A stretch of 40,681 bases of DNA. Origin: a virus. Positions 1 through 40,681 of this stretch are shown here, one piece after another. The position numbers and the translations under genes were made by a program. How positions within the stretch are numbered: the stretch's first letter is position 1; each line of letters starts with the position of its first letter. The stretch lies in IMG/VR virus record IMGVR_UViG_3300019889_000005, positions 1 through 40,681 of that record; one strand, given 5' to 3'. The notes under the pieces are model-generated. The model did not search any database. It saw only the letters and a list, made by a program, of their open reading frames with translations, and was not told where the DNA came from.

Positions 1-127
1 CATCCTTAGTAAATGCGGATGCGTTTAAACCATCCAGCAGATCAGCATCTAACCCGGAACCCACACCATCATTGCCGCTATGCCATACGGTATTGCCGTT
101 AACGAATAATTTTGCCGTGTTCCCTGG
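1..127. repeat. Left copy of a perfect 127-bp direct terminal repeat (identical to 40555..40681). This is the assembly-overlap signature of a circular or circularly permuted genome with a unique length of 40,554 bp.
   Basis: Read directly: catccttagtaaatgcggatgcgtttaaacc...ttttgccgtgttccctgg is present at both window ends with no mismatch. Confidence 0.95.
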
Positions 128-2203
128 ATTAGCCACGCTAACGCTATCGCCTCCTAATACCAATTTTTGCAACGCAGTTGCTGATGGGCCAGTTATTTGG
201 AGTATATTATCTGCTGATCCCAACGCTATATACTGAAAAAAAGCGCCTCCGCTGCCTCCCGCGTTCGATATAGTTCTAATATACCCATTCCCGAAACCTA
301 CACCTATGTTGGAAGTACCTAAGGAATTATCGAATAAATAATCTGTTCTGAGATTTCCATTAGGATACATCCTGAGTGGGGTCAGAACACCTGTTTTGTT
401 GAAAAGCAAAACGCTATCACTTGCTGAATAAGAGATATCCCACTTCGCTAATACGTCATATGGAGCGAAGAAATAACCATTGGATTTAGGTTGTGAACCA
501 AATTCAATACCACGGGTGCTTTCAAATGTGGCCCCTTTATATTGGTCATTAATGGCAACGTGGTTAGGGGCGGGAAGTGTAGCATCATAATCAATCATCT
601 TGTCATACACAGCACCGGAGCGGGCATGCAATTGATTCGTATACACACTGTTGTTTGTAGAACTCGCATCTATCGAAATGCCATCAAAATTTCCAGCGTT
701 ATCCTTTGCTTGCCAGGAGAAATCTTTGATATTATTATTCGTAATTACGCAGTTATCACCATTAACTAAGGATATGCCGGTGTTAGCAGGCTGCAGGATG
801 GTATTATTTGATACAGAAACATTCTGGCAGTTTGTAAGCAAAACGCCATTGCCGCGGGTTTTATAACTGCCTCCCAAGAAATAATTATTGCTTACCTGTC
901 CTCCACGTACACCGGTCAGACTCACAAGCCCTCCACGGCCCAGGCTCACATTGTTATCTGTTATCTGCACTGCGCTATCCGCCATTATATCAGCTAACAT
1001 GCAGTTGGGCTGACCATCTAATTGGTTATTCTGTATCCATATCTGAAAAGCATTTTGATCCACGCATTTTACAAACGCTCGGCCTATTGTAGTATCTCCA
1101 GGACTGTGCACCCAATTATTCTGAATCTTAAATCCTCTCTGCTGTCCTGTAGTCGCATCTAAAATAACGATTGGATGTTTTGTTTGACTTATAAGATTGT
1201 TTGAAATATCAGCATTCCGCGCCTTGAAGACCATTGCCGAATCCAGATATACGAACGTACAGTAATTCACTTTTAGATCACCGTTCGCGCCCGCGTCACC
1301 TTCTACACGTATGCCCGAAACCGTTGCTCCCTGTCCCCAACGGCCAGCGCCGGAAGGATCGAGTATAGAAAATGTCCCATTGCCACGGAGGGAGATGCCC
1401 CAAAAACCCACTTCAGGCGCGGTTACCGTGAATAGCGGGAAAGTGCCGCTTGTAGCCTGTATCGTGGTTGAATAGCTTCTAATTTCTCCATCAGAATAAA
1501 TCTTGATACCGGCTTTGTTAACCGTAATAGAACTTGCGATTTTATAGAATTTTCCGTCAGAAAATGATCTATTAGGGAAAAAAATCTTACCGCCTGGCGA
1601 TACGGCTGCGATAGCATCTGTTATTGGCCCCGTATCATCTGTTGTGCCATCCCCTTTTGCCCCGAACCAGCAAACGTTAAGACCTACGAATTCATCGAAT
1701 GCTCTCCACCAAATCCTACCACCAGCTCCCGTGAATACAGTGCCAGCATTATCTGTACCAGTTGCGCGCTTGAAAAATAAACCTCCTCTGAGCTGGTCTG
1801 TGACGAGCAATATCTTAGCCTTCCCTGTATATGCTTGCAAGGCCGATATATCGAAGACCGTGTCTATTGGAAAATTCTGTTTGGTCACGGTGCTGTCCCA
1901 ATACGAAGAAAGGTCTGTAGTACCAGCGCCGAGTTCAAACCAGCTTAGCACGCCGCCTAAATTTCTGTACCCCCAAAATTTACCATGCATGTATGCAATT
2001 CTGCCTGAATCACCCACCGGCGATCCTTGGTAAGTTGCAAGATTTGTGGCTCCTGTATCCCGTGGCGCTCCAAGAACACTATCAGCCATTAACCGATTCT
2101 GCTTCACGTTATTTGCCGATTTGCTGTATATACCTTGCCCATAAGTAGGGCCGCATAATGTCAGCAAAATGCCAGTAAGTATAAGGATTAGTATGTATCT
2201 CAT
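1..2203 (-). CDS. Tailspike / polysaccharide-depolymerase-like protein, N-terminal 734 codons. The ORF leaves the window at position 1 and continues in frame at 40554.
   Basis: I checked every minus-strand codon (plus-strand triplets starting at 2, 5, 8...) and found no stop between position 1 and 2236. There is an ATG at 2203 and an alternative ATG at 2212, 2 nt after the upstream stop. The ORF track omits it because it has no in-window stop. The N-terminus MRYILILILTGILLTLCGPTYGQG looks like a signal peptide. WFGAKGDGTTDD (about 1634..1669) is the hallmark N-terminal motif of pectate-lyase-fold proteins. Recurrent NNx(I/V/L) beta-helix repeats span about 540..1250. The tail-fibre motif VWHSGNDGVGSGLDADLLDG lies at 29..88. 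Confidence 0.85.
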   Translation of the reverse strand, partial: MRYILILILTGILLTLCGPTYGQGIYSKSANNVKQNRLMADSVLGAPRDTGATNLATYQGSPVGDSGRIAYMHGKFWGYRNLGGVLSWFELGAGTTDLSSYWDSTVTKQNFPIDTVFDISALQAYTGKAKILLVTDQLRGGLFFKRATGTDNAGTVFTGAGGRIWWRAFDEFVGLNVCWFGAKGDGTTDDTGPITDAIAAVSPGGKIFFPNRSFSDGKFYKIASSITVNKAGIKIYSDGEIRSYSTTIQATSGTFPLFTVTAPEVGFWGISLRGNGTFSILDPSGAGRWGQGATVSGIRVEGDAGANGDLKVNYCTFVYLDSAMVFKARNADISNNLISQTKHPIVILDATTGQQRGFKIQNNWVHSPGDTTIGRAFVKCVDQNAFQIWIQNNQLDGQPNCMLADIMADSAVQITDNNVSLGRGGLVSLTGVRGGQVSNNYFLGGSYKTRGNGVLLTNCQNVSVSNNTILQPANTGISLVNGDNCVITNNNIKDFSWQAKDNAGNFDGISIDASSTNNSVYTNQLHARSGAVYDKMIDYDATLPAPNHVAINDQYKGATFESTRGIEFGSQPKSNGYFFAPYDVLAKWDISYSASDSVLLFNKTGVLTPLRMYPNGNLRTDYLFDNSLGTSNIGVGFGNGYIRTISNAGGSGGAFFQYIALGSADNILQITGPSATALQKLVLGGDSVSVANPGNTAKLFVNGNTVWHSGNDGVGSGLDADLLDGLNASAFTKD

Positions 2204-2214
2204 GTTCTCCATAG

Positions 2215-3528
2215 TTATATGTGATATAATGCCGGTTCACCAACATTTTCAGGTCTTGCTTCTATGCCACCATCAGGCAGCATTTGAAAGGCATTTAGTA
2301 GATTCGGTTGTTCGTTTGACGGATCATCATCAAAACCTGTTACAGTCCCGTGCGTGTCCCTTTTCAAAAGATGCTTATAATCCCCATTATCGTGGACGTG
2401 TGCTTTATTTTGATTGATTTGAGTTGATCCAACAATATTGCCTGCACTTCCCCTATCAGTATCTTTTCCTGCTCCCAGATCAAGAAACCGTGGAAACCAG
2501 CCTCCTTTTTGCGGAACTATTATTTCCGTGGCTCCTCTTGCCCATTTGGTTTTGTTTGTGGCCCAGGCAGCTATTGATACGACTGATCCTGGTAGAGCTG
2601 CTTCCAAGCGCGTCAGAAACCGATCTACGCGCGGATATTCTGCAATCTGCAATGTCTGACCATTAGCTGATATAAGATTCGGCCCGGGTATACCGCCCAT
2701 CACTAACAAACCCACTTGTTTCCAATCGGGGGAGATAGAATGCACGTACCACCGTGTGCCAAATCGCACTAAATAGGCCCATTCAGACTCTCCAAGTACG
2801 AATGACGCTACTATACCATTCTGCACAATATCCTGCCCTACAGGAGCTAGAATCGTGGTCTGCTTCTGTATTCCACTGGCTGTAAGTAGTCCGCATAAAA
2901 CTCCTTCAGGATATTCATCATCCAATGTTATACTGACAACCGCGGTAGCGCCCTGGATAAATACGAGCCTTCTTTGTGCTGAAACCCCCAGCACAGTGGT
3001 GGCGCTGACCAGATAAATACCTGATGCGTCGAAGAATCTTGCTACTGCATCCGGCGTGGATATTACAGAAGATATCTGAGGTTTAAACGATACGGTTATC
3101 ATTTGCTCATTCTCAAATATCCGCCCATCCGTATATCTGAATCCGCCACCCGGTATATCATTCTGCCATTCTGCACCTTTCTCCAGATACTCCACACCAC
3201 GCAGATGCACAGAATAGTCCAGCTCATTCAAATAGGGATCAACCAGTATAGTTGGATTGCCGCCCACGTCCAGCTCTATGCTAGAACCTACCGGCATCGC
3301 GCCACCAACATGGTAAACTCTGTCGGGCCTGTTAATGCCCGAACCGATTTGAGCCGCTATAACATCTCCTATTTGATCCAGGCTCAAACCATACGCCAGA
3401 AGGTTATCAGCGGGATCAGGCAACTGTGTTGGCCCGAACGCCCCCTTCCACGTACCATCTGGTGTTAGGTGTGGTGGCAATTCTTGTAGCGCCACAAGCG
3501 TTACTTCATCTACGTCTGGCTTAGGCAT
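2215..3528 (-). CDS. Tail fibre / receptor-binding protein with a C-terminal phage-tail-collar-like domain
   Basis: The C-terminal segment reads ISANGQTLQIAEYPRV...VPQKGGWFPRFLDLGAG...GSTQINQNKAHVHD...GGIEARPENV...YHI. This follows the tail-collar pattern (CDG-x-l-s-x-Y-P-L, LPDLRGRF, G-s-x-x-x-x-x-H-x-H, E-x-RP-x-N). The gene sits in the distal tail module. Confidence 0.7.
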   Translation of the reverse strand: MPKPDVDEVTLVALQELPPHLTPDGTWKGAFGPTQLPDPADNLLAYGLSLDQIGDVIAAQIGSGINRPDRVYHVGGAMPVGSSIELDVGGNPTILVDPYLNELDYSVHLRGVEYLEKGAEWQNDIPGGGFRYTDGRIFENEQMITVSFKPQISSVISTPDAVARFFDASGIYLVSATTVLGVSAQRRLVFIQGATAVVSITLDDEYPEGVLCGLLTASGIQKQTTILAPVGQDIVQNGIVASFVLGESEWAYLVRFGTRWYVHSISPDWKQVGLLVMGGIPGPNLISANGQTLQIAEYPRVDRFLTRLEAALPGSVVSIAAWATNKTKWARGATEIIVPQKGGWFPRFLDLGAGKDTDRGSAGNIVGSTQINQNKAHVHDNGDYKHLLKRDTHGTVTGFDDDPSNEQPNLLNAFQMLPDGGIEARPENVGEPALYHI

Positions 3529-4297
3529 ATCCTGGTGAAATTAAATTGTCATTAACTTGGTCATTACTGATGCCTTCATCATCTTCTCCTGTCCATAGGC
3601 CAAGGCTCGGCGCCGCTTCAGCGAATATAACTGTTGGTATGAAAGGCGCATTCCATTCGCTGAGCAGATTGAAATCACAACCAGTTATACCAATAGTGAT
3701 CGTATAATAATCATTGCCTAGATAGTTATTGTACTGGCTGATTACATCATCCGCATTTAATGCAATACCGATGAACGCACCAATAGTATCCGTATTACCA
3801 TTATACCAGAACAGGGAAACAGGATATGGATTAGGGCAGCCTACGAGCCTTATCCTGTTTTCATCTGCCAGATATACGGTAGATACCGTAGGTAATAGCT
3901 CTCTCGTTTTAGGCCCACAACCGATAGCTGAGGATTCAAATGAGAAGTCGCCTCTTACCGGGCTGGCCCAGGCAAGATTTGTTAAGATCACCGTACCTCC
4001 GTGAACCACTCCTCCGTTATCCTTGTCTCTTCCGCGCCAATCTAAACGCACTCCGCTATTAAAGGCATCCTCCAGGTCTATAAAACTGTACCCATCGATG
4101 TAGCTGACTACCCCTGAAACCGTTATCGTATAGCCTTTATAGGCAGGAATGTAATCTCTATCTTTGCCTTGCGGCCCGGAACGCTCTTTAACATCCCGCT
4201 GCATCTGTATTGTGAAGTCAGTAGCATAGCAGACGGGCACCGGTTGGCCGTTCTTCATGAAAGCTAAAATAAAGTGTCTGCCCTGTATAACTTGCAT
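3521..4297 (-). CDS. Distal tail / baseplate protein with a tail-tube-like N-terminal domain (putative)
   Basis: 258-aa ORF downstream of the tape measure. The N-terminal 130 aa show the same strand pattern as the tube protein at 9160..9615 (see findings). Confidence 0.45.
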   Translation of the reverse strand: MQVIQGRHFILAFMKNGQPVPVCYATDFTIQMQRDVKERSGPQGKDRDYIPAYKGYTITVSGVVSYIDGYSFIDLEDAFNSGVRLDWRGRDKDNGGVVHGGTVILTNLAWASPVRGDFSFESSAIGCGPKTRELLPTVSTVYLADENRIRLVGCPNPYPVSLFWYNGNTDTIGAFIGIALNADDVISQYNNYLGNDYYTITIGITGCDFNLLSEWNAPFIPTVIFAEAAPSLGLWTGEDDEGISNDQVNDNLISPGYA

Positions 4298-4307
4298 GCT
4301 GATAAAG

Positions 4308-6251
4308 TTAATCTTTTTCTTCGTCTATGTCGAATTCTTCGTAATTCACAATTGCCGCGCCTTCTTCCAAAACCTCTGCTGCAAGTGTTTTTATCTCACA
4401 TTGCTGATGGTCGACTGTTCTTGTTAGTTGCATAAACCGCCTCCCCGGTAAATGTAAAAATTCAAGTAAATTGAAGTAAGAAAGGCTATTGCTATAAATG
4501 GTGCCTTCAAAGGTATAAGGGGATTTTCTATATTGATCTATCACGGCTTTTGCCATGTGCTGTTCAATATCGCCCGGCTCAACTGCGGTTTTAGCGCTAT
4601 CCCAATCATCCACAGGCAGTAGGCTTGCACCTGTAAAAATAGTATTACTCAATCCATTCTCTCCAGTATCTATAAATGTGAATTCTTCCGAATCTTTTAC
4701 CTGTGAAAAATCCGCCCCGTTCTTTATAATAAGTCTTCTTCCTATCGCAGACGCGGTAATCCCTCCTATTTTTATTCTACCGATCTTTATGTACGCTGGC
4801 CCTGGCCCATCGTCGGTTGTTTCTTCTCTGGGCTGAAATATTGATAATTCCACATCTGCAACACTCGGTACTGTACTGCCGTCAGGGAAAGAAGTCGGTA
4901 GTGGGAAAGACTTAAAAGTGAACGACCCTTTTGTTTTTTTGCCTGCTTTCGCTATGCCTAGCGTGGCCGTTTCTCCTCCATCAAATATCCATGCCCCGCT
5001 GCTATCCAGTACAAATCTCTGATCTGGCGTTAACACGTTCCCTGCCCTGACAAAAAGCGCAAAAGATTTACAGTTAAAAATCTCATACTGGAATGATATT
5101 TCGAATATGCCACCAGCACCGGTAATGCTGCTAACAATCTGCTGTAGGTATTTTAATCCACTCGGCGGTTGATCAAATGGTATGTACAACATGTACGGGT
5201 CAGCAATAGTGCCTGTTCCTGTTCTACTCACGACAATTCCTATACCGGTGGGCAATGCATCTTTACGTACCCAATTGGCGAAATCAGTACCATCAAATAT
5301 AGACCAATCGAAATTAGATAACAGATTTATGCCTTTATATGTTACTTCATACTCAGCTTCTTTTATGGCAGGCTGAACACTCACTTCACCGTCCATCCCG
5401 ACAGGTTCACCATCGTAAGCGGAAGACGGCCCTATTGTTCTGATCATATCCGGCATAGGCACATCATTAACAACGGTGCTGCTTATATACTGCTCCACGG
5501 TGAAGGTAGGAAAAGTTAAATCCTGGGAGCGTATGAACCATATCTGGTTGTGTTCTATAAATATTCTGGCGTATAACGCTTTGGCAAACATAAATAGCAC
5601 ATCGCGTACTTTCTGTGCTCCCGTCACAAAATCATACACGATATCGGTGTGTATGAAACAGCCAAAAAGCAATTTCACTCCAGTAGCTATATTAGTAGGA
5701 TAAAGGGAATTCAGCACATTTATTTTTGTATCCGCATCTACTATCAGCAGCAAAGCTCTTGTCATTATCGCTTCATACCAACTGATTTTATCGTACTTCA
5801 ATAATTGATCGTCACCATACACATTGAATAGTACGGATTTGGCATAGGACAGGCCATCTACTGCTTTCAATTGCACATCAAAAGGGGCGGCCAGATACGG
5901 ATAGGAGCTAAAATCGGGCTTAAGATAGTATACGTTATCAAGCACGCCGTCTTTCCTTATTTCCACTCTGAATCTACGTTCATTGGTATCAAAGAATAAT
6001 ACTGGTAACGGCTCATTTGGATCGCCTGTATATAGATAGCTTATCGTTATTTCGCTGCCTATTATAGCGGCATCTTTAGATTCATTCTCAGTAACAATTG
6101 TAGTAATTAATGGCGTTCCGGATGCTTGCAGTTGTATCGGATTGGTCGGCGTTCCTCCTTCACTATCCATTATATCTATCCTGTACATGATGGGATTCAC
6201 ATAATGAGAGTCTTCAAACTCTATAAAAAATCTATTGAAGTAGGTTGCCAT
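4308..6251 (-). CDS. Distal tail / tail-tip structural protein (putative)
   Basis: 647-aa ORF starting 1 nt after the tape-measure stop. The call is position-based only. Confidence 0.45.
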   Translation of the reverse strand: MATYFNRFFIEFEDSHYVNPIMYRIDIMDSEGGTPTNPIQLQASGTPLITTIVTENESKDAAIIGSEITISYLYTGDPNEPLPVLFFDTNERRFRVEIRKDGVLDNVYYLKPDFSSYPYLAAPFDVQLKAVDGLSYAKSVLFNVYGDDQLLKYDKISWYEAIMTRALLLIVDADTKINVLNSLYPTNIATGVKLLFGCFIHTDIVYDFVTGAQKVRDVLFMFAKALYARIFIEHNQIWFIRSQDLTFPTFTVEQYISSTVVNDVPMPDMIRTIGPSSAYDGEPVGMDGEVSVQPAIKEAEYEVTYKGINLLSNFDWSIFDGTDFANWVRKDALPTGIGIVVSRTGTGTIADPYMLYIPFDQPPSGLKYLQQIVSSITGAGGIFEISFQYEIFNCKSFALFVRAGNVLTPDQRFVLDSSGAWIFDGGETATLGIAKAGKKTKGSFTFKSFPLPTSFPDGSTVPSVADVELSIFQPREETTDDGPGPAYIKIGRIKIGGITASAIGRRLIIKNGADFSQVKDSEEFTFIDTGENGLSNTIFTGASLLPVDDWDSAKTAVEPGDIEQHMAKAVIDQYRKSPYTFEGTIYSNSLSYFNLLEFLHLPGRRFMQLTRTVDHQQCEIKTLAAEVLEEGAAIVNYEEFDIDEEKD

Positions 6252-8405
6252 TTAACCATTTATTCGTTGTAAATTATATCCAGCCCTCCGCAATAAAATA
6301 ACCAGATTAGTACCAGATATGCGTGTTTCAGCAATTGCGTCTCCTCCATTTCCTATACCAGCATCGCGGGCAATTTTCTGTAGTTGCAAATCGCTTAACA
6401 CGTGTTCCTTTTGTGTAGTATTGTCACCAATAGCCATAAGCTGTGGGCCGAACGCTGTACCGCCGCCAGCAAATGAATTTGATCCGCCTGCTACAAAGGC
6501 TCTGAAGGCGCTGGCGGCTAATACGAGAGCAGAACCAGCAAGTATTGCCGGAACACCTTGGAAGCTCTCTAATGAAGCCTTAAACGCTTCTAATGCTATA
6601 CCTTCCGCGATAAGTATAGTACCCATCTGTGAAAGGAAGCTGGCTATGCTGTTTGCGAAAGCCGCAAATACGCCTTGTATATTCCCGCTGCCTAAGGCTT
6701 CCCCGATTGCGCCAGCTATATTGCCTATGCCGTCAGCAACGGCGCTATTCAAGGTAGCATTAAGAGTCTTACGCAAATTATTACTTGCATCTACTGCTTC
6801 ACCGGATATGAAGTTTATGCCTTCCCGCAATTTAGCAGCGGCATCCGCCGCCCCTTTCAATATCTCTGCTCTATCCACAGTTATCGGCAAGCGTATAACA
6901 AGGCGCTCGTTCTGCAGGCCCGTTGGATCAGTTATTTGTTTCTTATCAAACTGAAATATTTGCCTAGTGTCAAATAGGCGTTTGCCCAACTTATCTCTAC
7001 TGGTAATATCCGTCAGGCTTGCAGCAAGAGTATTTATCTGAGCTGTGATGGCCTTTATCTCTGCACTTGTCGGCGATAAACCGAGCTTCACTAAATCCCC
7101 AAATGCTTTATTCAGCGCAGTTATTTTCTGTTCATTGACGGATTCAAAACTGAAATCAGTTACTTTAAACGTGGCATTTATCGCTTTCAGTTCCTTATCG
7201 AGATCACCGAGCACATCGGATATTGTCTTACCGGCGGTTGCTTTATCCGGCGTATTTATTCCTCCTAATGCCTCTGCCAATGCGTCCGTAAAGCCTCTCA
7301 ACCTATTTTTTAATTCGTCTAAAGGCGCGATCTTGGAAATAGCTTGCAACTGTAACGCACCTACATTCCCTATATCTGCGGCTGTCTTCTTGCCTCCTTT
7401 AACTATTATGCTGTCGAGCCGGGTAAATGCTCCTTGCAGTTGAACTGCCGCCGTACCAGTATCTTTAGCTTGATCTTGTACAAACTGCGCAAAAGGATTC
7501 TGATCCTGCGCCAATTGCTTCAAGCCCTTACCTATAATCGGTGCCTGTTTCGCAATAGCTTCCGCTGTCTTGGTTATTTGTTCCTGCAGTCCTTTTATCG
7601 TTGCTGTGCGAATTAAGGAATCCGCATAATTATCTACCGCAACTTTTATCTGTTCATAGGAAGACTTTTCTACCGATAGTCCTCTGAAATAATCCTTATC
7701 AATCCTCTGCAGCTCATTCAGTGCGGCTTTTCTCTCCTGGTAACTTTTATTAGTATCAGTTACCGCCGCACCTAAATTTCTAATGGCCTGCACTTGTCCC
7801 AATGCCGCAGCTTCACTTTCAAGTAGTGTTTGCGCGAGAGATTTGTTATCCTCTTTTGCCTTTTTTGCTGCGGATGCTTGCGCCTGTTGTCTTTGAGCAA
7901 GGAAGGTTAATCCGGTGGTTAAAAGAGATACAGCCAGCACGATGCCACCAGCTCCCAAGAATGATGCAGACATGGCCTGGACTGCTCCTTTCAAGGAACC
8001 TGTTTGAGCCACCAAAAATTGCATCTGCTCCGCTAACTGAGTAATATTATTGCCGATGCCGATTATGCCAAAAGGAGCATCTTGCACTATGCGAGAAAAA
8101 CTGGTTAATCCGGCAGCACCAGAATTGGATTGCTTCTGGAAATTCTGTATGATCTTGCCTGTCTTATCGACGGAATTGGAATAAGCAACAAACCGGGCTT
8201 GCCCAATCTTCAGATCATCTGCCAGCGTTTTTATATTTCCGTGTAGGCTGTTAATGAAATTACCGGTTCCTGCAATCTGTTTACTGGCTTTTACAATGCC
8301 GTTGGCAGCATTCGTGGCGGAAGTCTCAGCGTCCTTCATAGCACGTTCAAACTGTGCTACGTCTCCCTCTAATAAGAACCTTAGACCCTCCTCTGTTGCC
8401 GCCAT
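6252..8405 (-). CDS. Tape measure protein
   Basis: 717 aa, rich in Ala/Gln/Gly/Lys and mostly helical-looking, with Gly/Ala-rich hydrophobic segments. It lies immediately downstream of the frameshifted chaperone pair. Confidence 0.8.
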   Translation of the reverse strand: MAATEEGLRFLLEGDVAQFERAMKDAETSATNAANGIVKASKQIAGTGNFINSLHGNIKTLADDLKIGQARFVAYSNSVDKTGKIIQNFQKQSNSGAAGLTSFSRIVQDAPFGIIGIGNNITQLAEQMQFLVAQTGSLKGAVQAMSASFLGAGGIVLAVSLLTTGLTFLAQRQQAQASAAKKAKEDNKSLAQTLLESEAAALGQVQAIRNLGAAVTDTNKSYQERKAALNELQRIDKDYFRGLSVEKSSYEQIKVAVDNYADSLIRTATIKGLQEQITKTAEAIAKQAPIIGKGLKQLAQDQNPFAQFVQDQAKDTGTAAVQLQGAFTRLDSIIVKGGKKTAADIGNVGALQLQAISKIAPLDELKNRLRGFTDALAEALGGINTPDKATAGKTISDVLGDLDKELKAINATFKVTDFSFESVNEQKITALNKAFGDLVKLGLSPTSAEIKAITAQINTLAASLTDITSRDKLGKRLFDTRQIFQFDKKQITDPTGLQNERLVIRLPITVDRAEILKGAADAAAKLREGINFISGEAVDASNNLRKTLNATLNSAVADGIGNIAGAIGEALGSGNIQGVFAAFANSIASFLSQMGTILIAEGIALEAFKASLESFQGVPAILAGSALVLAASAFRAFVAGGSNSFAGGGTAFGPQLMAIGDNTTQKEHVLSDLQLQKIARDAGIGNGGDAIAETRISGTNLVILLRRAGYNLQRING

Positions 8406-8406
8406 G

Positions 8407-8706
8407 TTATTTCTTTTTTGCTCTATCTTTTCTATAAAAATACCGTTCAGCTATCTGTTCGATCTGTTCGGCACTCAATTTATCTTCAGGTTTGATCTTG
8501 GCAGGTTTCACATCATCCGTGATCAGCTCGAACAAATCTATCTCTCTCACACTCTTTGCACCAGCGGCCAGGAGCGTGAAACAGGCCAGTTTACGGATAC
8601 CAGACATATGCCGGGCATTACGTATTATATAGCCTTGCGCTGTACGCTGCCAATCGACCCAAGCCATGTCTAAAAACTGATCTGGTAAAAGCCCTACCTC
8701 GCCCAC
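8407..8706 (-). CDS. Tail assembly chaperone, -1 frame extension (T part of a G/GT-like pair)
   Basis: The frame is open back to the slippery site at 8736..8742 (GTA ACC TGG GAC ACT ATT AAG GAT TTT GCC GTG...). Its only own start is a GTG. Confidence 0.7.
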   Translation of the reverse strand: MGEVGLLPDQFLDMAWVDWQRTAQGYIIRNARHMSGIRKLACFTLLAAGAKSVREIDLFELITDDVKPAKIKPEDKLSAEQIEQIAERYFYRKDRAKKK

Positions 8707-8732
8707 GGCAAAATCCTTAATAGTGTCCCAGG

Positions 8733-9158
8733 TTACTTTTTTTTTAACCCGTCCTCGACAACAGGTTCAACCGGATATGCCCCTGGTTCTTCAGCTTGCC
8801 CTGACTCCTGATCAGCCTTCTTCTCCGGCATTTTGATGAGTATTCTATCCTCCTGGCTTTTAAAGAATAGTTTAAGCGCTGGTACCATTGCGGCATCTTC
8901 CATGTCCTCCATCCACAGGGCCACATCGTTTATGGTGAAGTTAATAGGGGCGCGTCTAACACGGAGATCGCCAACAAGCCCACAATAGATAATATCTACA
9001 GCCGTATTAAGATAGCTCTCTTTCCAGGACTCGGACAGCTTAACTATAGCATCCATCGGATCAGTACCGTATAACATACCTAGAGCTTCCCTGCACCAAT
9101 TGTTAAAACGCAGTGAGCGAAGTTCCCCACCAACGTGCATTTCTGTTACGTAGCTCAT
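8733..9158 (-). CDS. Tail assembly chaperone (G-like)
   Basis: 141-aa acidic protein between the tail tube and the tape measure. It ends ...GGG TTA AAA AAA AAG TAA. Confidence 0.7.
   Translation of the reverse strand: MSYVTEMHVGGELRSLRFNNWCREALGMLYGTDPMDAIVKLSESWKESYLNTAVDIIYCGLVGDLRVRRAPINFTINDVALWMEDMEDAAMVPALKLFFKSQEDRILIKMPEKKADQESGQAEEPGAYPVEPVVEDGLKKK
8736..8742 (-). promoter_or_regulatory. Programmed -1 ribosomal frameshift slippery heptamer A_AAA_AAG
   Basis: The minus strand reads TTA AAA AAA AAG TAA. A -1 slip on A AAA AAG continues into ORF 8407..8706 without a stop (8736 minus 8706 is 30 nt, so the two are in frame). Confidence 0.7.
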
Positions 9159-9159
9159 A

Positions 9160-9615
9160 TTATGTTGTTGGGCCTTCCACAGCCTGGGTTAATACGCCGT
9201 TTATATCGATGGTGAAAGTAAAAGTGCTCTCCTCAGCAGCAGGATAGGCATTTTCCCATTCAGTTATATAGCCTAGGCCACTATATGTGACATCTCCTTC
9301 CACAGGTATACCCGAAGCTGGCCCGGACACTACTTCTACTTCCAGCCCCACAGCCAGCATAGCAAACAGGTCTTTAGCAGAATAGTTTGTGGTCGTGTCA
9401 GCATCGGTAAACAGCATGATCTGTCCTGCACCAGTAATTTGATAATCAGGATCGCCTAACGGTGCTTTGATCCTTCCGCATTTTGTCACAGTGTTTGATA
9501 TCTCCTGACTCGCGGTAATGGTATGCTCCGTTAAGCACTTGATAGGTATAACAGTTGATGGGCCTGTTCTTATGAACAACCATACATTTTTTCCAATGAC
9601 TGTACGCTGTGCCAT
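9160..9615 (-). CDS. Major tail (tube) protein
   Basis: 151 aa, located directly upstream of the chaperone pair and downstream of the neck genes. Its beta-rich pattern is typical of small siphovirus tube proteins. Confidence 0.6.
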   Translation of the reverse strand: MAQRTVIGKNVWLFIRTGPSTVIPIKCLTEHTITASQEISNTVTKCGRIKAPLGDPDYQITGAGQIMLFTDADTTTNYSAKDLFAMLAVGLEVEVVSGPASGIPVEGDVTYSGLGYITEWENAYPAAEESTFTFTIDINGVLTQAVEGPTT

Positions 9616-9626
9616 TTTTGTCGTTT

Positions 9627-10037
9627 TTAATTTTCTTTTATAATATGTTCGAATCTTATGAGCCTTCTATATATTCTGTATACATCACCTAATCCGTCCG
9701 ATGTACTATCGCTCAATTTTCTTGTGCTGCCCTGAATCAATGTTAATCCAGATGCCAATACAAGACCATCAGCCAGTATAATAGGTGTTATTGCTTCCGC
9801 AACATTATCACACACAACGCCTGAGCTATTATCATCAGTTCTATGCGTTATGTCCAACAGGATATTGTGGAGATGCCCGTTGGAGCATTTATTATTCTGC
9901 AGACTATCCTGTTGATCCGCGAGAATAATATACAATCCTGTTCCCAAAATGTCTGGTAAAAAGCGATCCCAGACTGAATAACCTAATCCAGTTAGTAATG
10001 TTATATAAGCCTGTCTTACATATTTTGTAACGTCCAT
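9627..10037 (-). CDS. Tail terminator / tail completion protein (putative)
   Basis: 136 aa, positioned between the HK97 gp10-like protein and the tube protein. Confidence 0.45.
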   Translation of the reverse strand: MDVTKYVRQAYITLLTGLGYSVWDRFLPDILGTGLYIILADQQDSLQNNKCSNGHLHNILLDITHRTDDNSSGVVCDNVAEAITPIILADGLVLASGLTLIQGSTRKLSDSTSDGLGDVYRIYRRLIRFEHIIKEN

Positions 10038-10618
10038 TACTTGATTGCTTTTATCCTCTTTATTATTCTCGTCACTATCTGCGGATTCACTTTCTTCAAA
10101 GCTGGTATCATAAAAGGATGTGGTAAACTGCCGTTTTTCAAGATCGACAGCATTATAGCATATGCTACTTGATAATCTTGTGTTGCCTGATTGGCTCTGC
10201 TTCCTGTCCTGCGCCTACTTTTAGTACTATATGTGCCAGAAATGCCTTTTCTTCGTACCCACAGCACCAATCTGTAAAAGAATTGCATCATATTGCCTCT
10301 GCCTGCTTTGCCTTTATACTTAGCTGCAAACGATTCATAGCCTGCGGGAGCCTTGAACTTCTTGCCTGTTCCAAACTCCCTATACACACTGTAAAATGCG
10401 GAAGAGAAAAATTCTTTCTGTAAAATTTTACTAGTATCCGCGCCAATAGAATTTCTTAAGAATCCTTCATCAACAGGAGCATTTCGTTTAGCTTCTCTTA
10501 CCATCTCCAGTGCTCCAGCATTCAGCTCATCATCGATTATTTGTTTGCTCTCCGGGCCAAGCTCCTTTATTCTTTTAAGGAAAGGCTTGTAGCCAGTTAT
10601 GGTCACTTTTAAGCTCAT
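10037..10618 (-). CDS. HK97 gp10-family neck / tail-component protein
   Basis: The N-terminal pattern is ...GYKPFLKRIKELG...LNAGALEMVREAKRNAPVDEGFLRNSI, which is characteristic of the HK97 gp10 family. Confidence 0.6.
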   Translation of the reverse strand: MSLKVTITGYKPFLKRIKELGPESKQIIDDELNAGALEMVREAKRNAPVDEGFLRNSIGADTSKILQKEFFSSAFYSVYREFGTGKKFKAPAGYESFAAKYKGKAGRGNMMQFFYRLVLWVRRKGISGTYSTKSRRRTGSRANQATQDYQVAYAIMLSILKNGSLPHPFMIPALKKVNPQIVTRIIKRIKAIK

Positions 10619-10959
10619 GTCGTGGATTCTTCGGCCACCGTTTGATCAATAGCTGTTATTTCCCAAAATTTATGATCCGCATCTATCTCCACTACGCTCT
10701 GTATCACATATTCTTTCCCTTGACAGACTATCTTCATTTTTTCATTAGGTAGAAAATCCTTCCTGTATCTGATGTGCCAAACAGTGGTATTTGAAATGCT
10801 TAACTGCGCATCAGTCAGACCCCTATTTGACCGCAAAGGTTTCTGTTTTGCCCAGGTATCCAAAACATCTACAGGCGTATCAATAGTTCCACCAAATGTA
10901 TCAGCTACACTAGTATACGATCTGAAAGTAATACGGTATTTATAGTCTCCTATACCCAC
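10615..10959 (-). CDS. Head-tail adaptor / head closure protein (SPP1 gp16-like head-tail joining family)
   Basis: The pattern YRITFRS...D.FGG....W......WA...PLRSNRG......VWHIRYR......KMKIV..GKEYVIQSV matches the head-tail joining family. Confidence 0.65.
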   Translation of the reverse strand: MGIGDYKYRITFRSYTSVADTFGGTIDTPVDVLDTWAKQKPLRSNRGLTDAQLSISNTTVWHIRYRKDFLPNEKMKIVCQGKEYVIQSVVEIDADHKFWEITAIDQTVAEESTT

Positions 10960-11492
10960 AGCACGCGGTTGTATTGTTTAGCATGTTTCCAAGCAATCTT
11001 TGAATAGCCAGCAGCATCCACATCTCCACGGTGCTCATAGTCTGCCAATACTCTGGCCATTATGGCAATCTTAAGAGGCTTTGGCAATGGCGCATAACCA
11101 GCTTGGTACGTTACTTTGTATAGACCACTGCCCAGCAAACGGGGAAATTGCGTGCCTTCAAACGTAAAACCGGTTGTTATAATCGTGCCGGTGGCATCTT
11201 TTACATTGGTAATAGATGCCACCGGCCCATAAGGCAATTCCTGTCTGTTCAGAACTGATATAATAGCCGTTACTGTCCTTGCTATGACAGATATGCCGCA
11301 AGCAACTTCTACCCATTCACGCGCTTCTTTTATGAGATCATCTTCAATGAGATCATCTTCATCCGGGTAATCAACCTTCATATAGGCATTTACCTCCGCT
11401 AAAGTAACAGGCTCCACCACTGGAAGAGCGTAGGTAAATACGACATCAATTACCTTATTACTTCCTTGCAAATTTTCTCTTGCGTGGTGCAT
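10950..11492 (-). CDS. Head-tail connector protein (gp6-like)
   Basis: The pattern VTLAEVNAYMKVDYPDEDDLIEDLIKEAREWVE is typical of gp6-like connectors. The position after the capsid gene also fits. Confidence 0.6.
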   Translation of the reverse strand: MHHARENLQGSNKVIDVVFTYALPVVEPVTLAEVNAYMKVDYPDEDDLIEDDLIKEAREWVEVACGISVIARTVTAIISVLNRQELPYGPVASITNVKDATGTIITTGFTFEGTQFPRLLGSGLYKVTYQAGYAPLPKPLKIAIMARVLADYEHRGDVDAAGYSKIAWKHAKQYNRVLWV

Positions 11493-11646
11493 TGGCTACG
11501 ATCTTTTTTTCCTTGGCAGGCCCAATTAATTTTTTCGCCATAAGCTCTTCCAATCTCTCATCTTCCACAAGGTCTATGACCTCCCCTTTGCTTCGAAATT
11601 GCTTCGTGTTTCTTTCTATGTAGGAAGATAATACTACTACGTGCAT
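11458..11646 (-). CDS. Small hypothetical protein
   Basis: 62-aa ORF between the capsid terminator and the connector gene, with a basic C-terminus. Confidence 0.35.
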   Translation of the reverse strand: MHVVVLSSYIERNTKQFRSKGEVIDLVEDERLEELMAKKLIGPAKEKKIVANAPRKRKFARK

Positions 11647-11654
11647 ACATTCAG

Positions 11655-11690
11655 TTTTTAAAAGTAAGGGGCAGGCACCAATCCTGCCCC
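11655..11690 (-). terminator. Intrinsic terminator downstream of the major capsid gene
   Basis: Stem GGGGCAGG (11668..11675) pairs with CCTGCCCC (11683..11690) across a 7-nt loop. On the minus strand it is followed by TTACTTTTAAAAA. Confidence 0.6.
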
Positions 11691-11718
11691 TCTGGGTTAT
11701 GACGCAGGAAAATGAAAG

Positions 11719-12924
11719 TCAGGTCAATAAACCGAAATCGCCTTTTATGAAGGCATCCGGATAGTATACTACAAATGCTGCTCTCTCTTCCACTACAATA
11801 GTAACCATATTCAATATAGCATTATCCCTATCCTGTTCGAAGAAACGAACAGCTATGCCGGTACGAAGCTTCAATTCGGCTCTGGTGAAATCTCCGATGA
11901 GATATTCATCTTCCAGGATCAACGGGTGCGGAACGATCTGCATGCCCGCAATAGTTAGTGGAGCACCAGCAATCAGTGTAGGGTGGCTGTAAATTCCATC
12001 AGTCGACTTCCTGGTGGCCATGAACATCCAGTTAATTGGATTCACCATTCCCCTGGTAGGAGGCATCCATATGTTCTGTTGCTGGGCAATGGCATCTGCC
12101 AATAAATCCCACGCTTCGGTCGTTAGTACGCCTGCGCTGGGTACGTGAACAGTTGCCTGTGTGATTATACCATCGAAGTTACCTGGAGCGCCAGAACCAC
12201 GCAATACCTGTTGATCTTCTACTTTGAGCACTTCTTCCGGGGCATAGTTCTGCAGATAAGACGTAATACCATCTATATCGTCCAACATCTCCTCTGGCGC
12301 GCGCATATGCGCTGCTATCTTGATAACAGGAGCAATCAACCCGTCAAATTGATACTGTATTTCCGGTTTCAATCCATTCGGTAACACAGAAGTAGGCACT
12401 CCACTTTTCAGAGAAGCTTTGATATAATGATAGGCATTTGATGAAGTGCGACCTATCCGTATCATTGTACGGATGTGAGGCGTTTGAAAAGGCTGGCCGT
12501 AGATGGTACGGTCGAAATCCTGAGCTATTACTTGCCCGGTAGTGTTGTTGGTAAAGGACATATCCTTTTGGCTATTGTAATCCTTATCTTCGAATTCAAT
12601 TGTAGCCCTGGTGCCTTTACCAGCAACGATTTTGTCGTGGTTATCTTTTACAAGATTTTCAATAGCAGATTCGAAGCTTTTGGTTTTCTCTTCGATCTTT
12701 TTCTGCTTGGCCTGCTTTTGGAACTCCTCTGCGAAAGTATTCAAAGCCAGCATATCTGTACCATGCTTGGTCATGATCTCCTTTATTTCCAAAAGCTCAG
12801 CTTTAGTAGCGCCACTATTGACAGCCGTTTCAATGCGGGTATTTATTTCCTGGACACTTGTTTGGCTCTTTTTCTCCATCCGGTCAAGTGCCTCAGATAT
12901 CTGCTGAAGGTTTAAATCTGCCAT
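11719..12924 (-). CDS. Major capsid protein, HK97 fold, with an N-terminal coiled-coil delta/scaffold domain
   Basis: 401 aa. The N-terminal roughly 100 aa are Glu/Lys-rich and helical, and the protease gene lies immediately upstream. Length and pattern are typical of HK97-family capsid proteins. Confidence 0.85.
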   Translation of the reverse strand: MADLNLQQISEALDRMEKKSQTSVQEINTRIETAVNSGATKAELLEIKEIMTKHGTDMLALNTFAEEFQKQAKQKKIEEKTKSFESAIENLVKDNHDKIVAGKGTRATIEFEDKDYNSQKDMSFTNNTTGQVIAQDFDRTIYGQPFQTPHIRTMIRIGRTSSNAYHYIKASLKSGVPTSVLPNGLKPEIQYQFDGLIAPVIKIAAHMRAPEEMLDDIDGITSYLQNYAPEEVLKVEDQQVLRGSGAPGNFDGIITQATVHVPSAGVLTTEAWDLLADAIAQQQNIWMPPTRGMVNPINWMFMATRKSTDGIYSHPTLIAGAPLTIAGMQIVPHPLILEDEYLIGDFTRAELKLRTGIAVRFFEQDRDNAILNMVTIVVEERAAFVVYYPDAFIKGDFGLLT

Positions 12925-12930
12925 AATTAT

Positions 12931-13653
12931 TTAAATGTAGTGATTAGACAATCTTTGTATTTTCTCCATGATCCCACAATCATCCATGCCTACTATTATC
13001 GGCTCCGGTGCTTCTTCCTCAGCGGCCAAAGTGATATCAAATAGATGTTGAGATAACTGTTTTATTTCCAGCATCAGTAGCTCAATTGTTTCGTCTGATG
13101 CAGTAGTAGACTTTATGAACTTCTCCAGGGCTTTTATGCGAATGCTCATACGCTCCAGCGCGTACGCATTATTTGCACCTTTCAGTATTGGCACAAGCGG
13201 AGTGTATTGATTAGCTCCCCACGCAGTTAAGCTGGAGCCTTCCATCATTTTCACTTCCAGCAGCTCATTGCCTTCCTGGATCATCTTCTCCTGAACGGGC
13301 CTGTAGCCATAAGAATGTTCAGTTATCAAACCGCTGTCTGCCATATCTAAGTAATCATCGCCCAGCTTATGTGTACCGATCATGGAGATATAGAACAAAC
13401 CGAAATCATCCTCATTCAATTCTGCTAATTTGCCCAGCGGTTTAGTGGTATCGTGATTGAGAAGATGTTTTATACGGGGCTGCACTGCTCCCGGCCCCTG
13501 CTCAGCTATAGTCTTAGCGAACATACCCTTCCGGCCTATATCGCCATCGTGATCCTTCACATTGAAAGACGTGAAATAACCGGCCGTAGTCCGTTTTTTG
13601 CGGTCTACTTCCTTTAATTCCAGTGATGAGCATTTATATTTATAGATGGGCAT
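12931..13653 (-). CDS. Prohead protease, HK97 (S78) family
   Basis: Motifs read FTSFNVKDHDGDIGRKGMF...LLNHDTTKPLGKL...GLF...ITEHSYGY...LLEVKMMEGSSLT.WGAN. I prefer the ATG at 13653 (MPIYKYK) over the track start at 13716, because a TAGATTTG -7 box sits at 13676..13669. Confidence 0.8.
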   Translation of the reverse strand: MPIYKYKCSSLELKEVDRKKRTTAGYFTSFNVKDHDGDIGRKGMFAKTIAEQGPGAVQPRIKHLLNHDTTKPLGKLAELNEDDFGLFYISMIGTHKLGDDYLDMADSGLITEHSYGYRPVQEKMIQEGNELLEVKMMEGSSLTAWGANQYTPLVPILKGANNAYALERMSIRIKALEKFIKSTTASDETIELLMLEIKQLSQHLFDITLAAEEEAPEPIIVGMDDCGIMEKIQRLSNHYI

Positions 13654-13668
13654 AGCTGTGAAGTTGTA

Positions 13669-13700
13669 CAAATCTACTGATAAAAAATTAACATGCAACA
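13669..13700 (-). promoter_or_regulatory. Candidate Bacteroidota-type promoter for the head-tail operon
   Basis: The minus strand reads gTTGc-N19-TAGATTTG. This is a perfect TAnnTTTG -7 element, 16 nt upstream of the ATG at 13653. Confidence 0.4.
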
Positions 13701-13741
13701 GACGCATATGAGTCAAACAGGGTTAATTTGCTATTTAATAT

Positions 13742-13769
13742 ATACGTGTATATATTAAATGCTTATATT
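13742..13769. promoter_or_regulatory. 28-bp perfect palindrome (13-bp arms, 2-bp spacer) in the divergent intergenic region; candidate operator
   Basis: ATTTAATATATAC-GT-GTATATATTAAAT, read directly. Confidence 0.6.
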
Positions 13770-13783
13770 GCAGAAAACGCATT

Positions 13784-14032
13784 ATGCATATATTAAAATA
13801 CGAAGAAGCAGGCCGAATACTACAGGACTTAAGAGCTATTGATAGCTCTATAATCACATTCGATAAATTGTCAAAACTTAAAGACCCGTTGCAAAATGTA
13901 CATGACGGATTTTTCTTAATAGATAAGCTAGTTAATCTTGGATTATTAGATATGCATGCCCTTATTCAAACGGCTCTCAGTAAATTACTTTTAGCCCAGC
14001 AAGAGCTTTCGACCAAATTCGATAACTTATAA
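13784..14032 (+). CDS. Hypothetical protein (plus-strand island)
   Basis: 82-aa ORF with an ATG start. It is the first gene after the divergent region. Confidence 0.5.
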   Translation: MHILKYEEAGRILQDLRAIDSSIITFDKLSKLKDPLQNVHDGFFLIDKLVNLGLLDMHALIQTALSKLLLAQQELSTKFDNL

Positions 14033-14043
14033 ACCTCTGAATT

Positions 14044-14316
14044 ATGCAATCGGTAGATTTTGAAGGCTCCAACCGCACACTTGGCAAACCTGAAGGCATG
14101 ACAGAAGAACAATGCCGAGCACTGCCTATAAGAGATATTGAACAGATTATTATTAATCCTGAAACGAATGAGTCTACCAAAATACCATTCGTGGTTTCTT
14201 GCTGGTGCCTCACGTTAGTAGAGATTGAAGAATTAGTAAGAACAGGCGTGTTGTGGGTCGGGATAAATGGCTACACGCAGCCGCCTATATTTATCACCAC
14301 CGTTAAACCCTTCTAA
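14044..14316 (+). CDS. Hypothetical protein (plus-strand island)
   Basis: 90-aa ORF, 11 nt after the previous stop. Confidence 0.5.
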   Translation: MQSVDFEGSNRTLGKPEGMTEEQCRALPIRDIEQIIINPETNESTKIPFVVSCWCLTLVEIEELVRTGVLWVGINGYTQPPIFITTVKPF

Positions 14317-14317
14317 G

Positions 14318-14620
14318 ATGATAACCGGCATAGATATAAGTGCCTTAGATATACCCGCCGCAACACTCAGCAGTATAGCCAAATGTCTTGAAAATAAGTC
14401 TCTGTTTGGTCTTACTAATGGCAAAGCTTATACGTTATTCAAGACAGATAAGCTAGAAGTTGTGTGGATTGATCGAAATGGCAGGTACACACACGTCAAA
14501 TGCCCAACCGCCGATCAATTTGTCGATCTGATGAAGATATCACTTCTCAGCCGGAGAACATATTTAAGTGCTAAACGTGTTAATGAATTATTTCTACACG
14601 CCAAACTGTTACAAAAATGA
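14318..14620 (+). CDS. Hypothetical protein (plus-strand island)
   Basis: The ATG at 14318 lies 1 nt after the previous TAA. The track version 14267..14620 starts earlier in the same frame. Confidence 0.45.
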   Translation: MITGIDISALDIPAATLSSIAKCLENKSLFGLTNGKAYTLFKTDKLEVVWIDRNGRYTHVKCPTADQFVDLMKISLLSRRTYLSAKRVNELFLHAKLLQK

Positions 14621-14661
14621 GATTAATAACTGAAGATTATTCATATGCTTAAACATAAAAT

Positions 14662-15027
14662 ATGCTAATAGAGAATATACTTATCGAGCAAGAATGGCCG
14701 CACCTAGAAATAAAAAACTATTACGCAGTAGAGCTGAATTTTAAGAATGATTTAACACATAATATAGGTACAGTAAGAGTATTTAAAAATGGATTCGGCA
14801 TTTGTGGCAATTTTGATCTAAACGATGGTTACGAAGAAGCTTTTCTATTGCTGTTTCCTTCCATAGGCTATAGAATTATAGCCGGAGACTATGATGATTC
14901 AGGTAAATGCATAAATATCAGACAGGGCGAAATAATCAGCATCGGCCTATGTAGCGAACCTAACCTTGATCCTACAATTAAATGCTTAGGCGATCAAATA
15001 CTAGACAATGAAAAAAACGAAAGCTAA
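14662..15027 (+). CDS. Hypothetical protein (plus-strand island)
   Basis: 121-aa ORF. Confidence 0.5.
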   Translation: MLIENILIEQEWPHLEIKNYYAVELNFKNDLTHNIGTVRVFKNGFGICGNFDLNDGYEEAFLLLFPSIGYRIIAGDYDDSGKCINIRQGEIISIGLCSEPNLDPTIKCLGDQILDNEKNES

Positions 15028-15187
15028 ACGGGGCAGACCTAAAACCAAATTTAGAGTGCCATTAGTGTTCCAAATAGATACCTCTGTTGCTGAGGTACTT
15101 CCTTACATAAACCGCAGCGATCTGGTAAACGAGCTGTTAGGTAGCAATTCCATGATTAAGAAAATGATTGATCAAAATAAAAAATAA
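15008..15187 (+). CDS. Small basic protein, possibly ribbon-helix-helix DNA binding
   Basis: 59-aa ORF below the track cutoff: MKKTKAKRGRPKTKFRVPLVFQIDTSVAEVLPYINRSDLVNELL... This gives a basic arm, a beta strand and two helices. Confidence 0.3.
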   Translation: MKKTKAKRGRPKTKFRVPLVFQIDTSVAEVLPYINRSDLVNELLGSNSMIKKMIDQNKK

Positions 15188-15354
15188 TGGTAGGGGCAGT
15201 TTATATAAGATATCTATTTTCCGATGGCACTACAATTGGTGCTGCGGCATGGGATACAACCAATTTTTGGATACAATGTGTTATGCTGCATAATAGCGGC
15301 CCGATTGTTTGTAAACTCCACATAAAACTTAAACCGTGCAAAAATACTATCTGA
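15187..15354 (+). CDS. Small hypothetical protein
   Basis: 55-aa ORF whose ATG overlaps the previous TAA (TAATG). Confidence 0.25.
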   Translation: MVGAVYIRYLFSDGTTIGAAAWDTTNFWIQCVMLHNSGPIVCKLHIKLKPCKNTI

Positions 15355-15620
15355 TCACGATGGGCCGTGAAGGCAAAGCTTATACCTTTCCGCACGCTGC
15401 TGCTGATACAAAGAGTCCTACCAAGATATTCATTGACTTAATGAGCACGGAACCTGAACCTTGGACATGGTCACTACTGCTTGCTTTAGAAATAAGTTTT
15501 GACGATTACAGGGACTATTGTAATTTTTTAAAAGAGTATGAAAAAATACAGGATCATAAAGAGTTATCGAATTTGCAATGCTTACTGGATATACCATCTC
15601 CAACAGCAAATAAAAACTAA
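15336..15620 (+). CDS. Hypothetical protein (plus-strand island)
   Basis: 94-aa ORF from a GTG. There is an alternative ATG at 15360 (MGREGKAY...). Confidence 0.4.
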   Translation: MQKYYLITMGREGKAYTFPHAAADTKSPTKIFIDLMSTEPEPWTWSLLLALEISFDDYRDYCNFLKEYEKIQDHKELSNLQCLLDIPSPTANKN

Positions 15621-15840
15621 AAAGAAGAATTTGTTTGGTAGGTGTATTCCTGATGTTTGGGAGTATTGCGGCACAGGATTTTCATGCGCTTCAACCGCTG
15701 ATGTGGACATAGTAAGAAGCTGGATGATAAATTTAGACGCGCACCTATATATTGAAAACCCATTAACAAAGGAATTATCATTGCCCGGGCCGTTTGAACT
15801 AAATGCCAATGATCCTAGTCAATCCGGCCGATGCTCTTGA
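15538..15840 (+). CDS. Hypothetical protein, the last ORF of the island (uncertain)
   Basis: 100-aa ORF that overlaps the previous ORF and the convergent 3' end of the Mu-F-like gene. Confidence 0.25.
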   Translation: MKKYRIIKSYRICNAYWIYHLQQQIKTKKKNLFGRCIPDVWEYCGTGFSCASTADVDIVRSWMINLDAHLYIENPLTKELSLPGPFELNANDPSQSGRCS

Positions 15841-16674
15841 TGGCACAACACTGGTAAACTCATTCCTTATAAGTCTACCATTACTATCCCTGACAGCCTC
15901 ATGCGCATGAGTGCAACGGCATTGTATGATATTGCCCTTAGCGCCTTTTGGATCGCCAGGATAATCTATGAGATCGCCATTTACATTGAAGGGGTGTGTA
16001 ATTGGCTCTGTCACGCCATCCATCTTATAATGATCGAATTTGCTCACAGGCAGTCTGCGCGTCCTGAAATCCAGAGAGCTTATCCACACCTTCCTTAATA
16101 ACAATCCTGTCTGCAATGCGGCTCCCTGCGCTGCTGCATTCAATATACCTGTAATCTCTGTGCGAGCGATCGCTCTGGCACGATAAGGATTGATCGAATT
16201 GTCCAATATTAGTTGTATCATATCATCAATGCTGAGCTGCTGCTCAAGACCTGCGGCTATCTGTCTGCGAATCAATTCCTTCGTCGTGTCAGTAATATCT
16301 ACTACTTTATTGGCAGTGTAGGTTCTGATATAGTCATTAACCAGAGATAGCCAGAAATCGTTTGTGGTGCCAAAGAACTTGCGGCGCGTCAGCTCCTTAC
16401 CATATTCGTCCTCTAACTGGTTGGTGACCGTATTGGCATATACTGGAAATATGGTGGTATATAGCTTTATCAATACGGCCCGGATAGGATCGCCTTGTAT
16501 TAGGCTTTCTAAGCGCATCACGGCATCTTCCAAGCCATACAGCCTTATGTGCGCCACAAAGGGAGAAAGCTGCTGTTTTAAGGCCGCCTGAATGCGCTCT
16601 GTCCACGCGTTCTCTAACGTGATATGATATACATGAAATTGCCGCCAATAGGCTGTTCGTTTACGCGCGTTCAT
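15799..16674 (-). CDS. Head morphogenesis protein, Phage Mu F / SPP1 gp7 family
   Basis: Motifs read RARAIARTEITGILNAAAQ...KVWISSLDFRTRR...HYKMDG...PGDPKGAKGNIIQCRC. Confidence 0.85.
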   Translation of the reverse strand: MNARKRTAYWRQFHVYHITLENAWTERIQAALKQQLSPFVAHIRLYGLEDAVMRLESLIQGDPIRAVLIKLYTTIFPVYANTVTNQLEDEYGKELTRRKFFGTTNDFWLSLVNDYIRTYTANKVVDITDTTKELIRRQIAAGLEQQLSIDDMIQLILDNSINPYRARAIARTEITGILNAAAQGAALQTGLLLRKVWISSLDFRTRRLPVSKFDHYKMDGVTEPITHPFNVNGDLIDYPGDPKGAKGNIIQCRCTHAHEAVRDSNGRLIRNEFTSVVPSRASAGLTRIIGI

Positions 16675-16676
16675 AT

Positions 16677-17042
16677 TTAATGGTTCATTGCTTCTCTATC
16701 TGCTGGTGGTTCAGGTCGAACGGGCATCGGCGGCGTAAGACATTCTACCTGTATCGGCGGTATTGTCGAAAGAGCACGCTCTACCTGTATCGGCAACAAT
16801 ACGATTTCGGATTTTTGAGTACTGCCAATTACTTCGTCAGGTGAGACTATTGTACCGCCTGACGAAAATCTATGGGGTTCGGTAGCCGATACGATTCCAA
16901 TACTTATCATATGCCCACACCATATAAGTAATTCACGTTTACATTGCCGTTGCTTCTTTTGTGCCTCCGCTCTTTTACGCGGACACGGATTATTGGTAGG
17001 CATATATTTTTCAAGTATTGCCTGTAGCTTATCTGTACTCAT
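16677..17042 (-). CDS. Hypothetical protein
   Basis: 121-aa ORF with an internal LPIQVE / PPIQVE repeat. Confidence 0.4.
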   Translation of the reverse strand: MSTDKLQAILEKYMPTNNPCPRKRAEAQKKQRQCKRELLIWCGHMISIGIVSATEPHRFSSGGTIVSPDEVIGSTQKSEIVLLPIQVERALSTIPPIQVECLTPPMPVRPEPPADREAMNH

Positions 17043-18256
17043 TTTAGATGCTCTTTATAATGTTTTGGATTCGGTTGGTGAAATCTGTAGTAGTGAAATA
17101 GATATACTCCCTGCATGATACCTATTTTACCTTTGTGCTGAATCAGCAATTTACGACAAAAAGTGGTATCAAACGCTATGTCGTTTTCCTGGAACTTGAT
17201 TCTTTCCCAGGTCTTCTTCGGCATAAGCATCAACAGTCCTGCTATGCCGCCCATTGCCTGCGTAACAACCGCATAGTTGTTATTGTATAGTTCTTCAGCT
17301 ATCCCATAGTGATTTAATATATTGGGATCATCGCTGAGCTTTCCGTTGTAGCATTGCTGGGCAGATGCCAGTCTGTTTGTTAAACAACCCAGCAAATCGT
17401 ATTTATTTCCCTGCTCCGCAATGATATCCTCCAGTTGCTTTTTTGTGTGTGGATGCAACCACATGCTGTCGTGATCAGTGATACAAATCCAGTCATTATC
17501 TGGCACTATACTGCAATAGTGGTTATACTCCTTGCCTATGTTTTTATCGGCTGCAAACGGCTGAAAGTACCAAATGCGGGGCTTATCTACGTTGCCCGCA
17601 CTCGCATGCTGTTTTATTCGAATGAACTGCTGGAAAACAGCATAATCCAGTACCTTAGGTTTTAAACCGGTTAAATGCAACGCATACGGCAATGATATCT
17701 GATCTCTGACCGAATGCGCTGCCAGTTCTGCATACCAAAAATCGCATAGGGCATTTACAGTCGGTGTATTGGCCCGCAACATGATTCCCGTCTCATACAT
17801 ACCGTTATTTGAAGGGTATCCGGCATCCCTATATTTTTCCTGCTGCTCTATTACAATGCTTCTCGTATCTTTCCCCAACTTAATAACTTGCGCTACTTCT
17901 TCATATACGCATTTACGTCTATGGTGCCTTTTGAGAAGCATTCCTTCGCCTCTGTAATGCGTGTCTATCAACTCATTAAAATCACGCATTTGTACCGTAG
18001 AGCCGTCCATGTAAACAGTATAGTCGAATTCTGGCAAATACTCATGCGCAAGTATTTTTATACGCCGCTGTATTCGCTGTGCAGTCAAACCTTCATGCCC
18101 GGGCCTGCGATCTATGATCCTGATTTCCCACGGAGAGCAGCTTAGCGCCAGATCATCGGTAAAGCATATATATTCCCAGCCCTTGCTTATTATAAACGGC
18201 TCTTTGAGGGTATCATAACCCCCTGTAATTACTGTATAGACTGCTTTTCTAGCCAT
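17039..18256 (-). CDS. Two-domain glycosyltransferase: an N-terminal DUF616 / TOD1-MUCI70-like domain plus a C-terminal GT-A-like domain
   Basis: N-terminal motifs: AVYTVITGGYDTLKEP...EYICFTDD...WEIR...RIQRRIKILAHEYLPEFDYTVYMDG...KCVYEEV...GYPSNNGMYETGIMLR...FWYAEL...SVRDQISLPYAL. The C-terminal half contains WICITDHDSMW (DxD-like). Confidence 0.75.
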   Translation of the reverse strand: MARKAVYTVITGGYDTLKEPFIISKGWEYICFTDDLALSCSPWEIRIIDRRPGHEGLTAQRIQRRIKILAHEYLPEFDYTVYMDGSTVQMRDFNELIDTHYRGEGMLLKRHHRRKCVYEEVAQVIKLGKDTRSIVIEQQEKYRDAGYPSNNGMYETGIMLRANTPTVNALCDFWYAELAAHSVRDQISLPYALHLTGLKPKVLDYAVFQQFIRIKQHASAGNVDKPRIWYFQPFAADKNIGKEYNHYCSIVPDNDWICITDHDSMWLHPHTKKQLEDIIAEQGNKYDLLGCLTNRLASAQQCYNGKLSDDPNILNHYGIAEELYNNNYAVVTQAMGGIAGLLMLMPKKTWERIKFQENDIAFDTTFCRKLLIQHKGKIGIMQGVYLFHYYRFHQPNPKHYKEHLK

Positions 18257-18786
18257 TCTTTATAAGCATTATAGTTTAAGAGGGAATGCACGGGTTTTAA
18301 TTCTAGTTTTTGTGCCACCGGTTCTATTATCCCTGTTCCATAATCATCTAAATAAGTAGTGCATATACCTGGATTATTCACCACTATTTGATACCAAGCC
18401 CTATACACATCACCACACCACTGTTTAGTCCTGCGTGGCCACAATGTCGACTCGTAGCAGGGCGGATTTATATCATGCACAATGATTGTTCCGGCTACCC
18501 TTAAACAATAGAGGCTATTCTTAACATCTCTCAACACTTGTTCATATTCATGCAGCCCGTCAACAAATATTATATCGAATTTGTGCTCCGGATTATTATG
18601 GATAAAGTAATCGTCGGAAGTGCAGGCAAAAAAATTACTATCCTTGTATGGCGGATTTATATCCACGCCGAATTTCCTGCGGCATCTGACCCTTTCAAAA
18701 TTATCACCGTCTCCCAGGCCTATCTCCAAATACGATCTGTAGTGATTCTTATCAATTAGATGCTGTATAAGCTGTGTGTGATTCAT
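18229..18786 (-). CDS. Class I SAM-dependent methyltransferase (the type found in polysaccharide and glycan modification clusters)
   Basis: Motifs: YLEIGLGDGDNF (motif I), FGVDINP, KFDIIFVDGLHEYEQVLRDVKNSL..L..AGTIIVHD. Confidence 0.75.
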   Translation of the reverse strand: MNHTQLIQHLIDKNHYRSYLEIGLGDGDNFERVRCRRKFGVDINPPYKDSNFFACTSDDYFIHNNPEHKFDIIFVDGLHEYEQVLRDVKNSLYCLRVAGTIIVHDINPPCYESTLWPRRTKQWCGDVYRAWYQIVVNNPGICTTYLDDYGTGIIEPVAQKLELKPVHSLLNYNAYKEWLEKQSIQ

Positions 18787-19034
18787 TCCTTGACAATTAC
18801 TGGTTTTAATAATGTGAATTCGCCATTCGATTCTTGTTTAACAAATTGCTCAAAATATGCTGACTCAGAAAGTCCGGGTATATCAAACCGCAGTATTGCG
18901 ATACCATTATATTTATCCGAAAATGTAGATACGTCTTCGCATCTGCCATAAGTATCAAATATCAGGTCTAATACTTTAATTGCTGTATCCAGGTCACTCC
19001 GGACAAAATCATTACTGATTACCAAAAGGGCCAT
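18783..19034 (-). CDS. Hypothetical protein
   Basis: 83-aa ORF coupled by a 4-nt overlap to the methyltransferase gene. Confidence 0.4.
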   Translation of the reverse strand: MALLVISNDFVRSDLDTAIKVLDLIFDTYGRCEDVSTFSDKYNGIAILRFDIPGLSESAYFEQFVKQESNGEFTLLKPVIVKE

Positions 19035-19038
19035 AGCA

Positions 19039-19296
19039 CTAAGGTTTAGGACGTTCGTTTACCACTTCTACCATTTCTAGTTCTATTGTAGCTGAACACG
19101 ATCTATCGGGCCAGTTATCAGTAATAACAATCATGCCGACATTTGGTACCAATTTACCTTCCGGTGTAAATAGTTCATAGTATCCCATCTGCGTGTTGTA
19201 CCATAGCTTCATTCTGCTGTCGATAGGTTCGGGAGGATCAATCATTTTATCGTGTTCGATATCCTCAGGATTAAAATAGTCATTAATATCTGGCAT
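19039..19296 (-). CDS. Hypothetical protein
   Basis: 85-aa ORF downstream of the portal gene. Confidence 0.4.
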   Translation of the reverse strand: MPDINDYFNPEDIEHDKMIDPPEPIDSRMKLWYNTQMGYYELFTPEGKLVPNVGMIVITDNWPDRSCSATIELEMVEVVNERPKP

Positions 19297-19317
19297 AATA
19301 AATAGTTTTTAAGTTGA

Positions 19318-20772
19318 TTATTCAATATCATTATCTTCTTCAAGATCAGGGGCCGGATCATCTATTTGTTGTGTGCTCATGTCATCCATAGGTATAAGAT
19401 TGGATGGCATCCACACACGATCCATATTAGGGTCGGTACTTAGCGGCTCACCCATTATAGACAGTTTACGATTGGGCGTAAGCCAGTATGCCCGTTCCAG
19501 GTAATCAACCTGATCCTTCTTATTCTCTTCCAATTCAGAGAATGCGGATACATCAAAGTCCAACACTGTGTTCTTTCCCTTCAGACCCCAATCCGTCTGA
19601 AATTTCCGGTTCATATTGTCTCGCTCACTGATCAGTGCTGGCAATGAGCATCTAAGCGTTAAGGCCCGTTCGCCTGAATTGGCATTGGCCTGTATCTTAT
19701 TGTCAGGATCATTCATTAGCTGAGAAGGTACTTGCCATATATTACACAGCATGCGCATATTCCACTTCTCAGATTCTATAATATTCAAGTCTACAGGGGA
19801 CATACGCACCCGTGTATATTTCCAGGGACTATTGAGTATTGCTATCTCACCAGCTCTTCTCGAACCTCCTTTTATCAACGCCTCTATCCTTTCCTTGGTG
19901 GCGCCAAGCTGCTCCCACGTAAGCTCTTTCAAATACTCAATATCCGTGCTATCTGGCGATAAAATGCCATCAGCACCACCATTTTGGTATGTGGCGATAC
20001 CTGTCAGAAGACCTTCCTTTACGTTCTGCATTCTGATCTTGGCAGCTCTCACAGGACTCAATCCGTATAACTGGCTACCGATGGCATCCCAATCGGGGTT
20101 ATAGTATTTCTCATGCATTACTTCTTCCTTCTCAAACTGTACCAGTATGCCTTCGTGGTAGGTATACGATGCCGCACGCAGGGGAAATTGCCCGTTTGTT
20201 TTTATCAACATACATTGGCTGGCAAGATTGTTTAACTCCAACGGTAAACCTTTAGACAATGGCGCTTCTGAGATCATGGCCCAGCGAAATTTATCACCCG
20301 TTATCAATTTGAACCCTACGCCCTCTTCCACCATATCAGCCCAGGTCTGCGTCTCATTAGGGTATTTAATTAGCTCTGCTAGTCTGCCTTGTGGATTATA
20401 TGCTTCCAGCGCCTTATTTCGCAGCCCCATCATGTCCTTATAGTCCTTCACAATCCTTTCTAAACCTACACTCTCCTCCATCTTATCATAGGCGATAGAA
20501 CACATATTCTTCAGACGGCTCATGTAAGCATTATATGCCTTTTCATCCTTGATCGTGTACCAGCCCCAGGTTGGTACTTTCACTTTATTGGTAATGAGGT
20601 TGATAATGGAATAAACAATGTCATTACCTATGTATCCCTCCCTGACATAGGTCTTTTTCTTGTCCGAGTACAAAACTGTCTCGGCAGCGCCCAGGTAGGG
20701 ATAAGATATCCTGCTGGGTGGCACAATTGCTTTCTTACGAAAAGGATTAAGACGCTGAAATATATTTGTCAT
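19318..20772 (-). CDS. Portal protein
   Basis: 484 aa with a 4-nt overlap to the TerL stop and an acidic C-terminus. Size and position are typical of portals. Confidence 0.8.
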   Translation of the reverse strand: MTNIFQRLNPFRKKAIVPPSRISYPYLGAAETVLYSDKKKTYVREGYIGNDIVYSIINLITNKVKVPTWGWYTIKDEKAYNAYMSRLKNMCSIAYDKMEESVGLERIVKDYKDMMGLRNKALEAYNPQGRLAELIKYPNETQTWADMVEEGVGFKLITGDKFRWAMISEAPLSKGLPLELNNLASQCMLIKTNGQFPLRAASYTYHEGILVQFEKEEVMHEKYYNPDWDAIGSQLYGLSPVRAAKIRMQNVKEGLLTGIATYQNGGADGILSPDSTDIEYLKELTWEQLGATKERIEALIKGGSRRAGEIAILNSPWKYTRVRMSPVDLNIIESEKWNMRMLCNIWQVPSQLMNDPDNKIQANANSGERALTLRCSLPALISERDNMNRKFQTDWGLKGKNTVLDFDVSAFSELEENKKDQVDYLERAYWLTPNRKLSIMGEPLSTDPNMDRVWMPSNLIPMDDMSTQQIDDPAPDLEEDNDIE

Positions 20773-22196
20773 ATCGCCATTGGTTTAAACCTGGGTTTGG
20801 AATGTCTTATTATAGCCTGCACAACTGCATCATTCAGGTCATCATGCTTGGCATTAGGAAAGTTAAGAATGCCTTGTTCATGATCATCATAAAGTAAAGA
20901 TAACAGACTTTCACGAATATGCACAAACCCTGCTTCCGCAGTAGGGGTGGCATTCCTGGTTCGAGCTACCTTATCACCACCATTCACTTCTACCTCTATA
21001 GCCACTATACCTGACTTCTTGATAGTTTGTTTAGCACTCTTTCCGCTGGCCTTGGCCTCTATGTAATGCGGCGAAGGACGTAAGTTCATAGCTTTGATCA
21101 GCTCAGGAAATTCAAGGCGCATATAGCCTAGTTTATCTATGTATATGTGGTTGTCCCTGGTTCTGCCAGATGTACAATATGCTGAAGCATCATTCGCTTC
21201 CTTCTCCGTATAAGCAGTGTCCCAATCAGTACCATATGCTTCCAGGGTATCGGGTGCAGGAAATATGTTATCCGGTACCGGTATAAACCACTTGCGCCAT
21301 ATTCCTCCTTCTTCAGGAGCAGTCTTCTGCATAATTTGACCAGCATAGCCATAACTGCCAAGTTTAGCCTTCAGTATATTCAATGCGCCGTGTCCTAATC
21401 TCTTAGTGTCAAGTAGATCATTCTTATAATTAGCCTGTAACGTCAATGGGTATACGTTATCTGCCTTTTCGCCCGGCAGGCAAATACGATTTATATTATA
21501 ACCGCTGCTTATCCAATGCCCTGATGGATCATCATCGTGCAATCGTTGCATCACCATTATAGTCACCGTTCTGATCTTATCAGTCTTACGAGTAGACAAT
21601 GTGCGTGATACAAATCGCATGGCTCTCTTCAAATCCTTTTCGCTTACTGCTTCTTCAGGGTTGATAGGATCATCTATCAGTATGAAATCTCCATGCATGC
21701 CTGTTACGGTGCCGCTAGTGGATGTGACAAATCTTTCCCCTTTCTGATCATTCTTAAAATGCGTCTTACCATCCGAATCGCTCTTAAATTTTATCCAATC
21801 GGGATACAGCAAATTGAACTTATCCGATTTCAAACAGTCTCTTGTCTTCACTGCATGAGCAGTAGCGAGATCGCCAGCATAAGAGCTGGATATAGTTCTG
21901 ATTGATCTGTCTTTCACCCAAAGCCATGCAGGGAAGAGCTGCGTAACCATAGTAGACTTTGACATACCAGGAGGCAGATTAATAAGTATATCAGGCTGAC
22001 CTAAACCCAGCTCCCACCAATCAAATGCTTCCTGCAGCATAGCACATATATATTCTATATGCCAGTTAGGTACAAGGTCGACAGACTCTATGGTCTCCCA
22101 CATCTCGCAGAAGAATCTATAAAAAGAACGCCTGCATAATTCTGCAAGCGCTTTATTTGCGGATAGCTTTGGCAAGTTCATTAAGGAAGGATTCAC
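20769..22196 (-). CDS. terL: Terminase large subunit
   Basis: Deviant Walker A at LINLPPGMSKST and Walker B at DFILIDDP. The C-terminal nuclease motifs are GTDWDTAY..EANDASAY and HDDLNDAVVQA. Confidence 0.9.
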   Translation of the reverse strand: MNPSLMNLPKLSANKALAELCRRSFYRFFCEMWETIESVDLVPNWHIEYICAMLQEAFDWWELGLGQPDILINLPPGMSKSTMVTQLFPAWLWVKDRSIRTISSSYAGDLATAHAVKTRDCLKSDKFNLLYPDWIKFKSDSDGKTHFKNDQKGERFVTSTSGTVTGMHGDFILIDDPINPEEAVSEKDLKRAMRFVSRTLSTRKTDKIRTVTIMVMQRLHDDDPSGHWISSGYNINRICLPGEKADNVYPLTLQANYKNDLLDTKRLGHGALNILKAKLGSYGYAGQIMQKTAPEEGGIWRKWFIPVPDNIFPAPDTLEAYGTDWDTAYTEKEANDASAYCTSGRTRDNHIYIDKLGYMRLEFPELIKAMNLRPSPHYIEAKASGKSAKQTIKKSGIVAIEVEVNGGDKVARTRNATPTAEAGFVHIRESLLSLLYDDHEQGILNFPNAKHDDLNDAVVQAIIRHSKPRFKPMAI

Positions 22197-22710
22197 TAAA
22201 TTGACTGTAATCTATTTCATCTTTTAAGCTCTCGCCATCGGTAGTAATATCTTTTTTCTCCACTAATTGGAGATCGCGTGCAATGATGTTAGCATTAAAG
22301 AATCCAGAGACAGCACCCTCAAACTTTTGCGTATAAATTATCTGGTCGATCGCGTGTATGACGCTCGAAAAATCTTTTTCATTCGGGCTTAATGCTGCTT
22401 TAAAATGGTTGAAATAATTAACGTTACAATCCATGTAAATACACAGCCCCTTCAACGAATAGGGTCTTTTAACAGGTATGTCCACCCAATATTTTATATG
22501 GCTCGTTTCTTCTCCTGTAATTAAATCTTCTTCCCAAACTACCTCAGGTTTTTTTAGCATCTCCGCTTTATAAAGTGGATTGTCGTCCACCCATTGAAAA
22601 TATTCGCATGCCGCTTCCCACATTAACTGGCCATCAGCAAATAATTTATACCTACCGTGTCTGCTACGTATTTTCCAAAATTGGTTACCCTTCGGTGCTC
22701 CTTGTGCCAT
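22153..22710 (-). CDS. terS: Terminase small subunit
   Basis: The N-terminus GAPKGNQFWKIRSRHGR...F..G..MWEAACEYFQWVDDNP is typical of this TerS family. The gene is directly upstream of terL. Confidence 0.7.
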   Translation of the reverse strand: MAQGAPKGNQFWKIRSRHGRYKLFADGQLMWEAACEYFQWVDDNPLYKAEMLKKPEVVWEEDLITGEETSHIKYWVDIPVKRPYSLKGLCIYMDCNVNYFNHFKAALSPNEKDFSSVIHAIDQIIYTQKFEGAVSGFFNANIIARDLQLVEKKDITTDGESLKDEIDYSQFSESFLNELAKAIRK

Positions 22711-22930
22711 GATCTAATTCTTTATTTTGCTGTTTTACAAAATCCATTATCATAATTAATTGTTCTGAATTTAAATCCTCCTGCTTTAAATTGCTATCTG
22801 GTTCAAAATAATAACATCCATCGCCTTCACTGAAGTTAATCTCTCCTAACAAGCTTTGTGTTTCTATATCAACAACACCGAAAGTGACATGCTTAGGTTT
22901 TCTGACTCCTATGAATTGTATAGCGGGCAT
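22685..22930 (-). CDS. Hypothetical protein
   Basis: 81-aa ORF. Confidence 0.4.
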   Translation of the reverse strand: MPAIQFIGVRKPKHVTFGVVDIETQSLLGEINFSEGDGCYYFEPDSNLKQEDLNSEQLIMIMDFVKQQNKELDHGTRSTEG

Positions 22931-22953
22931 ATTATTCTAAAATTTAATACAAT

Positions 22954-24360
22954 TTACGAAAAAACATTCATATATCGCTCTACTCTTGCTTTTACGGCCT
23001 TCATCAGCAGCTTTTGTACATTCGCTTTCGATTCCATGCTGGCCATGACTTCCAGTTCAATGGAGTCCCGCATTATGATTTCGTGCTTAAACACGGTCTT
23101 AGTTTGACCAGGGCGCAGAAAGCGGGCATCTGCTTGGTCTTTAAGCTCTATATCCCAATTAGGCTGCCCAAACCACGCAGATACGTGCCCACCGTACTGC
23201 AGATTCAAACCATGGCCAATGCTCCTGGGATGGCCTAGAGAAACCGTAATTCTGCCTTTATTCCAATCTGCTATATCACCATCACTATTCAGGATGCGAA
23301 CCTTGTATTTCTTCAACCGTGCCAGTAAACGCTCCCGATCATGCTTAAACCAGTAGAATACGAATACCGGATCGCCATTCGCTTCTTCGATGATCTCCTC
23401 CAGCGCATCCAGCTTCAGATCGTGCACAACGTGGTAATTCTTATTCTCATCATATACTGCCCCATTACAGAATTGAAGTAGCTTAGATGACAGGGCCGTA
23501 GCATTAACAGCCGTGATCTCGGTATCACCGAATAGTTTAAGAACTTGTTCACGCTCAAAATCCAGGTATTGCTTGCTGAGCCGCTGGCCCATTTTCAAAG
23601 AGATTATATTGCTCACTTCTTCCGGCAATTCGTGGTAATCCCTGGTCTTCATGCTAATGCAGACATCTTTTATCTTATCAGCTATTATCTTAGCATTTAT
23701 ATCTGCGCCTATCAGTAAATTCCGTTCCGATCTCAATTTATGACTGAAAGCCATAGTACCATTTCCTTTGTCTACCACAAAGTATTTTCTGCGGAAAAGG
23801 CTTAATTTCTGTCCTAATCGCTCTCCTCTGTCCATCAGATATAGCTGCGCCCAGAGATCAATTAGACTTTTTGGTGAAGGCGTACCAGTTAATAGCACTA
23901 TCCGCTTTATCAACGGCCGAACCATTTTCAATGCTCTGAACCTGATAGATTTGCTGTTCTTAAATTTGCTGCTCTCGTCTATCACCACCATATCAAACGG
24001 GAATGCTGTAGCATACTGCGCTACCAGCCATGCCGTATTCTCGCAACCAATCGTGTAAATATGCGCTTTTACTTTTAGAGCCTGCAATCGCTGTTTAACG
24101 TCCCCGGTGATTACTGAACAGGTAAGTCTGTTCAAATGGTCAAACTTTTCTATTTCCCCTGGCCAGACAGAAGTCGCGACTCTCTTCGTAGAGATCACCA
24201 GCACCCGTTTAACGGCCCTGCGCTCAAAAATAAGCCTGTTTATCACAGTAAGGGTTATAACAGTCTTCCCAAGCCCCATTTCCATAAACAGAGCAGCATA
24301 TTCGTGATCCATTAAGTGCTGATCAGCAAAAAGCTGGTAATTATGCGGTCCGTATATCAT
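22954..24360 (-). CDS. SNF2-family (DEAD/DEAH-like) helicase
   Basis: Motifs: MGLGKT (motif I), VVIDESSKFKN (motif II), LLTGTPSPKSLIDLWAQ (motif III) and a C-terminal helicase domain with GLNLQ. Confidence 0.85.
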   Translation of the reverse strand: MIYGPHNYQLFADQHLMDHEYAALFMEMGLGKTVITLTVINRLIFERRAVKRVLVISTKRVATSVWPGEIEKFDHLNRLTCSVITGDVKQRLQALKVKAHIYTIGCENTAWLVAQYATAFPFDMVVIDESSKFKNSKSIRFRALKMVRPLIKRIVLLTGTPSPKSLIDLWAQLYLMDRGERLGQKLSLFRRKYFVVDKGNGTMAFSHKLRSERNLLIGADINAKIIADKIKDVCISMKTRDYHELPEEVSNIISLKMGQRLSKQYLDFEREQVLKLFGDTEITAVNATALSSKLLQFCNGAVYDENKNYHVVHDLKLDALEEIIEEANGDPVFVFYWFKHDRERLLARLKKYKVRILNSDGDIADWNKGRITVSLGHPRSIGHGLNLQYGGHVSAWFGQPNWDIELKDQADARFLRPGQTKTVFKHEIIMRDSIELEVMASMESKANVQKLLMKAVKARVERYMNVFS

Positions 24361-24655
24361 ATTCTATATCTTTTATCAGCTTCTCCAAATCGCCGTTAGT
24401 AATTACTACCCAAACCCTGAATCCTAGTTTTCTCAATTGCTTGTGCACATATTTCTGTCTTTCACTTAAACTGCCTTCGGCGGTCTTTGTTTCAACAAAC
24501 CATATCTTGCCCCCAGGCATTAAAATTATGCGGTCAGGCATTCCTGTAAAGAAAGTACTGAACCATTTCAGGCATAAACCGCCTAAATTGTCAATTTTAC
24601 GTTTCAGACTGTTTTCAATCTGTTTTTCTAGTTTTTTTATCAGCATTTCTATCAT
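24341..24655 (-). CDS. VRR-NUC domain nuclease
   Basis: GMPDRIILMPGGKIWFVETKTAEGSLSERQKYVHKQLRKLGF is the PD-(D/E)xK core of VRR-NUC. Confidence 0.8.
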   Translation of the reverse strand: MIEMLIKKLEKQIENSLKRKIDNLGGLCLKWFSTFFTGMPDRIILMPGGKIWFVETKTAEGSLSERQKYVHKQLRKLGFRVWVVITNGDLEKLIKDIEYDIRTA

Positions 24656-24696
24656 TTTTAGGCTTAAAAACTCGATGGTGGCCGATTACAGCCGAA

Positions 24697-24736
24697 TTTG
24701 GTCTAAATTTCTCTGTTTTTGGTCTAAATTTTTCTG
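24697..24736. repeat. Two tandem 21-bp repeats, TTTGGTCTAAATTT(C/T)TCTG
   Basis: The copies at 24697..24715 and 24718..24736 match at 18 of 19 positions with a 21-bp period. Confidence 0.85.
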
Positions 24737-24747
24737 CTTTTCGTGTT

Positions 24748-25075
24748 TTGCGGCTACTTTTTACCTCCCGCCCAATTGCGGCTACCCGGCGTAAACCCTT
24801 ATCAGCAGAGCCTTTCAAGGATTTTATATCAAAAAGGTTGCACGGTAGCCACAATTTTTGTAGAAGGGAGGGCGAATTAGACTGCGAATCCTAAAATATT
24901 CTAAATCTGCAATCCTCAGTTCTCTTTGTCTAAATGATCTAATCAGCTATCAAGTGTTTTATTATTATTTGCGGCTACTTGTGGCAACCTAAGAGTATAA
25001 AGCAGTACTGTGGCTTTTTTACAGATTGCCACAAGCCAGTTGCCGGGTTATAATTCCGGCTACTTACGGCAACCT
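24748..25075. repeat. Iteron-like array; candidate replication origin or regulatory region
   Basis: TTGCGGCTAC occurs at 24748, 24776 and 24969, with the variant TTCCGGCTAC at 25054 and an inverted GGTAGCCAC at 24844. The composite TT(G/C)CGGCTACTT(GT/AC)GGCAACCT occurs at 24969..24990 and 25054..25075. Inverted partners are TTGCCACAAG (25026..25035) and GTTGCCG (25039..25045). Confidence 0.6.
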
Positions 25076-25076
25076 T

Positions 25077-27506
25077 TTATTTTTCAGCCGGAATACTACT
25101 TTCGCGTCTATAGTATCTTTGTACGCCATATGTTTGAAATTTTCCTTTCTTACTATTCAAATTCCAGCCTGGTGTATTTCTTAGCATATTATGGAGTCCT
25201 TTCGCGGTGGCCTGTGTCAAATCCCTCATGTTACCTCCTAGCGCTTCGCACCATATTTCAGCCACACATACCCTATTTCGTTTAAATACTCCTTCTTCTA
25301 ACAGTTCATCAGTTTGCAGCCACTGCCTGCGCTCAAACAGGCCCAGAGCATTCCAATCCTCAGGCAATAAGGTATCCAGATATCTCAGTATTGCCCCTGC
25401 ACGCTCGTCCTGCTCGGTGTGGTCTGCCTGCTCAACTTTTGCCTGACCTTCCATCTCGGCATCAAGATAAAGGGTCTCCCCCGCCTTGAATAACGAATAT
25501 GCTTCGGCCCATATCTGCGCTACAACCTCCGCAGTTAAATCGTCAAAAACACTTAATTGCGGTATCGTTGCATAAATATCAACCGGCCAGAATCTGCGGT
25601 TCCCTGTGGGATCGATCAAAAAGTCGCGATTGTTTGTGGTGCCAAAGAACACACATTGCCGTGGATATTTCTCCACCCGTCTGCCGTATGCTGGCCGGTA
25701 TTGATCCACCCGTTTAGCCACGAAGTGTTTCACTTGTTCTACTTCTGCTTTCCGCATACCGGCAAGCTCAGGCACTTCAATGATCCAGGCTCCGCGTAAT
25801 TGCTCAAACGCTTCCTTCCCTTGAACTGTGGAGAATGAGTCACTGAACCATTTACTGCCCATTATATCAAACAAGGTACTTTTAGCCTTTCCCTGCGCCC
25901 CCACAAGCGTAAGCATGTATTCAAACTTAATCCCCGGTTTAAATATCCTGGCCACAGCAGCTACAAATGCCTTCCTGGTAACTGTTCTGACATAATCAGT
26001 ATCTTCGGCACCCACATAGTCAACCAGGAGCGTTTCAAGCCTCTCAGTGCCATCCCAGACTGTCTTCATCACGTAATCCTGTATGGGGTGATAACCGGCA
26101 TCCAGGAATATCAGATTCAGACCGTCCATTATTTTTGGCGCGCTTACGATTCCATATATCCGTTCAAAGTAGTGCCGCAAGCCAGCATCGTCCTTATCAC
26201 TCAGGTGCTCAGGGCCGTTCTTTATTTTACGCCAGGGCAGGTTGCGCATCACCATTTCGCATTGCATGAACTTGTCATAGCCGAAACAACCCTTTAGATT
26301 TGGATCGTTTTTCAGAATCATCACAACATTATTGATAGTTGTGTAGTATCTGCCTTTCCTATCTACATCCAGTTTTGATAGCCATTCGGGGTCTTCTTCA
26401 CTGGCGTTGCCGTCTTCTGGCACTTCGATGCCATCAAAATCCTGTGAGGCGCTACGAAGGCGCTCAATACCAATTAGCTTTCTTACTTTCCCATCTTTGG
26501 CCGCCAAATCCTGCATGGCCAGATAGGAAGGTAGTTTGTTGATAGGTACCCGCTTATCGACCCCTTCATCATTTAGCCCAAATAGATGCAAACGTACCAG
26601 ATCGAAGGCATTACACAATTTACCGCTGGCAGGGTCAGTGCCGTGATGACTGAAAGCATATTTATCTTCATACACTATTAGTCCGGCTGCTGTGCTGCCC
26701 CCTGTAAAACTATAGCGGTTATCCATCCCGCACTCCTCATACTGCTCCTGCAGATATTTGCTGATTACTTCGCTGATACTATATGATCTACAGAACGTGC
26801 CTATTAGTCCGGGCTTATCCAGAGGATCGCCTTGCTTCTTGATCTCCCTGTTGGTAACATGATCTTCCCGATCACTAATAGGCCATTCACTACTATCCTT
26901 CCAGTTAAAGTAGGAGTCAAGCACGGCATCGGCGTCCAGCCATTCTCCGTCCTGGTGCTCAAATATGTACTGGCCGTCCTTAGCGGTACTCGGCCAGTAC
27001 ATAAGTCTTTCCGGCTGATATGTGGTGATATCGAAGAGCTCAATGCCCAGCATCCCGGCAATCCGGCGGGCAATAGCTATGTACTCATCACTATGCACTG
27101 GACGGGATAGTGGAATAATAAGCCTCAGACGGGGATTTTCAGGGCTGTGCTTGTGAGTGGTATATAGAGCAGCCGCGTTGTCATAAACAAGCGTAAAGGT
27201 GTCCCAGAACGCTTTATTTGCGAAATCAACATCCAGTGATATCAGTTGTTTGTGCAGGACACTTTTTTTATTACGGATACCAGAGGTAAGGTAACCGCCA
27301 ACAAATCCGCCAACATCTTTGATCTCATCCTGGCGGTCTTTTTTGGCACTTAAATATTCAGTATATTTCTCTGCTGTACGGTGAGTATGGGATAATTTAG
27401 CTAGTAGACCTGACCATTTGATTTGTTTGTTTTTCCACTTGGTCTCAGCACGGTGCTTACCAACCGCGATGTCTATTTCGCCGTCATAAAATATGTCAAT
27501 TGCCAT
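25077..27506 (-). CDS. Primase-helicase: an N-terminal AEP (PrimPol-like) primase domain plus a VirE / D5-like P-loop NTPase
   Basis: AEP-like motifs are ISLDVDF, TTHKHS and RLIIPL. The P-loop is GAQGKAKST. The VirE signature is VPELAGMRKAEVEQVKHFVAKRVDQYRPAYGRRVEKYPRQCVFFGTTNNRDFLIDPTGNRRFWPV. Confidence 0.85.
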   Translation of the reverse strand: MAIDIFYDGEIDIAVGKHRAETKWKNKQIKWSGLLAKLSHTHRTAEKYTEYLSAKKDRQDEIKDVGGFVGGYLTSGIRNKKSVLHKQLISLDVDFANKAFWDTFTLVYDNAAALYTTHKHSPENPRLRLIIPLSRPVHSDEYIAIARRIAGMLGIELFDITTYQPERLMYWPSTAKDGQYIFEHQDGEWLDADAVLDSYFNWKDSSEWPISDREDHVTNREIKKQGDPLDKPGLIGTFCRSYSISEVISKYLQEQYEECGMDNRYSFTGGSTAAGLIVYEDKYAFSHHGTDPASGKLCNAFDLVRLHLFGLNDEGVDKRVPINKLPSYLAMQDLAAKDGKVRKLIGIERLRSASQDFDGIEVPEDGNASEEDPEWLSKLDVDRKGRYYTTINNVVMILKNDPNLKGCFGYDKFMQCEMVMRNLPWRKIKNGPEHLSDKDDAGLRHYFERIYGIVSAPKIMDGLNLIFLDAGYHPIQDYVMKTVWDGTERLETLLVDYVGAEDTDYVRTVTRKAFVAAVARIFKPGIKFEYMLTLVGAQGKAKSTLFDIMGSKWFSDSFSTVQGKEAFEQLRGAWIIEVPELAGMRKAEVEQVKHFVAKRVDQYRPAYGRRVEKYPRQCVFFGTTNNRDFLIDPTGNRRFWPVDIYATIPQLSVFDDLTAEVVAQIWAEAYSLFKAGETLYLDAEMEGQAKVEQADHTEQDERAGAILRYLDTLLPEDWNALGLFERRQWLQTDELLEEGVFKRNRVCVAEIWCEALGGNMRDLTQATAKGLHNMLRNTPGWNLNSKKGKFQTYGVQRYYRRESSIPAEK

Positions 27507-27515
27507 GTCAGCAGT

Positions 27516-27758
27516 TTAGGGAAGTAATATAGTTATTTGTCCGGTTGTAATCTTAGTCCATTTGCCTAATTTTCTATCCCACCAAAGATTGTGCGTTGCA
27601 TAACCTTTACTTATAAAACAGGCCACAAACCAAGCTGCTTTTGTTTCAGGTTTTTTATCCCCGTAATATCTTCGCATAAAACAAAAAGCACCGGCTAATA
27701 TAGACCGGTACAATGTGTGCTTACCTTCTCTCGCTTGCTGGTAAGTGATTATTTTCAT
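27516..27758 (-). CDS. Hypothetical protein
   Basis: 80-aa ORF. Confidence 0.4.
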   Translation of the reverse strand: MKIITYQQAREGKHTLYRSILAGAFCFMRRYYGDKKPETKAAWFVACFISKGYATHNLWWDRKLGKWTKITTGQITILLP

Positions 27759-27775
27759 AATTAGTATTTTATTTG

Positions 27776-27995
27776 TTATCCATTATCTTTTTCAATAAAT
27801 GCACACCAATAGTCAGCGCCCTCTGGACTATCACCCCCATGAAAAGGCACCACTTAATGCTGTACTAATAGATAGACAATGTTTGGTCATTATAATAGGC
27901 GCAACGCCTAATGGATTCTGATTATTTGTATTATCTATTGCCTGTGTTTTATAAGGTTCCGGCAATCCGTCAAACCATTCTGATCGTTTTTTCAT
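27776..27995 (-). pseudogene. Small gene split by a 1-nt frame change in a G5 run (an assembly indel, a pseudogene or recoding)
   Basis: The ATG at 27995 opens a 54-aa ORF ending ...SGAFSWG-TGA at 27831. The sequence then continues as DSPEGADYWCAFIEKDNG-TAA in the +1 frame. The run ccccc at 27835..27839 is the junction. Confidence 0.4.
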
Positions 27996-28072
27996 AAACC
28001 CAATTTAGATAGATGTTCTCTGAATATATGCTGGCACTTGCCTTTATCATCTACAGATTGGTGTGCACTTTT

Positions 28073-28306
28073 TTATGATTCGTAGGAGGCTTGCATTTCT
28101 GTATTCCTATCACTAAGTAATACGCCAAGCACAGACAATAAAATATCATTTTGATTGTCCCAGGTAAATCGGGAAAGCAAAGCATATATTCTTTGTTCCG
28201 CCTGACCGACACCCATTTCTTCCTCAACCTCAATAGCTGATGGAACATTTTTACGTTTAGCTATCGAATTGCGCTTAGCTACAGCGGTTATCTTTAGTTT
28301 AGCCAT
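28073..28306 (-). CDS. Hypothetical protein
   Basis: 77-aa ORF. Confidence 0.4.
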   Translation of the reverse strand: MAKLKITAVAKRNSIAKRKNVPSAIEVEEEMGVGQAEQRIYALLSRFTWDNQNDILLSVLGVLLSDRNTEMQASYES

Positions 28307-28532
28307 TTTTATTATTTATTTTTAGTTTTCGTAATCTTTTTATTGAATTGGCAGCCTTTATCCAGCAACTAATAGTTGAAGTGTCCAACTCAAAACTATG
28401 CAGGTAACAAGCTATTCCTTTGCTATGCCTAGCATTCACTTCGAGTTTAAAATCGAATTGATATAATACATTAACTGGTTTCAAATCTTGTACTGTCAGA
28501 ATATGTAATTCCGGCTGATCCATCTCAGTCAT
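28299..28532 (-). CDS. Hypothetical protein
   Basis: I prefer the ATG at 28532 (MTEMDQ...), which gives an 8-nt overlap with the polymerase stop. The track start at 28571 lies inside the polymerase gene. Confidence 0.4.
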   Translation of the reverse strand: MTEMDQPELHILTVQDLKPVNVLYQFDFKLEVNARHSKGIACYLHSFELDTSTISCWIKAANSIKRLRKLKINNKNG

Positions 28533-30459
28533 CTTTTTTATAGTAATCCGATTCAAAACTCGCAGCAGCAAGTGGCAAACCTAAAGCCCAGCTAATTGGT
28601 TTACCCATTATCCCGTTTACCTCATCTATAGAGCCAACACCTTTAAGCATATCCAGTATTATTTCGTCATGTACATGCATAACGATGTTATACCCGGCCC
28701 GGTGTAATCTGAGCATTGAGTGGGCCAATATGTCTCGTCCAATGGCCTGCACAATATTCTCTACTAGTTTGCCGCCATAAGTCTCTATTGTGACCCATTT
28801 CTTTGAAAACTGATCTGTTCCTTCGTACACAATCACACCATCAGCAATCCGGGTATTATGATAACATAAAGGCCTTCCACTAGGAAGCTCTATAAAAAGA
28901 ACTTTTTTGCGCATATAGAACTTGATGTTTCCGTGCCGTGTAGTGCTTCCGGTTTCTATAGCATCATAGCATTTCTCATGTATGTCTTTCCACAACTGTA
29001 CTATTTTCGGATTATTCCTGCGCCATGCCGAGACTATTTTGGGTAAATCTTTCTCTCGCAATGGATTCTTGCCTTTTAGTGCGCCCATTCTTATAAGTGC
29101 ACCGACAGCACCTTGGAAACCTAGCGAAAGTTCGGCTACTTTACCTTTGGCCCTGTCTGCACTGGTTATTTTGTCCAGCGGTATGTTGAACATTTTGGAA
29201 GCGGAAGCCTCATATATTTTTCCATGTGTCCTGAATACTTCCAGCCGCCATTTCTCTCCGGCCAGCCATGCGATTATTCTCGCCTCTATCTGAGAACAAT
29301 CCGGTATGATAAACCTATGTCCAAGCGATGGTATAAAAGCAGTACGGGTTAATTGGGATAATGTATCAGATAAACTGCCAAACAACAGATGTATATCTTC
29401 AGTTCTTTTAGCTTTTACAAGATCGCGGGCCAGCCTAAGGTCTTTCAACTTATTCTTTACCATGTTGTGCGGCTGTACTCCTCTTCCCGCCCAACGCCCT
29501 GTTCTTCCAGCACCGTAGAACATGTGCATGCCTCTGATCCTATCGTCTTCACATATATATCTGTCCATGGCGGAATACTTCGATATAGATGTCTTGGCAA
29601 GCTCCTGTCTGATCTTAAGCAATTTGAGCACATCAGCATTGTCGCATTGCTTTATAACTGTAGGTAGTACTTCTTTATTCAGCGATTTCACCGTAACACC
29701 CGTCTTCTCTTTTATCCATTTTTTTATCTGGTCGGGACTATTAGGATTATCAAGGCCAGTTAATTTTTTGGCCACATCCTGCAATATGGCGGTATTCGTA
29801 AAATCAAGTTCAATAGCATTTGCGATCAACAATTTATCTGCTCTAGTGCCTCTGCTATTTATGATGTGATCCAGAACGTAATATTTTTTCTCCTGTTCTG
29901 GCATTTTAAAGGACTCGGCATATTTGTAGATAAGCTTTTCCACTTCAACATCCCGGATACAATATTGTTTAAAAGCAGTCCACTTTTTCGGGTTATGTTT
30001 GGGAAGATTTCTATTGCGGAAACCGTTCGCTGCTGTAGGCTTACAGGGCTTGCAGAAGTATTGTATCAAGGCTTTGCCTGCACTATCTTTCATAAGAGGC
30101 AGTTTAAGCACTTGACCTACCTTGTCCAGACTTAGAGGGAGTCCTAACATAGCTGCCAGGGTCAAAGTACACTGCCAGGATTCGATATTTGTTTCATAGC
30201 CTGCTGTTGTTAGACAGGGAAATTCAAAAGAGGCACCGTGGGCGATTTTAAGAACAGCTTGGTCGGCCATCATCGCTATTATATTATCTGGTATTGATTC
30301 TCCGTTTACCAGATCAATAATTCTCACGGGGCCGCTATCGATAGAATAGGCGAATAGCATTATTTCGAAATCCAAGGCCTGCACGTGTCTGTACACTCCA
30401 CCCAGCGTCACGTCTTCGCTACTGTATGTTTCTATATCTATTTCAAGGGTGGGGGCCAT
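28525..30459 (-). CDS. Family A DNA polymerase with a 3'-5' exonuclease domain
   Basis: Exo I is LEIDIETYS. Pol motif A is IIPDCSQIEARIIAWLAGE, motif B is RAKGKVAELSLGFQGAVGAL and motif C is VMHVHDEIILD. Confidence 0.9.
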   Translation of the reverse strand: MAPTLEIDIETYSSEDVTLGGVYRHVQALDFEIMLFAYSIDSGPVRIIDLVNGESIPDNIIAMMADQAVLKIAHGASFEFPCLTTAGYETNIESWQCTLTLAAMLGLPLSLDKVGQVLKLPLMKDSAGKALIQYFCKPCKPTAANGFRNRNLPKHNPKKWTAFKQYCIRDVEVEKLIYKYAESFKMPEQEKKYYVLDHIINSRGTRADKLLIANAIELDFTNTAILQDVAKKLTGLDNPNSPDQIKKWIKEKTGVTVKSLNKEVLPTVIKQCDNADVLKLLKIRQELAKTSISKYSAMDRYICEDDRIRGMHMFYGAGRTGRWAGRGVQPHNMVKNKLKDLRLARDLVKAKRTEDIHLLFGSLSDTLSQLTRTAFIPSLGHRFIIPDCSQIEARIIAWLAGEKWRLEVFRTHGKIYEASASKMFNIPLDKITSADRAKGKVAELSLGFQGAVGALIRMGALKGKNPLREKDLPKIVSAWRRNNPKIVQLWKDIHEKCYDAIETGSTTRHGNIKFYMRKKVLFIELPSGRPLCYHNTRIADGVIVYEGTDQFSKKWVTIETYGGKLVENIVQAIGRDILAHSMLRLHRAGYNIVMHVHDEIILDMLKGVGSIDEVNGIMGKPISWALGLPLAAASFESDYYKKDD

Positions 30460-30890
30460 TTAATTTTTTTTGAAAAGCCTATTTTATTATCGCTTCCATC
30501 TACGAAAGCGCTAAGAGGTAAGGTTACAAAACCCTTGTAACCTTTTATATTTCTCCCAGCACTTATTGTAGGCTTGTCACTCATCCTAAAGAAAACGGTA
30601 GTTGATATCATATCATCTTCGGATATCCACAGATGGATATCGATTTGTTGTTCTTCCATGTATAGCTCTTTGTCTGATTTAGTCAAAGAAGTACAATGGC
30701 CAGCTAAATCGTATTGGCGAATATATTCATAGCTGTTTCCATCTCCATTTTCAGCTACATTGAAAGTGTCAAATATAGCTATGACGGGCGCATCGGGATT
30801 ATCAATGAAATAAAAACGTTTTACTTTGTTGCCTTGATTACTAACAACGTTTTTACCTGCTTTTGCATCATCTATATTGAAAGGTATCAT
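30438..30890 (-). CDS. Hypothetical protein
   Basis: 150-aa ORF. Confidence 0.45.
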   Translation of the reverse strand: MIPFNIDDAKAGKNVVSNQGNKVKRFYFIDNPDAPVIAIFDTFNVAENGDGNSYEYIRQYDLAGHCTSLTKSDKELYMEEQQIDIHLWISEDDMISTTVFFRMSDKPTISAGRNIKGYKGFVTLPLSAFVDGSDNKIGFSKKIKWPPPLK

Positions 30891-31072
30891 CTTCGTATAT
30901 GTTTAACTTCGTTTTTCAATGCGTGTATGTTATCCAGAATATACTGTTTAAGTTCCACATGATCACAGCCCAGATTATAAATAATAAGCAGATACATGCC
31001 TGGAACATCTATTAGCTTTTTACCTTTATAACGCCCAAAGGGCATAAGGCTGTGATCATGTAGCATATTCAA
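30887..31072 (-). CDS. DUF3820-like small protein
   Basis: MPFGRYKGKKLIDVPGMYLL matches the MPFGKYKG..L.D.P..YL signature. Confidence 0.6.
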   Translation of the reverse strand: MNMLHDHSLMPFGRYKGKKLIDVPGMYLLIIYNLGCDHVELKQYILDNIHALKNEVKHIRR

Positions 31073-31077
31073 AGGAT

Positions 31078-31689
31078 TTAAAAAGGTATTTCGTCATCAT
31101 CTCCGAAATCGAAGTCTTCATAATCTTCTTCGGGCACTTCCACTTCTTCAAAATCGTCCTCTGCACTGGCTCCGCCACTAAGTGGGAGGCCATCCTTCAC
31201 AAATAATATATTATTTAGGCCACAAGCGACACCTTTATTTCCATCGACATTGAATGGGTAGAAATTAATGCTTGCTATAACCCAGCAACCGGCATATACT
31301 TCGTCTTCATCGGTAATATGCACAGTTTTACCGCCCTTCTTTTTAACGATACCTGGTTTATTGGATGATGAAGCATTAACAAAATAGCAATTTTCATATG
31401 CTGCATCGTCCCTTTCTTCATCGCCATCACGCAAAGGTTCTTTTAGCGGTTTTGGTATTTTGCCATTCCATTTTGATCCCTTACCTTCTTCTTTTGCAGC
31501 AGCAACGGCATTTTTAATTGCGATGATAGTCTTCTTCTCTGATTTAGGGATTATGAGAGAAGCAGAATATTTTTTATCTTTCTCCTTGTCTTTATTTTTA
31601 CCGTTAGATGCCGATTTTGGTTCCCAAATAGCAGGATAACTGAGCCGGACAATACCGGTAATTACTTTAGTGGCAGAATTATCGCCCAT
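31078..31689 (-). CDS. Single-stranded DNA-binding protein, DUF2815 family
   Basis: Motifs: VITGIVRLSYPAIWEPK...FYPFNVDGNKGVACGLNNILFVKDG. The acidic C-terminal tip is DFDFGDDDEIPF, like the DDDIPF tail of SSBs. Confidence 0.8.
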   Translation of the reverse strand: MGDNSATKVITGIVRLSYPAIWEPKSASNGKNKDKEKDKKYSASLIIPKSEKKTIIAIKNAVAAAKEEGKGSKWNGKIPKPLKEPLRDGDEERDDAAYENCYFVNASSSNKPGIVKKKGGKTVHITDEDEVYAGCWVIASINFYPFNVDGNKGVACGLNNILFVKDGLPLSGGASAEDDFEEVEVPEEDYEDFDFGDDDEIPF

Positions 31690-31707
31690 TTTTATTTGAT
31701 TTTATTG

Positions 31708-32928
31708 TTAAAAAATATCGGAGTAGTCGGTATCAATATAAGCATCCGTATCGACATCGGCAAAATCATCTTCAGGATTATTGTGGCTCTGCCACTCAGG
31801 ACGCTTATCTTCTTCGTCCACAAGTGTAGGTTTGCCAGGAGGTTTTGTTATGAGGCCTTCCAGAGCACTATCAAAATATTTCTTACCGAGCAGTGCCTGC
31901 ATTTCGGTAATACCTAGTATTTTCTTATTATAGATTTGATCGTCATTAAACCCTTGCTTGTTCAATGCCTCCTTTACTGCTTTTTCGCTTGAATAAGCCC
32001 GGTTACTACGCCCTTCGACCAACTTTAGACCAGGCCATTTCCTGCGGCCTTCTACGGCCTCTTTAAGGGCAAAATCGCAGACAGCATTCAACCAGTTAAC
32101 AAATTGGTCTGCCCGGTTCATGATATCCGCTATTTCATGATCGCTCAGTAGAAGTGCCTGTTGGAATTCATATTCAGCCAGTTCCAGATTATATTGAGCA
32201 TTGGCAGCGCATTGGGCCTTGACTCCGCAAAATCTGCAATGCGCTCCCGCTTTGAATTCACCACCCCCTTCAAAAGCAAGTTTAGCACCAGGAACTAGCA
32301 CTTCAGAAGTCCACTTCTTCAAATCTTCAGCACTGATTGACCACTCACTGATGTTGTCCAAACGCGGCTGATAGATAACAAGCTCTATCACTTCAATACT
32401 ATCGTCCCACATGGCCATTTCATCCAGTATACCAGAGGCATAGGTCTTTAGCTGAGTATTGTTTACAGCACTGATTGGAACGCCCATTCCGTATTTCAGG
32501 TCTATTATTTTAATCTTCTTCCGGGTTATGATTTCTGTATCTAGTCTACCGAATCCTTCAGGAACTATGGCAGAGAGATCGACCGGCGTTTCTATCTCTA
32601 GCCTTGCGCTTTTATCTTGCGCTCTCTCAGCATTATAGGATTCTATGACATAGCTGGCGTAGTCATAACAATAGCTGAACATGATAGGTTTGTACAGCTC
32701 ATGATGCTGGATGCGCTCCAACATTTTGACATATTGGAGCGCGTTAGTCCAGCCTAACATGTCCCTGATAATCCCTTCCGCAAGTTCATGGGCGAGCGTA
32801 CCTTCATCGGCAAACGTGCTGGTGGTTTTTACTACTGAATCTTCCAACCTGGCGGATGGCGGACAATTTAACCACTTATTAGCTGACGATGGGGCAAGTA
32901 ATGCGTGTTTAGCAGAAGGGATAGACAT
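31708..32928 (-). CDS. DUF2800-family PD-(D/E)xK (Cas4-like) exonuclease
   Basis: The N-terminus reads HALLAPSSANKWLNCPPS, followed by IIDLKYG and a C-terminal Cys cluster CRFCGVKAQC. Confidence 0.8.
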   Translation of the reverse strand: MSIPSAKHALLAPSSANKWLNCPPSARLEDSVVKTTSTFADEGTLAHELAEGIIRDMLGWTNALQYVKMLERIQHHELYKPIMFSYCYDYASYVIESYNAERAQDKSARLEIETPVDLSAIVPEGFGRLDTEIITRKKIKIIDLKYGMGVPISAVNNTQLKTYASGILDEMAMWDDSIEVIELVIYQPRLDNISEWSISAEDLKKWTSEVLVPGAKLAFEGGGEFKAGAHCRFCGVKAQCAANAQYNLELAEYEFQQALLLSDHEIADIMNRADQFVNWLNAVCDFALKEAVEGRRKWPGLKLVEGRSNRAYSSEKAVKEALNKQGFNDDQIYNKKILGITEMQALLGKKYFDSALEGLITKPPGKPTLVDEEDKRPEWQSHNNPEDDFADVDTDAYIDTDYSDIF

Positions 32929-32957
32929 GTGCTTGTTGATTGATTTTAATGGCGTGC

Positions 32958-33320
32958 TTAGATAGCGGCTAATTTTTCAGAGAACTTTTCGTAGTGTTCT
33001 TCTTTGAGATTAGCCAGAGAGGTAGCTTTGGCTTTTGCCAGTAGCGCCTTGATGGCGATTTTGTTTTTTGGATTTTTCATCTTCTCAGCCATAAGTTCGC
33101 GAAGGCTTTCCAGGGTCACACCTTCTTCTGCTGCTGTTTCGAATTCATCATCATCCGCAGAAGCTTCTTCCAGGTCTTCATCAGCCGGTGCGGTAGCTCC
33201 TTTGCCTTTGCCGCGTCCTTTGTTTTTAGCGCCTTCCGCGTCATCCTGGATACCCAGGAAGGTATTAAAGTCTGTTTTTAATTCGGCCAGGGTATTTACC
33301 TGGAATGATACTGTCACCAT
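32958..33320 (-). CDS. Hypothetical protein with an acidic centre
   Basis: 120-aa ORF, the first gene of the replication module. Confidence 0.45.
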   Translation of the reverse strand: MVTVSFQVNTLAELKTDFNTFLGIQDDAEGAKNKGRGKGKGATAPADEDLEEASADDDEFETAAEEGVTLESLRELMAEKMKNPKNKIAIKALLAKAKATSLANLKEEHYEKFSEKLAAI

Positions 33321-33357
33321 AATTGTTTTTTGTTTATTGAATAAATGAATGGGTAAA

Positions 33358-33573
33358 CTATTTTGTCATTTTATTGCTGTCCAGAAGGGCTTTATATAGC
33401 GCCAGATCGGCCATAAATGCGTTGTAGTTATTGATAGGCAAAGCAGATATGTTCGCAGCACAATATTTATTTAATATCACTCTCAGCGCCTTTCTTATAT
33501 CGCCACGATCACCCGATGCCAATATTTCTATTGCTACCTGTCTCAAGTCTTCTATAGTATATACTTTTTCCAC
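33358..33573 (-). CDS. Hypothetical protein
   Basis: 71-aa ORF. Confidence 0.4.
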   Translation of the reverse strand: MEKVYTIEDLRQVAIEILASGDRGDIRKALRVILNKYCAANISALPINNYNAFMADLALYKALLDSNKMTK

Positions 33574-33594
33574 AGTTTTAAATTTAAGAGGTCG

Positions 33595-33628
33595 AAAAAC
33601 TAGGCCCAGATAAAAATCCGGGCCTTTT
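33595..33628 (-). terminator. Hairpin with a T-run; candidate intrinsic terminator
   Basis: AGGCCC (33602..33607) pairs with GGGCCT (33620..33625) across a 12-nt loop. The minus strand continues AGTTTTTCG. Confidence 0.5.
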
Positions 33629-33664
33629 ACAATCCCAATAAAACATACATATACATGAAATCTT

Positions 33665-33889
33665 CTACAATTCTGAAGAGATTACTAGCTTTTGCACCTT
33701 GGTGTCCAATTTCTTTATGGCAAGTATCAAATTGCCAATTTCTTTTTTACTCAGCATACGTACTCTGCCCGGTCTGTATTCGTGCTTGTTCACGGCCTGT
33801 ATTAGCTTCATTGGTTTTATGTCAGCAGACCTAGCAAGAGCAGAAATATTAACTTCTTTGATACCTTTCAACTTATATATAAAATCCAT
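33665..33889 (-). CDS. Small helix-turn-helix DNA-binding protein (putative)
   Basis: NISALARSADIKPMKLIQAVN fits an HTH pattern. 74 aa. Confidence 0.4.
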   Translation of the reverse strand: MDFIYKLKGIKEVNISALARSADIKPMKLIQAVNKHEYRPGRVRMLSKKEIGNLILAIKKLDTKVQKLVISSEL

Positions 33890-33898
33890 TATGGAAAG

Positions 33899-34408
33899 TT
33901 ATTTGTCACAATTGTGTCTATGGCTTTTAGCTATTATTAACCGGTCAGTGTCAGACAGAAATTCATCGTCTATAGGTTTTAGGTCGTTAATCGTCACTAC
34001 TACCTTTCCTTTCTCATCGGCATCAGAGAACATAATTCCAAGATCATTTGCACGCAAGTATTTATCGGCATCGCGGCAGTGTAAATATTTTATATCTTCT
34101 GGAATAGTACTTCCTTTAAATACATAGCCTGTGACTTTTATTGTATCAGTTGCTGTTTCTTGATAGGGCCGTAATGTTTCGACTACCTCTTGAAGATTAT
34201 TCCTGATCCCATAAAAGCCCACCGGCTTCGGTTCAGGCATCTTGATCAGCATTCCTATCGCGCCAATCGCAGCGCTGCAAGGGATACCTATAAGAGCAGG
34301 AATGGCGTCCTGGGTAATATAAGCAGTAATGATGGATAGTGCCGCACTTATAATGGCCGTAGCGATGAGTAGAGTCTTGTAACTGTTTTTAAGTTTTAGT
34401 ATGCTCAT
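33899..34408 (-). CDS. Membrane protein with two N-terminal TM helices and a soluble C-terminal domain
   Basis: The TM segments are LLIATAIISAALSIITAYI and ALIGIPCSAAIGAIGMLI. Confidence 0.5.
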   Translation of the reverse strand: MSILKLKNSYKTLLIATAIISAALSIITAYITQDAIPALIGIPCSAAIGAIGMLIKMPEPKPVGFYGIRNNLQEVVETLRPYQETATDTIKVTGYVFKGSTIPEDIKYLHCRDADKYLRANDLGIMFSDADEKGKVVVTINDLKPIDDEFLSDTDRLIIAKSHRHNCDK

Positions 34409-34435
34409 GGTATAATGTGTTTTAAAAGGTGAAAT

Positions 34436-34474
34436 AAAGGCCCATCATGTTTATAAAACCTCTCCGGGGCCTTT
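34436..34474 (-). other. 8-bp stem hairpin in the leader of gene 33899..34408
   Basis: AAAGGCCC (34436..34443) pairs with GGGCCTTT (34467..34474) across a 23-nt loop. Confidence 0.5.
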
Positions 34475-34526
34475 ATACTTGTCGCTTTTGAGTGATGATG
34501 TAAATGTAGTAAGTTATTTCGGAGAA

Positions 34527-34550
34527 AGCAAATATTTATCCTACTATATT
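34527..34550. repeat. Intergenic motif, copy A: AGCAAATATTTATCCTACTATATT
   Basis: Near-identical to copy B at 38951..38975. Both lie in gaps upstream of minus-strand gene blocks. Confidence 0.6.
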
Positions 34551-34592
34551 ATCGCAGCAAGGTTGCATATCTATATAACCGGCAGCAACTTC

Positions 34593-34739
34593 TCATAATT
34601 GCGATGTTTGATACAATAAATATAAAGACACTGCAAATGCTGTTATGGTAAAGAGTACATAGGCTATTAAAAATACCCAAAAACGTAAATTACTACCGGA
34701 GGATGCCCATTGCGTTAAACGGTCGTGCCAGTGTTTCAT
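34593..34739 (-). CDS. Small membrane protein (48 aa)
   Basis: Below the track cutoff. The sequence is MKHWHDRLTQWASSGSNLRFWVFLIAYVLFTITAFAVSLYLLYQTSQL, and its ATG overlaps the previous stop (ATGA). Confidence 0.4.
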   Translation of the reverse strand: MKHWHDRLTQWASSGSNLRFWVFLIAYVLFTITAFAVSLYLLYQTSQL

Positions 34740-34969
34740 TTATACAGGCGTTTTAATTCTGAATCGATATATTTTTTCAACTTTTTTACTGCGTTATTTC
34801 TCTCTTCTATCGCGTCAGCAACATACCGGATGCTTTTTCCAACAGAAAGTCTACCGTTATCGATCAGTACAACATAGACAGTTTTTGTTTTACGGCCTGG
34901 ATTTGTTTCAGCCGAATCGAATATATCGTATCCACGGTACACATCTATGATATTTGGGTTCTTGTTCAT
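34736..34969 (-). CDS. Hypothetical protein
   Basis: 77-aa ORF with an ATGA overlap to the regulator gene. Confidence 0.45.
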   Translation of the reverse strand: MNKNPNIIDVYRGYDIFDSAETNPGRKTKTVYVVLIDNGRLSVGKSIRYVADAIEERNNAVKKLKKYIDSELKRLYK

Positions 34970-35673
34970 GTTATGTTATATGGTTTTTTATCGACCATCC
35001 CCCAGCCTTTGTTATTTATAGTCTTTATGTGGATGCCAGTGCCTTTTAAATATCTTCTTATCCTGCAAATTTGAGTGTCAAGGGAGCGGCTATGGAAATA
35101 ATCATCACTATCGCCATAAATGATCTGCATCATCTCCTTCCGGTATACGATCCTGTTGTGAGCGGTAAAGAACACTTCTAATACCTTGCTCTCACTCTTC
35201 GTCAGTGTAAGTGTCGTGCCGTCAGGAAATGTTAGTACCAAGCCTTTCAGCATGCAGTTTTTGAAATTGAATGTTGTCTGATTATGCTTGCCAGTTACGA
35301 GCCACTTCTCACATACCCTGATTTTGCAGACTATTATTTCGTACCCGCAAGTCATGCCCATGTGCATATCGATCCCAGCATCATACAGTGCCAGCCTGGA
35401 TTTCTCTGATTGTTCATAAGAAACACACAGTATCGGTATCATCACATTCTTCAATCTTAGCCTGCGTAACATCTCTATATCAGTCGAAGTAAATGTGGGC
35501 CTGTAAAATACGGCTATTTGGCAGCTATCGATGTTATCGTACACGCCTATTGCATGCTTATATAAATAGCTAGTCAATTCCGATTTTATGCTTCTATCTG
35601 AAGAATTTATATATACGAGCAGAGCAAGTTGTTCGTTTTTCATACAGGAATCTTTTTTTTGAACCGTTTTCAT
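34966..35673 (-). CDS. OmpR/PhoB-type winged-helix transcription regulator with a degenerate, receiver-like N-terminal domain
   Basis: The C-terminus TLTLTKSESKVLEVFFTAHNRIVYRKEMMQIIYG....HSRSLDTQICRIRRYL.....IKTINNKGWGM follows the Trans_reg_C pattern. I prefer the ATG at 35673 (ATGA overlap) over the track start at 35697. Confidence 0.7.
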   Translation of the reverse strand: MKTVQKKDSCMKNEQLALLVYINSSDRSIKSELTSYLYKHAIGVYDNIDSCQIAVFYRPTFTSTDIEMLRRLRLKNVMIPILCVSYEQSEKSRLALYDAGIDMHMGMTCGYEIIVCKIRVCEKWLVTGKHNQTTFNFKNCMLKGLVLTFPDGTTLTLTKSESKVLEVFFTAHNRIVYRKEMMQIIYGDSDDYFHSRSLDTQICRIRRYLKGTGIHIKTINNKGWGMVDKKPYNIT

Positions 35674-35966
35674 AGTCCTATTATTTTTATCCGGCACAGC
35701 CCCGCTCTCTTCATTCTTCGTACCACAGTAAACGGTTTATGATAGATTTGTTTTTCCACTATTTCAGCCCAGCGCCACATATATGCTTCAAAAGCTTCAG
35801 TATCCTCTAGCATTTCTGTAGCTAGTCTCCTAAAATATTTATATTGTTCTGAATAAGCTCTAAAAGATATGACTCCGGTAATTAAATTCCTTAGAAAGTT
35901 ATCACCATCCTGATCATAAAATTTGACAGTTATATTTTTAAGCAGCTTGGTGTTTTTAAGTCTCAC
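35670..35966 (-). CDS. Hypothetical protein
   Basis: 98-aa ORF with a GTG start that overlaps the previous stop (GTGA). Confidence 0.4.
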   Translation of the reverse strand: MRLKNTKLLKNITVKFYDQDGDNFLRNLITGVISFRAYSEQYKYFRRLATEMLEDTEAFEAYMWRWAEIVEKQIYHKPFTVVRRMKRAGLCRIKIIGL

Positions 35967-36190
35967 GGTTTGATATTTATGTTATTTTCCACCATTACTT
36001 TTTTCAACGATTCTATCGTAGTTACATCTTTTGCCAGGATGCCTTTGTTATACGTCCGTAGTTGCCCATGATATATAAGATAGCATACTGTGTCATTTTC
36101 TATTTCTGCTACAGCTATTAATCCTGCCGCATCATCTTCTATTATCATAAAACCCAAATCGATTAAGCATTTATGTGGTATAGTATTCAT
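35963..36190 (-). CDS. Hypothetical protein
   Basis: I prefer the ATG at 36190 (MNTIPHK...). The track start at 36220 lies in the loop of the terminator hairpin. Confidence 0.45.
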   Translation of the reverse strand: MNTIPHKCLIDLGFMIIEDDAAGLIAVAEIENDTVCYLIYHGQLRTYNKGILAKDVTTIESLKKVMVENNINIKP

Positions 36191-36203
36191 AGAGTGCGGA
36201 TTT

Positions 36204-36232
36204 AAAAAGCTCCCGGCCATAACACCGGGAGC
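36204..36232 (-). terminator. Canonical intrinsic terminator immediately upstream of the operon starting at 36190
   Basis: On the minus strand, GCTCCCGG (36232..36225), loop TGTTATGG, CCGGGAGC (36216..36209), then TTTTT. Confidence 0.7.
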
Positions 36233-36403
36233 GAGCCGGATTCAATCAAATAGAAATGCAATACTGAAATTTTAAATAGCCGTTTCTTCCGAATAGCTCC
36301 CGGTTTATTCTCCCAGAGCAGGAGAGTATTTTTTAGTTCTCCAATTGTTACCGGAGGTAGAAACAACCGGTCTAAATCTATGTCAACAATAGGAAAAACT
36401 CAG

Positions 36404-36445
36404 TGGGCTGAACAGGATTCGAACCTATTTGCTCCCAGGCAGCCC
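36404..36445 (-). ncRNA. tRNA-like minihelix (acceptor stem plus T arm only), module 1
   Basis: GGGCTG-c-CTGGGAGCAAAT-ATAGG-TTCGAAT-CCTGT-TCAGCCC-A, followed by CTGAGTTTTT. There is no D arm or anticodon arm. Confidence 0.45.
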
Positions 36446-36531
36446 GATTAAATAAGTCCCCAGACTAAACAGCCAGGGACTATTGTAACCCCTATGAAAA
36501 AATAACCAATAACAATCTTCTACAATAAGCG

Positions 36532-36678
36532 TGGACTGAACAGGATTCGAACCTGTCAAACGAAGCGTGTTTTTTAGCCGTGCATTACTTTGGCTCTGCC
36601 ATTAGTCAGTATGTAACCTGGACGTCCACTACCAGCACTACATGTTCCTTGGCACTTCGTTTGCTACCTAGCCAGCCC
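36532..36678 (-). ncRNA. tRNA-like / tmRNA-TLD-like structured RNA, module 2
   Basis: 5' GGGCTGG pairs with 3' TCAGTCC (giving G3:U70), followed by A73. The T arm is a perfect ACAGG-TTCGAAT-CCTGT. An 8-bp helix AAACGAAG/CTTCGTTT closes an insert of about 90 nt made of nested hairpins. Confidence 0.4.
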
Positions 36679-36704
36679 ATTTGCCGGCGGGGCCATTCCG
36701 GCTG

Positions 36705-36968
36705 TCAAAAAACTACCTTAGGTTTTCTTGTTTTAAGCCCCAAATTTGGCGTTACATAAAATATCAGCTTATGTGCTGTCCTCCTGTAAAATAGCCGGGT
36801 ATCAATCCGCTTAGTGGCCTTCCACGCTATTTTAAAATAAGACGGGTTATGTAGAAACAAATCCCGTGGCTTTTGACCATATCCTATGAAAACCCTATTT
36901 ACATCTACAAGCCTTGCGCTTGTAATTCCTTTATATAAGCTTCTACTTTTCGTAATTGTCCGCGCCAT
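36705..36968 (-). CDS. Hypothetical basic protein (uncertain)
   Basis: 87-aa ORF that overlaps the 3' end of 36905..37363 by 64 nt. Confidence 0.25.
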   Translation of the reverse strand: MARTITKSRSLYKGITSARLVDVNRVFIGYGQKPRDLFLHNPSYFKIAWKATKRIDTRLFYRRTAHKLIFYVTPNLGLKTRKPKVVF

Positions 36969-37363
36969 GTTCCATTAAGAAGTCGAAACGAAGGGCGCAC
37001 ATCTTTTGCTTGCGGGACAACGAAGAAGTCGAATAGTTCGGTCACACTTCCGCATCTCGTCTGATCCATAGCTCTTTCAAAAGCTGCGAATTCTGTATGA
37101 TCAAATCCTAACACTTCTGCTCTATATTCTCTGTGAGATATAATATCCGCAGTCAGATTTTTCCCGGCGATTTTCTGTACAGTACAAGTTGCAGCACAAC
37201 CTAAACATATATCTGCCCGTCCTCTTCGAGCACTGAATAGCGGTGCTCCAAACGTTCCCATATCTACTTTGAAATCTTTTCTTTCATCTTGTTCTCTCAG
37301 TCCGTCTACCATGGCCTGTAATGCTGCGGAAGGTACTTTAAGCGTTTCTTTTATGTTGATCAT
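36905..37363 (-). CDS. Hypothetical protein
   Basis: 152-aa ORF. Confidence 0.5.
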   Translation of the reverse strand: MINIKETLKVPSAALQAMVDGLREQDERKDFKVDMGTFGAPLFSARRGRADICLGCAATCTVQKIAGKNLTADIISHREYRAEVLGFDHTEFAAFERAMDQTRCGSVTELFDFFVVPQAKDVRPSFRLLNGTWRGQLRKVEAYIKELQAQGL

Positions 37364-37504
37364 CAGTTTAAGTTTACTGGTGGTATATCAAAATCGTATT
37401 GTACTAAACTATGTTTGTGCGGTTTTGCAATTCTTTTCTCTGTTATGCCTCCGCGATTATAGAATAATACTAGAACCATCCAGGCAAACAGGCCATTTGA
37501 CAAT

Positions 37505-37756
37505 TTATGTTTTTTCATGGTCGGCCGTATCAAACATCTGCAAAATCGCTAATAATTTTTGTGCTTTTTTACCACCAATGCTGCATTTAAATTCATCTAC
37601 GGGCGGCCCTAGCTCTTCGTGATATAACGGCCCGCAATTTATGTTTTTGATTTTCTTGTTGCCATTAGTGGTATAGAAATAATCAATCTTTATTCTGATC
37701 ATCAGGCTGCCTTTTTTGTCTTTGTATTCGCCAAACCAATTTAAGATTCCCTGCAC
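37505..37756 (-). CDS. Hypothetical early protein
   Basis: 83-aa ORF with a GTG start. See the rejected note on the 42-aa ORF upstream. Confidence 0.35.
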   Translation of the reverse strand: MQGILNWFGEYKDKKGSLMIRIKIDYFYTTNGNKKIKNINCGPLYHEELGPPVDEFKCSIGGKKAQKLLAILQMFDTADHEKT

Positions 37757-37812
37757 AAGCGATTACACCGTCACTGCACGTAATAATAAATACCAACTGT
37801 CCGGTTTTCATA

Positions 37813-38064
37813 TCAAATAGATTTACAAATAACGTATGTGTTTTTACCCATGTTTGTTTCCTGCACTGTCCTATACCGAGTGCCCTTATACACGAATTTA
37901 TTATTCAGCCCAGGAGACCAACGGGCGAAACAATGAAAGGATTTTAATTTGTCGATGATGTAATATACGCGAGTATTACAATATCGTGTACTTCCATCTG
38001 CCATTTTTATTAACGCTGCCACCGTAGAAAATTTAAAAAATAATTGTTTTACAGGCTGGGACAA
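37813..38064 (-). CDS. Hypothetical early protein
   Basis: 83-aa ORF. The alternative ATG at 38004 (MADGSTRY...) avoids overlap. Confidence 0.4.
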   Translation of the reverse strand: MSQPVKQLFFKFSTVAALIKMADGSTRYCNTRVYYIIDKLKSFHCFARWSPGLNNKFVYKGTRYRTVQETNMGKNTYVICKSI

Positions 38065-38251
38065 AGTACCCGCTCTTCACGTCAAATACACTGCGTTCCG
38101 TTCCTACCGGTATCTTGTACATCCTTTTTGCGGCTGCTGTGGCAGTTTTCAGTGTTTTGCCTGTCTGCTGGATAATCTTGTTATCGCAACCTTCGCCAAG
38201 TTCAAATATAACGGCAGCCATGTGTCCTTTTGGTATTTGGTACGTTTTCAT
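38033..38251 (-). CDS. Hypothetical early protein
   Basis: I prefer the ATG at 38251 (MKTYQIPKG...), 11 nt after the upstream stop. Confidence 0.4.
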   Translation of the reverse strand: MKTYQIPKGHMAAVIFELGEGCDNKIIQQTGKTLKTATAAAKRMYKIPVGTERSVFDVKSGYFVPACKTIIF

Positions 38252-38262
38252 AAGATCGCGTT

Positions 38263-38487
38263 TTAATCTATGAATTGTAATTGATCTGCGAAAAATGTGT
38301 ATACCCTGCCGAAACATTCCCCGTTTCTATCTATCCAGCAGCAATGTGCTGTGCGGCCATACGCTCCGGGCCGCCAGTATATTTTTCCGGCTGCTGCCTT
38401 CGCTTCATTTTCCTCCTTCGTTCCGCATTCTCTGCCTTCTTTCACAAAATAAGTTCTACCGCTGGATTTTAAGATCGCTTTTTTCAT
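38263..38487 (-). CDS. Hypothetical early protein, Cys-containing
   Basis: 74-aa ORF with an ATGA overlap to the upstream gene. Confidence 0.4.
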   Translation of the reverse strand: MKKAILKSSGRTYFVKEGRECGTKEENEAKAAAGKIYWRPGAYGRTAHCCWIDRNGECFGRVYTFFADQLQFID

Positions 38488-38699
38488 AAGGCAGTTGTAT
38501 TTTCGGATTTGTAAAGTTCGTAAGCAACGGCGGCTACATCTGCCTTTGTTGTTTTGCCCACCGTCTTATGGCAACGGATTAAGCAGGAGCCTACTATTTC
38601 CGTGATAGTAGTAGGACGATTTGAACTTGCGCCGCTTGTGATTGCCCAGGTTTCTTTGCAGGCAGTTTGAAATTCGTTCCAGGTAAGTAACTTTTTCAT
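38484..38699 (-). CDS. Hypothetical early protein
   Basis: I prefer the ATG at 38699 (MKKLLTWNEF...). Confidence 0.4.
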   Translation of the reverse strand: MKKLLTWNEFQTACKETWAITSGASSNRPTTITEIVGSCLIRCHKTVGKTTKADVAAVAYELYKSENTTAL

Positions 38700-38710
38700 A
38701 AGGTTGCGTT

Positions 38711-38896
38711 TTATAGAATTATCCAATTTTTTGACTGTATAAGTTTATCAACTGCTGTGATGCTGATACATTGTGTATCACTGCCGTCAAAATATACACG
38801 CTTGGCTGTTATCTTAGTTATTTCAATTATTGCATAGCCGGTAATATTACATTCTGTTGCCGCATAGGGTATCTGTATTTTATCGCCTACTTTCAT
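38711..38896 (-). CDS. Hypothetical early protein
   Basis: 61-aa ORF, the first gene after the 38897..39005 gap. Confidence 0.4.
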   Translation of the reverse strand: MKVGDKIQIPYAATECNITGYAIIEITKITAKRVYFDGSDTQCISITAVDKLIQSKNWIIL

Positions 38897-38950
38897 AAGG
38901 TTGTGTTTTTCTTCGTTTGATAAGTCAAATGTACGGCGGGTTTTTGTAAT

Positions 38951-38975
38951 AGCAAAATATTATCCTACTTATTTT
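38951..38975. repeat. Intergenic motif, copy B: AGCAAAATATTATCCTACTTATTTT
   Basis: Shares AGCAAA..TATT.ATCCTACT with copy A at 34527..34550. It lies about 55 nt upstream of the ATG at 38896 and is followed by tandem ATTGCAA-cgta-ATTGCAA (38985..39002). Confidence 0.6.
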
Positions 38976-39005
38976 AAAAAAATTATTGCAACGTAATTGC
39001 AATTT

Positions 39006-39329
39006 CTATCTGGCCAGCTCTATTATAGTAGTATCGTAGAGCGTATCGGTGCCTCTCACCCGGTATTTCCATAGCCAGAGATACTTAGTGCCATTTACGC
39101 GCTCTTCCAGGTCTATACGACCAATTATGGACTTGGCTGGGGTAAACATACTATCTATTATATACACGGTCTGTATTGCCACACTATCAGCCTTACGTTG
39201 GATCAGCCTTTTCAGTATCATAGTATCCATCGCCGGAGAAAGAGCATTGCCGTATATTTTAGAATACTGACCGGTAGAACCGGCAAACAAGAAAGGCGAG
39301 ATGCACAGTAATATAAATAGTCTTCTCAT
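39006..39329 (-). CDS. Secreted small protein (signal peptide); possible outer spanin-like partner
   Basis: The N-terminus is MRRLFILLCISPFLFAGSTGQ, and there is an ATGA overlap with the upstream TM/coiled-coil gene. Confidence 0.45.
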   Translation of the reverse strand: MRRLFILLCISPFLFAGSTGQYSKIYGNALSPAMDTMILKRLIQRKADSVAIQTVYIIDSMFTPAKSIIGRIDLEERVNGTKYLWLWKYRVRGTDTLYDTTIIELAR

Positions 39330-39601
39330 TGATGAGCGTTTAAGCTATCCAGCTTGGGTTGAATAATTTCCTCTGTCGATTTCCTGAGCGCATTATCCAT
39401 GTACTTATAGATCATTACGCTATCTGCTATTCTTCGTGCTTCCAAAGCATTTATCTGGCTCATGTTACAGTCTTTTAATTCGTTCTGTAGGCGGGTCGTT
39501 TCGGAAGCAAGCCATTTTATTGTCCCTATTAGTGCTACAATGCCGACCCAAATATATTTTCTCCATTTGCCTGCAATGCTAACTTTTTTCGTCTCTTCCA
39601 T
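39326..39601 (-). CDS. Type II membrane protein with a coiled coil (inner spanin-like)
   Basis: A single N-terminal TM segment (YIWVGIVALIGTIKWL) is followed by a helical Glu/Lys/Arg-rich region. Confidence 0.45.
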   Translation of the reverse strand: MEETKKVSIAGKWRKYIWVGIVALIGTIKWLASETTRLQNELKDCNMSQINALEARRIADSVMIYKYMDNALRKSTEEIIQPKLDSLNAHQ

Positions 39602-39974
39602 CCGTATCGCTTAATATCCTATCAGCTATATTCGTCTTTATATCGATTACTTCCAGGAGCCTCTTCTCAGTCTTAGAGAAGAATGCCTGCAGAATACTTG
39701 ATCCCATCCAGCCGACCGATATAAATAGGAGCACTGTCCAATTTTGCAATCCCGGCCTGTAGGCTATTAGCTCTGGCAGTATCAGTACAAATATAAATAC
39801 GGCTGCCACGCTGATCAATATACTGAACCAATCCTCAATGAAGTAATCTTTGAATGAAAATGACAAATTCGCTTTGATACTTCTTTTTCTAAGACTACGT
39901 ATTTTGAGCATAGTGTGGAATATAATTCCAACTAATCCGCAGCCTAAACATTCTAAAAACGTAGTCGCATTCAT
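39579..39974 (-). CDS. Holin-like protein with three TM segments and a charged C-terminus
   Basis: I prefer the ATG at 39974 (MNATTFLEC...), 14 nt after the tailspike stop. The TM segments are LGCGLVGIIFHTML, WFSILISVAAVFIFVLILPELI and WTVLLFISVGWMGSSILQAFF. The C-terminus is ...DTDGRDEKS. Confidence 0.5.
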   Translation of the reverse strand: MNATTFLECLGCGLVGIIFHTMLKIRSLRKRSIKANLSFSFKDYFIEDWFSILISVAAVFIFVLILPELIAYRPGLQNWTVLLFISVGWMGSSILQAFFSKTEKRLLEVIDIKTNIADRILSDTDGRDEKS

Positions 39975-39988
39975 GGCATGTGATTTTT

Positions 39989-40681
39989 TTAAAGGACTGC
40001 TGCCGATGTGTATAAAGATATGATAAACCAAGTCGTACCATTGCACTGTATTGTCATAGAGCTGTATTGAGCTGTTAAAGTTTTACCGGCCGCGTTCCCG
40101 TCTATTGTCTCAGATGCAGCGCCATCCACAATAACATCATTTGCTGCAGCACTTATCTTTTTTATAACATAAATCCTACCTGTACATGTAGCTGCGGCTG
40201 GAAGTGTTATTGTTACTGATCCTGAATTATTGACCAATATGGTATGATGCTCGCCGATGGTCGTATTACCTGTAACTGTTGTAATAGAACGTCCGTTCGA
40301 TCCAACAACCTCAAATTTTGAATTGGGGGTTGTGCCATTCACAATAAAATTACCGACCCCGGTAATACTCAATGTTGCATTTGGATTGTTGATATCAAAA
40401 CGGGTTCCCAGGTGCTGGAAATTCACATCTGATGCGGCTGCTCTTACAAATCTTGCTATAGGCGTAGTGCCGGAAAAAGTACCACTACCTGAAATGTTAA
40501 AATTCGCTGACTGAGCAGTGGTTGTGTTTCTTATGTATGCTGTACTGGTTCCGTCATCCTTAGTAAATGCGGATGCGTTTAAACCATCCAGCAGATCAGC
40601 ATCTAACCCGGAACCCACACCATCATTGCCGCTATGCCATACGGTATTGCCGTTAACGAATAATTTTGCCGTGTTCCCTGG
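39989..40681 (-). CDS. C-terminal part of the same tailspike ORF (unique part 39989..40554). The joined protein is about 922 aa.
   Basis: Position 1 equals position 40555, and both are first codon positions of the same minus frame. The track ORF 39989..40618 merely starts at an internal GTG. The frame is open to the window end and stops at 39989. Confidence 0.85.
   Translation of the reverse strand, partial: PGNTAKLFVNGNTVWHSGNDGVGSGLDADLLDGLNASAFTKDDGTSTAYIRNTTTAQSANFNISGSGTFSGTTPIARFVRAAASDVNFQHLGTRFDINNPNATLSITGVGNFIVNGTTPNSKFEVVGSNGRSITTVTGNTTIGEHHTILVNNSGSVTITLPAAATCTGRIYVIKKISAAANDVIVDGAASETIDGNAAGKTLTAQYSSMTIQCNGTTWFIISLYTSAAVL
40555..40681. repeat. Right copy of the 127-bp direct terminal repeat
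   Basis: Identical to 1..127. Confidence 0.95.

Follow-up and report, generated by a model that had tools for sequence, protein, structure and literature searches.

What do a glycosyltransferase and a methyltransferase accomplish in the midst of a phage head-gene array? The question is raised by a viral DNA of 40,681 nucleotides (IMG/VR record IMGVR_UViG_3300019889_000005, analyzed over its whole length and hereafter called the window), in which a preliminary description made from the sequence alone had noted two such genes between those for the portal and a MuF-like head protein and had set glycosylation of the virion against modification of the host surface. The coordinates given there for both open reading frames (ORFs) were confirmed on the minus strand, where all features given coordinates here are located. 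A SAM methyltransferase (MTase) of 185 amino acids is encoded at positions 18229..18786 and a glycosyltransferase (GT) of 405 amino acids with two GT-A domains at 17039..18256, the last 28 nt of the MTase gene doubling as the first 28 of the GT gene (18229..18256), an overlap that suggests translational coupling. The portal gene (19318..20772; PF04860, E 2e-27; phrog_12) lies upstream, separated from the pair by two small genes of unassigned function, an 85-aa ORF immediately following it (19039..19296) and an 83-aa ORF devoid of family matches (18783..19034), the stop codon of which overlaps the MTase start by 4 nt. On the other side, the start of a 121-aa ORF of unassigned function (16677..17042), whose N-terminus is kept in one relative (L086; tblastn, E 8e-5), overlaps the GT stop by 4 nt and is followed, 2 nt past its end, by the gene for the MuF-like head morphogenesis protein (15799..16674; phrog_2468, E 5e-36). 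The prohead protease (12931..13716; phrog_80, E 4e-23) and the major capsid protein (MCP), a candidate acceptor (11719..12924; phrog_10, E 3e-37), complete the head genes considered here. From TerS to MuF the array is co-directional and gap-free, and the MTase and GT genes are both inside it. The pair had been described as overlapping structural genes; it is indeed co-oriented with them and involved in small overlaps, but the genes it touches are the 83-aa and 121-aa ORFs rather than those for the portal and MuF.

A scan for sigma-70 promoters and terminators revealed no enrichment, the pair having no promoter or terminator signal of its own, and the one match to a Bacteroidetes-type promoter, inside the MTase gene, is at chance level (3 found vs 1.6 expected). 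NCBIfam yielded zero matches for the GT, the MTase or their neighbors. Maximum hydropathy over 19 residues reached only 1.43 in the GT and 0.85 in the MTase, and no transmembrane segment is thus predicted in either protein. No integrase was found among the scanned ORFs of the window.

The N-terminal half of the GT (~aa 1-222; 17591..18256) belongs to the DUF616/TOD1-MUCI70 type of GT-A domain, residues 66-196 matching PF04765 (TOD1_MUCI70) with an E value of 2.3e-14 and a score of 53.8 bits against a gathering cutoff of 21.4; the same family was matched by 25 of 26 GT homologues. Invariant in these 26 homologues are Y14-D15, Y82xD84, E120 and R184-D185-Q186, the last of these in the stretch VRDQISLP. 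The C-terminal half (~aa 228-405; 17042..17575) is a GT2-like GT-A domain that matches phrog_14179 (E 1e-48) and lies outside any Pfam family, its matches to GT2-family Pfam models being weak; it retains an invariant D261xD263 in the stretch ITDHDS across the 26 homologues, as well as T293-N294-R295, Y385, H388 and Y390-R391. Over its full length the protein matches phrog_26101 (E 6e-84). Each half is also known as a separate gene, the C-terminal half occurring in many phages as a standalone gene of ~180 aa. The AlphaFold2 model (pLDDT 91.8) comprises two Rossmann-like halves, and its best Foldseek matches in the PDB are GT6 and the tandem GT-A enzymes COLGALT1, LARGE1, LH3 and the E. coli K4 chondroitin polymerase (K4CP). 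The tandem enzymes likewise carry two GT-A domains per chain and were matched with E values of 1.6e-8 to 2e-6, but their identity to the window GT is 8-9% and the TM scores are ~0.3, low because the domain arrangement differs; they do not imply a polymerase or protein-hydroxylysine activity. The N-terminal domain matches single-domain DUF616 proteins of giant viruses (BFVD) with a TM of 0.85 over 227 aa, while by sequence, whether single or as a profile, the GT matched nothing in the PDB. As judged from family matches and the model, then, the protein is a tandem GT-A protein whose halves are a DUF616 domain and a GT2-like domain carrying an invariant DxD, just as had been proposed, and the motifs quoted in the preliminary description are real and conserved. 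No biochemically characterized bacterial or phage DUF616 member was found in the literature. One apparent mention of DUF616, in an antiphage-defence preprint, proved to be DUF6161.

The MTase, earlier placed among class I SAM methyltransferases, can be assigned more precisely. It matches a single Pfam family, PF13578 (Methyltransf_24; E 1.1e-8, 36.3 bits vs a cutoff of 26.3), and contains the SAM motif LEIGLGDG, in which E21 and G23 of LEIGxGxG are invariant, and I22 nearly so, in a 17-sequence alignment. D76, G77, L78, H79 and H104-D105 are invariant as well; among the putative metal-ligand positions this includes D76 and D105, while the third (N107 in the window) varies across the family. 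The AlphaFold2 model (pLDDT 90.2) has norbelladine, caffeoyl-CoA (CCoA) and catechol O-methyltransferases and SafC as its best Foldseek neighbors (E 8e-9, TM 0.63), and a profile search of the PDB returned 3ntv (E 1.7e-4). The structural comparison that had been recommended for both proteins thus gave confident models with glycosyltransferase and O-methyltransferase neighbors. We take PDB entry 6g7d to be the mycobacterial mannoside 1-O-methyltransferase MeT1. With the Mg-dependent O-methyltransferases (CCoAOMT, catechol OMT, SafC, TylF-type) the window protein shares the fold, the SAM motif, an Asp after strand 4 and a His-Asp after strand 5; it differs from them in being much shorter (185 aa) and in lacking a clearly conserved third metal ligand. 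In sequence and model it resembles this Mg-dependent type, which makes O-methylation its candidate activity. Relatives of the MTase are labeled "DNA methyltransferase" in phrog_27561 and in Cellulophaga phage records. That assignment was rejected: no DNA-methyltransferase Pfam family was matched, and neither motif IV nor PCQ is conserved. The NPPY at residues 44-47 is off the motif IV position and is not conserved, D42 and P43 alone being kept, and the conserved H-D-x-N-P of the family is unlike motif IV.

Coupling of the two enzymes extends to other phages. The MTase and GT genes overlap by 19-32 nt in three relatives (L001, L086 and L088) and are fused into a single ORF in two others (P0014 and P0015); other DUF616 proteins carry a fused Methyltransf_23, and in 37 IMG/VR loci a gene of this different methyltransferase family lies two genes upstream. 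When loci with a full-length GT were dereplicated at 60% identity, yielding 20 lineages, a SAM methyltransferase usually adjoined the two-domain GT, and a gene for portal, MuF, protease or MCP was located at most 3 kb from it in 16 lineages; in L084 the fusion is flanked by the adaptor and head-closure genes and overlaps its neighbors by 4 nt at either end, which brings head or connector placement to 17/20. The survey of synteny called for earlier thus places the cassette beside head or connector genes in most lineages, at insertion points that vary (portal|MuF, MuF|protease, portal|protease, MCP|adaptor and adaptor|head-closure). Exceptions are L016, where the GT lies between lysis-like and replication genes, and L062, where no head genes occur within 10 kb; in L074 and L077 the two GT domains are split and reside inside larger glycan clusters. 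Identity to the window is 32-38% for the GT where it is 27-29% for the portal and 26-30% for the MCP, the two-domain GT equaling or exceeding portal and capsid in conservation. An MCP-based search for relatives retrieved only 3. Relatives were recovered from metagenomes of marine, freshwater, soil and gut origin.

In cellular genomes, the two-domain form was found in only 4 loci among 185,579 species genomes, a count obtained with N-terminal patterns only, such that cellular proteins with just the C-terminal half fall outside it; at least 2 of the 4 are prophage head modules. Integrated prophages account for at least two relatives, and lysogenic conversion is therefore still conceivable for the GT family. 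In one of them, a Chitinophaga prophage (L083), the portal-MuF interval holds the GT contiguous with WDGH and near Acb2/Tad1-like and RLIG1 genes; because genes of anti-defence type reside there, the interval is an accessory-gene slot, and position in it carries little weight by itself. Most cellular DUF616 relatives are flanked by polysaccharide genes (GT2, GT1/GT4, epimerases/dehydratases, Polysacc_synt and TupA), and the two-domain module is also found within polysaccharide-synthase-like multi-GT proteins of 1000-1800 aa with GT4 and MTase domains. In 10 loci of Lachnospiraceae, flagellin genes lie within 10 kb of cellular DUF616 relatives. Genes for flagellin glycosylation usually reside in flagellin islands, and this proximity may reflect a cytoplasmic protein glycosylation system. 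Reverse-strand accessory islands adjoin MuF in the window and in L086 and L088, and pairs formed by the C-terminal half and a GT2-like protein are found at the border of a DNA-methylase/replication block in L063 and L069.

Three known systems help to interpret the locus. Mycobacteriophage Corndog (cluster O), with a cassette of the actinobacteriophage Corndog/Che8 type, is reported to glycosylate its virions (Freeman et al. 2023, PMC10527164, cited second-hand). The Corndog genes run from the portal (gp34) through an MTase (gp35; TylF and PF13578), GTs (gp36-38) and an S78 protease (gp39) to the MCP (gp41), with overlaps of 4-8 nt. Like the window, Corndog combines an HK97-type head module with an MTase followed by GTs between portal and protease/MCP and with small overlaps, and gp35 and the window MTase both match PF13578, the TylF match being Corndog's. 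Corndog differs in having three GT-A-type domains (gp36-38) as opposed to two fused in one protein, one of them DUF616, and in infecting Mycobacterium as opposed to a Gram-negative Bacteroidota host; moreover, virion glycans are, according to the literature, demonstrated for Corndog, whereas the window cassette is known from its genes. Alignment of the window GT and MTase profiles with Corndog gp35-38 gave hhalign probabilities of 0.06-2.5%, which are not significant, and orthology with the mycobacteriophage cassette was rejected on this basis. A tblastn search of 50,697 phage records placed no mycobacteriophage among the 10 organism groups named (there were 7 further groups). The parallel with mycobacteriophages drawn earlier thus extends to slot and gene order in Corndog but not to detectable homology of GT or MTase.

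The capsid N-glycans of chlorovirus PBCV-1 are built by the second system, the GT-GT-2-O-MTase protein A064R (PMC7826918). It too is virus-encoded and joins two GT activities to a sugar O-methyltransferase, an architecture mirrored by the MTase-GT-GT fusions of P0014 and P0015. The domain order is reversed, the virus is a eukaryotic giant virus and the acceptor glycan is on Vp54. The third comprises true homologues. Cellulophaga phages phi18:1, phi12:1 and phi17:1 (Helsingorvirus) already have the pair annotated, as "DNA methylase" and glycosyltransferase; gp40 and gp41 of phi18:1 overlap like the window genes, full-length identity of the GT is 38%, and the pair is located in phi18:1 between MuF and protease, one gene-block further downstream than in the window. 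A 2025 study of phi18:1, which is not known to be temperate, discussed gp41 as a possible LPS or DNA modification enzyme (PMC11946311). The preliminary description had been unaware of such a system in Bacteroidota phages; the annotations in Cellulophaga phages qualify this for the genes, while in the papers searched virion glycosylation was neither reported nor proposed for these phages.

Taken together, the evidence on the pair best supports glycosylation of the virion, to which we give slightly less than an even chance. The two proteins would form a soluble cytoplasmic glycan-building module, co-translated with the head genes. The GT would be bifunctional, and we infer that each of its GT-A domains most likely transfers one sugar from a nucleotide-sugar donor, the glycan consequently growing by two residues, one after the other; the domains may also alternate, as those of LARGE1 or K4CP do. 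The MTase, presumably metal- and SAM-dependent, most likely methylates a hydroxyl of the glycan built by the GT. The most likely acceptor would be a virion structural protein, the capsid first, and progeny particles would then bear an O-methylated glycan coat, made by a system analogous, and presumably not homologous, to the cluster O mycobacteriophage cassette and to PBCV-1 A064R. Domain identities, gene overlap, fusion, conservation and head-module location are observations, whereas donor sugars, expression timing, acceptor and benefit belong to the interpretation. Speaking for virion glycosylation are the enzyme matches, the coupling of MTase and GT, the head placement, the evolutionary constraint, the restriction of the two-domain form to phages, the precedents of Corndog and A064R, the flagellin genes near DUF616 relatives in Lachnospiraceae, the lack of transmembrane segments and the presence of the pair in phi18:1. 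Speaking against it are the placement exceptions, the accessory slot in L083, the DUF616 proteins of polysaccharide loci, the multi-GT proteins, the prophages and the missing acceptor signature, as neither Ser/Thr-rich or extended termini nor collagen-like repeats were found in the MCP, tube, portal and tail proteins. Of the interpretation offered initially, the enzyme assignments and the head-gene placement stand; the GT shows no detectable homology to those of Corndog, and the interval has turned out to serve as an accessory slot in a prophage.

The same enzymes could act elsewhere. The serious rival is that they modify host envelope glycans from the cytoplasmic side, where undecaprenyl-linked precursors destined for LPS O-antigen, capsule or Bacteroidota protein O-glycans would be their substrates, altering the receptor and so causing superinfection exclusion or fewer losses of progeny on cell debris; we regard this as unlikely, yet deserving of weight. 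Envelope modification is the reading favored in the phi18:1 paper (PMC11946311). It is in keeping with the polysaccharide-synthesis neighborhoods of most cellular DUF616 homologues, with the occurrence of the two-domain module in giant multi-GT proteins bearing GT4 and MTase domains and with the relatives carried by integrated Chitinophaga prophages; furthermore, the tail fibre of the window looks, from its sequence, like a beta-helix depolymerase, making a glycan receptor plausible. Typical conversion genes encode membrane proteins of the Gtr type and lie near att or an integrase. The location of the pair is unlike theirs, embedded as it is in a late packaging and head array with overlaps of 4-28 nt and no separate promoter or terminator signal. 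In contrast to the membrane transferases of GtrABC serotype conversion, which usually sit by the integration module, neither protein has a transmembrane segment and no integrase was found in the scanned ORFs. Nor does envelope modification sit well with the presence of the pair in phi18:1, or with the near absence of the two-domain form from cellular glycan loci.

It is less probable still that the pair acts on some other cytoplasmic target (a host protein, a defence signaling nucleotide or a free oligosaccharide) in host take-over or anti-defence, the head interval merely tolerating accessory genes. The WDGH, Acb2/Tad1-like and RLIG1 neighbors of the GT in L083, the reverse-strand islands by MuF and the pairs bordering the DNA-methylase/replication block of L063 and L069 favor this idea. 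Accessory anti-defence genes usually turn over fast, whereas the pair has been kept over long divergence with an identity above that of portal or MCP, co-oriented with its neighbors and overlapping them, and we know of no anti-defence mechanism using a GT-A enzyme and an O-methyltransferase. Modification of DNA, the GT glycosylating a hydroxylated base before packaging and the MTase acting as a DNA methylase, appears highly improbable. It would agree with the "DNA methyltransferase" labels of phrog_27561 and the Cellulophaga records, but the MTase matches Methyltransf_24 only, has small-molecule O-methyltransferases as structural neighbors and carries an NPPY neither conserved nor at the motif IV position. 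The T4 DNA glucosyltransferases are GT-B enzymes, unlike the GT-A protein of the window. According to one source (PMC13326640), sugar transfer to DNA can occur late, shortly before packaging, and DNA glycosylation systems need an enzyme of the thymidylate-synthase family to make the hydroxylated base. PHROGs and Pfam searches of the scanned window ORFs revealed no thymidylate-synthase homologue, no other source of 5hmC, 5hmU or 5hoC and no nucleotide-metabolism genes, and DNA glycosylation is unlikely for want of the thymidylate-synthase homologue.

Returning to virion glycosylation, we tentatively extend it to a broader proposal, which we consider a real possibility rather than a probability: that Bacteroidota siphophages, including the Cellulophaga Helsingorviruses, give their capsids a coat of O-methylated glycan by means of a phage-restricted DUF616 and GT2-like double GT and a TylF-like MTase, independently of the mycobacteriophage system and from the same portal-to-protease slot. 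With both phi18:1 and its host available as cultures, the proposal lends itself to a direct test. The propagated label "DNA methyltransferase" can be corrected to a sugar-type O-methyltransferase, and a functional setting is given to DUF616 and to a glycosyltransferase family of ~180 aa without a Pfam model. The reports of tailed-phage virion glycosylation that we found deal with actinobacteriophages, whose recognition by antibodies it is said to weaken. If the proposal is true, the filling of that head-module slot by an unrelated cassette in phages of Gram-negative Bacteroidota, with no homology detected, would point to convergent evolution, and DUF616 would gain its first biochemical role outside plants. 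Virion glycosylation would then have arisen convergently and be widespread among environmental tailed phages, and a glycan coat would appear to be a general trait open to selection, which may bear on adsorption to particles or mucus, on stability and on evasion of grazers or immunity.

The two ends of the window coincide, nucleotides 1-127 being identical to 40555-40681, which indicates that the assembly, of ~40,554 bp, is circular or terminally redundant. The record is a siphophage genome of ~40.55 kb, complete and circularly permuted, and a tail-fibre ORF spans its junction, running from 2212 to 1 and resuming from 40618 to 39989. The large fibre or spike protein that it encodes (1-2212 and 39989-40618, minus strand) bears an N-terminal lipoprotein-like signal sequence, MRYILILILTGILLTLCG, unusual for a tail fibre, and repeats resembling those of a beta-helix depolymerase. 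Nearly all genes lie on the minus strand, in the order replication genes, TerS, TerL, portal (19318-20772), ORFs of 85 and 83 aa, a 185-aa methyltransferase (MTase; 18229-18786), a 405-aa glycosyltransferase (GT; 17039-18256), a 121-aa ORF and MuF (15799-16674), followed, beyond a small plus-strand island, by prohead protease, MCP, and the connector and tail genes. One early protein, of 243 aa (34966-35697, minus strand), contains a winged-helix DNA-binding domain of the OmpR/PhoB type (Trans_reg_C, E 2e-11). The island, a block of small genes at 13784-15840 that splits the head module between MuF and protease, has reverse-strand counterparts at the equivalent site in two relatives carrying the pair (L086 and L088) and in Cellulophaga phage phi18:1. 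From TerS to MuF the successive intergenic spacings are -44, -4, +21, +4, -4, -28, -4 and +2 nt. The preliminary description had placed a GT and a SAM-methyltransferase in the head-morphogenesis module at 17039-18786; the coordinates, lengths, quoted motifs and MTase/GT overlap that it reported were all correct. Its statement that the pair overlaps structural genes stands as regards co-orientation and 4-nt overlaps, but the genes overlapped are the 83-aa and 121-aa ORFs, not portal or MuF.

As proposed from the sequence, the N-terminal half of GT is a DUF616/TOD1-MUCI70 domain, residues 66-196 matching PF04765 (E 2.3e-14). Full-length GT is matched by phrog_26101, and residues 228-405 by a separate family, phrog_14179. 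When 26 full-length homologues, 33-60% identical, were aligned, invariant residues appeared in both halves: Y14-D15, Y82xD84, E120 and R184-D185-Q186 in the N-terminal one, and D261xD263, T293-N294-R295, Y385, H388 and Y390-R391 in the C-terminal one. D261xD263 is the DxD-like motif in ITDHDS of the suspected second GT-A-like half. The C-terminal half matched no Pfam family, GT2-type Pfam matches being weak, and is common as a separate gene of ~180 aa. The AlphaFold2 model of GT (pLDDT 91.8) found as its top PDB matches enzymes with two GT-A domains (COLGALT1, LARGE1, LH3 and K4 chondroitin polymerase), then single-domain GT6, and in a viral structure library its N-terminal half aligned with single-domain DUF616 proteins of giant viruses (TM 0.85). 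Together with the lack of any predicted membrane segment in GT, the domain matches and the model indicate a soluble, probably bifunctional GT-A/GT-A enzyme.

The sole Pfam match of MTase, PF13578 (Methyltransf_24), agrees with its earlier assignment to the class I SAM methyltransferases. Its model (pLDDT 90.2) was nearest to norbelladine 4'-OMT, CCoAOMT, SafC and catechol OMT (E ~1e-8, TM 0.6), all Mg-dependent O-methyltransferases, and a profile of the family retrieved the CCoAOMT-like structure 3ntv (E 1.7e-4). LEIG, FxDGLH and HD are kept across the family. Sequence and structure thereby point to an O-methyltransferase rather than a DNA methylase. The label "DNA methyltransferase" borne by phrog_27561 and by Cellulophaga phage records in GenBank (NC_021790 gp40 and related) is not supported, because the NPPY at residues 44-47 is neither conserved in the family nor at the motif IV position, MTase matches no DNA-methylase family, and its likeness is to O-methyltransferases.

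The two genes are closely coupled. Their overlap is kept in relatives (19 nt in phi18:1, 31 nt in L086, 32 nt in L088), and in P0014 and P0015 they are fused into one protein of 578-579 aa; fusions of Methyltransf_23 with other DUF616 proteins also exist. The largest IMG/VR group has, in place of the Methyltransf_24 enzyme, one of the Methyltransf_23 family two genes upstream of GT (37 loci). L073 and L075, whose MCP is 60% identical to that of the window, have in the same place a variant cassette made up of a Methyltransf_24-like enzyme, a GT2/GT7C-like protein of 480 aa and a standalone C-terminal half. That methyltransferases which are not orthologous recur as partners speaks for a methylated glycan as the product. 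In 39 IMG/VR loci (e.g. L030, 1658-2305) the gene for a conserved protein of 216 aa, which matches no family, follows the Methyltransf_23 gene and lies directly upstream of GT; it may belong to the cassette as well.

Ninety GT-carrying loci from IMG/VR, public assemblies and genomes were grouped into 27 clusters at 60% GT identity. A portal, MuF, protease or MCP gene lay within 3 kb of full-length two-domain GT in 16 of 20 clusters; as a rough guide that we inferred, a gene placed at random in a genome of 40 kb has a ~30% chance of lying so close to the head block, the lineages not being fully independent. The insertion point depends on lineage (portal|MuF, MuF|protease, portal|protease, MCP|adaptor or adaptor|head-closure), falling among head or connector genes in 17 of 20 lineages; in the seventeenth, L084, the fused MTase-GT gene sits between head-tail adaptor and head-closure genes with a 4-nt overlap on each side. 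The original observation is confirmed, and well beyond chance. GT is 32-38% identical to that of the window, against 27-29% for portal and 26-30% for MCP at the same loci; GT is therefore constrained, and these values fit long-term retention beside head genes.

Across 185,579 species genomes the two-domain form turned up at only four loci, of which at least L090 (Chitinophaga) and L092 are head modules of prophages; a further 75 loci match the N-terminal DUF616 region only. The neighbours of single-domain cellular DUF616 genes are ordinary polysaccharide-synthesis genes, and 10 Lachnospiraceae/Butyrivibrio loci (L098, L102, L103, L114, L118, L120, L132, L134, L135 and L136) have one or two flagellin genes within 10 kb. 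Flagellin islands being the usual site of flagellin-glycosylation genes, this suggests a role in such islands and hints at cytoplasmic protein glycosylation. A HMMER scan of 1.84 billion representatives returned 384 clusters at E<=1e-30, some with the domain order swapped (C-terminal half first) and some in which the two-domain module is part of a 1000-1800-aa protein with GT2, GT4 and Methyltransf_23/11 domains. Proteins with these arrangements are P0203, P0237, P0247, P0266 and P0289, and P0195, P0201 and P0222. GT matched 146 phage records, 106 of them from Escherichia phages; every Escherichia match listed is through the C-terminal half only. In Escherichia phage nieznany (Phapecoctavirus; L002, 4998-8142) a 187-aa C-half gene heads four consecutive glycosyltransferase genes beside primase/helicase. 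Elsewhere the standalone C-terminal half accompanies a 480-510-aa GT2/GT7C-like protein, 2-3 kb upstream of terminase and beside DNA methylases in L063 (8233-10546) and L069 (8293-10546), and a few kb downstream of an SPP1-type portal in L172 (6553-8537).

With regard to known systems, mycobacteriophage Corndog shares the layout of the window: portal gp34, a TylF/Methyltransf_24 MTase gp35, three GTs gp36-38, S78 protease gp39 and MCP gp41, with small overlaps. The large IMG/VR group, in which portal, MTase, an unknown gene, GT, protease and MCP follow one another, comes closer still. The Corndog enzymes are reported to act on capsid and tail tube as substrates of glycosylation (PMC11600133 and PMC12363180, each with reference to Freeman et al. 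2023). The mycobacteriophage likeness raised in the preliminary description holds for gene order; profile comparison detected no homology of the pair to Corndog proteins, and the resemblance is an analogy. Chlorovirus A064R, two GTs plus a 2-O-methyltransferase, builds a capsid glycan (PMC7826918) and is similar in architecture to the fused P0014 and P0015. The pair has true homologues, gp40 and gp41, in the Cellulophaga phages phi18:1, phi12:1 and phi17:1. In phi18:1, gp40 has been called a DNA methyltransferase, one of four counted, and gp41 suggested to act in LPS modification or DNA protection (PMC11946311, 2025). In the records of these phages the notes on portal, MuF and MCP begin "part of structural virion", and the notes on two other structural proteins add that experimental MS/MS is the basis; gp40 and gp41 carry no such structural note, which fits non-structural enzymes.

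The interpretation first given is partly supported: the proposed enzymology proved sound, and virion glycosylation is the leading hypothesis, unproven, that we favour tentatively. It best fits the conserved placement in the head module, the coupling of translation, the phage restriction of the two-domain form and the Corndog parallel, and is further favoured by the presence of the pair in a phage not known to be temperate; against it count the exceptions to the placement rule (L016, L062, L074 and L077) and the failure to find an acceptor signature in the structural proteins. That the pair modifies host envelope glycans is supported by cellular DUF616 contexts and prophage relatives, but is the less likely reading, fitting poorly with its embedding in the late operon and its lack of membrane segments. 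Another cytoplasmic or anti-defence target is improbable, and is retained on account of the Chitinophaga sp. MM2321 prophage (L083), in which genes of the WDGH-domain, Acb2/Tad1-hairpin (sponges of the anti-CBASS/Thoeris type) and RLIG1-like kinds share the portal-MuF interval (11209-14143) with GT, so that this interval serves that lineage as a general slot for accessory genes. Modification of DNA is very hard to credit, since MTase is not of DNA-MTase type and the ORFs scanned with PHROGs and Pfam include no homologue of thymidylate synthase, which all known sugar-on-pyrimidine pathways need according to PMC13326640.

The pair itself is not new, being already annotated in Helsingorvirus genomes. 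The literature searched gave no account of MTase and GT as one conserved functional unit, of the O-methyltransferase type of MTase, of a widespread cassette tied to the head module, or of its mirroring the mycobacteriophage cassette without homology. A direct test is feasible in the phi18:1/Cellulophaga baltica system.

What the first reader, a model, noticed from the sequence alone, without database searches (positions are those of the whole stretch)
36404..36678. An ORF-free gap holds two tandem tRNA-like modules, and one closes an alanine-type acceptor stem (G3:U70, A73) around a structured insert of about 90 nt
Two 24-nt cores on the minus strand (plus coordinates 36403..36426 and 36531..36554) are 23/24 identical and 128 bp apart. 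They read AGGTTCGAATCCTGTTCAG(C/T)CCAC. That is a canonical T stem-loop (A(T/C)AGG-TTCGAAT-CCTGT) followed by a 7-nt acceptor 3' strand and a discriminator A. Neither module folds into a cloverleaf by hand.

Module 1 (36445..36404) is a 42-nt acceptor/T-arm minihelix: GGGCTG ... TCAGCCC-A, then a T-run.

Module 2 (36678..36532) pairs 5' GGGCTGG with 3' TCAGTCC, giving G1-C72, G2-C71, G3:U70, C4-G69, U5-A68, G6-C67 and G7:U66. It then has a 9-nt GG-containing linker (CTAGGTAGC) and an 8-bp helix AAACGAAG/CTTCGTTT (36662..36655 with 36565..36558). That helix closes an insert with nested hairpins (TGCCA/TGGCA, ATGTA/TACAT, CTGG/CCAG, AGCC/GGCT), and the perfect T arm follows.

An acceptor stem, a D-loop analogue, a long closing helix and a T arm together make the topology of the tmRNA tRNA-like domain. 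G3:U70 with A73 is the alanine identity set. However, the element is only about 147 nt, CCA is not encoded, and I find no convincing tag ORF.

Alternative explanations are degenerate phage tRNA genes, attP-type copies of a host tRNA 3' end (although no integrase is present), or a tRNA mimic or decoy.
Basis: partly seen in the sequence, partly recalled or inferred. Interest (0 to 1): 0.75.

Follow-up and report, generated by a model that had tools for sequence, protein, structure and literature searches.

The report
Two anticodon-less tRNA-like modules in phage
The largest gene-free stretch of this 40.5-kb phage genome holds two related sequences that keep a tRNA's amino-acid-accepting half but have no anticodon; they are not a tmRNA, a normal tRNA or an integration site, and whether they are working tRNA mimics or leftovers of a broken tRNA gene is still open.

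Summary
On the minus strand, 36554-36531 and 36426-36403 are 23/24 identical, and each is a canonical T arm, a 7-nt acceptor 3' strand and a discriminator A.

The two modules are also alike at their 5' ends (GGGCTG-S-CT-(A)-GG-K-AGCAAA-Y). Module 2 (36678-36531) is therefore module 1 (36445-36404) plus an insert of about 105 nt closed by an 8-bp helix.

- **Detectors:** ARAGORN and Rfam find no tRNA or tmRNA. Relaxed ARAGORN calls appear only at noise level or just below threshold.
- **Origin:** the 3' frame matches tRNA-Arg genes and the T arm of Flavobacterium Y-RNA-like units.
- **Y RNA membership:** a model built from those units scores only 18.4 bits here.
- **Context:** the phage has no integrase, Ro60, RtcB or SmpB. 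It looks like a lytic phage of Bacteroidota.
- **Conservation:** no close relative exists (at most 52% aa identity), so covariation in this element cannot be tested.
- **Wider family:** more distant family members carry anticodon-less tRNA-like genes, with covarying acceptor, D and T stems, at another locus.

Best reading (about 0.45): tRNA-Arg-derived, non-decoding tRNA "top-half" RNAs. Module 2 would act as a natural tRNA scaffold for a structured insert. Main rival (about 0.3): inert tRNA remnants. A tmRNA-like role is unlikely.

The parts
36531..36678 (-). Module 2, a tRNA-like RNA of about 147 nt. Acceptor 5' strand GGGCTGG 36678-36672. D-arm remnant/linker CTAGGTAGC 36671-36663. Helix AAACGAAG 36662-36655 paired with CTTCGTTT 36565-36558. 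Structured insert 36654-36566. T arm ACAGG-TTCGAAT-CCTGT 36556-36540. Acceptor 3' strand TCAGTCC 36539-36533. Discriminator A 36532.
   Evidence: Sequence. The MFE fold equals this structure. Pair probabilities: acceptor about 1.0, T arm 0.86, helix at least 0.9.
36404..36445 (-). Module 1, a 42-nt acceptor/T-arm minihelix. GGGCTGC 36445-36439. Linker CTGGGAGCAA 36438-36429. T arm ATAGG-TTCGAAT-CCTGT 36428-36412. TCAGCCC 36411-36405. A 36404. Followed by CTGAG and a T5 run at 36398-36394.
   Evidence: Sequence. Acceptor pairing probability about 1.0, T arm 0.10 with a competing pairing. The only Rfam hit is tRNA-Sec at 15.5 bits, E = 5, for an alternative register 36474-36406.
36403..36426 (-). 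Repeat copy 1 (3' half of the T arm, acceptor 3' strand, AC)
36531..36554 (-). Repeat copy 2, 23/24 identical to copy 1. The 25 nt at 36556-36532 are identical to the 3' end of a bacterial tRNA-Arg(TCT).
36455..36481 (-). Hairpin AGTCCC...GGGACT directly upstream of module 1; a possible 5' leader
36191..36904 (-). ORF-free gap that holds both modules; the largest non-coding stretch of the 40,554-bp genome
   Evidence: Public gene calls on the identical contig, ORF map, the wrap-around gene explains the apparent gap at 1-2108, and the 87-aa ORF has no homologue.
36883..36892 (-). TTTTCATAGG, first of two exact copies. The second copy (36500-36491) lies 55 nt upstream of module 1. Candidate promoter or regulatory motif; this role is inferred.
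   Evidence: A similar TTTCATA motif lies about 57 nt upstream of tRNA-Asn in related locus L012.
36491..36500 (-). TTTTCATAGG, second copy
36204..36232 (-). Intrinsic-terminator-like hairpin GCTCCCGG...CCGGGAGC plus a T run, closing the gap just before the next gene (ATG at 36190)

Best explanation
The gap holds two paralogous small-RNA genes derived from a tRNA, most like tRNA-Arg. They keep only the 'top half' of a tRNA: a 7-bp acceptor stem stacked on a canonical T arm, plus a short GG-containing remnant of the D arm. They cannot decode, because they have no anticodon arm.

Module 1 is the bare 42-nt minihelix. Module 2 is the same frame with a structured domain of about 90 nt on an 8-bp helix, placed where the anticodon arm would emerge.

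Inferred mechanism:
1. Both modules are transcribed with the early genes, on the same strand.
2. Each folds into a tRNA-like L-shaped top half.
3. RNase P cuts at the 5' G (36678 and 36445).
4. The 3' end is trimmed after the discriminator A, and the host enzyme adds CCA.
5. The products are stable tRNA-shaped RNAs.

The tRNA half would then serve as a processing and stability scaffold, and as a handle for proteins that read the acceptor/T-arm/elbow. Module 2 would carry a functional insert. The RNAs could alternatively act as non-decoding mimics or decoys of host tRNA.

Shown: the sequence anatomy, the paralogy of the two modules, the thermodynamic fold of module 2, the tRNA-Arg-type origin of the 3' frame, and the absence of any anticodon arm. 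Inferred: transcription, processing, CCA addition and every downstream role.
For: 1. Both modules keep a perfect T loop (TTCGAAT), a G53-C61 closing pair and a 5-bp T stem. Each has a complementary acceptor 5' strand, although that strand lies 10 nt from the T arm in module 1 and 115 nt from it in module 2.
2. The modules are homologous at both ends. Of the 3 stem positions that differ, 2 keep the pair (U-G to C-G in the T stem, G-C to G-U at 3:70) and the third goes from a C/U mismatch at 7:66 in module 1 to a G-U wobble in module 2.
3. The module 2 insert sits exactly at the anticodon-arm position and is closed by a perfect 8-bp helix. The MFE structure equals this fold, with pair probabilities of 0.86 to 1.0.
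4. Both linkers (CUAGGUAGC and CUGGGAGC) keep a GG that could play the part of G18-G19 at the elbow (sequence plus established tRNA and tmRNA tRNA-like-domain knowledge).
5. The 3' frame is that of real tRNAs. There is 25/25 identity to a bacterial tRNA-Arg(TCT). The 21-mer occurs in tRNA-Arg genes of several bacterial lineages and in phage tRNA-Arg and tRNA-Cys genes.
6. The genome is tightly packed and this 714-nt gap is its largest ORF-free stretch.
7. In the wider phage family, 28 of 80 sampled loci carry tRNA-like genes whose acceptor, D and T stems are conserved, with 5 covarying pairs. Their anticodon region varies in length and sequence and gives no consistent anticodon. Non-decoding tRNA-shaped RNAs are therefore a maintained trait of this lineage.
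8. A TTTTCATAGG motif lies 55 nt upstream of module 1. A similar motif lies about 57 nt upstream of a genuine tRNA-Asn in a related phage.
Against: - No homologue of the element itself was found, so there is no conservation or covariation evidence for it. The best relatives of the flanking and replication proteins are at most 52% identical, and BLASTN of the gap against their loci finds only T-arm matches.
- Folding energies are not exceptional: z = -1.27 for module 2 and -0.90 for the whole region.
- The T arm of module 1 is thermodynamically disfavoured (p = 0.10).
- No promoter was identified. The Bacteroidota -7 motif is absent from the gap and the sigma-70 scan found none next to the modules.
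- CCA is not encoded.
- The tRNA-like genes of relatives lie at a different locus, keep a D arm and share no sequence with these modules. They are an analogy, not homologues.
- The phage encodes no recognisable tRNA-handling protein.
- There are no expression data.
Confidence: 0.45

Rival explanations
1. The modules are inert remnants of tRNA genes. An ancestral phage tRNA (Arg-like) was duplicated and then wrecked by internal deletions and an insertion. The T arm and acceptor strands survive only because the events are recent or because of gene conversion. Nothing functional is made.
For: - The 3' frame is identical to genuine tRNA-Arg genes, while the D and anticodon arms are gone.
- No detector accepts either module at default settings.
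- A related phage has an intact tRNA-Asn, plus a fragmentary tRNA-like piece, in the corresponding gap. This locus therefore gains and loses tRNA genes.
- The T arm of module 1 is not the favoured fold.
- Folding z-scores are unremarkable.
- Partial, non-canonical tRNA genes are a documented by-product of genome rearrangement (PMC9897764).
Against: - Random decay should not spare both acceptor strands and the whole T arm in two copies while removing exactly the D stem and the anticodon arm.
- The two copies differ at 3 stem positions. Two of the changes keep the pair, and the third is a mismatch in module 1 against a wobble pair in module 2.
- The module 2 insert is closed by a perfect 8-bp helix at the anticodon-arm junction.
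- A compact lytic genome keeps 714 nt of it.
- Relatives maintain anticodon-less tRNA-like genes under structural selection.
Confidence: 0.3
2. Module 2 is a miniature tmRNA-like or alanine-accepting RNA. AlaRS charges it through G3:U70 and A73, and it acts on ribosomes or in another aminoacyl-dependent pathway.
For: - G1-C72, G2-C71, G3:U70 and A73 are present in the stated register.
- The order acceptor, GG linker, long helix, T arm matches the tmRNA tRNA-like domain.
- A GCC-initiated 15-codon frame exists in the insert.
- Minihelices carrying G3:U70 are known AlaRS substrates (established knowledge; PMC11392972 for context).
Against: - There is no tmRNA call by ARAGORN at 100% or 90% threshold. 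The 80% call is noise, with 352 calls in 1.74 Mb.
- No Rfam tmRNA, cyano_tmRNA or tmRNA_permuted hit appears at E <= 10. The same tools did find true tmRNAs in L007 and L010.
- No pseudoknots were recognised by ARAGORN or the Rfam tmRNA models.
- The candidate tag is buried in a hairpin and ends in ...QVTY rather than in a recognisable degradation-tag ending.
- The paralogue, module 1, has G3-C70.
- No SmpB is encoded.
Confidence: 0.07
3. The repeats work at the DNA level: as an attP-type core copied from the 3' end of a host tRNA, or as another recombination, replication or packaging site.
For: - There is an exact 25-nt match to the 3' end of a bacterial tRNA-Arg(TCT) on a chromosomal contig that also carries folK.
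- tRNA 3' ends are classic integration targets (established knowledge).
Against: - Pfam scans of 52 ORFs and PHROG scans of 20 ORFs, together covering every ORF of 150 aa or more, found no integrase or recombinase.
- The 22-mer has 0 hits in 185,579 species genomes and 0 in IMG/VR.
- No large ORF (100 aa or more) that could encode an integrase lies within the 2.4 kb held downstream of the matching tRNA in L011.
- Each copy also has its own complementary 5' strand and linker, which a DNA core does not need.
- There is no GC-skew inflection at the site.
Confidence: 0.05
4. The region encodes a Y-RNA-like (YrlA-type) RNA whose permuted tRNA-like domain engages the host Ro60/Rsr machinery.
For: - The 21-mer T-arm frame is identical to the T arm of Y-RNA-like units lying between TROVE (Ro60) and RtcB genes in at least 11 Flavobacterium species.
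- Module 1 is followed by CTGA. TCAG-CCCA-CTGA could therefore form the short closed hairpin seen in those units.
- A related phage locus gives a weak YrlA hit (26.3 bits).
Against: - Rfam YrlA does not match the window at E <= 10.
- A covariance model built from the Flavobacterium units scores only 18.4 bits, E about 0.1, on 36595-36466.
- The gap has no GUCGUA-type motif as in the Flavobacterium units, no D arm and no long terminal stem.
- No Ro60 or RtcB is encoded.
- The L012 hit falls to E = 0.2 in a larger search. Tandem tRNA-like units are a known source of false YrlA hits (PMC4201824).
Confidence: 0.05

Closest known systems
tRNA-like domain of tmRNA (SsrA)
   Same: A 7-bp acceptor stem with G3:U70 and A73 (module 2). 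No D stem, but a GG-containing linker. A long helix leaves where the anticodon stem would. Canonical T arm.
   Different: About 147 nt instead of about 350 nt. No pseudoknots were recognised. No credible tag frame. Not recognised by ARAGORN or by three Rfam tmRNA models. The paralogue lacks G3:U70. No SmpB partner is encoded.
Bacterial Y RNAs with a tRNA-like domain (YrlA, Rfam RF02553), including the Flavobacterium rsr-rtcB units found here
   Same: Non-decoding RNAs that keep the tRNA T arm and elbow. The 21-nt T-arm frame is identical to the Flavobacterium units. M. smegmatis YrlA is cleaved by RNase P and receives CCA (PMC4201824).
   Different: YrlA is circularly permuted (T arm, closed acceptor hairpin, D arm), has a Ro60-binding stem and sits next to rsr. 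The window modules are in normal tRNA order, lack a D arm and a Ro-binding motif, and fail both covariance models.
Anticodon-less tRNA-like genes of related phages (L056, L057, L058, L079 and others, downstream of the DUF2800 exonuclease)
   Same: Same phage family and same gene strand. Acceptor and T arms are kept while the anticodon region is replaced by variable sequence. Sometimes two occur in tandem, 89-108 nt apart. CCA is not encoded.
   Different: Those keep a normal D arm and pass the Rfam tRNA threshold (44-48 bits). They lie at another locus. They share no sequence with modules 1 and 2 beyond the generic T loop.
Engineered 'tRNA scaffold' for RNA expression, and acceptor/T-arm minihelix model substrates of RNase P, CCA-adding enzyme and AlaRS (from my own knowledge, not checked here)
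   Same: Module 2 has the design of a tRNA scaffold, with the cargo RNA grafted onto the anticodon stem. Module 1 has the design of the classic minihelix substrate.
   Different: Those are laboratory constructs. Nothing shows that the phage RNAs are made or processed.
tRNA gene fragments at integration sites (att cores)
   Same: An exact copy of a tRNA 3' end, present as a direct repeat.
   Different: No integrase. Repeats are 128 nt apart. Each has its own complementary 5' strand. No matching host genome among 185,579 species.

Membership tests
canonical tRNA (Rfam RF00005 / ARAGORN) | 7-bp acceptor stem and a 5-bp T stem with a T-loop consensus | tested here: met
   Both modules. Pair probabilities; the T arm of module 1 is weak.
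canonical tRNA (Rfam RF00005 / ARAGORN) | D arm, and an anticodon arm with a 7-nt loop | tested here: not met
   ARAGORN at default settings finds 0 genes. Module 2 is called as 'tRNA-Tyr + 70-nt intron' only at a 95% threshold with introns allowed, and that fold would break the 8-bp helix. The mitochondrial (armless) mode also finds 0.
canonical tRNA (Rfam RF00005 / ARAGORN) | Covariance-model score at or above the gathering threshold | tested here: not met
   No RF00005 hit even at E <= 10. The only hit is tRNA-Sec at 15.5 bits against a gathering score of 47.
tmRNA | tRNA-like domain with G3:U70, a discriminator A and a T arm | tested here: met
   Module 2 only; module 1 has G3-C70.
tmRNA | Resume codon and a tag reading frame with a degradation-tag ending, preceded by PK1; further pseudoknots | tested here: not met
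   The only GCC-initiated frame is AKEHVVLVVDVQVTY*, which lies inside a hairpin. ARAGORN reports 'Tag not identified'. Neither ARAGORN nor the Rfam tmRNA models recognise the pseudoknotted body; no dedicated pseudoknot prediction was run.
tmRNA | Recognition by ARAGORN or by the Rfam tmRNA, cyano_tmRNA and tmRNA_permuted models | tested here: not met
   None at default or 90% threshold. The call at 80% is noise, with 352 calls in 1.74 Mb. Positive controls were found in L007 and L010.
tmRNA | Alanylation and SmpB binding | not testable with these tools
   Needs biochemistry. No SmpB domain was found among the phage ORFs.
Y RNA-like (YrlA) | Permuted order: T arm, closed acceptor hairpin, D arm, inside a long Ro60-binding stem with a conserved motif | tested here: not met
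   No Rfam YrlA hit. Custom model R1 scores 18.4 bits, E about 0.1. The gap has no GUCGUA motif as in the Flavobacterium units and no D arm.
Y RNA-like (YrlA) | Encoded next to an rsr (TROVE) gene | tested here: not met
   No TROVE or RtcB domain among 52 window ORFs. The Flavobacterium units do have this context.
attP / tRNA 3'-end integration core | Identity to the 3' end of a host tRNA gene | tested here: inconclusive
   25/25 identity to one metagenomic bacterial tRNA-Arg(TCT). The 22-mer has 0 hits in 185,579 species genomes. The host is unknown.
attP / tRNA 3'-end integration core | Integrase or recombinase in the element | tested here: not met
   Pfam and PHROG scans.

The most novel reading that the evidence does not exclude
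Modules 1 and 2 are expressed, RNase P-processed and CCA-tailed tRNA 'top halves' that the phage uses against its host. One version is an uncleavable decoy or sponge for immune or toxin enzymes that recognise the tRNA acceptor stem, T arm and CCA tail. An example of such an enzyme is the recently described tail-cutting Cas12a3 (PMC12851939). The other version has module 2 as a natural tRNA scaffold that stabilises and delivers a 90-nt effector RNA. Together with the anticodon-less tRNA-like genes of related phages, they would define an undescribed class of phage non-decoding tRNA mimics.
Probability: 0.15. Interest if true: 0.8.

Novelty: new variant of a known kind. Interest (0 to 1): 0.5.

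Why it matters
Phage tRNA genes are usually explained by codon usage or by replacing host tRNAs that defence nucleases have cut. RNAs that keep only the acceptor/T-arm half cannot do either job.

If they are made, they point to a different use of tRNA shape by phages. Candidates are processing and stability scaffolds, decoys for enzymes that read the tRNA body or CCA end, or charged minihelices.

Module 2 would be a natural counterpart of the engineered tRNA scaffold. The parallel finding, that many related gut and environmental phages keep tRNA-like genes with covarying acceptor, D and T stems and no anticodon, suggests a wider unannotated class. Standard tRNA finders either miss these genes or give them inconsistent anticodons.

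Tried and rejected
- **Standard detectors.** ARAGORN on the whole window and on the gap found nothing. Rfam at gathering thresholds found nothing. Rfam in E-value mode on 36150-36950 gave only chance-level hits: tRNA-Sec 15.5 bits, rteR, Spot 42 and CRISPR-DR13.\n- **Sequence homologues of the gap.** BLASTN against 50,697 phage records found no match. The 24-mer had 0 hits in IMG/VR. The 22-mer had 0 hits in GTDB species genomes. In metagenomes it had 2 hits, a normal tRNA-Arg and an unrelated tRNA with an insert.\n- **Synteny route.** Homologues of the 152-aa upstream neighbour (at most 51% identity) and their contigs have no module of this type. BLASTN of the gap against all loci gave only T-arm matches. 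The 243-aa neighbour gave nothing in IMG/VR.\n- **Exonuclease route.** The closest homologue is 52% identical. The 80 family loci hold different tRNA-like genes at another locus.\n- **Pattern for the module 1 linker plus T loop in IMG/VR.** It mostly returned ordinary tRNA-Pro(UGG) genes, whose anticodon arm happens to read GGGAGCAAA. I judged the resemblance to tRNA-Pro uninformative.\n- **Relaxed ARAGORN.** The permuted-tmRNA call at an 80% threshold was rejected after calibration (352 calls in 1.74 Mb). The 'tRNA-Tyr with 70-nt intron' call at 95% was rejected as the main fold: it breaks the 8-bp helix, no splicing route for such an intron is known in bacteria, and the same mode gives inconsistent anticodons to homologous elements in relatives.\n- **Y-RNA hypothesis.** A covariance model built from 11 Flavobacterium units gave a marginal hit only.\n- **MAFFT alignment of module 1 against module 2 core.** It misplaced the gap, so I did not build a model from it.\n- **Promoters.** The Bacteroidota -7 motif (TAnnTTTG) is not present in the gap and is not enriched in the genome.\n- **Small ORFs of the gap.** They have no relatives in the fetched loci or in 1.84 billion representative proteins.
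Full report
**1. What the window is**

The window is a complete phage genome that was assembled as a circle. Its first 40 nt recur at 40555, so the genome is 40,554 bp. The same contig is present in a public run, SRR7026474.

Almost all genes lie on the minus strand. They include:
- a family A DNA polymerase, a primase-helicase, an SNF2-type helicase and a DUF2800/PD-(D/E)XK exonuclease;
- large terminase, portal, major head protein and tail genes.

PHROG scans of 20 ORFs and Pfam scans of 52 ORFs, together covering every ORF of 150 aa or more, found no integrase. They also found no Ro60/TROVE, RtcB, RNA ligase, CCA-adding enzyme or SmpB.

Only 3 of 40 genes have a Shine-Dalgarno-like motif and the leaders are A-rich. 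From established knowledge this is typical of Bacteroidota hosts. The host assignment is an inference.

Minus-strand frame 0 is open across 1-2200, as part of a wrap-around gene of about 922 aa. A plus-strand cassette fills 13.8-15.8 kb. The stretch 36191-36904 (714 nt) is therefore the largest ORF-free region. Public gene calls leave it empty. The 87-aa mechanical ORF at its upstream edge has no homologue among 1.84 billion representative proteins.

**2. The observation**

The 24-nt repeat is real: 23/24 identical, 128 nt apart, with 0.00 matches expected by chance. Read on the minus strand, each copy is the 3' part of a canonical T arm, then seven nucleotides, then A.

- GGGCTG(C) at 36445-36439 pairs with TCAGCCC.
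- GGGCTGG at 36678-36672 pairs with TCAGTCC, including G3:U70 and G7:U66.

Pair probabilities are about 1.0 for the acceptor, 0.86 for the T arm and at least 0.9 for the helix AAACGAAG/CTTCGTTT.

For module 1, the acceptor stem is firm. The T arm has only 0.10 probability, because a competing pairing exists.

Folding energies are not unusual compared with shuffled sequence: z = -1.27, -2.10 and -0.90. Thermodynamics alone therefore proves nothing.

The 5' segments are homologous too: GGGCTGC-CT-GGGAGCAAAT against GGGCTGG-CTAGGTAGCAAAC. The two modules are paralogues over both ends. Module 2 equals module 1 plus about 105 nt inserted between AGCAAA and the T arm.

**3. What it is not**

*A normal tRNA.* ARAGORN finds nothing at default settings, even with introns allowed or in its armless mitochondrial mode. 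Rfam tRNA does not match at E <= 10. With introns of up to 200 nt allowed and the threshold lowered to 95%, ARAGORN draws module 2 as tRNA-Tyr(GUA) with a 70-nt intron after position 37. I do not adopt this drawing, for three reasons:
- It breaks the perfect 8-bp helix in favour of weaker stems.
- As far as I know, bacteria have no way to splice such an intron.
- The same mode gives His, Phe, Ala or Tyr anticodons to clearly homologous elements in related phages.

*A tmRNA.* No call appears at default or 90% threshold. The permuted-tmRNA call at 80% (tag AKEHVVLVVDVQVTY*) is one of 352 such calls in 1.74 Mb of control sequence, 12 of them inside this window. No Rfam tmRNA family matches. The same tools did find a standard tmRNA in L007 and a permuted tmRNA in L010. 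The candidate tag frame lies inside a hairpin.

*An att site.* There is no integrase. The 22-mer has no match in 185,579 species genomes or in IMG/VR. Each copy has its own complementary 5' strand.

*A member of the YrlA family.* See section 5.

**4. Where the sequence comes from**

The 25 nt at 36556-36532 are identical to the 3' end of a bacterial tRNA-Arg(TCT). That tRNA lies on a chromosomal contig that also encodes HPPK.

The 21-mer ACAGGTTCGAATCCTGTTCAG occurs in tRNA-Arg(CCT/TCT/ACG) genes of several bacterial lineages. It also occurs in tRNA-Arg and tRNA-Cys genes of large phages. Those genes share the CTGG...TCAG acceptor frame, with its G7:U66 wobble.

The linkers CUAGGUAGC and CUGGGAGC can be read as a collapsed D arm that keeps U8, the G18-G19 pair and A21. 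That reading is my inference from the sequence.

The modules are therefore derived from a tRNA, most probably of the Arg type.

**5. The Y-RNA lead**

Among the 29 genome hits to the 21-mer, at least 11 are Flavobacterium species in which it is not part of a tRNA. In those genomes it is the T arm of a repeated unit made of:
- a T arm;
- a short closed hairpin, TCAG-loop-CTGA;
- a D-like arm;
- a long covarying stem.

In the two loci I scanned, the array lies upstream of an RtcB gene (L127), and in L123 it lies between a TROVE (Ro60) gene and RtcB. The neighbouring unit gives sub-threshold Rfam YrlA hits of 30-33 bits. This is the Y-RNA architecture of PMC4201824.

Module 1 is followed by CTGA, so a TCAG-CCCA-CTGA hairpin is possible there. 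However:
- A covariance model built from the 11 units scores only 18.4 bits (E about 0.1) on 36595-36466.
- The window has no motif like the GUCGUA of those units, no D arm and no rsr gene.

I conclude that the window modules share tRNA-Arg-type ancestry with those units, or converged on the same common T arm. They are not members of that family.

**6. Relatives**

The phage has no close relative in any collection searched. The best homologues are 51% identical for the upstream neighbour and 52% for the exonuclease. Direct conservation and covariation tests of modules 1 and 2 could therefore not be done.

The most similar locus, L012, has a 975-nt gap at the corresponding place. It holds a genuine tRNA-Asn and a fragmentary tRNA-like piece that gives a marginal YrlA hit.

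In the wider family I sampled 80 IMG/VR loci through an exonuclease profile. Of these, 28 carry one or two tRNA-like genes about 0.65-1.1 kb downstream of the exonuclease, on the gene strand. Their properties:
- Some reach the Rfam tRNA threshold (44-48 bits), with 20-30 nt in place of the anticodon loop.
- In an alignment of 14, the acceptor, D and T stems are conserved, with five pairs changed on both sides. The anticodon region has no common structure.

This shows that non-decoding tRNA-shaped RNAs are maintained in this lineage. It supports, by analogy only, a functional reading of modules 1 and 2.

**7. How it most likely works**

My best estimate, at about 0.45, runs as follows:
1. The modules are transcribed with the early genes.
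2. They fold as tRNA top halves.
3. RNase P cuts 5' of G36678 and G36445.
4. The 3' end is trimmed after A73 and the host adds CCA.

This would give a 42-nt minihelix RNA and a 147-nt RNA whose tRNA half acts as a scaffold for a structured insert. Every step after the fold is inferred.

Possible roles, in my order of preference:
1. A scaffold or stabiliser for the insert.
2. A mimic or decoy for proteins that read the acceptor stem, T arm and CCA. Such enzymes exist in phage defence; PMC12851939 describes one.
3. Punctuation of the early transcript by RNase P.
4. Alanylation of module 2.

The main rival, at about 0.3, is that these are recent wreckage of a duplicated tRNA gene.

**8. Verdict**

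The tmRNA and alanine interpretation is only partly supported: the topology fits, membership does not.

The element is best filed as a new variant of phage tRNA-like RNA with unknown function. Interest is moderate. The anatomy is unusual and points to an unannotated class. The evidence for function in this genome is structural and circumstantial only.

Noticed in passing
L056 9800-9880, L057 9801-9884, L058 9807-9881, L079 9937-10020 and 10026-10109, L081 9934-10014, L084 8709-8783, and about 20 further loci: 28 of 80 related phage loci carry one or two tRNA-like genes 0.65-1.1 kb downstream of the DUF2800 exonuclease. Acceptor, D and T stems covary (5 pairs changed on both sides). The anticodon region varies in length and sequence, and ARAGORN gives inconsistent anticodons. 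Many have the trailer N73-CTA instead of CCA.
   Followed up: partly
L127 300-560, L123 3960-4110, L121, L122, L126, L128, L129, L131, L134, L141, L144: Flavobacterium chromosomes hold tandem Y-RNA-like units, each starting with GTCGTAGAYAAGAGTTACTTCG. In L127 the array lies upstream of an RtcB gene, and in L123 between a TROVE (Ro60) gene and RtcB; gene context was checked only in these two loci. One unit has a T arm identical to the window core. Rfam YrlA matches only below threshold (30-33 bits against a gathering score of 69), so these look like an under-modelled YrlA/YrlB subgroup.
   Followed up: partly
L012 5434-5507 and 5557-5637: The phage whose neighbour gene is closest to the window's has, in the corresponding gap, a normal tRNA-Asn(GTT) followed by a permuted tRNA-like piece (T-arm-like hairpin, closed CTTAGCC/GGCTAGG stem, D arm). 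Its YrlA hit is marginal (26.3 bits). It shares the 12-mer TGGCTAGGTAGC with module 2.
   Followed up: partly
window 36867-36842 and 36371-36350 (minus strand): Two hairpins carry the same loop core, TTGTTTCTAC, and have stems ACGGG/CCCGT and ACCGG/CCGGT, a compensatory G-C to C-G change. The exact 10-mer occurs nowhere else in the genome.
   Followed up: partly
window 36892-36883 and 36500-36491 (minus strand): The exact 10-mer TTTTCATAGG occurs twice, only in the gap. The second copy is 55 nt upstream of module 1. TTTCATA-type motifs recur in the L012 gap, one of them about 57 nt upstream of tRNA-Asn. This is a possible phage promoter or regulatory motif. Together with CGGCTATTT (36797 and 36282), the short repeats are colinear between the two halves of the gap.
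   Followed up: partly
window 36303-36204 (minus strand): CCGGGAGC (36303-36296), GCTCCCGG (36232-36225) and CCGGGAGC (36216-36209) plus a T run could form alternative antiterminator and terminator hairpins just upstream of the next gene (ATG at 36190). The weak rteR and Spot 42 hits here only reflect the terminator.
   Followed up: no
L010 335-849 (QLAH01012716.1): A 2.4-kb metagenome contig packs three elements: a tRNA with a 26-nt insert that shares 26 nt with module 2, a permuted tmRNA (Rfam 57 bits), and a tRNA with a 47-nt insert in the anticodon region.
   Followed up: partly
L007 1276-1681, 2851-3249, 4744-4870, 7637-7870: A 310-kb phage contig carries a tmRNA, a GOLLD RNA (316 bits), a tRNA with a 57-nt insert in the anticodon loop, and a Leu-type D arm joined to the same T arm as the window across an AT-rich insert of about 170 nt. 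Similar 'Leu-type D arm + insert + T arm' elements occur in L003 (929-1082) and L047 (7050-7155).
   Followed up: no
L104 5750-5850, L106, L108, L118 6204-6307: Further phage tRNA-like sequences with good acceptor and T arms but no recognisable D or anticodon arms, not called by ARAGORN at default settings.
   Followed up: no
window 36705-36968 (minus strand): An 87-aa basic ORF overlaps the end of the upstream gene by 64 nt and ends 27 nt before module 2. It has no homologue in 1.84 billion representative proteins and is not called on the public contig. It is probably not a gene.
   Followed up: yes
window 13784-15840 (plus strand): A cassette of small plus-strand ORFs with reversed GC skew lies inside an otherwise minus-strand genome.
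   Followed up: no
window 1-127 and 40555-40681: The window has a 127-nt terminal redundancy (an assembly circle). A gene of about 922 aa with a beta-helix (NosD-like) domain runs across the junction.
   Followed up: yes
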